From an uncultured archaeon (GTDB lineage: Archaea > Asgardarchaeota > Lokiarchaeia > Sigyniarchaeales > Promethearchaeaceae): a DNA stretch of 23,711 nucleotides. The stretch spans positions 1-23,711 of the forward strand of contig CAYRPF010000053.1 in assembly GCA_964426185.1 (NCBI GenBank), written 5' to 3'. A model generated the notes under the pieces. That model was not told the DNA's origin. It made no database searches and saw nothing but the letters and a program-made list of their open reading frames with translations. Numbering within the stretch: the first letter of the stretch is position 1; each line of letters begins with the position of its first letter. Position numbers and translations under genes: made by a program. Shown here piece by piece: positions 1-23,711 of this stretch.

Positions 1-112
1 CATTTTTTCCAATTTCGATTAGGTTCAAATAAACTCATGATTAACTAGCTAATGTTTACCCCCTAATAAAATATTTTAGATAGAAGAGAAATAACTTATA
101 AATTATTCTTTT

Positions 113-877
113 TTGGAAACAATTCAACAGGAGAAATACAAGATTATGATAAATGTGGCTCTATGGGTTGTGTGGGGATTATCGCTGTTGATATCTACTG
201 TGTTTATGTCAGCATACATTCGGAAAGTTCATAAAACCGAAGGAATCATTGCGGTTTATGTCATTTATTTAGCATTAAGTCAAATTTTAGCCTTAAAAAT
301 TGTAAAAATTGGCGCATGGGAACCTCCCGCAGGAGTACTCACATTCCCCTTTTTATTTCAACTTACTGATACTATGAATGAACACTTTGGCCAAAAAGAA
401 ACCCATAAAATGATTCTTATTGCCTTTGTAACTCAAATACTGATGGTGATGTTCATTTATTTTTCCAACGAGTTACCTGCTGGAGATTCATGGTGGGTGG
501 ATCCAAATGCTTGGACTGCCATATTTCAGCAACAAACCGCCATAGTCGCTGCTTCATGGATTACTTTCCTGCTGACGAACAATTTAGATGCTGTTGTCTA
601 TACATGGGTAAAAAAAATTACTAAAGGGAAATATCTTTGGGTAAGGAGCGTTTTCTCTGACGTGCCCATGTTAATGCTCGATTCAGCATTGTTTATAATT
701 TTGGGCTTCGGATTGTTCCAAGGTCTCTGGTTTTTAGTATGGGACCTAATTGTTGCCCAAACCATCACAAAATGGATTTTTGGAGTGGTCGACACACCTT
801 TTATTTATCTGGATCGATGGATTGTTAATTCACCCAAATTGGTGGGGATTTTTAAAGAGAATATCGATGATAGTTAG
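113..877 (+). CDS. yhhQ: Queuosine/7-deazaguanine precursor transporter, YhhQ/VUT family (COG1738)
   Basis: Multi-TM protein with family-type motifs 'LSQILALKIV', 'PAGVLTFPFLFQLTDTMNEHFG', 'AASWITFLLTNNLD', 'LWVRSVFSD', 'LDSALF' and 'KWIFGVVDTPFIY'. The start may be TTG113 or a nearby ATG. Confidence 0.85.
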   Translation: METIQQEKYKIMINVALWVVWGLSLLISTVFMSAYIRKVHKTEGIIAVYVIYLALSQILALKIVKIGAWEPPAGVLTFPFLFQLTDTMNEHFGQKETHKMILIAFVTQILMVMFIYFSNELPAGDSWWVDPNAWTAIFQQQTAIVAASWITFLLTNNLDAVVYTWVKKITKGKYLWVRSVFSDVPMLMLDSALFIILGFGLFQGLWFLVWDLIVAQTITKWIFGVVDTPFIYLDRWIVNSPKLVGIFKENIDDS

Positions 878-900
878 TTCCCATAGTTTACACTATTTCA

Positions 901-2805
901 TCAAAATGCTTTCAATTTATGCTTTTTATGAGAAACTATAAGGATCGCCCCAAATAATAGTGAGATTGAAAATATCTCAATGTTAAAACCTGAAATTAGA
1001 GGGAAGGTATCTGAATCAATGGGTTCTTCAGAAGTGGATGAAGTAGAATTTGAGTTATTTGCATCATCAGTATTAGTTATATCATCAGTATCATTAAAAT
1101 CATCTTCTTCATCTGTACCTGAATTCGGAATATCCGTATAATCATTTACTATAATTGTTAAATTTCGACTAATTTCATTACCACTGCTATCATTGACATG
1201 CAAAATTAGATATTGCCTTCCTGGAGTCAAAGATGAACTATTTATTAAGATTCCCACGGAGTTTTCCCTAATCATTGTAAACATTGTCGAATTAGAGACC
1301 CAATATTGATCGATTGCAACATTATCTGTGGCCAATACTTCATATTCAAATGATTCATTGTTATAGATTTCAATTTCCATAAATTCAGGAGAAATACCTT
1401 GAGGTAAAATCCATGAAGGAAAAATTGAATCTAAGATCTGAATTTCAAGAATACTGCTATTTATATTACCAGCCATGTCCCAAACACTCACGTTTAACCA
1501 AAACTTACCAACTTCAAGAGCAGAATGATTCGTTAAGGTTCCTTTGGAATCGATCGCAAAAATCGAACTATCATTGAGTGCATAATTTTTCACGAAATAT
1601 TCATCTTGTGCAGTTAGCTTTATTAACAAGGGATCTTGTATGTGCAATGTAAGTTTAGTGGGGAAACTAATCCATTTTGGGGCCGTTGTATCTTCAAAAG
1701 AAGGAGGATATACTTGAATTGAAATATTTCTGCGAAATTGACTCTCTTCTTGTGTAAAGAAGGTGATTTGAAGTGTGTAATTTCCAGGATCTGTGAAAAA
1801 ATAAGAGAGATTCAATTCGATTGGACCTTCATTCACGAAATTGTTCATTTCTACTATTTGTGAAGTATTTAATTCTTTAATTTCATATCGCCATGGAGTG
1901 AAATTTGAAAATGAAGGAATCCAATAGGCAATCTTTCCCAAATCCATGTGGAATTTTAGAATATCTGGGGCATCGATAGCAAAGTAGGATTCAATTGGCG
2001 TATCAAGCACAGTATAGTAGAAATAGTAAGCGAAAACGTCACTTTCTTTTGTGTTAAAAATCATTACAAATTCATACTCACCTGCTGTTGAGAGAAGTGT
2101 ACCCATATCAAAAGAAATTAAGTTTCCGTTGACAAAAGTTCCATTTAGTAGAAAATCTTCCTGGTTTGTGAGATATAACTCCCAACTCAGAGGTGTATAA
2201 CCATTGTAATACGGTATGAATTCCATCACTGAACTTTGATTGAGTAAGATTTCTGTTTGTAGTCGATAATTATTAACAATGAAATCTGGGTCTCCCAGTC
2301 GTGACTTAACATCTACACTAAGTGAATGAGAGTATTCATGTTTATTTGTCGAATAATTCATTTGCAAGTAGTAAAATCCTTCAAGGGTCAAATTGAGTGC
2401 TAAGTTAATGTAGATCGTAGTTGCATTCTGAAAAGTCCCGTTAAGAATCCGGGTGTGGTTGGATTCATAATAGAGATCCCAACGATCGGAGGTTTCTCCT
2501 GCGAAATAAGGGGTGCTATTCCACCAGCATTCATATCCCAATCGAAAAGACGTTTGAAATGGTTGATCAATCCAGAAATAATGAGGATCTTGAATACCTT
2601 GGGAAATTATGGAGAACGTATCCCTTGCGCCATCATTTTCAACAAATTGGTGATCATGATCCCAATTTTCTGTATCTTGAAACCCTTCTGTATCTCCATC
2701 ATTTTCACTAATTTGGGGGAATAACTCAATATTTTCTAAGTTGTTGGTGATATTTATCATCAAAAATAGAACTATTACGGTGGTAACCAATGTTTTGTTT
2801 TGCAT
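901..2805 (-). CDS. Secreted, membrane-anchored surface glycoprotein with Ig-like and cadherin-like repeats and a Loki-CTERM-like tail
   Basis: N-terminal hydrophobic signal; three ~100-aa beta-rich repeats; two 'D..P.W...D..GN' repeats; many N-x-S/T sequons; D/N/S/T-rich linker; then 'ISGFN' + TM helix + basic tail (HKKHKLK). Confidence 0.75.
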   Translation of the reverse strand: MQNKTLVTTVIVLFLMINITNNLENIELFPQISENDGDTEGFQDTENWDHDHQFVENDGARDTFSIISQGIQDPHYFWIDQPFQTSFRLGYECWWNSTPYFAGETSDRWDLYYESNHTRILNGTFQNATTIYINLALNLTLEGFYYLQMNYSTNKHEYSHSLSVDVKSRLGDPDFIVNNYRLQTEILLNQSSVMEFIPYYNGYTPLSWELYLTNQEDFLLNGTFVNGNLISFDMGTLLSTAGEYEFVMIFNTKESDVFAYYFYYTVLDTPIESYFAIDAPDILKFHMDLGKIAYWIPSFSNFTPWRYEIKELNTSQIVEMNNFVNEGPIELNLSYFFTDPGNYTLQITFFTQEESQFRRNISIQVYPPSFEDTTAPKWISFPTKLTLHIQDPLLIKLTAQDEYFVKNYALNDSSIFAIDSKGTLTNHSALEVGKFWLNVSVWDMAGNINSSILEIQILDSIFPSWILPQGISPEFMEIEIYNNESFEYEVLATDNVAIDQYWVSNSTMFTMIRENSVGILINSSSLTPGRQYLILHVNDSSGNEISRNLTIIVNDYTDIPNSGTDEEDDFNDTDDITNTDDANNSNSTSSTSEEPIDSDTFPLISGFNIEIFSISLLFGAILIVSHKKHKLKAF

Positions 2806-2807
2806 TA

Positions 2808-2837
2808 AATGATTAAAAAATCAATGATTAAAAAATC
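2808..2837. repeat. Exact 15-bp tandem repeat (AATGATTAAAAAATC x2) in a divergent promoter region
   Basis: 2808-2822 is identical to 2823-2837. Each unit contains the palindrome GATT-N4-AATC. Confidence 0.8.
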
Positions 2838-2905
2838 TGTGGACAACTCGCAGAAATCACAATTTTCATTAAAGAGGATTCATTTTGAAAAAGGATGCAT
2901 TTCGT

Positions 2906-3685
2906 ATGAATAAATTACATGAAATTTTAACTCGATTCCAACAGGGAGAATTGTCCAAAAATGAAGTAGAACGTTTACTAAAAATGGATTACATTGAAAA
3001 TTTGGATGAACACGCTCAACTTGATTTACAACGTCGACATCGGACAGGAATCCCTGAAGTTATTCTTGCAGAAACCAAGGAACTTTCTACTCTCTTGAAA
3101 ATCACCCAAAAGATGTTAGAGCGCACCGAATATGCATTAATTAGCCGAGTTACTCCAACACAATTCGAAGAATTTGATAAAATTTATTCAAATTCATCCG
3201 ATTACTCCTATCACAAGAATCCTCAAGGAAGAGTAATTTTCATAACCAAGAAAGGTCTTAAACAAGAAACTCATCAAGGTAGAGTGGGAATAATAACGGC
3301 GGGATCCTCGGATATTCCTGTTGCAGAAGAAGCGCGCATGGTTTTGGAATTCATGGGATTTAAGTTCACAATCGCTTATGACGTTGGTATCGCGGGGATG
3401 CATCGTATTTTTCCTCCTATTCGTGAAATGCTCGAACAAAATGTTGATGTGATTATTGTTGTTGCAGGAATGGAGGGAACTCTTCCTGGAGTTGTATCTT
3501 CCTTAGTTGACGTTCCTGTAATTGGTGTACCTACTTCTACTGGATACGGTTTAGGTGAAAAAGGGATTGGAGCGCTAACGACAATGTTACAATCGTGTTC
3601 TCCAGGGCTCGCAGTTGTTAATATTGATAATGGTTTTGGTGCAGCTTCCATCGCAGCTTTGATATTAAAACGAATTTACCCTTAA
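2906..3685 (+). CDS. larB: Nickel-pincer cofactor biosynthesis protein LarB (PurE/AIR-carboxylase-like)
   Basis: Motifs 'LDLQRRHRTGIPEVILAETK', 'TAGSSDIPVAEEA', 'DVGIAGMHR', 'VAGMEGTLPGVV', 'VIGVPTSTGYG' and 'SCSPGLAVVNIDNGFGAA'. ATG2906 is preferred over TTG2885. Confidence 0.92.
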   Translation: MNKLHEILTRFQQGELSKNEVERLLKMDYIENLDEHAQLDLQRRHRTGIPEVILAETKELSTLLKITQKMLERTEYALISRVTPTQFEEFDKIYSNSSDYSYHKNPQGRVIFITKKGLKQETHQGRVGIITAGSSDIPVAEEARMVLEFMGFKFTIAYDVGIAGMHRIFPPIREMLEQNVDVIIVVAGMEGTLPGVVSSLVDVPVIGVPTSTGYGLGEKGIGALTTMLQSCSPGLAVVNIDNGFGAASIAALILKRIYP

Positions 3686-3724
3686 AAATCGCTTTGTGGA
3701 TTTGGACACAAGGGAATTCAATAA

Positions 3725-3762
3725 CCCTCAGGAAAAATGTAAAGTAAAGGAAAAAAAATTAA
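3725..3762 (-). terminator. Probable T-rich archaeal terminator of the histone pair
   Basis: The minus strand reads TTTTTTTTCCTTTACTTTACATTTTTCC just after the histone stop, in the gap convergent with larB. Confidence 0.45.
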
Positions 3763-3772
3763 AATCACTCGC

Positions 3773-3982
3773 TTAAAGCAATTCTAACGCCAATTTAATA
3801 TCGTCAGCAATTAATTTCTTACGACCACTATGACGAGTCATTTCCAAAGCTTTATTGGTGATCTTCTTCGCTTCTTTTTCTAAAAATTCGATCATACGAT
3901 CGACGGCATCCTTTGAGACCATTTCAGCACCGCTTTCTTTCATTAATTCTCGAATGGGTGACCATGCAAATATTTTTGCCAT
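3773..3982 (-). CDS. Archaeal histone (HMf/HTk-type), copy 2
   Basis: 69 aa histone fold: 'SPIRELMKESGAEMVSKDA...TRHSGRKKLIADDIKLA'. No tails; purine-rich RBS upstream. Confidence 0.95.
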   Translation of the reverse strand: MAKIFAWSPIRELMKESGAEMVSKDAVDRMIEFLEKEAKKITNKALEMTRHSGRKKLIADDIKLALELL

Positions 3983-4008
3983 TTCTCTTCTCTCTCCTTA
4001 AGGAAACC

Positions 4009-4218
4009 TTATTCCATTAATTCCAAAGCCATTTCCATGTCGGCCTTGGTTAATTTCTTACGACCACTATGACGGGTCATTTCTAAAGCCTTGTTTGTCA
4101 ATGCTTTGGCATATTTTTCCAAGTAGCTGATGAGTTCGTCTACAGCATCCTTGGACACCATTTCTGCGCCTGATTCTTTCATCAATTCTCTTATCGGGCT
4201 CCATGCAAATACTTTCAT
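4009..4218 (-). CDS. Archaeal histone (HMf/HTk-type), copy 1
   Basis: 69 aa close paralog of the downstream histone. GGAGG SD at 4233-4229, 10 nt before the ATG. Confidence 0.95.
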   Translation of the reverse strand: MKVFAWSPIRELMKESGAEMVSKDAVDELISYLEKYAKALTNKALEMTRHSGRKKLTKADMEMALELME

Positions 4219-4237
4219 TTTGATTAATCCTCCGTTG

Positions 4238-4300
4238 AAGTATCAACCTGGTGTCACTATACCGTTAAGATGGTCTTGAAGTGACATTGGGTTAGTACTT
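4238..4300 (-). promoter_or_regulatory. Long imperfect stem-loop in the predicted 5' UTR of the histone operon
   Basis: Nested helices AAGUA/UACUU, AACC/GGUU, UGUCACU/AGUGACA and ACC/GGU lie between the predicted TSS (~4300) and the SD. Confidence 0.6.
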
Positions 4301-4325
4301 ACTAATTTTAATATAGCGTAATGGA

Positions 4326-4333
4326 TATATAAA
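4326..4333 (-). promoter_or_regulatory. TATA box of the histone operon
   Basis: TTTATATA on the minus strand, implying a TSS near 4300. Confidence 0.6.
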
Positions 4334-4573
4334 TGTTTGGCATTTCGGTAAAACTTTGTGCCGATCGGGATGATTGGGATGAAAGATTTTTCGACAAAAA
4401 GGATCTGACTAAGATGCTATCGTGCGAAGTTTTAACGGGTTGGAGAAAAATTTAGGGTTTTTTGAGAGATTTCGGATCCGAACGGGTATTTTTTGGTGAA
4501 AAGTTTAAAAATAGGGTTCAGTTTTGTTTTAAAAATGCATAGATAAAGGAAATATTCATATTTGGTTAAAATT

Positions 4574-5392
4574 TCAAGCAAAAAACTGATTTATATTCTG
4601 GAAATTGTGTTTTTCTTTAGGCGGATAATACAAGCCAATAATTACCCAAGTTCCGAATTGAGCAGTGGTGCCGACAATGAAGTGTAGGTTTCGCTTTTTC
4701 ATATATTTATCAAACTTTTTAATTAATTTTTCTTCCAATTCATCTGGATCTTTATACTTTCTACTCCAATTGCGATAAGCTTCCAACATTTCCCAATCTA
4801 CACAAATCATATCATGACCATTACAGCGAGTATCATCACACCAGAATTTATAGGAAAAAATCTTTTCAATTTGATCTGGGATTATCATTTTTTTACCATT
4901 GAGATTTTTTTGGATTGTTTTTGATTTGATCACTTCTAACTCATTTATTCTCTTTCGCAGCTGAAATTTGAATTTCTTAGGCTTTATAATTCCGAGGGAT
5001 GTACTATATTTGGATTGGAGTTCTTTTAATTCTTCTATTGATTTATTCAATAATGGAGCTATTAATTTATTTCTTTGCTCCCAAATTTTCTTCTTTTGAT
5101 GATTAGAGGTTCCTATTTTTGCTAGCGAGTCATCTAGAAGTTTAATCGATTTTTCTTTTATCTTAAAGCTCTCTTTACGAAATATTTTTTCCCTTGCTTT
5201 GGATACCTCGCTTTCAATTAAATTCCATTTCTTTAATACCTCTCGATTTAAGGAATAGTAGTTAAGATCAATTGGATATATCCTTATCCATTTTCCATCA
5301 GTTGTGATACCTGCCGAACAAATGGAAGATCCATATTTTTTACTCTTTTCAGGATATGCTTTAACTAATATGTATATTTTTTTTTGCACCAT
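4574..5392 (-). CDS. Conserved partner of DUF488 proteins (possible OB-fold nucleic-acid-binding protein, Cys/His cluster)
   Basis: N-terminal 'ILVKAYPEKSKKYGSSICSAGITTDGKWIRIYPI', 'SLGIIKP', 'YKFWCDDTRCNGHDMICVDWE' and 'FIVGT..W.IIGLYYPP'. Translationally coupled (TAATG) to the DUF488 gene. Confidence 0.6.
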   Translation of the reverse strand: MVQKKIYILVKAYPEKSKKYGSSICSAGITTDGKWIRIYPIDLNYYSLNREVLKKWNLIESEVSKAREKIFRKESFKIKEKSIKLLDDSLAKIGTSNHQKKKIWEQRNKLIAPLLNKSIEELKELQSKYSTSLGIIKPKKFKFQLRKRINELEVIKSKTIQKNLNGKKMIIPDQIEKIFSYKFWCDDTRCNGHDMICVDWEMLEAYRNWSRKYKDPDELEEKLIKKFDKYMKKRNLHFIVGTTAQFGTWVIIGLYYPPKEKHNFQNINQFFA

Positions 5393-6288
5393 TATATCGA
5401 AATCACTTGAAAATTCCTTTCTTTCAATACCTCTCCAATTTGACCTCTATGGCAATAGTTGGGGTCTCTCTCAAAACACATCAATGCTATTCTTTTTCTT
5501 TTTCCGAGATTTATTACTTTTTCTAAATAATCTCCCTTATTCATTAATTCTTTTCGGTAATTTAAGAATAATATTTCGTAATCATTTTTTGTTTTTAGGT
5601 CTTTTCTATCTTCATTTTTTATACCTAACTCCGGAATATGAATATAATAGATTCCAAATTTTTCGATAAAATTCTTGATCCGAGGACCGCTAAAATCAAA
5701 TTTCATAGATCGCGGGCTGGCCCGAATATCTACGAGAATTTCGATATTATTTATAATTAATTCTTTTAGAAATTCATCAATATCTTTTCCTTCATAACCT
5801 ATAAGAAAAAATCCAGGCTCTTTGCCTCGTTCAAACGGTTTTGGTATATTTCTTCTTTCAGAAATACATGTATATTCTGGATATTCACGATAAATATAAT
5901 CAATTAGCTGTTCTAAAGAAGAATATTTCTCTAGAACATTTTTTATAAACGTTTTTATTTCCAATGGAAAATAAATCTCCATTTTCCCACTTTTTGTCAA
6001 TTGAATAGATGATTTTTTGTTGGGATTGGTTGTCATACTTTGAAATAGGTTCTTTTCAAATTGATTTGAGGTAATTAATTTCAATTTTTCTAAAATTGCA
6101 AGATCTTGATATAACTTTGCAGAAAATGGACCAAATTTATATGGATGAAAATGGTAATGGGCAAATTTTAATGGAATTTCCTTTGAAATAAGGAACATAG
6201 ACTTAACCAAAGTTAAACGATCTAAGCTTTTAATGCTAATTAGAAAATCTATCAGTCCCAATAATAATCTTTGTCTCCGATAAATCAT
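5392..6288 (-). CDS. DUF488 family protein with N-terminal SocA/Panacea-like winged-helix domain
   Basis: C-terminal half has 'IGYEG', 'LVDIRASPRS', 'YIHIPELG' and 'ALMCFERDPNYCHR' (DUF488 signature). N-terminal half has 'LVKSMFL', 'YHFHPYKFGPFSAKLYQDL'. Confidence 0.85.
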   Translation of the reverse strand: MIYRRQRLLLGLIDFLISIKSLDRLTLVKSMFLISKEIPLKFAHYHFHPYKFGPFSAKLYQDLAILEKLKLITSNQFEKNLFQSMTTNPNKKSSIQLTKSGKMEIYFPLEIKTFIKNVLEKYSSLEQLIDYIYREYPEYTCISERRNIPKPFERGKEPGFFLIGYEGKDIDEFLKELIINNIEILVDIRASPRSMKFDFSGPRIKNFIEKFGIYYIHIPELGIKNEDRKDLKTKNDYEILFLNYRKELMNKGDYLEKVINLGKRKRIALMCFERDPNYCHRGQIGEVLKERNFQVISI

Positions 6289-6570
6289 TTTTTTCCCTGT
6301 TATTCTGTTTAAATGTATATTCCCACTAATATATTTTCTTCGCTTAAATTAATAACAAAGCAATGATTATATTAATTTCTAGATAACCATTTTTTCCTTC
6401 TTTTCCCATAGTTGATGAACTCCACCACAGTCATCCCATTACTCCCAATCTCAGATCTTATACCACACTATGTCATAGTCAACAAATCACTATTTTGTGG
6501 TTTGATAGTTTTATGTATTTCATTGTTCTTAAAAGGCAAACTCGAAGATATTTTAAGTAATCACGCTGAT

Positions 6571-7284
6571 TCAAAATCGTCGTAGCCCACTGTGTCCCGT
6601 AGCCATAAATTGAATGGGGTGATCCACCAATATTTTCTTGATTCGGGCGATTGACTCCCGTTGTTGAGTATTATTCATATTTATGAAAAGCATAAATGGA
6701 ATAATTCCCCCGTTTGGTAGCAACCGCAACGTGTCTCCGGTGAATAAAACACACTCGTTGATAATATAACAAGTATGCCCCAAGGTATGCCCCGGAGTGA
6801 ATATTGGCTGAATCACAATATCCTCCACTATTATGGGTGTATCATTCGCAAAGGTGATAAAATCCTGCCTGAGAATGGTATTATATTTTTTACTCCCGAA
6901 GCGGGCGGTTTTTCCGGTTATCAGCGCTGTTTCCTTTTGATGTAGGTGAATTTTTGCGTTCGGAAAAGCTGAAACGTTTCCCACGTGATCGTAATCTGAA
7001 TGGGTGAGAAAAACGTGCTTCACACTATCGGGTGTAACACCTAACGATTTCAAAGCCTTGACAGTGTGCGGACCAATGCCGGTATCAATCATAACGGTGG
7101 TGTTAGGGGTTTGAATTACATAGCTATTAACCATACTATCTTTTAGCGCGTACATTGTTATATTCTGCTGATTGTTGAAAATCAAGCCTGTTTTAACCGG
7201 CCGGAAAGTTAGGTAGTACCAGATCAAAATACTGAGCGCCGTGGCGGAAAAAATGACCAACAATACAATTAAAAGCGGATGCAT
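6571..7284 (-). CDS. Metallo-beta-lactamase fold hydrolase with N-terminal membrane anchor
   Basis: Motifs 'IDTG', 'LTHSDYDHVG', 'TPGHTLGH', 'FTGD' and 'TGH'; N-terminal TM helix. Confidence 0.9.
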   Translation of the reverse strand: MHPLLIVLLVIFSATALSILIWYYLTFRPVKTGLIFNNQQNITMYALKDSMVNSYVIQTPNTTVMIDTGIGPHTVKALKSLGVTPDSVKHVFLTHSDYDHVGNVSAFPNAKIHLHQKETALITGKTARFGSKKYNTILRQDFITFANDTPIIVEDIVIQPIFTPGHTLGHTCYIINECVLFTGDTLRLLPNGGIIPFMLFINMNNTQQRESIARIKKILVDHPIQFMATGHSGLRRF

Positions 7285-7370
7285 AATTCAATAAATAATT
7301 GAAGCAACTTACCAATTAACCTTTCCCTTCGATAATCCCTTAATTCAAATGGGTTAAAGGCTTATTAAAT

Positions 7371-8495
7371 ATGGGAACCAACTGTTTAGGAATAAAAAGA
7401 ACTATGCCCGATTCAAAACTTTCTGAAACATCTCAGACACCCCAGACCCCCCCACTGGAAATTGCCAATCAAACAGTATATTTTCAATCATCCGAGCACA
7501 TGGATATCCCTGATGAATCTGTGACTTTGGTGGTTACATCTCCCCCCTATTGGAACGTGAGAGATTACGGTGGCGATCAGATTGGATATGGTCAGAGTTA
7601 TCGGGATTATATTGCTGCATTAAATAGGGTTTGGAAAGAATGTCTCCGGATTTTACAGCCGAATGGGAAGATTTGCATTAATGTTCAGCCGTTGCCTATC
7701 TCGGCCGATAAATCGGGATTCAATTTTCGTGTAATTCAAAATATAATGTACGATATTGAGGCATTTTTCTGCAGTCACCATTGTTTTCTCAGCGGTATGC
7801 ATTATTGGGATAAATCTGCCTATATTAACACCGTTTCTTGGGGTTCATATCCTCGTCCGACCAACATTGCTTCAAATACTTCTTTCGAGCAGATATTCAC
7901 TTTTGTAAAGGTGGGAAAAACCCGAAAAGTTCCGAAAGATATAATGGAACAAAGTCTGTTAAAAAAGGAAGAATGGCGTCATTGGGCAGTTCGCTGTATT
8001 TGGGATGATATTACTCCCGTGATTAAAATTAACTCAAAGGGAGAGAACCATTTCGGTCACAGTGCACCATTTCCTGAGGATATTCCCTATCGTTTAATTC
8101 GAATGCATTCAGCGATAGGAGAAACGGTAGTTGATCCATTTTTGGGCTCGGGAACTACTTTAAAGATCGCCAGACTGTTGGGTCGCCGCGGTATTGGATT
8201 TGAAATTAATAATTCTTATCGAAAAATTATCCAAGAGCGGATTATGGAGGAATGGATCCCACCCAAGATAGAATCAGGTTATAAAACTTTTGGATTTAAT
8301 TCACTTGCCACCGTGATACAGGAGGCAATTAATCTGGGAATTGAGAAGGGAAAAACTGCGCCTGTTTCTGAAATATCAGATCAGGTTTTCGAAAAAATTT
8401 TACAAAGCATGGTCAAAAAAGGGCTCCTAACGTCCCATCAAAAGAAAAAAATGTGCGAAATTTGGCGAAATCATCCCAATCTCACGGAATTTTAG
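7371..8495 (+). CDS. Site-specific DNA methyltransferase (N4-C/N6-A, beta class), orphan
   Basis: Catalytic motif 'VTSPPY' precedes 'HSAPFP' and the SAM-binding 'VVDPFLGSGTT'; ~80-aa C-terminal extension. The start may be the downstream ATG (MPDSK). Confidence 0.9.
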   Translation: MGTNCLGIKRTMPDSKLSETSQTPQTPPLEIANQTVYFQSSEHMDIPDESVTLVVTSPPYWNVRDYGGDQIGYGQSYRDYIAALNRVWKECLRILQPNGKICINVQPLPISADKSGFNFRVIQNIMYDIEAFFCSHHCFLSGMHYWDKSAYINTVSWGSYPRPTNIASNTSFEQIFTFVKVGKTRKVPKDIMEQSLLKKEEWRHWAVRCIWDDITPVIKINSKGENHFGHSAPFPEDIPYRLIRMHSAIGETVVDPFLGSGTTLKIARLLGRRGIGFEINNSYRKIIQERIMEEWIPPKIESGYKTFGFNSLATVIQEAINLGIEKGKTAPVSEISDQVFEKILQSMVKKGLLTSHQKKKMCEIWRNHPNLTEF

Positions 8496-8532
8496 AAGAA
8501 CAATCTCTGATTTCTCTGTATAACTGTGAGAA

Positions 8533-9660
8533 TCAATAATTTAATGGTTGAAATTCCACGCTAAGGGATGCTAACGAATCGTTCACTAGAACTGGTAATA
8601 TGAAAGAATCTCCTGGTTTTAATTCTACGCCTTCTGCGTTGAGAAATTGACCTTTGATATAGGTTTTCTGAAGGTTTGCAGGATCTTTAAGTATAAATTT
8701 TCCTTTTTTAGGTTGCAAGATCATGCAGTGTTCTGAAGGAGTCTGAGTGGCATCGGAAATAGGAAGAATTGGATCAAAGAAATTGGCGGGTAAGTCTAAA
8801 GGATAATCCAAAGAAGTAAATAATTCACGACCAATTCTATACTCTGGACCGATAAAATCTAAGCGAATTTCCGCTTCTAATTGGGATATTATCAGCTTAG
8901 CTTGTTGATAAAGTTTCGATTTAGTGGATTCTGATTTATCTTGAACAGCTGCTTTTTCTTCTTGAGTAGGGAAACCAGGGAATGGCTTTGTTTCTAATTG
9001 CGATAGGGTGGATTGCAAGTGTTTTATTTGTTCTTCCGTGTCTTTCATGTTTTGTTCCAAGGGTTGTTCGGAGGTAGAAGTTGGTTCAGTAATGGGGATG
9101 GATTCTTTTTTTATTTCCATTTCTCGTTTTGCTTCTAATTCGATCGTTGATTTCGCTGTTGATTCTAGCAGGGTTTCTGTATGTGTTTCGATCGTCGAAG
9201 ATAAAGCAGAAGTAGGGGTTGTTTTGGATGATTTCTTGGATTGATGGCTCAACTTTGAACTATATACGGACTTATTTGCCAATTTTCGTAAAATTGGGGA
9301 GCTGCTGGGATCAAATCCACCTGCTTGAATGGAAGTCAAAGCTTCTTTCGTGGGTCGTAATGGTGTAAAGATCTGATTTTGATTTTTTGGAATAGCTTTT
9401 GTTTGAGCATTTCCCATCATAGATTCGTGACTGATACCTCTAATTTTTGACATATCTTCTTCTATTTTTGCCAGTTCTTTTTGAATTTCTTGCTTAAAAA
9501 CGGGATCTTCCGTTTCTGCCAAAGCGGTCTGGCAAAGTTCTTTAAGTGTTAATAATAGTGTTTTATTTTTTTGAGCAGTGCCATGCTCGAAATCAAGGCG
9601 TTCTCGTAATTCATCGATTTTCTTCTTAAACTCTTTCACCGAACTCACTCTGGGTATCAT
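8533..9660 (-). CDS. Protein with N-terminal helical bundle, disordered S/T-rich linker and C-terminal degenerate FHA-like domain
   Basis: C-terminal 'YRIGRE...SEHCMI...FILKDP..LQKTYIKG...ELKPGD' follows the FHA pattern. Confidence 0.6.
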   Translation of the reverse strand: MIPRVSSVKEFKKKIDELRERLDFEHGTAQKNKTLLLTLKELCQTALAETEDPVFKQEIQKELAKIEEDMSKIRGISHESMMGNAQTKAIPKNQNQIFTPLRPTKEALTSIQAGGFDPSSSPILRKLANKSVYSSKLSHQSKKSSKTTPTSALSSTIETHTETLLESTAKSTIELEAKREMEIKKESIPITEPTSTSEQPLEQNMKDTEEQIKHLQSTLSQLETKPFPGFPTQEEKAAVQDKSESTKSKLYQQAKLIISQLEAEIRLDFIGPEYRIGRELFTSLDYPLDLPANFFDPILPISDATQTPSEHCMILQPKKGKFILKDPANLQKTYIKGQFLNAEGVELKPGDSFILPVLVNDSLASLSVEFQPLNY

Positions 9661-9803
9661 ATAAGTTGAACGAGCTAAAATAATTTTTGGTGTCTAATTC
9701 TTCGCAATACACATATTATGAAATTTTCCCGCTTTGTGTTATGAAAAATTAACCAATCCATCCTAGCTATGCCTTTAAATATAATAGGGAATATAACGCA
9801 CCT

Positions 9804-10325
9804 ATGAAATGGAATACCGAGACATTTCTGCTTATGATGGGATTTGTTATCGTTGTTGTAATTCTGCTGGTTATAATTGCCAACCTTTGGCAGAAAAATC
9901 GCAAAGTGCTGGAATATCAAGCTAAATATCCTTCCAGATACGTGTGCCTGGACGGGGATGTGGTCAGATCGATTTCCGAATGCTTGGTGGATAATTTCCT
10001 CTACAGAAACGGCATTAAACACAAGTATGAAGATGTGATTGTAAAATCTGCAGCCCATCAGTATAAATACGATTGGTATTTACCTGATATTAACCTTTAT
10101 TTGGAATTTTTTGGCTTTTCGGGTAAAAAATATAAGGAAACCATGGAAAAGAAGAAAAAATTCTACCGAGTGAACCATCTTTCCATGATGGAAATTCTTC
10201 CCAGCGATCTAGCGGATGTGAATAAAAACTTAAGGGAAAAATTCGGAAAGTATTGGGATAAAATTGCTCATACACAAGAGCGACACTGTCCCCACTGTGG
10301 TCAAGTTCTAGATGAGCGCGTATAA
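9804..10325 (+). CDS. Membrane-anchored PD-(D/E)xK (Vsr/DUF559-like) nuclease-fold protein
   Basis: N-terminal TM; 'DGDVVRSISE..VDNFL...GI.H.YE' and 'YDWYLPDINLYLEFFG...Y.....KKK.Y'; terminal CPHC. Confidence 0.6.
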   Translation: MKWNTETFLLMMGFVIVVVILLVIIANLWQKNRKVLEYQAKYPSRYVCLDGDVVRSISECLVDNFLYRNGIKHKYEDVIVKSAAHQYKYDWYLPDINLYLEFFGFSGKKYKETMEKKKKFYRVNHLSMMEILPSDLADVNKNLREKFGKYWDKIAHTQERHCPHCGQVLDERV

Positions 10326-10418
10326 ATTCTTGTTCTTTTAGGAACAGTATATGAAACTACCAAAGTTCTAGGCAAAAATTCATTTGAGTAATAAAAAAAA
10401 GAAGAGTAGATATCTGAT

Positions 10419-11471
10419 TTACATTTGAGCTGTGGAATATCTTCTTTCATGAGCCGCATTATATCGTCTTAATTTGGTGGAATAGGTTGAAATTTTTCCC
10501 AATTTTTCCAAACACCCTATTCCAGTTCCAAAAATCGAAATCCACAGAATTATTCGGAAAATGGAAGTAGGATCGAAATTCCATTGAGAAAATATACGAA
10601 GAACTTCAGGCGAATCTATTGCCCAGAGAAATCTCTGAATGTACAATATCTGAACAACAATCAATCCAATAAGCAATAATTGTTGGGTGTGTACGCGTTG
10701 AATTCCACCAAAGACCTGGAATAATTGGATTATTGCTTCTGCCATTCCTAATACTCCACATAATCTCATAAATTCCAAGAATTCAAGGGTAAATTGGGCA
10801 TTAATTGCTTCTATCGGCTGAATAATCATCATAAGCGCCCAGAATGCGCCCCAAATGGCATCTCCCAATAATGATTTTGTATTAATGGGCGGTTTTACCT
10901 TCTTTAATGATTTTTGAGTATTAAATTCAATATTCATTTCTTCTCTGATTGAATGCTTAATTTTTTCTGTTTCTTGACCCAAATCTTGAGGGAGATATCC
11001 TTGCATACTCAATGCTACGAAAATTATGGTTACAACCACTAATATGGGTAAAATAGAACTCCACAAACCCCCCAACATTCCTGTAAAATTTTCAAGGAAA
11101 GGTTTACTTAGTAATTGAGCAAAGAAAACAATTAAATTTATGGCAGACAGGGCAATTACTGCAAACATAAGAACTTTTTTATAAATTTCCCACCACTCTT
11201 CAGTGATATATATGTAAGGGGTTCCACGTTTTTTATATTCTTTGGTAATACTTTCAGGAGAACCCATTAAGCTGATTGCCTTTTGAATATGTTCCATTGA
11301 AATATCTTGACCATTTGCTAATTCTTCAGCTTTATCCCAGATATGCTCTTCCAATTCGCGTAAGATTTCCCTTTTTTCGAATTTATCATCCTTCAACCAT
11401 CCGGGCAGTTTTTCTTCAACATCTTTTAAAAACGCTTTAATTTCAATTTCCATTTTGTATTTATTATTCAT
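10419..11471 (-). CDS. HAAS-domain membrane protein (PadR partner)
   Basis: 'FLKDVEEKLP...EILRELEEHIWD...AISLMGSPESITKEY' followed by several TM helices. The true start is ATG11471 (AAGGAGG 9 nt upstream), overlapping the padR stop. Confidence 0.8.
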   Translation of the reverse strand: MNNKYKMEIEIKAFLKDVEEKLPGWLKDDKFEKREILRELEEHIWDKAEELANGQDISMEHIQKAISLMGSPESITKEYKKRGTPYIYITEEWWEIYKKVLMFAVIALSAINLIVFFAQLLSKPFLENFTGMLGGLWSSILPILVVVTIIFVALSMQGYLPQDLGQETEKIKHSIREEMNIEFNTQKSLKKVKPPINTKSLLGDAIWGAFWALMMIIQPIEAINAQFTLEFLEFMRLCGVLGMAEAIIQLFQVFGGIQRVHTQQLLLIGLIVVQILYIQRFLWAIDSPEVLRIFSQWNFDPTSIFRIILWISIFGTGIGCLEKLGKISTYSTKLRRYNAAHERRYSTAQM

Positions 11472-12027
11472 GGTGATTTTCCTCCTTTGAAGGTTCATTC
11501 CCAATTAATCCTTCTAAATTGAAACCGCACACCTCGCAAAATCTTACTTCTTGCTGGGATACATCAATTTTATTCGCACAATTGGGACAAAAAAAGTTAT
11601 TTTCATGAAGTTCAACATGCATTTCAAACAAGGTTGACATCGATTCAATAAGTTTATTGAAAAATCCTGTAAGATGATTTTGAATGAGTTGACCCTTTGG
11701 GGTGATAAAATAATATTTTCGGAGTCGATTATTAACCGTTTTCCGTTGAGATTGAATGAGTTCATCTTTTTCCAGCTTTTTTAGAATAGGATATAAAGTG
11801 CCTTCTTCAATTATCAGCATTTGTTTTGTGGTGTTTTCCAGTTCTTTGAGCAATTGATAACCATAAATACCCTCAGGTGAGTGATCATCAATGATTTTGA
11901 GAACAGATATGGTGCTTATGCCCCTCAAAATCTCAGATTCTGCCCTTTCAACAAAATGGCGGAATCCTTCATCACTCATAAGGCTATCCGTTTGAAATGA
12001 CTTAATTCGTTTAATCATATTATTCAC
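11464..12027 (-). CDS. PadR family transcriptional regulator with C-terminal zinc ribbon
   Basis: 'YGYQLLKEL', 'EEGTLYPILKKLEKDELI' and 'RKYYFITPKG'; C-terminal CPNC..CEVC. Confidence 0.92.
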   Translation of the reverse strand: MNNMIKRIKSFQTDSLMSDEGFRHFVERAESEILRGISTISVLKIIDDHSPEGIYGYQLLKELENTTKQMLIIEEGTLYPILKKLEKDELIQSQRKTVNNRLRKYYFITPKGQLIQNHLTGFFNKLIESMSTLFEMHVELHENNFFCPNCANKIDVSQQEVRFCEVCGFNLEGLIGNEPSKEENHHE

Positions 12028-12030
12028 CGT

Positions 12031-12073
12031 ATACTATGTTGTTCAAAGTATAATACTATATTATTCAAGGTAT
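12031..12073. promoter_or_regulatory. Two tandem palindromic operator-like boxes upstream of padR
   Basis: ATACTATGTTGTTCAAAGTAT (12031-12051) and ATACTATATTATTCAAGGTAT (12053-12073). A minus-strand TTTATATA lies at 12087-12080. Confidence 0.7.
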
Positions 12074-12163
12074 GTTTCATATATAAATCATACTAGAGCC
12101 AATTTTTGATACACGGTAGAATTTCGAGAATTCTTTTATAGGCGACTTCTCTTATTATTTATA

Positions 12164-13288
12164 ATGGGATTCCTAAACTATTCAGTATATGAACCAATAG
12201 AAAAGGAGATTCCCGTTGTTATTATTCTTTACTGTATTATTATCATTCAAGTCTTACTTCTTACCCTTTTTCTGATTTTTCGATGGCATAATCGGAGAGT
12301 TTTAGCCATACGTTATCTTTCTTGGAGTTTTTGTTCATACGTACTTGCTTTTTCTTGTTTTCTAGTTTCTGCTTTGGAAGGCCTTGTTACTGGGTATAAA
12401 ATGCAAATTTACCGATATTTCATGGGATTTGGTTATTTTTTCTTCATATTGGGCCACATTCTTTTTATCTTGTTTTCAAAGGAGATATTTTCTCTTGAAT
12501 GGAAAAATGTGCAAATATATATTATTATCGGAGGAATTGTTTCCATATCAGTAGTTCTACCTCAAAACTACTATGGTGTACCAACAGGAAGTGAAGGTCC
12601 TGACAACATCCGATTCTATTCTTCTCTCGCTATGTTAATATTTTCTTTGTTTCTCTTTGGGCGGATAGCTTTACGTACATTTCAAGTTTACAGAAAAATG
12701 ACTTTAAAATATGCGCGATATGGATTTCTCGGATTTTTCATAGGTGAAATTGCTATGATTTTCGTATTTCTTTTTATTTTAGCAGATTTTCTCTATTGGG
12801 AATTTAATCTTTTATCTGGTTACACTATATTCTACTATTTTGCTGTAATTTCAGGAATAGTAAGTATTGGAGGATTTTTTTTAGGAATCTACGTTCCACC
12901 AAAGCTGCAAGCACAAGAATTTCGAAAATTAGCTGAAAAAATGTTAGTTGAAGAAAAAAAGGATGAAATGATATCAGTTCAAAACCGAGTAGAGAGCGTT
13001 GATAAAAAAAATCTACCATTGTTTAACAGTCGATCGATCGGTCTTTCACCATTACCAAAAACTACTGGAGAAAAGCCTGCAATCTTAATACAATGCCCTA
13101 GCTGCTTAAATCACCTATATTATGAAATTCCAAAGTCATTAATTCAAGCAAGGGCTCAGAATCAAAAAGATCTGGTATCTATCAAAATTCCAGTAGGATT
13201 AATCTGTAATCATTCATTTTTAGTTTATCTTGACAGAAATTTTTCTATTCGATCATATTCTATGATTGATCTTGAAAATAAAGGATAA
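12164..13288 (+). CDS. Seven-TM membrane protein with C-terminal zinc-binding domain (CxxC...CxH)
   Basis: Seven hydrophobic segments in residues ~17-245, a charged linker, then 'IQCPSC...VSIKIPVGLICNHSFLVYLDRNFSIRSY'. Confidence 0.7.
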   Translation: MGFLNYSVYEPIEKEIPVVIILYCIIIIQVLLLTLFLIFRWHNRRVLAIRYLSWSFCSYVLAFSCFLVSALEGLVTGYKMQIYRYFMGFGYFFFILGHILFILFSKEIFSLEWKNVQIYIIIGGIVSISVVLPQNYYGVPTGSEGPDNIRFYSSLAMLIFSLFLFGRIALRTFQVYRKMTLKYARYGFLGFFIGEIAMIFVFLFILADFLYWEFNLLSGYTIFYYFAVISGIVSIGGFFLGIYVPPKLQAQEFRKLAEKMLVEEKKDEMISVQNRVESVDKKNLPLFNSRSIGLSPLPKTTGEKPAILIQCPSCLNHLYYEIPKSLIQARAQNQKDLVSIKIPVGLICNHSFLVYLDRNFSIRSYSMIDLENKG

Positions 13289-13320
13289 GGCTTTTTTAGA
13301 TTCCACCGCATGTATTAGAT

Positions 13321-14139
13321 ATGACATCAGATTTGATTCAACTTGAATATAATGATAGTGGTGAGATCGCTACTCTCTGGTTAAATCGACCCAAAAAAAT
13401 GAATGCTCTTAACTGGGAAATGTTCTCACTTTTATCAGAACACTTAGATTCACTCAGTACCAATTCAAAGATTCGAGTTATCCTTCTAAAAAGTCGCTCA
13501 ACGGTATTTTCTGCAGGAATTGATGTAAAATTATTGGCAGGTTTCGATCCCGGTGCTCCAAAACTGAATTTAAAGGGGAAATCTTTCCGTTACATGATGC
13601 GAACGAAACTACAAGGGATATTCACTAAGCTGCGCACAATGGAAGTACCAATTATTGCTGTTGTTGATGGAATATGCTATGGTTCCGGCTTTGAGTTAGT
13701 TCTTGCTTGTGATTTTATATACGCTACAGACAATACCATTTTTCAAATGAAAGAAGCTCATTTGGGCATAATTCCAGATTTAGGAGGGGTTACTCGATTG
13801 ATTCATTTGATTAATCCTTCATTTGTTAAGGAGATTTGCATTGCTGCCCGAAAAATAACGGCAGCTGAAGCATATCGAATGGGTTTTGTGAATGATACTG
13901 CCTCTAATATGGAAGAACTTTTAAAGAAGGTTGAAAATCTTCAAAATGCCATTCTTGAAGCAGCGCCTTTAGCGGTAGGTATGGGCAAGCGACTCATTGA
14001 TGAACTTTACGGCGTTCCAGAATTGGTCGGATTGGATAAAGAAGCACACATAAATTCTTTTCTCTTCACCACTAAAGATCACCGAAGAGCGATTGATGCT
14101 TTTTTGGATAAATCCAAGCCAAAGTGGAAGGGCAATTAA
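13321..14139 (+). CDS. Enoyl-CoA hydratase/isomerase (crotonase) family protein
   Basis: Motifs 'LNRPKKMNAL', 'FSAGID', 'GSGFELVLACD', 'EAHLGIIPDLGG' and 'AFLDKSKPKWKG'. Confidence 0.95.
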   Translation: MTSDLIQLEYNDSGEIATLWLNRPKKMNALNWEMFSLLSEHLDSLSTNSKIRVILLKSRSTVFSAGIDVKLLAGFDPGAPKLNLKGKSFRYMMRTKLQGIFTKLRTMEVPIIAVVDGICYGSGFELVLACDFIYATDNTIFQMKEAHLGIIPDLGGVTRLIHLINPSFVKEICIAARKITAAEAYRMGFVNDTASNMEELLKKVENLQNAILEAAPLAVGMGKRLIDELYGVPELVGLDKEAHINSFLFTTKDHRRAIDAFLDKSKPKWKGN

Positions 14140-14143
14140 GAGA
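14045..14143 (+). repeat. 99-bp direct repeat, copy 1 (3' end of the crotonase gene)
   Basis: Matches 15006-15104 at 97/99 nt. Confidence 0.95.
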
Positions 14144-14327
14144 GCAATGTTAGTTGAAGCAAAAAAGCAAGAAAATATATTTCTATCGAGATTCTCCATA
14201 TTACGCAAAATTAGCAATTCAAAAGATTAGAAATATTGGCAAATTTTCCCCATATTAAAAAAAACGACAAAAGTTTCATGATTACTTAATCCTAAGATTT
14301 AAATAAAATGGGAAAAATCCTTAACCA

Positions 14328-14984
14328 ATGAAAAGCCGAAAAAAAATCTTACTGACCATTTTTTGTTTTTTTGCTATTATTTCATTTGTAACCACAACTT
14401 CTGCTAATATTGGTGTATCTGTTGATCAAACCTATCTTTTTCAAGGGAGAATGGATTGGAGAAATGCAGACAAACCACAAATACTCACGTGGGAAACAGA
14501 AATTATAATCACAGCCGTAGAAGAATTGACAATTAATTATACAATAATAAAATCAAACGTCGTTGAAACAGGAGGTTGTGAATCTGGGGCTAAAGAATAT
14601 AACCATACAGATGTAAGAGCGATGATCTATTCAGATGATGCCTTGACTAATGATTCGATATTACACTTCAGATTATCGAACGCTTATCAAATAAACACCT
14701 ATTTTATCAATAAAGATTTTGCCCCGAAAACTCTTGAACATCATGGATCTGATATTTTGATGGGAAATTACACCCTTAAGGTAAGTTATGATTCCAATGG
14801 GGTGATCGAAACTTATAACTGGATTGATACTTCAGAATTTAATCGAAACACTACAATCGAACGAAACACCAATAGCGATGGTTTTACTTTGGATGCCTAT
14901 CCGTTGTTAATAATTGGAGTTGCGATATATATTGGTTTTCTTCTGATTATTAAAAAAAGCAGATATCAGAAACCTACTAACTGA
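14328..14984 (+). CDS. Small secreted, C-terminally anchored surface protein (Loki-CTERM-like)
   Basis: Signal peptide 'MKSRKKILLTIFCFFAIISFVTTTSA'; several N-glycosylation sequons; C-terminal 'LDAYP' + TM + KKSR. Confidence 0.75.
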   Translation: MKSRKKILLTIFCFFAIISFVTTTSANIGVSVDQTYLFQGRMDWRNADKPQILTWETEIIITAVEELTINYTIIKSNVVETGGCESGAKEYNHTDVRAMIYSDDALTNDSILHFRLSNAYQINTYFINKDFAPKTLEHHGSDILMGNYTLKVSYDSNGVIETYNWIDTSEFNRNTTIERNTNSDGFTLDAYPLLIIGVAIYIGFLLIIKKSRYQKPTN

Positions 14985-15005
14985 TAAGAATGTTTGCGTT
15001 TCAAT

Positions 15006-15104
15006 CACACGTAAATTCTTTTCTCTTCACCACTAAAGATCACCGAAGAGCGATTGATGCTTTTTTGGATAAATCCAAGCCAAAGTGGAAGGGTAATTAA
15101 GAGA
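15006..15104 (+). repeat. 99-bp direct repeat, copy 2 (orphan crotonase 3' end including stop codon)
   Basis: Encodes HVNSFLFTTKDHRRAIDAFLDKSKPKWKGN*. Mismatches to copy 1 occur only at 15011 and 15094. Confidence 0.95.
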
Positions 15105-15113
15105 AATTCGAAA

Positions 15114-16676
15114 ATGTGGGTCTATAAGGTAATTCTCGGCATATTGTGGATATTACTAGCACTTTCTTATGCATCTGTTCACTATCGGCAGCGCTACCTT
15201 ATAAAATGGTATGTACCTAAGCATCTCAGAGTGAGCAGCTTAGTACTTTTATCCATCTTTTTTTCTTACACTGGATTAGAAATGTTATGCTATTTTCTAA
15301 CCGATCATTTTCTTTTTTCCTTATTTCTCTATTCAATGGTTCAAATCACTTTAATTTTATTTCCAATCTGGCTGAGAATTAAACTTTACCGACTTTATTA
15401 TGAAAAAAATATGGATATACCTGAAACCCTTAAAAATTGGCATAAATTTGGCCCTTATTTAATTCCTCATCCATCCTATCAAAAATTTTTGTCAATTCTT
15501 TGGTGTAATAGTCAAAAATCAAGATTTGAAATTGGAGAGACGGACGCATCATTGCATACTTTGAAATCTTCTGTAATTGCAACACAGAAAAGAATAAAGC
15601 AAAAGATTCGGAAATTAAACCGAGTGACCATCGATCTTTCTAAATTTCCTCGTGGATTTTATTATAGATTGGATAAATCGCAAGTTACTTTCCATATATC
15701 AACTTCATTAATTGAAAATTTGATTAAACCCAGATCAAAGAATGAATTGAATAACACAATTGAAATCGTTGCAATTAGCGACTTACATGCAGATCTCACT
15801 TCAATCCAAAAGGAAGTAAACATCATCCGCAAATTATGCCCAAAACCTGATTTTATAATAAGCAGTGGCGATAATATTACTAATGCATCAACATGGACTA
15901 GTTGGGGGCGATTAATTGCACCATTTGAAGATTTTTTGGCTTCTCGACCGTTTTTATCTTGTTCTGGCAACCATGATGCAGACAAAATTCGAAAAGTTAA
16001 GAATTGGCAAGTAATATTGCCGTACCACGATTTTTCTTCAAAGAAAGGAACTTCAAATGATCTGTATTATTCTTTAACTTTTGGGCCGCTTAAATTGTTC
16101 TTTATTGATTTATATAATGGAGGGCATAATCCAAGAATTCCCAATTCAAATCAAATGGCTCGTCTTCAGCATGATCTTCAAAATTCTCCCGAAAAAATTA
16201 AGATTTTAATTATGCACAATTCAATTTTTTGCACAGGGGAATTTGGGTGTGACAATGTTTTAGGAGAGATTTTTCTCCCAATTATTGATTCATTTAAAAT
16301 CCCTTTGGTTATCTCAGGTCATGCTCATATATTTGAGGCGTTTTACCGGAAAAATCCCAAAAATAATCTTGAAACACTTTTTCTGGTAAACGGCGGTGGA
16401 GGTGGAAAGCTGGATGATATGATATTAAAACGTAAATCTTTCATTACTGTACCATATCGATGGGAATCAAGAGAACATCGTGCTAAAATACAACCTTATT
16501 TGGAGGGAAATACTTCCAGTGCTTTTAGAAATGATAAGGCTGTCTTAAACTATCAAGAATTTGGCTCTATCACCCATTCTTGGTGTAAAATAAAGCTTAA
16601 CACTTTAAAAATTCACGTAGAAGCCTTCGATTGGGAAGGAACTCTTCTATATCACAAAGATATACCAATAAAATGA
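15114..16676 (+). CDS. Membrane-anchored calcineurin-like metallophosphoesterase (purple acid phosphatase-like)
   Basis: Motifs SDLH, SGDN, GNHD, MHN and SGHAH; three N-terminal TMs. The start is reassigned to ATG15114 because the ORF-track start at 15054 lies inside the duplicated crotonase tail. Confidence 0.85.
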   Translation: MWVYKVILGILWILLALSYASVHYRQRYLIKWYVPKHLRVSSLVLLSIFFSYTGLEMLCYFLTDHFLFSLFLYSMVQITLILFPIWLRIKLYRLYYEKNMDIPETLKNWHKFGPYLIPHPSYQKFLSILWCNSQKSRFEIGETDASLHTLKSSVIATQKRIKQKIRKLNRVTIDLSKFPRGFYYRLDKSQVTFHISTSLIENLIKPRSKNELNNTIEIVAISDLHADLTSIQKEVNIIRKLCPKPDFIISSGDNITNASTWTSWGRLIAPFEDFLASRPFLSCSGNHDADKIRKVKNWQVILPYHDFSSKKGTSNDLYYSLTFGPLKLFFIDLYNGGHNPRIPNSNQMARLQHDLQNSPEKIKILIMHNSIFCTGEFGCDNVLGEIFLPIIDSFKIPLVISGHAHIFEAFYRKNPKNNLETLFLVNGGGGGKLDDMILKRKSFITVPYRWESREHRAKIQPYLEGNTSSAFRNDKAVLNYQEFGSITHSWCKIKLNTLKIHVEAFDWEGTLLYHKDIPIK

Positions 16677-16700
16677 ATAATTAAATAGGTATTTTTTGCT

Positions 16701-17758
16701 TTAAGATAACAAATTTATCCAGTGATCCACCAGATTTAATCTTGTCATTAATTCTTTTCTAATGAACGCTTTTCGATTTCGAGAGAAATTATCAGGTTGA
16801 TATCCTTTCAACGTTAAAAAAATTCTCAGATCTTCAGAATCTAGGTAAATAACTTGGAGTTTTCTTATAAGTTCTTTCTTCAAATAATCAACTAACTGCT
16901 TGGATTTTTTAAGTGAAAATGGCAACTTGATTTCTATCCAAGAAAATGGCCGATTTTTCAATGCAATTTGTTTAACTTTATGCTGAAAAAATATTCTTTT
17001 TCCATTAACGCTTGATAATAACTTTTTATATCCCTTAACAAAAAAAAAACCGCGGGTGAAAGTTGTTTCAATGGGGGAAACTGCTTCGGGACATCCAAGG
17101 TTTTTTTCTTTAATAGATTTAATGCAGAGAGTGGAATACCCGGCACATTTTTCATTTGTCCCGCAATTTCGAAATGTTGCAGTAAAATGTGATATTTTCC
17201 AGTATCATGAAAATCCGGTAAATTTCTCGCAATTTGAGTTATCAACAGTGGATCATCTTGTGTAATATATCTTGTGCCATAGATTGCTACATCTTTGATC
17301 TCAACTTGAGATCCTTTCCGTAACTCAAAATCATACGGTGTAAAACCTTGAAAATGATATTCTCCATAATAAGAATCTAATAAAATGATTAATCCTAAGC
17401 GGTGTAAAACTTTCAACCAAGAATTTCGGGTGTATAATTTAGCTCTGTTGGATTTACGGCGGATATCATGGTTTCCTTCAACTGCGATAATAGGAATGGA
17501 ATTATTTGTTTAGGAATGGAAATTCTGCAGCATCTCCAGAACTTTCTCAAAAGATCCAGGTAAATTATCTCTTGAAGTGAAAATATCACCCCCAAAAATA
17601 ATAAAATCCACCTGTTCAAGTTCAGCCCTCTGTAAAATTTGGCGAAAAGCCTGCAGATAACCCCCTGCCAACTTGGAATTATAGAATTGACCAGTTCCCA
17701 GATGAATATCGCTGGCATGAATGAAAGAAAATGCAGACGAATGCTGCGAAACTTGCAT
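16701..17758 (-). pseudogene. mre11: Disrupted Mre11/SbcD-family nuclease
   Basis: 'FIHASDIHLG' and 'GGDIF', then an in-frame TAA (17512-17510), then 'IAVEGNHD' and 'LLQH' in the same frame. After an A-run near 17101-17107 the frame shifts to 'NLGCPE...RGFFFV...LKNRPF'. The GHxH motif region is missing. Confidence 0.85.
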
Positions 17759-17801
17759 TTTTTTTTAGAAAAAAAACAGATAAATAATTTTCACAGAATT
17801 A

Positions 17802-19622
17802 TTAGTGATATTTACTTTTTTTCTTCATGGTTTGAACTGCACGCTCAGCCAACTTTACTGCTTCATCCGCCCGCTTTTGCTCTGATTTAAGCTTGTCTTT
17901 CAAATTTTGGGTCTCTACCTTCATACCTGATATTTCTAATTCAAAAGTTTGTATTTTTTCTAGCATTTGGTCCAATTTTGCCTTCATGTTATCCAATAAT
18001 TTGGTTTTTTCTGCCAATTCTACTTTTAAATCATCCCTTTCAGACATTAACTCCGTCATTTTTTCATCGTACATTTGTTCTGGCTTAGGGATCTCTGATG
18101 TATTAGAAGTGGTCATATTTTGCTCAATTTCATTGAGAACTTGATCAATTTCTGAGGCTAACTGGGTTGTTTCTGGAATTTCTGCAAGATTTGATGGAAT
18201 AGATGGAGTAGATAGAATAGATGGGGAATGTTGAGTGGATTGTGTGTATTGAGCAAGTTGGGCTTGCAATCGTTGAATTTCTTGCTGAAGTTCGTAATTT
18301 GTTTGCCGTAAACTGTCAATACGATGATATAATTCCGTAGTTGTAAGCCGCACTCCTTGAAATATTTCAGTAGCTGCGTCTTCCAGAATTTCTTCCGTAT
18401 ATTTCTCTCTAAATTTTGAAATTAAATCGGAACGTGCGATTTTCTCTTCTTTTCCTAATTTTTCTAATATGTTAATCCCCATTCCCCCGTGTATCGTGTA
18501 TCTTTTACGAATTTTCACTTGAATGGGACAGAATGGGGTGATATCTCCTGTAATTATTGCTTCTCCTGGCATTAAATTCTGAATCTCTTCTTCATCGTGT
18601 GAATCTAATCCTTCTGCAGAACTAGTTGTAATTCGTATATCATTAATATCTGTTAATTTATGGATAATCCACGTACCTGCTTGGGCGCGAATTGTAGTAT
18701 CCAATGCTTGAGGTTTTTGAGTGATGACCACCAGATTACATCCAAATTTCCGCCCCTCTTGAGATATCATTTTTACCGTATCCAATGATTTGCTGGCCTT
18801 CTTTCCAGCAAACAAGTGAGCTTCATCTAAGAAAACAAAAACGGGAGGAATTTCACGCATAGTACTTGCTTTATATAAACGCGCTAAAAATTGCTCAATA
18901 ATATTTTCTTGTATTGGAATATCTACTCCTCGTAAGTTTATTGTTATGCATTGACCAGGTAGAATCAATTCCTTCAACTGAATTACTGGAAGATATTTTA
19001 ACGGCAAATCTGCTTGTGGATTATAAGAAATCTCTGCAAATTCAATAATATGTTTTCTAAATGATTTTTCTGGATCATTTTTATTAAAAAAAATTTCAGA
19101 ATCAGGGATATTATTTTCATCAAGTAATTTTAAAGTAGAGTACTCACCATGTCTATCTATAATAATTATCGGAATCTCTTTTTTGAGAAGTTCCTCCAAT
19201 AAAACTCCCACAGTATATGATTTTCCAGAGCCAGATTTGCCTGTAATAAAAACGCGTCCTAATTTTTCTACATTTGGCATAGCACGAAGCCCTGAAATTC
19301 CGAATATTTCTCCTAAGTTTAAGGCCTTTTCTTCAGAAGTGTCCATTCCTATTGCTTTTTGAATTTCTTCAAGGCGCGCTATTCGAATTTTGGAATCAAG
19401 TGGAAAAGGGGTGTGTGGAGGATTTCCAATAATCTTACATTCTCCAAATTGTCCCTTTTCATCATTCCACAAATGAATCGTTGATAAAATAAATGTATTA
19501 GAATCATGGTTAACAGCAATAAATGCTTTTCTGGGGATACTTGTCATTATTTTGAATTTAAACCCAAATGGGGTCGTTTTACCCTCAATATGGCCGATAA
19601 TCTCATCTGATGGTTGATTCAT
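17802..19622 (-). CDS. HerA/FtsK-family (DUF87-type) ATPase with N-terminal HAS-barrel-like region and long C-terminal coiled coil
   Basis: Walker A 'GKSGSGKS', 'IIDRHGEY', Walker B 'VFLDEAHLF' and 'EGRKFG..LVVITQKP'; heptad-rich ~180-aa tail. Confidence 0.88.
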   Translation of the reverse strand: MNQPSDEIIGHIEGKTTPFGFKFKIMTSIPRKAFIAVNHDSNTFILSTIHLWNDEKGQFGECKIIGNPPHTPFPLDSKIRIARLEEIQKAIGMDTSEEKALNLGEIFGISGLRAMPNVEKLGRVFITGKSGSGKSYTVGVLLEELLKKEIPIIIIDRHGEYSTLKLLDENNIPDSEIFFNKNDPEKSFRKHIIEFAEISYNPQADLPLKYLPVIQLKELILPGQCITINLRGVDIPIQENIIEQFLARLYKASTMREIPPVFVFLDEAHLFAGKKASKSLDTVKMISQEGRKFGCNLVVITQKPQALDTTIRAQAGTWIIHKLTDINDIRITTSSAEGLDSHDEEEIQNLMPGEAIITGDITPFCPIQVKIRKRYTIHGGMGINILEKLGKEEKIARSDLISKFREKYTEEILEDAATEIFQGVRLTTTELYHRIDSLRQTNYELQQEIQRLQAQLAQYTQSTQHSPSILSTPSIPSNLAEIPETTQLASEIDQVLNEIEQNMTTSNTSEIPKPEQMYDEKMTELMSERDDLKVELAEKTKLLDNMKAKLDQMLEKIQTFELEISGMKVETQNLKDKLKSEQKRADEAVKLAERAVQTMKKKSKYH

Positions 19623-19734
19623 AGTTTCAATCTCACTTTCATTATAATATAGCTTTTAGGTGTTTATAATTTTCGGGGAGTCCAACTTGAGTTGTCAGAA
19701 AAATGAAGAAAAAGAGGAAAAAATCTTCTTTCAA

Positions 19735-20028
19735 CTATTTCTTAACTAACCGATAGGTTTTATACTCAGTTACCCCATTAAGCGAGTTTTCGCTAATAGG
19801 TACTTGAACAAACATATTTTGATCAACAGGCTTATGAGAAATTTTATTTGAAACTTGAGCTTGCTGGTACTTCTGGAATGATTTAGCTGTTTCTAACTCA
19901 TGGATTAAAAAATCTCTGACTGCCACACGAATTAATTCTGAGCGAGACGGATAAAGACCTTCCTGTCCTGTCAGTGAATCGATGGCTTTCAGATAGGAAA
20001 TCGGTAGATTTACCGTAATGATGCGAAT
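19735..20028 (-). CDS. Ribbon-helix-helix (CopG/MetJ-Arc) regulator, paralog 1, probable ATT start
   Basis: The frame extends upstream of the 63-aa ORF: (I)RIITVNLPISYLKAIDSLTGQEGLYPSRSELIRVAVRDFL. AAGGAGG lies 8 nt before the ATT. There is no in-frame ATG/GTG/TTG before the upstream stop. Confidence 0.85.
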   Translation of the reverse strand: MRIITVNLPISYLKAIDSLTGQEGLYPSRSELIRVAVRDFLIHELETAKSFQKYQQAQVSNKISHKPVDQNMFVQVPISENSLNGVTEYKTYRLVKK

Positions 20029-20065
20029 TAGTGATTCCTCCTTTGTTTTGCTCTCTTTAATTTAT

Positions 20066-20185
20066 TTTACAGAATTATGTGTTAAAATAAATCCCTATTT
20101 ATTAAATGTGTCTTAAAATTCACTGTTTGTGATTATCTTGCAAATGGTATTCTCCCCTATTTCAATAAACACATAATTTTGTAAA
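20066..20185. repeat. 18-bp inverted repeat (17/18) with 84-nt spacer upstream of RHH paralog 1
   Basis: TTTACAGAATTATGTGTT (20066-20083) versus AACACATAATTTTGTAAA (20168-20185). Confidence 0.75.
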
Positions 20186-20418
20186 TGTTTTAGCGTTATC
20201 CTTTCGATTTTCTCGAACTAATAACTAAAGTTACTATGTTTGTGTTCTATATAATCCTTTTGTTTTAGTGAGAAATTTTCTAGTATTAAAGAGATAATAA
20301 ATGCTAAATGGAGGAAAACATTTCCTATAATGTCAAATGCATAATATTTATATTATCTTTTAATAAAAACAGAGTATATTTAAAAAGATATTTAAATGGG
20401 AAGCCATGAAATTAAATA

Positions 20419-20691
20419 TTATGGTGTTTTTATTTTTTTCCAAAATACAACAGATTTAACTTCTTCTGAATCATTTAGGGCTACTGTTTCGTTTTTAGCA
20501 GAGTAATTTAGCCGTTCAAACTCTTTGGCTGCTTCTAGTTCTTTTAATAGGAATTCTCTAACTGCTATTCTAACTAATTCTGAGCGAGAAGGGTATAAAC
20601 CTTGGTGTTTATTGTTAGTGACTAATTTATCAATAGCATTTAAATATGCCACGGGTACATTGCAGGTAATTATTCGGATTGTTTTTTCCAC
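20419..20691 (-). CDS. Ribbon-helix-helix regulator, paralog 2 (start GTG20691 or ATC20679)
   Basis: 'IRIITCNVPVAYLNAIDKLV....GLYPSRSELVRIAVREFL', a clear paralog of the adjacent RHH gene. Confidence 0.88.
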   Translation of the reverse strand: MEKTIRIITCNVPVAYLNAIDKLVTNNKHQGLYPSRSELVRIAVREFLLKELEAAKEFERLNYSAKNETVALNDSEEVKSVVFWKKIKTP

Positions 20692-21162
20692 CCCTTATTT
20701 CTACTAAACAAAACATATGAGTTGTTTTAGATAAATTTTGAAGATAACTGTTGTATAGATTCACTTTCATGAAATTATTTGCCATATCTAAGAGTTTTAG
20801 GAAAACTGGCATTAAATTTTTCCCAATTTTTGTTTGTTGCTTTTAATTTTTCATGACTCTGCTTAAAGTTCGATTTCCTTCACAAACGTATATAGAAATA
20901 ATTATGTCGAAATAGTATAAAAACATTTTTGCTATATAAAGGTATTTGTGGGGAAATATCATTTCATATTCGATTATTGATAATATCTTCTGCTTAACAC
21001 AGGGATAGTGTAAAAATACATTTGAGATTTTATCAAAAATATTTATATTTTTATTAAGACTATTTTGGATGCAGCTACTGAAACATCTTCTTTTTATCCA
21101 AAAAGTAATTAAATTCTGACATGTATTATTGATTAAGTGAACAAGAAAAGGAGACTTCACTA

Positions 21163-22452
21163 ATGAGTTATGATTGGTTTTCCATTATTTTTACATTTGC
21201 CATTTTCGTAACAATTATGATCATTTTCAGCCGAGAAAATGCAGATTATGTGGCTTTTTCTTTGTTGGGAGCCGCGCTCTCTAGTTTGGTGACCTTTTTT
21301 CGATTTCCTGAAGCTCATATTATACAATCAATAGAATGGAAACCCTTGATTTTTATTCTTTCCATGCAGGTTATTGTACTAATTGCCGAACGTCATAAGA
21401 TTTTTCAGTGGGTAGCGGTGAAATCTCTACATCTTACTAAGGGGAATCACCGTATCTTCTTTTATTTAATCTGTATTATTGGCACATTTACTGCTTCCAT
21501 TATTGCAGATGTCACGGTATCAATAATTTTTGTTCCCCTTGTTATTCGAGCATGTCGAATTCTAAAAATTAATCCTGCTCCATACCTTTACGGAATTACC
21601 ATAACGATTAATATCGGTTCAATATTTACTCCATTTTCTTCCTCGGAAAATATCTTAATTAGTTCTAGTTTTGATTTAAGCGTTCAATGGTTTTTTATGA
21701 ATACTGGTATTTTTGTAATATTAGCTTTAATTGGGACTTTAATTCTGTTAGATTTCTTTCTTCTAAGAAAGAATTCACCTCCCACCGAATCTCAGAAGAA
21801 TATATTGTTAGAAATTATGAATCCTGAATTAGTTATTATAGATCGCAAACAATTTATTACCAATTCGATCTATTTTATTATTGTAATTCTTGGTTTTGTT
21901 TTTATGTCCGATTATGCCTTTTTAGTCGCCTTATTTGGTGCGATTATAATGTCACTTTTAAACCGAAATCAATTTACTGATAATCTTACTAAAATTGACT
22001 GGAAAGTGATCTTCTTCTTTATCTCTTTGTTTCTTATTATTGGCAATATGATTGATAATGGCACTTTTGCATTAATTTTAAGCGCTTTACAAGGTTTTTC
22101 TGGGGGTAATCTTTGGGTATTATCATTTAGTGTTTTAATTATTACCAGTCTTCTTTCTGGATTCTTAGCAAATTCTCCCACCGCAATTATTGGAATAAAT
22201 CTTCTTAACGAAATGTTCAATTTCAATCCTCCTGCTATTATAATCATTGCTTTTCTTTTAGGAATTAATTTGGGGGGTAACTTATTACCTCAAGGGGCAG
22301 CATGTGATGTAATGACACTTAATTTAGCAATGAAACATAAAGTAGAAGGTTTTACTTACAAAAGTCTGTTGCGAACAGGAGGAGCATTTGCTGTGGTTCA
22401 TATAGTAATGTGTATTCTGTATTTGACCGGCTACTATTTCGTTGTATACTAA
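21163..22452 (+). CDS. SLC13/ArsB/NhaD (IT superfamily) permease
   Basis: About 11 TM segments; 'IEWKPLIF', 'INIGSIFTPFSSSEN', 'IDWKVIFFFISLF' and 'GINLGGNLLPQGA'. Confidence 0.88.
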   Translation: MSYDWFSIIFTFAIFVTIMIIFSRENADYVAFSLLGAALSSLVTFFRFPEAHIIQSIEWKPLIFILSMQVIVLIAERHKIFQWVAVKSLHLTKGNHRIFFYLICIIGTFTASIIADVTVSIIFVPLVIRACRILKINPAPYLYGITITINIGSIFTPFSSSENILISSSFDLSVQWFFMNTGIFVILALIGTLILLDFFLLRKNSPPTESQKNILLEIMNPELVIIDRKQFITNSIYFIIVILGFVFMSDYAFLVALFGAIIMSLLNRNQFTDNLTKIDWKVIFFFISLFLIIGNMIDNGTFALILSALQGFSGGNLWVLSFSVLIITSLLSGFLANSPTAIIGINLLNEMFNFNPPAIIIIAFLLGINLGGNLLPQGAACDVMTLNLAMKHKVEGFTYKSLLRTGGAFAVVHIVMCILYLTGYYFVVY

Positions 22453-22645
22453 TACCTAACCGTATTTTAGCTAGAATTTATCCAAGCAAACAGAATAGAG
22501 TGGAAAAATCTATCATTTTCTTATAGTGTGGTATGGTTCGCATGACAATATAGCACCAAAGGGTTGATATACTTCATAATTTTACAAAGTAATGATGGAA
22601 TGGGAAACTCTACGGAACATTATCACGTTCACGGACTAGGTGTAC

Positions 22646-23711
22646 CTAAGAAAGAGAAATATAGTAAAATAATGTGAGATATATAGAACTCATGACAATG
22701 TGCATTATGGTAACCAATGAACCGCGCACCAACAGAGTTTTATAGTTGAACTCCTTCACATTGCTCTTTTCAGCTAGATTTAGTGCCATTAAATCGCAAG
22801 CCGCACCTTGTGGGAGAAAGTTGGAACCCAAGTTGATGCCAAATAGAAATGCCATTAGGATTAATTGAGGAACATCTCCGGGATTAGGCCCGTAGATATT
22901 CTGTAGTAGAGTAATAAATACTAAAGCTGTTGGAACTTGAGCCAGAAATCCAGATAATACAGCGATCATAACCAGAATGGTAAATGCGGCTAATAATTCA
23001 TTTTGTGGTAGAATCATTTTAACCCAATCCCCTATTATATCAAAAATACCGGCCATTTTCATGCAACCGATCAATAAGAAAAGTGCAATAAAGAAAAAGA
23101 TGATTTTCCAATCGATTTGTTTGGTGTTTTCGGTAAAATAAATACTATTCATTAAACTCATGATCAAAGCTCCAATAAGGGCAACTACCCATGGACTTGG
23201 ATAAAACAAAAATCCAAAAATGATCATAGCAAACATGATGGAATTTAGCAGAAAATACTTGCGATCAACCACCACCAAGCTTGGATCCATGATTTCTAAA
23301 AGTATCTTTTTATATTCTTCTTTAGGTGGGTTGATTTTACGTAACAATAGAATATCTAAAAGAAATAATGTAAACAACAAAACTGGAAAAACATATAATG
23401 TGAAACTTCTTAGAAACCACGTAAAATTCAATCCAAAGACTGCAGATATTAATACATTTTCTGAAGATGAAAAAGGAGAGTATAAGCTTCCAATATTTAT
23501 TGTGAAACTAATCGCAAATATATATGGAGCCGATTTAATGTGCAGAATACGGCAAGCTCGAATAACAAGGGGAACAAAAATTATTGATATCGTGACATCT
23601 GCAATAATGGAAGCGGACAGAGCACTTATTATGCTGATCAAGTAAAAAAACTTTCGATGATCACCTTTAGTGGCGCGAAGAACCTTTAAAGCAATCCATT
23701 CAAATATCTTC
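22646..23711 (-). CDS. SLC13/ArsB/NhaD permease paralog (5' end beyond window)
   Basis: The frame stays open to the window edge (KIFEWIALKVLRATKGDHRKFFYL..., homologous to KIFQWVAVKSLHLTKGNHRIFFYL). It has the same motifs as the convergent paralog. Confidence 0.88.
   Translation of the reverse strand, partial: KIFEWIALKVLRATKGDHRKFFYLISIISALSASIIADVTISIIFVPLVIRACRILHIKSAPYIFAISFTINIGSLYSPFSSSENVLISAVFGLNFTWFLRSFTLYVFPVLLFTLFLLDILLLRKINPPKEEYKKILLEIMDPSLVVVDRKYFLLNSIMFAMIIFGFLFYPSPWVVALIGALIMSLMNSIYFTENTKQIDWKIIFFFIALFLLIGCMKMAGIFDIIGDWVKMILPQNELLAAFTILVMIAVLSGFLAQVPTALVFITLLQNIYGPNPGDVPQLILMAFLFGINLGSNFLPQGAACDLMALNLAEKSNVKEFNYKTLLVRGSLVTIMHIVMSSIYLTLFYYISLS

What the first reader, a model, noticed from the sequence alone, without database searches (positions are those of the whole stretch)
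14045..15104. Integrase-less single-gene cassette inserted via a 99-bp duplication of a housekeeping gene's 3' end
Seen: the last ~30 codons, stop and 4 downstream nt of the crotonase gene occur twice (14045-14143 and 15006-15104; 97/99 identical, 961 bp apart). Between them lies one gene for a secreted, C-terminally anchored surface protein with its own AT-rich upstream region. Removing one unit would leave the crotonase stop 13 nt before the phosphoesterase ATG (15114), which looks like the ancestral operon junction. Established: integrative elements restore target genes by carrying their 3' end in attP. Inference: a ~1-kb circle carrying only a surface-protein gene integrated here with a recombinase supplied in trans, or by RadA-type recombination. 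This could be a cassette-like route to swapping surface proteins in Asgard archaea. The two mismatches argue against a simple assembly duplication.
Basis: partly seen in the sequence, partly recalled or inferred. Interest (0 to 1): 0.8.

Follow-up and report, generated by a model that had tools for sequence, protein, structure and literature searches.

The report
Recombinase-free surface-gene insertion, duplicated gene end
One surface-protein gene was spliced between two touching genes of a Loki-type Asgard archaeon, leaving a second copy of the upstream gene's last 99 bases; this is a real example of a known but mechanistically unsolved footprint ("insertion with long target duplication") that recurs across this genus.

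Summary
Window 14045-14143 and 15006-15104 are 97/99 identical direct repeats, 961 bp apart. They bracket an 862-nt insert with one gene (218 aa, signal peptide and C-terminal membrane anchor) and its own AT-rich promoter region.

In the closed genome of a congener (Ca. Harpocratesius) the crotonase and phosphoesterase genes overlap (ATGA), so that site is empty. An independent JGI contig repeats the cargo, orphan copy and phosphoesterase linkage base for base.

No recombinase, inverted termini, tRNA or Rfam RNA lies in the window. The genome has one tyrosine and one serine recombinase.

The architecture recurs at six or more other loci of this MAG and at six or more in 0.8 Mb of the congener. 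The repeats are unrelated in sequence and 55-430 nt long, and four further sites are empty in the sister species. Three of six cargo genes here are anchored surface proteins, against 1.4% of ORFs. One site holds unrelated surface-protein cargo in the two species.

This matches "insertion with long target duplication" (Nobusato 2000; Furuta 2010). I favour single-crossover homologous integration of a circularised fragment (about 0.45) over homology-free break repair (about 0.3). A site-specific integrase is unlikely.

This scan has already noted the same footprint on other DNA, in Thorarchaeota, DPANN and CPR genomes.

The parts
13321..14139 (+). Enoyl-CoA hydratase/crotonase gene (gene A), intact, 272 aa
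   Evidence: PF00378 E 5.6e-47; 73% identical ortholog in congener G001
14045..14143 (+). Upstream repeat copy (U): last 31 codons of the crotonase gene, TAA and 4 nt
   Evidence: 97/99 identical to 15006-15104
14144..14327 (+). AT-rich (26.6% GC) upstream region of the cargo gene. TATA-like TTTAAATA at 14298-14305, about 27 nt before the ATG (promoter role inferred)
   Evidence: no other copy in the genome
14328..14984 (+). Cargo gene: 218-aa predicted secreted, beta-rich protein with a C-terminal membrane anchor. No Pfam or NCBIfam family
   Evidence: Only five homologues (71-78% identical), all from Promethearchaeota metagenome contigs. Not found in 160 other class-level genomes searched
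14985..15005 (+). Short 3' flank of the cargo, ending in AATCACAC, which matches AAGCACAC before copy U (possible junction microhomology)
15006..15104 (+). Downstream orphan repeat copy (D). It lies inside an open 37-codon ORF (ATG 14990 to TAA 15099-15101) and is continuous with the native junction to the next gene
   Evidence: The independent JGI contig L084 nt 1-398 is 100% identical to window 14917-15314
15114..16676 (+). Membrane-anchored calcineurin-like phosphoesterase gene (gene B), the ancestral operon partner of the crotonase gene
   Evidence: PF00149 E 6.8e-15; in G001 its ATG overlaps the crotonase stop

Best explanation
About 860 nt carrying one promoter-plus-gene unit for an anchored surface protein was inserted at the crotonase/phosphoesterase junction of this Ca. 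Harpocratesius lineage. No element-encoded recombinase was involved, and 93-99 nt of the target were duplicated ('insertion with long target duplication'). I think the most likely route is homology-driven. A short fragment from a related donor carried the 3' end of its own crotonase gene followed by the cargo. It was circularised, or popped out as a circle from an already occupied chromosome. The host recombination machinery (RadA) then integrated it by a single crossover within the crotonase 3' end (Campbell-type insertion-duplication). That one event rebuilds an intact crotonase gene (copy U) and leaves the resident 3' end (copy D) still joined to the phosphoesterase gene, so neither gene is damaged. 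The direct repeats later allow precise loss or re-circularisation. Shown: the insertion, the duplication, the empty site, the lack of a recombinase, and the recurrence. Inferred: the donor, the circle and the role of RadA.
For: Insertion and duplication. Empty site with ATGA overlap in the closed congener genome. The cargo, D copy and phosphoesterase linkage recurs in an independent JGI contig. No recombinase, transposase, inverted termini, tRNA or Rfam RNA at the locus. The same architecture occurs at C33, C29, C70, C121, C81 and C41 of this MAG and at six or more loci in 0.8 Mb of G001, with local direct repeats far outnumbering inverted ones (26 vs 2; 22 vs 3). Reciprocal empty sites exist for C121, C33, C81 and G001-510694. 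For homology over blind break repair: the repeats differ in sequence and are 55 nt or longer. In 9 of 13 loci the repeat's distal edge lies within -16 to +20 nt of gene A's stop, where donor and recipient homology would end (P about 0.004 at a 30% null). In C121 and G001-510694 the tail after copy U looks like a genuine gene end: 'TEV*' identical to the ortholog, and a stop followed by a T8 run. Diverged D copies carry substitutions but no indels. In E. coli, DNA with one-sided homology mostly integrates by single crossover of a recircularised molecule and leaves 109-950-bp duplications (PMC3240628).
Against: No donor with crotonase-cargo adjacency was found. No circle or empty-site reads could be examined. 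Only two mismatches separate the copies, which also fits a duplication made on the spot. In C121 the D copy is not followed by the conserved tail, so later decay has to be assumed. The clustering at stop codons could also come from breaks at transcription terminators or from selection. DNA uptake by Asgard archaea is undocumented. The origin of the first crotonase-cargo junction remains unexplained.
Confidence: 0.45

Rival explanations
1. Homology-free insertion. A staggered break, or a replication template switch (MMBIR-like), at the end of the crotonase gene captured a foreign gene-sized fragment, and fill-in or re-copying duplicated 93-99 nt of the target.
For: This is the generic reading of the published class (PMC2853133). 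The two copies are nearly identical. There are 5-9-nt matches followed by a mismatch at the proximal repeat edges, and a 3-nt TCT microhomology at the G001 cargo/D junction. The G001 GH2-locus cargo is an 89-92% copy of three other loci of the same genome, with a 301-nt filler, as multi-step template switching would give.
Against: The clustering of distal edges at stop codons and the gene-like tails after copy U are not predicted. No repeat shorter than 55 nt is in the set, though my screen only listed repeats of 35 nt or more. The G001 case is explained just as well by a donor fragment ending 65 nt upstream of the cargo.
Confidence: 0.3
2. Site-specific integration of a small circle whose attP mimics the crotonase 3' end, by a tyrosine or serine recombinase supplied in trans (a CIME-like element).
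For: The architecture mimics attL/attR with target-gene regeneration. The genome does encode one tyrosine recombinase (C35:8371-8895) and one serine recombinase (C149).
Against: Repeats at eight loci share no core sequence and range from 55 to 430 nt. The cargo has no second copy and no conserved backbone. No recombinase lies within the 23.7-kb contig.
Confidence: 0.05
3. Assembly artefact. The chromosome has a plain crotonase-phosphoesterase junction, and the cargo with one repeat copy is a separate circle, a tandem array or another strain's DNA, threaded in by the assembler through an 83-nt exact core (the final k looks like 55).
For: The MAG is SPAdes-like, with 14 or more gaps of the form 55-mer + 100 N + the same 55-mer, and the exact core is longer than k.
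Against: Copy-specific variants flank the core. An independent JGI contig carries cargo 3' end, the G...T copy and the phosphoesterase gene in one piece. The same architecture exists with 82-93% identical repeats, which cannot collapse in a graph, and also in a closed genome.
Confidence: 0.05
4. Remnant of a larger event: a decayed tandem duplication of the whole crotonase gene, or the stump of a bigger integrase-bearing element.
For: At C81 and C70 the orphan copies are longer or internal gene fragments, with deletions in the C81 copy.
Against: Nothing between the copies resembles the crotonase gene or any mobile-element gene. Both flanks are syntenic with G001. The insert is exactly promoter, ORF and about 20 nt.
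Confidence: 0.04

Closest known systems
Insertion with long target duplication (Nobusato et al. 2000, Gene 259:99, not read; Furuta et al. 2010, NAR, PMC2853133, read)
   Same: A gene-sized insert with no transposase or integrase. It is flanked by long, variable direct repeats (46-423 bp in print) that occur once at the empty site of a related genome. The repeats often span a start or stop codon.
   Different: The published cargo is restriction-modification genes in bacteria, mostly naturally competent ones, and no archaeal case survived their screen. Here the host is an Asgard archaeon and the cargo is a surface protein. The footprint recurs many times per genome, and one site carries different cargo in two species.
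Campbell-type insertion-duplication by single crossover of a (re)circularised molecule (E. coli conjugation study, PMC3240628; archaeal 'pop-in/pop-out' genetics, from my own knowledge)
   Same: The product architecture is identical: a duplicated homologous segment of 109-950 bp flanks the foreign DNA, made by host recombination only.
   Different: Those are laboratory constructs. Here it would be a natural event, with an unseen donor and an unseen circle.
Homology-facilitated illegitimate recombination, and displaced 3' ends in Rhs/CDI/T6SS arrays (PMC5361080)
   Same: A conserved upstream gene end serves as the anchor, new downstream cargo is added, and the old 3' piece is pushed downstream.
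   Different: Classic HFIR usually deletes recipient DNA rather than duplicating it (PMC3240628 introduction). Here no toxin or immunity logic is involved.
Integrative elements that regenerate a protein gene's 3' end (phage 21/e14 in E. coli icd, from my own knowledge) and integrase-less CIMEs
   Same: A duplicated gene 3' end brackets the insert, and the target gene stays intact.
   Different: Those depend on a site-specific integrase and a fixed att core. Here the repeats at different loci are unrelated and no integrase is linked.

Membership tests
Insertion with long target duplication | Insert flanked by direct repeats longer than 30 bp | tested here: met
   97/99 nt, 961 bp apart
Insertion with long target duplication | The repeat sequence occurs once at an empty site in a related genome | tested here: met
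   G001 has one crotonase 3' end, overlapping the phosphoesterase start by ATGA. The comparison is between species (73% aa identity), not between strains.
Insertion with long target duplication | No transposase, integrase or other mobile element in or beside the insert; insert under 20 kb | tested here: met
   The 862-nt insert holds one ORF without any family hit. No recombinase was found in any ORF of the 23.7-kb contig.
Insertion with long target duplication | Cargo is a restriction-modification unit (as in the original reports) | tested here: not met
   The cargo is a secreted, anchored protein. I treat this as historical scope rather than a defining feature.
Campbell-type insertion-duplication by homologous recombination | The downstream copy is continuous with native downstream DNA, and the upstream copy completes the gene | tested here: met
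   Copy D plus 9 nt leads into the phosphoesterase ATG, as at the G001 junction. Copy U ends the intact crotonase ORF.
Campbell-type insertion-duplication by homologous recombination | A donor molecule carrying the homologous segment joined to the cargo | tested here: inconclusive
Scans of genome, metagenome and viral contigs found no relative of the cargo.
Campbell-type insertion-duplication by homologous recombination | Circular intermediate, or pop-out product | not testable with these tools
   Needs reads or PCR.
Site-specific integrative element / CIME | A common att core shared by insertions of the family | tested here: not met
   The edges and repeats of eight loci share no motif, and lengths run from 55 to 430 nt.
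Site-specific integrative element / CIME | A cognate integrase in cis or in trans | tested here: inconclusive
   None in the window. One PF00589 hit and one PF00239 hit lie elsewhere in the genome; their specificity is unknown.
IS / MITE / DNA transposon | Terminal inverted repeats and a short fixed-length target duplication | tested here: not met
   No inverted repeat at the insert ends. The duplication is 99 nt.
Integron gene cassette | An attC-type imperfect palindrome at the cassette 3' end, and an IntI with attI nearby | tested here: not met
   Only 21 nt follow the cargo stop, with no palindrome. No integrase on the contig.

The most novel reading that the evidence does not exclude
In Ca. 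Harpocratesius, and perhaps in Asgard archaea more widely, gene ends serve as landing pads for a recombinase-free pop-in/pop-out cycle. Small circles made of one promoter-gene unit plus a copied gene end move between chromosomes by host recombination alone. This would preferentially turn over anchored surface proteins at hot spots such as the GH2-actin junction, where the two sister species carry unrelated cargo between independently bounded duplications.
Probability: 0.2. Interest if true: 0.7.

Novelty: new member of a known kind. Interest (0 to 1): 0.42.

Why it matters
How archaea without obvious mobile-element machinery gain and swap accessory genes is poorly documented, and for Asgard archaea hardly at all. 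This locus is clean: a single gene, an empty site in a closed sister genome, and an independent contig that confirms the arrangement. It is one of about a dozen such scars in two Harpocratesius genomes. The scars are enriched for cell-surface proteins, the class expected to be under pressure from viruses and syntrophic partners. It extends a bacterial footprint known since 2000, whose mechanism is still open, to the archaeal lineage closest to eukaryotes. It also offers natural material (direct repeats of graded age, reciprocal empty sites) for testing whether host homologous recombination alone can mobilise genes. It is not a new kind of element, and this scan has already reported the same footprint in other phyla.

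Tried and rejected
Scans of genome contigs, metagenome contigs and viral contigs with the cargo alignment found no relative.

2. A search for short crotonase C-terminal fragments found nothing.

3. The structure of the cargo: the AlphaFold2 model was too poor for a fold search (mean pLDDT 36). The Atlas gave only unnamed Promethearchaeota clusters.

4. RNA-mediated (TPRT-like) copying. I considered this because four DUF285 gene copies in G001 share a 3' boundary at the oligo-T and differ in 5' extent. I dropped it because the copy includes its TATA box and the other three copies have no flanking duplications.

5. A shared A (copy U) versus G (copy D) mismatch 6-10 nt inside the proximal edge at four loci. 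It is too few cases and was noticed post hoc. In G001 copy U matches the G000 sequence at that position, while in the window it is copy D that matches the closest known ortholog, so there is no consistent polarity.

6. Polarising the two mismatches: the 84% ortholog P0008 has Val, like copy D. One site cannot separate the models.

7. The bacterial promoter/terminator scan does not apply to archaea.

8. C70 and C41 could not be compared with G001 because gene A has no ortholog there.

Full report
**Observation.**
The window is a whole 23.7-kb contig (C53) of a 3.26-Mb, 155-contig MAG. Hits to named proteins and earlier notes place it in Ca. Harpocratesius, a Lokiarchaeial genus. Window 14042-14143 and 15003-15104 are 99/102 identical direct repeats 961 bp apart. 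The two mismatches are A/G at 14050/15011 (Ile/Val) and C/T at 14134/15095 (synonymous). There is no third copy in the genome, and the match has E = 4e-42.

The upstream copy (U) is the end of an intact enoyl-CoA hydratase gene (13321-14139, PF00378), with its TAA and 4 nt beyond. The downstream copy (D) ends 9 nt before the ATG (15114) of a membrane-anchored Metallophos phosphoesterase gene. Between the copies lie three pieces:
- 184 nt of 26.6%-GC DNA with TTTAAATA about 27 nt before the ATG;
- one 218-codon ORF;
- 21 nt of 3' flank.

The ORF product has a hydrophobic N-terminus, a beta-rich body and a C-terminal helix followed by KKSR. It matches no Pfam or NCBIfam family. The insert's GC content (32%) is close to the genome's (34%).

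**Is the arrangement real, and is it an insertion?**
In the closed genome of a congener (G001) the orthologous crotonase (73% identical) and phosphoesterase (52%) genes are adjacent, with stop and start overlapping (ATGA). The HerA and CitMHS genes beyond them are syntenic.

The MAG looks like a k=55 assembly, with many gaps of the form 55-mer + 100 N + the same 55-mer. An 83-nt exact core could in principle be mis-threaded by such an assembler. However, a JGI metagenome contig (L084) is 100% identical to window 14917-15314. It carries the cargo 3' end, copy D with its own two variants, and the phosphoesterase 5' end in one piece. I could not examine reads.

**What is not there.**
None of the 20 ORFs of the contig is a recombinase or transposase. 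The insert has no inverted termini. There is no tRNA and no Rfam RNA. The whole MAG has one PF00589 hit and one PF00239 hit, both on other contigs. Nothing in the insert resembles the crotonase gene or any other place in the genome. This argues against a decayed gene duplication and against a stump of a larger element.

**The cargo's relatives.**
Only five homologues (71-78% identical) turned up among 5.8 billion proteins. All are from Promethearchaeota metagenome contigs. The cargo was not found in the 160 other class-level genomes searched, nor in viral contigs. This suggests, weakly, that the cargo is not crotonase-linked in those genomes.

**The pattern recurs.**
A self-comparison of the MAG gave 26 local direct repeats against 2 inverted ones (35 nt or more, 80% or more, 0.3-8 kb apart). 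Setting aside tandem arrays inside repetitive genes, the same architecture (a gene-end copy, one inserted gene, an orphan copy) appears at these loci:

| Locus | Repeat | Identity | Cargo |
|---|---|---|---|
| C33 | 181 nt | 98% | 844-aa TPR protein |
| C29 | 117 nt | 90% | 418-aa anchored surface protein |
| C70 | 116 nt | 82% | 337-aa anchored surface protein |
| C121 | 72 nt | 92% | 132-aa secreted protein |
| C81 | about 430 nt, with deletions in the orphan copy | 98.7% (157-nt main piece) | 676-aa TPR protein |
| C41 | 233 nt | 99.6% | no ORF |

Three of these were flagged independently by first readers of this scan.

In the first 0.8 Mb of closed G001 there are 22 direct against 3 inverted repeats. 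At least six loci there have the same architecture.

Empty sites in the sister species were verified for C121, C33 (no cargo), C81 and, in the other direction, G001-510694. At that last locus the two flanking genes abut with overlapping stop and start in this MAG.

By a crude hydrophobicity screen, 35 of 2,491 ORFs (1.4%) have a signal-like N-terminus plus a C-terminal anchor. Three of the six cargo genes do (P = 5e-5).

At the GH2-lokiactin junction both species carry a duplication of the GH2 3' end around a surface-protein gene, but three things differ:
- the cargo proteins are unrelated (418 aa versus a 712-aa DUF285/PARCEL protein);
- the repeat edges differ;
- the copies group by genome rather than by position.
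Either this is a hot spot hit twice, or one old event was followed by cargo replacement and gene conversion. A third congener has ordinary genes at this site.

**Mechanism.**
The repeats at eight loci share no motif and span 55-430 nt. That argues strongly against a single site-specific recombinase. Two host-driven routes remain.

(a) Single-crossover integration of a circular or recircularised fragment that carries a copy of gene A's end next to the cargo. Four points favour it:
- In 9 of 13 evaluable loci the distal repeat edge lies within -16 to +20 nt of gene A's stop. That is where homology between a donor and a recipient with different downstream genes would end. The probability is about 0.004 against a generous 30% null.
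- After copy U, C121 reads the conserved 'TEV*' of the ortholog, and G001-510694 reads a stop followed by T8. Both look like real gene ends rather than random insert DNA.
- Diverged orphan copies show about 50 substitutions without indels. This looks more like allelic divergence than decay, though the C81 orphan copy is an exception: it carries deletions.
- In E. coli, exactly this product, with 109-950-bp duplications, is the main outcome for DNA with one-sided homology (PMC3240628).

(b) Homology-free capture at a staggered break, or by template switching. Three points favour it:
- the near identity of the two copies in the window;
- short matches at the proximal edges;
- the G001 GH2-locus cargo is an 89-92% copy of three other loci of the same genome, joined to the orphan copy through a 3-nt microhomology and accompanied by a 301-nt filler.
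A donor fragment ending 65 nt upstream of that gene explains the last point equally well.

I put (a) at about 0.45, (b) at about 0.30, a recombinase supplied in trans at 0.05, an assembly artefact at 0.05, and a decayed larger event at 0.04. Whichever route made it, the result is non-disruptive. Copy U completes the crotonase gene. Copy D keeps the native 5' context of the phosphoesterase gene, and it happens to lie in an open 37-codon frame ending 12 nt before that gene's ATG. That frame may or may not preserve translational coupling, and such a frame could arise by chance. The direct repeats make precise loss or re-circularisation possible.

**Comparison with what is known.**
The footprint is the one named 'insertion with long target duplication'. 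It was described for restriction-modification genes in Helicobacter and later in several bacterial phyla. There the repeats are 46-423 bp, often span start or stop codons, and come with no other mobile element. No archaeal case passed that screen, and the mechanism was left open (PMC2853133).

Other relatives in kind are:
- laboratory insertion-duplication (PMC3240628);
- homology-facilitated illegitimate recombination, and the displaced 3' ends of Rhs/T6SS arrays (PMC5361080);
- integrase-dependent regeneration of gene 3' ends, as with phage 21 in icd (from my own knowledge).

This scan has already followed up the same footprint in Thorarchaeota, DPANN, Saccharibacteria and other CPR genomes. 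One of those notes gave me the lead to the Nobusato and Furuta papers, and I then read Furuta et al. myself.

**Verdict.**
The 'circle plus trans recombinase' mechanism is unproven, and its recombinase half is unlikely. It is a new member of a known kind. Three features add moderate interest: it occurs in an Asgard archaeon, its cargo is enriched for surface proteins, and one site carries different cargo in two species.

Noticed in passing
window 16701-17758 (- strand): Between the phosphoesterase gene and the HerA-like ATPase gene (17802-19622) lie four short consecutive ORFs. The first (17510-17758) is the N-terminus of a Metallophos/Mre11-like nuclease (PF00149, E 9e-7), so this looks like a fragmented Mre11-type gene next to herA. 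G001 has only about 480 nt there, with an unrelated 122-aa ORF.
   Followed up: partly
G000 contigs C2:1232, C5:38842, C19:4242, C23:11719 and at least 10 more: An exact 55-mer, 100 N, then the same 55-mer again. These are scaffold gaps with duplicated k-mer overlaps, an assembly artefact that mimics 155-bp-spaced direct repeats.
   Followed up: yes
L084 (JGI contig Ga0136651_10027125) nt 399-2620: In another metagenome assembly the phosphoesterase gene is followed, from window position 15315 on, by an IS110-family element (505-aa DEDD transposase) and then by DNA identical to C4:83555-83042. The ends of this IS match many contig ends of the MAG, so it probably causes much of the fragmentation. 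Whether this is a real insertion or a chimeric join is unknown.
   Followed up: partly
L036 (G001:374000-385000) and G001 787416-790813, 1057707-1061112, 3130950-3133472: A DUF285/PARCEL-repeat surface-protein gene occurs in four copies that are 89-92% identical. All end at the same oligo-T just after the stop but reach different distances upstream (65, about 350 and about 1,250 nt). Only the GH2-locus copy has flanking duplications. A GH2 gene fragment also lies next to the 1,057-kb copy.
   Followed up: partly
L022 9031-15555 (G001:457030-463554): G001 has 6.7 kb with three genes (344, 1,560 and 274 aa) between the orthologues of window genes 12164-13288 and 13321-14139, which are only 32 nt apart in the window. 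My screen (35 nt or more, 80% or more) found no flanking direct repeat.
   Followed up: no
G000 C81:8264-8564, also C121:52-348, C16, C86, C40, C23, C48, C29: A MITE-like repeat of about 300 nt, present on many contigs, sits inside the C81 insert.
   Followed up: no
window 3780-3976 and 4019-4215: A 198-nt direct repeat (73% identical, 239 bp apart) lies in the ORF-poor stretch between the AIR-carboxylase-domain gene and the 272-aa ORF at 4574-5392.
   Followed up: no
G001:342390-344073: A 55-nt duplication of a gene end (stop plus 4 nt, as in the window) brackets three small genes that look like a toxin-antitoxin module. So the cargo of this footprint is not limited to surface proteins.
   Followed up: partly

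Follow-up and report, generated by a model that had tools for sequence, protein, structure and literature searches.

Two tandem RHH genes of a lokiarchaeon most likely start at isoleucine codons, as other genes of their lineage appear to do

Results

Two genes for ribbon-helix-helix (RHH) proteins lie in tandem on the minus strand of the window, by which we mean the whole 23,711-nucleotide stretch of DNA analysed here. Both very likely encode intact, selected RHH DNA-binding proteins whose translation most probably begins at an isoleucine codon, ATT 20028 in paralog 1 and ATC 20679 in paralog 2. Judged against the rest of this genome and its relatives, the ATT and ATC starts of these two genes appear to follow a lineage-wide habit, and a control device peculiar to the pair is not specifically supported. 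The finding bears on how strictly start codons are selected in the archaeal relatives of eukaryotes.

Start codons of the two genes

Paralog 1 (19735..20028, minus strand; stop codon 19735-19737) has 97 aa, with an RHH domain and a conserved C-terminal tail, FVxVP...EYKTYRLVKK, that is visible in alignment A1. Its frame reads TAA(20064) ATT AAA GAG AGC AAA ACA AAG GAG GAA TCA CTA and then ATT(20028) CGC ATC ATT ACG, with no in-frame ATG, GTG or TTG from TAA 20064 to GTG 19926. That GTG (19924..19926, minus strand), residue 35, is the first canonical in-frame codon in the ORF list; a start there gives a 63-aa product without the ribbon strand and helix 1 and is a false, truncated call. The putative initiation codon, ATT (20026..20028, minus strand), which we assign by homology to the start codons of paralogs and orthologues, is preceded by the Shine-Dalgarno (SD) site AAGGAGG (20037..20043, minus strand) across the 8-nt spacer AATCACTA. 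The 16S 3' end of this genome is GGAUCACCUCCU, and aligned SD spacing before ATG in the genome peaks at 7-10 nt. The AGGAGG of paralog 1, at 8 nt, is within that optimum: the SD can pair with the 16S tail of its own genome and has a functional spacing.

Paralog 2 (20419..20679, minus strand; stop codon 20419-20421; 86 aa from ATC) shares 61% identity with paralog 1 across 56 residues. Its putative initiation codon, ATC (20677..20679, minus strand), is the counterpart of the ATT in paralog 1 and stands 8 nt, the spacer AAAAAACA, behind an SD-like run, AAGGGGTGG (20688..20696, minus strand), for which a duplex of -9.7 kcal/mol with the 16S tail is calculated. All the sequence details that an earlier note on this DNA had described were reproduced: in paralog 1 the missing canonical start upstream and the SD 8 nt before ATT, and in paralog 2 an ATC as homologous codon, set 8 nt behind an SD-like run with a GTG inside it. 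The start context of the HAAS gene, which that note had offered as a comparator, is also present as an exact match on the minus strand at 11469..11488, where AAAGGAGG is followed by the 9-nt spacer AAAATCACC and then ATG.

The GTG just mentioned (20689..20691, minus strand) offers paralog 2 an alternative canonical start. It is in frame four codons before ATC 20679 and is the call of the ORF finder; initiation there would give a 90-aa protein beginning MEKTIRIIT and would leave the isoleucine-codon start to paralog 1 only. No separate SD precedes this GTG, which is itself part of the SD-like run. The missing SD does not by itself count it out, because most genes of this genome lack a strict SD (96 of 808 first-ATG starts have one). 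However, neither the GTG nor the four extra residues are conserved. A canonical in-frame start is absent upstream in 6 of the 10 paralog-2 orthologues and falls at varying positions in the others, whereas in every one the homologous codon is ATT, ATA or ATC, with a G-rich run 7-11 nt upstream. We therefore regard a GTG start as unlikely and take ATC 20679 as the probable start of paralog 2.

The homologous codon in relatives

In each of the remaining five RHH paralogs of this genome, exactly the homologous codon is ATG (5/5). Over 111 distinct homologue starts, this codon was ATG 93 times, TTG 17, ATT 16, GTG 3, and ATC, ATA, GTT and TTT once each. Where it would encode leucine it was TTG in 17 of 17 cases, and TTG makes up 20.5% of the leucine codons in this genome. 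By sequence comparison, the restriction of the homologous codon to start-type codons exceeds chance. Together with the SD spacing and the selection described below, it makes initiation at an isoleucine codon behind an SD the most likely reading for both genes, as the earlier note had proposed.

Orthologues bear out its further claim that an isoleucine-type codon is conserved at the start of both paralogs. Those of paralog 1 keep ATT in 7 genomes of 2 genera, including the cultured Promethearchaeum syntrophicum MK-D1; two of these genomes, G001 and MK-D1, are closed. The G001 orthologue has a stop two codons before the ATT. In the MK-D1 orthologue a GTG lies two codons upstream of the putative start. 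The MK-D1 sequence (NZ_CP042905.2) has the putative starts at 444443 for the paralog-1 orthologue and at 445067 for that of paralog 2, both on the minus strand. Paralog 2 was defined by its position in the tandem pair, because the family tree is poorly resolved, and its orthologues in 4 genera have ATT, ATA or ATC in 10 of 10 genomes (ATT in eight, ATA in one and the window's own ATC). The tree, of 48 RHH sequences, has 19 open forks, and neither the clades of the two paralogs nor the origins of the ATT, ATC and ATA starts can be resolved from it.

In sister genera the first codon of paralog 1 is TTG or ATG. The earlier note had held that orthologues with ATG here would speak for a recent start loss or a sequencing error. 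Formally such orthologues count against its proposal, but we read their ATG as marking the position of the start; recent start loss is disfavoured because ATT persists across species with saturated synonymous sites. Two features expected of a near-cognate start are found: paralog 1 and 6 of the 10 paralog-2 orthologues have no canonical start that would spare the conserved N terminus, and relatives carry ATG, GTG or TTG at the homologous codon.

Isoleucine codons also occur slightly further into the frames, at codons 3 and 4 (ATC and ATT in paralog 1, at 20022 and 20019; ATA and ATT in paralog 2), and the NCBI protein of the FW102 orthologue (P0004, 94 aa) is annotated from codon 4, as M-TVNLP. 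Initiation at one of these later codons would stretch the SD spacing to 14 or 17 nt, outside the 7-10 nt peak of the genome. In homologues with canonical starts the ATG, TTG or GTG is the first codon rather than the third or fourth. Residues 2-4 (R/K-I-I) belong to the ribbon strand and are conserved. A later start is thus quite improbable, and codon 1 is the position that we favour.

Selection and sequence integrity

Codons 2-34 of the frame, upstream of the first canonical codon of paralog 1, show strong purifying selection (pN/pS 0.03-0.08, with pS about 0.8). Compared with species of the same genus, paralog 1 has a pN/pS of 0.03-0.19; paralog 2 compared with G001 gives 0.145. The genome is a metagenome assembly, 92% complete, and other genera have ATG or TTG at the codon, as would be the case if the genes were decaying pseudogenes that had lost their start or if the isoleucine codons were sequencing or assembly errors. 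Against this stand the purifying selection over the whole frame at saturated synonymous divergence, the ATT in 7 genomes, two of them closed, the SD kept at a functional spacing, and the agreement of contigs from several independent runs. Contigs from other sequencing runs match position 20028 (X1, X2, X5) and positions 20679-20691 (X2, X3), in each case with no difference. Frameshifts or stops in orthologues, or a pN/pS near 1, would have favoured a pseudogene; neither was seen. Decay or error is accordingly hardly credible as an explanation of these codons, and intact genes remain much the better reading. One of the runs that yielded these contigs may be the sample behind this genome assembly.

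Protein family and neighbourhood

Paralog 1 matches the Pfam families RHH_8 (PF17723; 27.9 bits, cut-off 25.4) and RHH_1 (PF01402; 25.8 bits, cut-off 20.5), both above the gathering cut-offs; the scores of paralog 2 (23.2 and 15.9 bits) are both below them. The RHH match begins at residue 4. In an AlphaFold2 monomer (pLDDT 68.5), residues 1-9 are extended or coiled and helices span residues 10-20 and 29-62, the strand not being assigned in the monomer. In domain match, and apparently in the order of a presumed N-terminal strand region, helix and helix, the proteins resemble CopG/Arc/MetJ RHH transcription factors. They differ from these in that their genes occur in tandem, separated by a 390-bp spacer that is conserved in part.

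The best NCBIfam matches of both paralogs are CdrS, of Halobacteria, and aCcr1, of Sulfolobales and others, which are likewise short archaeal RHH proteins whose ribbon strand runs from residue 2. Membership was rejected in both families (CdrS, NF058555, 24.5 bits against a cut-off of 100; aCcr1, NF053762, 18.9 and 17.1 bits against 60). Unlike these proteins, the family described here has an extra conserved C-terminal beta-hairpin tail, and whereas CdrS lies beside ftsZ2, with which it is co-transcribed, no FtsZ gene was found among the window ORFs scanned. The neighbours of the pair are instead a HerA-like ATPase and a CitMHS/ArsB-type permease. The ATPase gene (17802..19622, minus strand; Pfam DUF87 and HerA_C), which lies downstream and encodes a coiled-coil tail, also adjoins the pair in the Harpocratesius, Lokiarchaeum-type and MK-D1 loci.

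ATT, ATC and ATA starts in the genome and the lineage

Within the start-free 5' portions of long ORFs, ATT, ATC or ATA codons are preceded by an SD in 23 of 741 cases, compared with 59 of 5882 for other codons (3.2-fold, p = 2e-5). The scan used strict SD words and spacing controls; a version that admitted the weak 5-mers GTGAT and TGATC gave a noisy enrichment. Under the same strict criteria we counted 96 ATG, 10 TTG and 10 GTG starts. Among the strong-SD genes of this genome, ATT and ATC starts thus look about as common as GTG or TTG. This frequency is a rough estimate, since the strict criteria leave a genome-wide excess of no more than about 16 genes.

Individual genes point the same way. 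In rpoA1, tfe, mutL, moaA, trmB, DUF2229, DUF1922 and a PAS kinase, a Pfam domain already begins before the first canonical start codon. Seven genomes of 3 genera, MK-D1 among them (rpoA1 near 3660265, minus strand), have ATC or ATT in rpoA1 at the very codon that is the ATG of MSY... in other families, and the start of tfe is ATT, ATC or ATA in 4 genera; both cases are common to Promethearchaeum and Lokiarchaeum-type genomes.

This spread bears on the regulatory claim of the earlier note, that non-AUG starts are a selected regulatory device that keeps these regulators scarce or responsive to initiation stringency, as the AUU of infC does. Several observations fit such a device. The codon is ATT, ATA or ATC in 10 of 10 paralog-2 orthologues across 4 genera, its third base having changed at least twice and never to G; both tandem copies have the trait; and SD pairing that is stronger before ATT, ATC and ATA than before ATG suggests tuning. 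However, the avoidance of G in two third-base changes falls short of significance. In this genome and its lineage, ATT or ATC starts are also found in unrelated genes and in essential ones, rpoA1, tfe, mutL and moaA among them. The five other RHH paralogs use ATG, and paralog-1 orthologues switch between ATT, TTG and ATG from genus to genus. For the aIF1 gene of this genome the start codon is TTG, preceded by TGGAGTGA, which leaves no apparent connection between aIF1 and the present locus. Regulation by a weak start is therefore a doubtful account of these genes, and a regulatory role specific to the two regulators appears neither needed nor supported by the evidence.

The habit of the lineage, which we prefer, would work as follows. 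The SD, complementary to the 16S 3' tail and about 8 nt upstream, would set the isoleucine-type codon in the ribosomal P site. Initiator Met-tRNA would there pair with A and U, the mismatch at the third base being tolerated, and the protein would start with methionine. Comparison with relatives marks both starts as examples of a wider use of ATT, ATC and ATA as start codons across the core Promethearchaeaceae genera Harpocratesius, Promethearchaeum and Lokiarchaeum-type. Such starts are probably weaker than AUG, which stronger SD pairing may offset: the mean SD duplex in the RHH family is -8.6 kcal/mol before ATT, ATC or ATA starts and -6.7 before ATG, relatives not being independent in this comparison. 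An aragorn search of the 92%-complete assembly returned 26-36 tRNAs and no tRNA-Met, with introns the probable cause.

Discussion

AUU start codons are used by Escherichia coli infC, the gene for IF3, and by pcnB. The genes described here resemble these in having a near-cognate AUU-type codon, probably read by initiator tRNA, behind an SD, with no canonical start available and with conservation across species. They differ in that the machinery is archaeal (aIF1, aIF1A, aIF2), not IF3-based, and in that many genes, rpoA1 and tfe among them, show the trait, whereas infC encodes one autoregulated factor. We know of no experimental demonstration of ATT, ATC or ATA initiation in archaea. Our literature search found no systematic report of such starts in Asgard or other archaea, and one anecdotal Asgard case.

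In the tubulin gene atubA of an Asgard archaeon (Kariarchaeaceae), an upstream ATT at a plausible ribosome-binding-site distance restores the conserved first beta-strand, and its authors describe this start as rare (Sci Adv 2026, PMC13394414). As portrayed there, the case is alike in its proposed ATT start behind a ribosome-binding site but concerns a single gene of Heimdallarchaeia, whereas here two paralogs have orthologue support and many other Lokiarchaeia genes share the trait.

Taken together, the observations allow a broader reading, to which we give an even chance. AUU, AUC and AUA may be regular starts in the core Promethearchaeaceae genera, both cultured Asgard models included. Among genes led by an SD their frequency would about match that of GUG and UUG, and even rpoA1 and tfe would rely on them. 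Discrimination by aIF1, aIF2 and tRNAi would then be relaxed or compensated by the SD, and the 10-of-10 retention in paralog 2 would reflect selection for a low output of an autoregulatory RHH protein. If this reading is right, start-codon discrimination by a eukaryote-like aIF1/aIF2/tRNAi machinery would be relaxed or SD-compensated in close relatives of eukaryotes. The same codons are found in the cultured Promethearchaeum syntrophicum MK-D1 and in Lokiarchaeum-type genomes, which makes the question directly testable.

There are also consequences for annotation. ORF callers limited to ATG, GTG and TTG produce a 63-aa fragment without the DNA-binding ribbon or spurious 5' extensions, and the same error affects rpoA1, tfe, mutL and moaA, essential genes of the lineage. 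The earlier note had expected gene callers to truncate or miss this family. Truncation and over-extension do occur (database call P0088 is cut to 63 aa and P0007 extended to 145 aa, and the FW102 protein begins at codon 4), but missing holds only in part: the database record of the window's own paralog-1 protein begins MRIIT and has 97 aa, which means that its annotator used ATT.

The intergenic region between the paralogs (20029..20418, minus strand) matches no Rfam family. The only Rfam match in 19500-21200, a Y-RNA-like one, was rejected as chance (20.9 against 97 bits, E = 0.43). Species of the genus share conserved blocks of the region: the columns of alignment A3 average 72% identity, and long blocks are identical in G000 and G001 despite saturated synonymous sites. 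The promoter and operators of paralog 1 probably lie in this stretch.

Paralogous RHH genes with probable isoleucine start codons

The genome to which the window's contig belongs, a 3.26-Mb metagenome assembly (92% complete, 34% G+C), has as its nearest relative 'Candidatus Harpocratesius repetitus' FW102, of the same genus; Promethearchaeum syntrophicum MK-D1 and a Lokiarchaeum ossiferum-type genome fall in the same family. Its 16S rRNA ends at the 3' side in GGAUCACCUCCU, and the Shine-Dalgarno (SD) consensus is therefore AGGAGGUGAUC. Before the first ATG of long open reading frames, aligned SD spacing peaks at 7-10 nt. The window's minus strand carries two short genes separated by 390 bp, paralog 1 (19735-20028) and paralog 2 (20419-20679), whose proteins share 61% identity over 56 residues. 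Pfam RHH_8 and RHH_1 match both proteins, paralog 1 above both gathering cut-offs, and by sequence they are CopG/Arc/MetJ-type ribbon-helix-helix (RHH) proteins; identity with CdrS or aCcr1 was ruled out by score for both. A C-terminal tail, FVxVP...KTYKIVKK, is conserved between paralog 1 and its counterparts throughout Lokiarchaeia; the structure model predicts a beta-hairpin for it.

The earlier note had proposed that both genes initiate at Ile codons, paralog 1 having no in-frame ATG, GTG or TTG back to the upstream TAA. That absence was confirmed: 11 codons without a canonical start separate TAA (20064) from ATT (20028) in the frame ATT CGC ATC ATT ACG, which closes at a stop at 19735-19737. 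The SD site AAGGAGG (20043-20037) lies 8 nt upstream of the ATT, and the first in-frame canonical codon, GTG 19926, corresponds to residue 35. Codons 2-34, upstream of this GTG, are the most constrained stretch of the gene, with a pN/pS of 0.03-0.08 within the genus at saturated synonymous sites (pS about 0.8). The Pfam RHH match begins at residue 4 and helix 1 at residue 10 of an AlphaFold2 model of moderate confidence; a start at residue 35 would remove the DNA-binding ribbon and helix 1. Contigs of three other metagenome runs cover position 20028 and show no difference there. We consider it highly probable that translation of paralog 1 starts at ATT 20028. The NCBI record for the FW102 orthologue places the start at codon 4; of the Ile codons 1, 3 and 4, the first is favoured because its SD spacing is 8 nt rather than 14 or 17 nt, and because homologues with canonical starts have them at codon 1. 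In the database, the protein of the window has already been called with 97 residues, beginning MRIIT.

Paralog 2 reads TAA GGG GTG(20691) GAA AAA ACA ATC(20679) CGA ATA ATT ACC on the minus strand, with its stop at 20419-20421. As the earlier note had described, an Ile codon, ATC 20679, follows 8 nt after an SD-like run, AAGGGGTGG (20696-20688), within which the called GTG start lies. Orthologues of this upstream tandem copy, from four genera, have ATT in eight genomes, ATA in one and ATC in one. Six of the ten genomes lack an in-frame canonical start altogether, and GTG 20691 is therefore not conserved. Positions 20679-20691 are identical in contigs of two other metagenome runs. Paralog 2 of the window probably starts at ATC 20679.

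Conservation of the probable start position

The genome encodes five further RHH paralogs, each with ATG at exactly the homologous codon (MRLIT, MKLIT, MKIVT, MKMLT, MKNIT). Among 111 distinct starts of homologues, drawn from 40 related genomes and 80 public contigs, the counts at this codon were ATG 93, TTG 17, ATT 16, GTG 3, and one each of ATC, ATA, GTT and TTT. All 17 'Leu' cases are TTG, compared with 20.5% of Leu codons in the window's genome; an ordinary hydrophobic position would be expected to show TTA, CTT, GTT and the like. Paralog-1 orthologues carry ATT in three of three Harpocratesius and four of four Promethearchaeum genomes, and the FW102 frame has a stop just two codons ahead of the ATT. 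With ATT in these seven genomes and an Ile codon throughout the paralog-2 orthologues, the claim that Ile-codon initiation is conserved is supported. Six independent lines (own paralogs, codon counts, orthologues, selection, fold and assembly) agree that the Ile codon is very probably the start; a pseudogene or an assembly error is thus close to excluded.

One orthologue (L124:601, contig CAZDJH010000098.1) has GTT at the start position behind a AAGGCGAT run, after 11 open codons without an in-frame canonical start; this is either a true GTT start or a sequencing error. In MAG ABR01 (G021; L019:1418-1776, the same place as L069), a diverged partial tandem copy of the orthologue's first 78 nt precedes the orthologue; it starts with ATG and stops after 26 residues, and the full-length copy behind it has ATT 5 nt after GGTGGTGAT. 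Only one copy, with ATG, is present in the sister genome G036. The tandem is either an assembly artefact or a real duplication that gave rise to a mini-ORF upstream.

Probable ATT, ATC and ATA starts across the genome

We scanned the whole genome for ORFs of at least 100 codons that lack a canonical start in their 5' part, using a strict SD word 6-10 nt upstream of the codon as criterion. In these start-free parts 23 of 741 ATT/ATC/ATA codons were SD-preceded, against 59 of 5882 other codons (odds ratio 3.2, p = 2e-5); first canonical starts under the same criteria were ATG 96, TTG 10 and GTG 10. By these counts, ATT/ATC/ATA starts appear to match GTG or TTG starts approximately in frequency among strongly SD-led genes, a rough estimate from an excess of about 16 genes.

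A Pfam scan of 20 candidates gave nine in which the domain match sets in before the first canonical start. Those with ATC are RpoA1 (Rpb1 domain 1 from residue 9, first canonical start 18 codons downstream), a TrmB-type regulator (residue 33, 49 codons), DUF2229 (residue 8, 22 codons), DUF1922 (residue 3, 37 codons) and a DRG-type GTPase (weak RsgA match from residue 30 and G domain from 66, 42 codons). Those with ATT are TFE-alpha (residue 13, 51 codons), MutL (ATPase from residue 19, 50 codons), MoaA (radical-SAM domain from residue 19, 74 codons) and a PAS histidine kinase (residue 20, 36 codons). Orthologue comparison supports two of the nine, rpoA1 and tfe. In rpoA1, ATC or ATT occupies the very codon that is ATG (MSY...) in other families; this was seen in seven genomes from three genera, namely Harpocratesius, Promethearchaeum (with MK-D1) and the Lokiarchaeum type, and in those of the Lokiarchaeum type just one codon lies between it and the stop upstream. 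The same pattern holds for tfe in four genera. A species congeneric with the window's organism (G002:C364, L190) has CAA at this position of tfe and an ATG six codons further upstream, which appears to have replaced the start.

A 4291-codon open frame on the plus strand of another contig of this genome (G000:C17, from base 25235; L137:101) is preceded by a stop two codons upstream. GGTGAT is placed 6 nt ahead of an ATT, and 73 codons pass before any canonical start. Its first 450 residues had no Pfam match; it may encode a giant protein that starts at ATT.

E. coli infC and pcnB are established cases of AUU initiation, and genetic-code table 11 lists ATT, ATC and ATA as alternative starts. Both RHH genes are further cases of this known near-cognate, SD-assisted initiation, in a lineage where it is unusually common; since the lineage includes cultured organisms, the start-codon reading is testable in culture. 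A literature search for ATT/ATC/ATA starts in Asgard archaea returned a sole case, a Heimdallarchaeial tubulin gene with a 'likely rare ATT start codon' (PMC13394414), and no systematic description.

Regulatory significance and gene context

Conserved Ile-codon initiation is supported. Its proposed function, that a weak start keeps both regulators scarce or lets them sense initiation stringency, may hold but is unproven and not specifically supported: such starts are lineage-wide and include essential genes, the genome's other RHH paralogs use ATG, and paralog-1 orthologues of sister genera use TTG or ATG. Tuning could be hinted at by retention of ATT, ATA or ATC in 10 of 10 paralog-2 orthologues, and by a mean SD pairing within this RHH family that is stronger before ATT/ATC/ATA (-8.6 kcal/mol) than before ATG (-6.7), a test that overstates the difference because the sequences are related.

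The ATG site to which the earlier note had compared these starts, that of the HAAS gene, is present on the minus strand at 11469-11488. Here the longest ORF (10419-11504) was called from TTG 11504; ATG 11471, with a perfect AAAGGAGG 9 nt upstream, is by sequence the more likely start. The genome's only SUI1/aIF1 gene (C16:47744-48085; L187:1399-1740) has a TTG start behind TGGAGTGA, not ATG or an Ile codon. In this 92%-complete assembly aragorn found tRNA-SeC (anticodon tca) and an intron-bearing tRNA-Ile (anticodon tat; C1:102950-103072), and did not detect most tRNAs, tRNA-Met among them.

Downstream of the RHH pair lies the gene of a HerA-like ATPase that has a coiled-coil tail, a neighbour also present at the Harpocratesius, Lokiarchaeum-type and MK-D1 loci. 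Rfam gave no match in the intergenic spacer (20029-20418). Blocks of it are kept between species although the genes on either side are saturated at synonymous sites, which suggests a promoter and operators; an uncharacterised small RNA is another possible reading. Long blocks identical in FW102 include TTAATACTAGA..AAAACAAAAGGATTATATAGAA, GTGTGTTT and ATTTTAACACA.AATTCTGTA.
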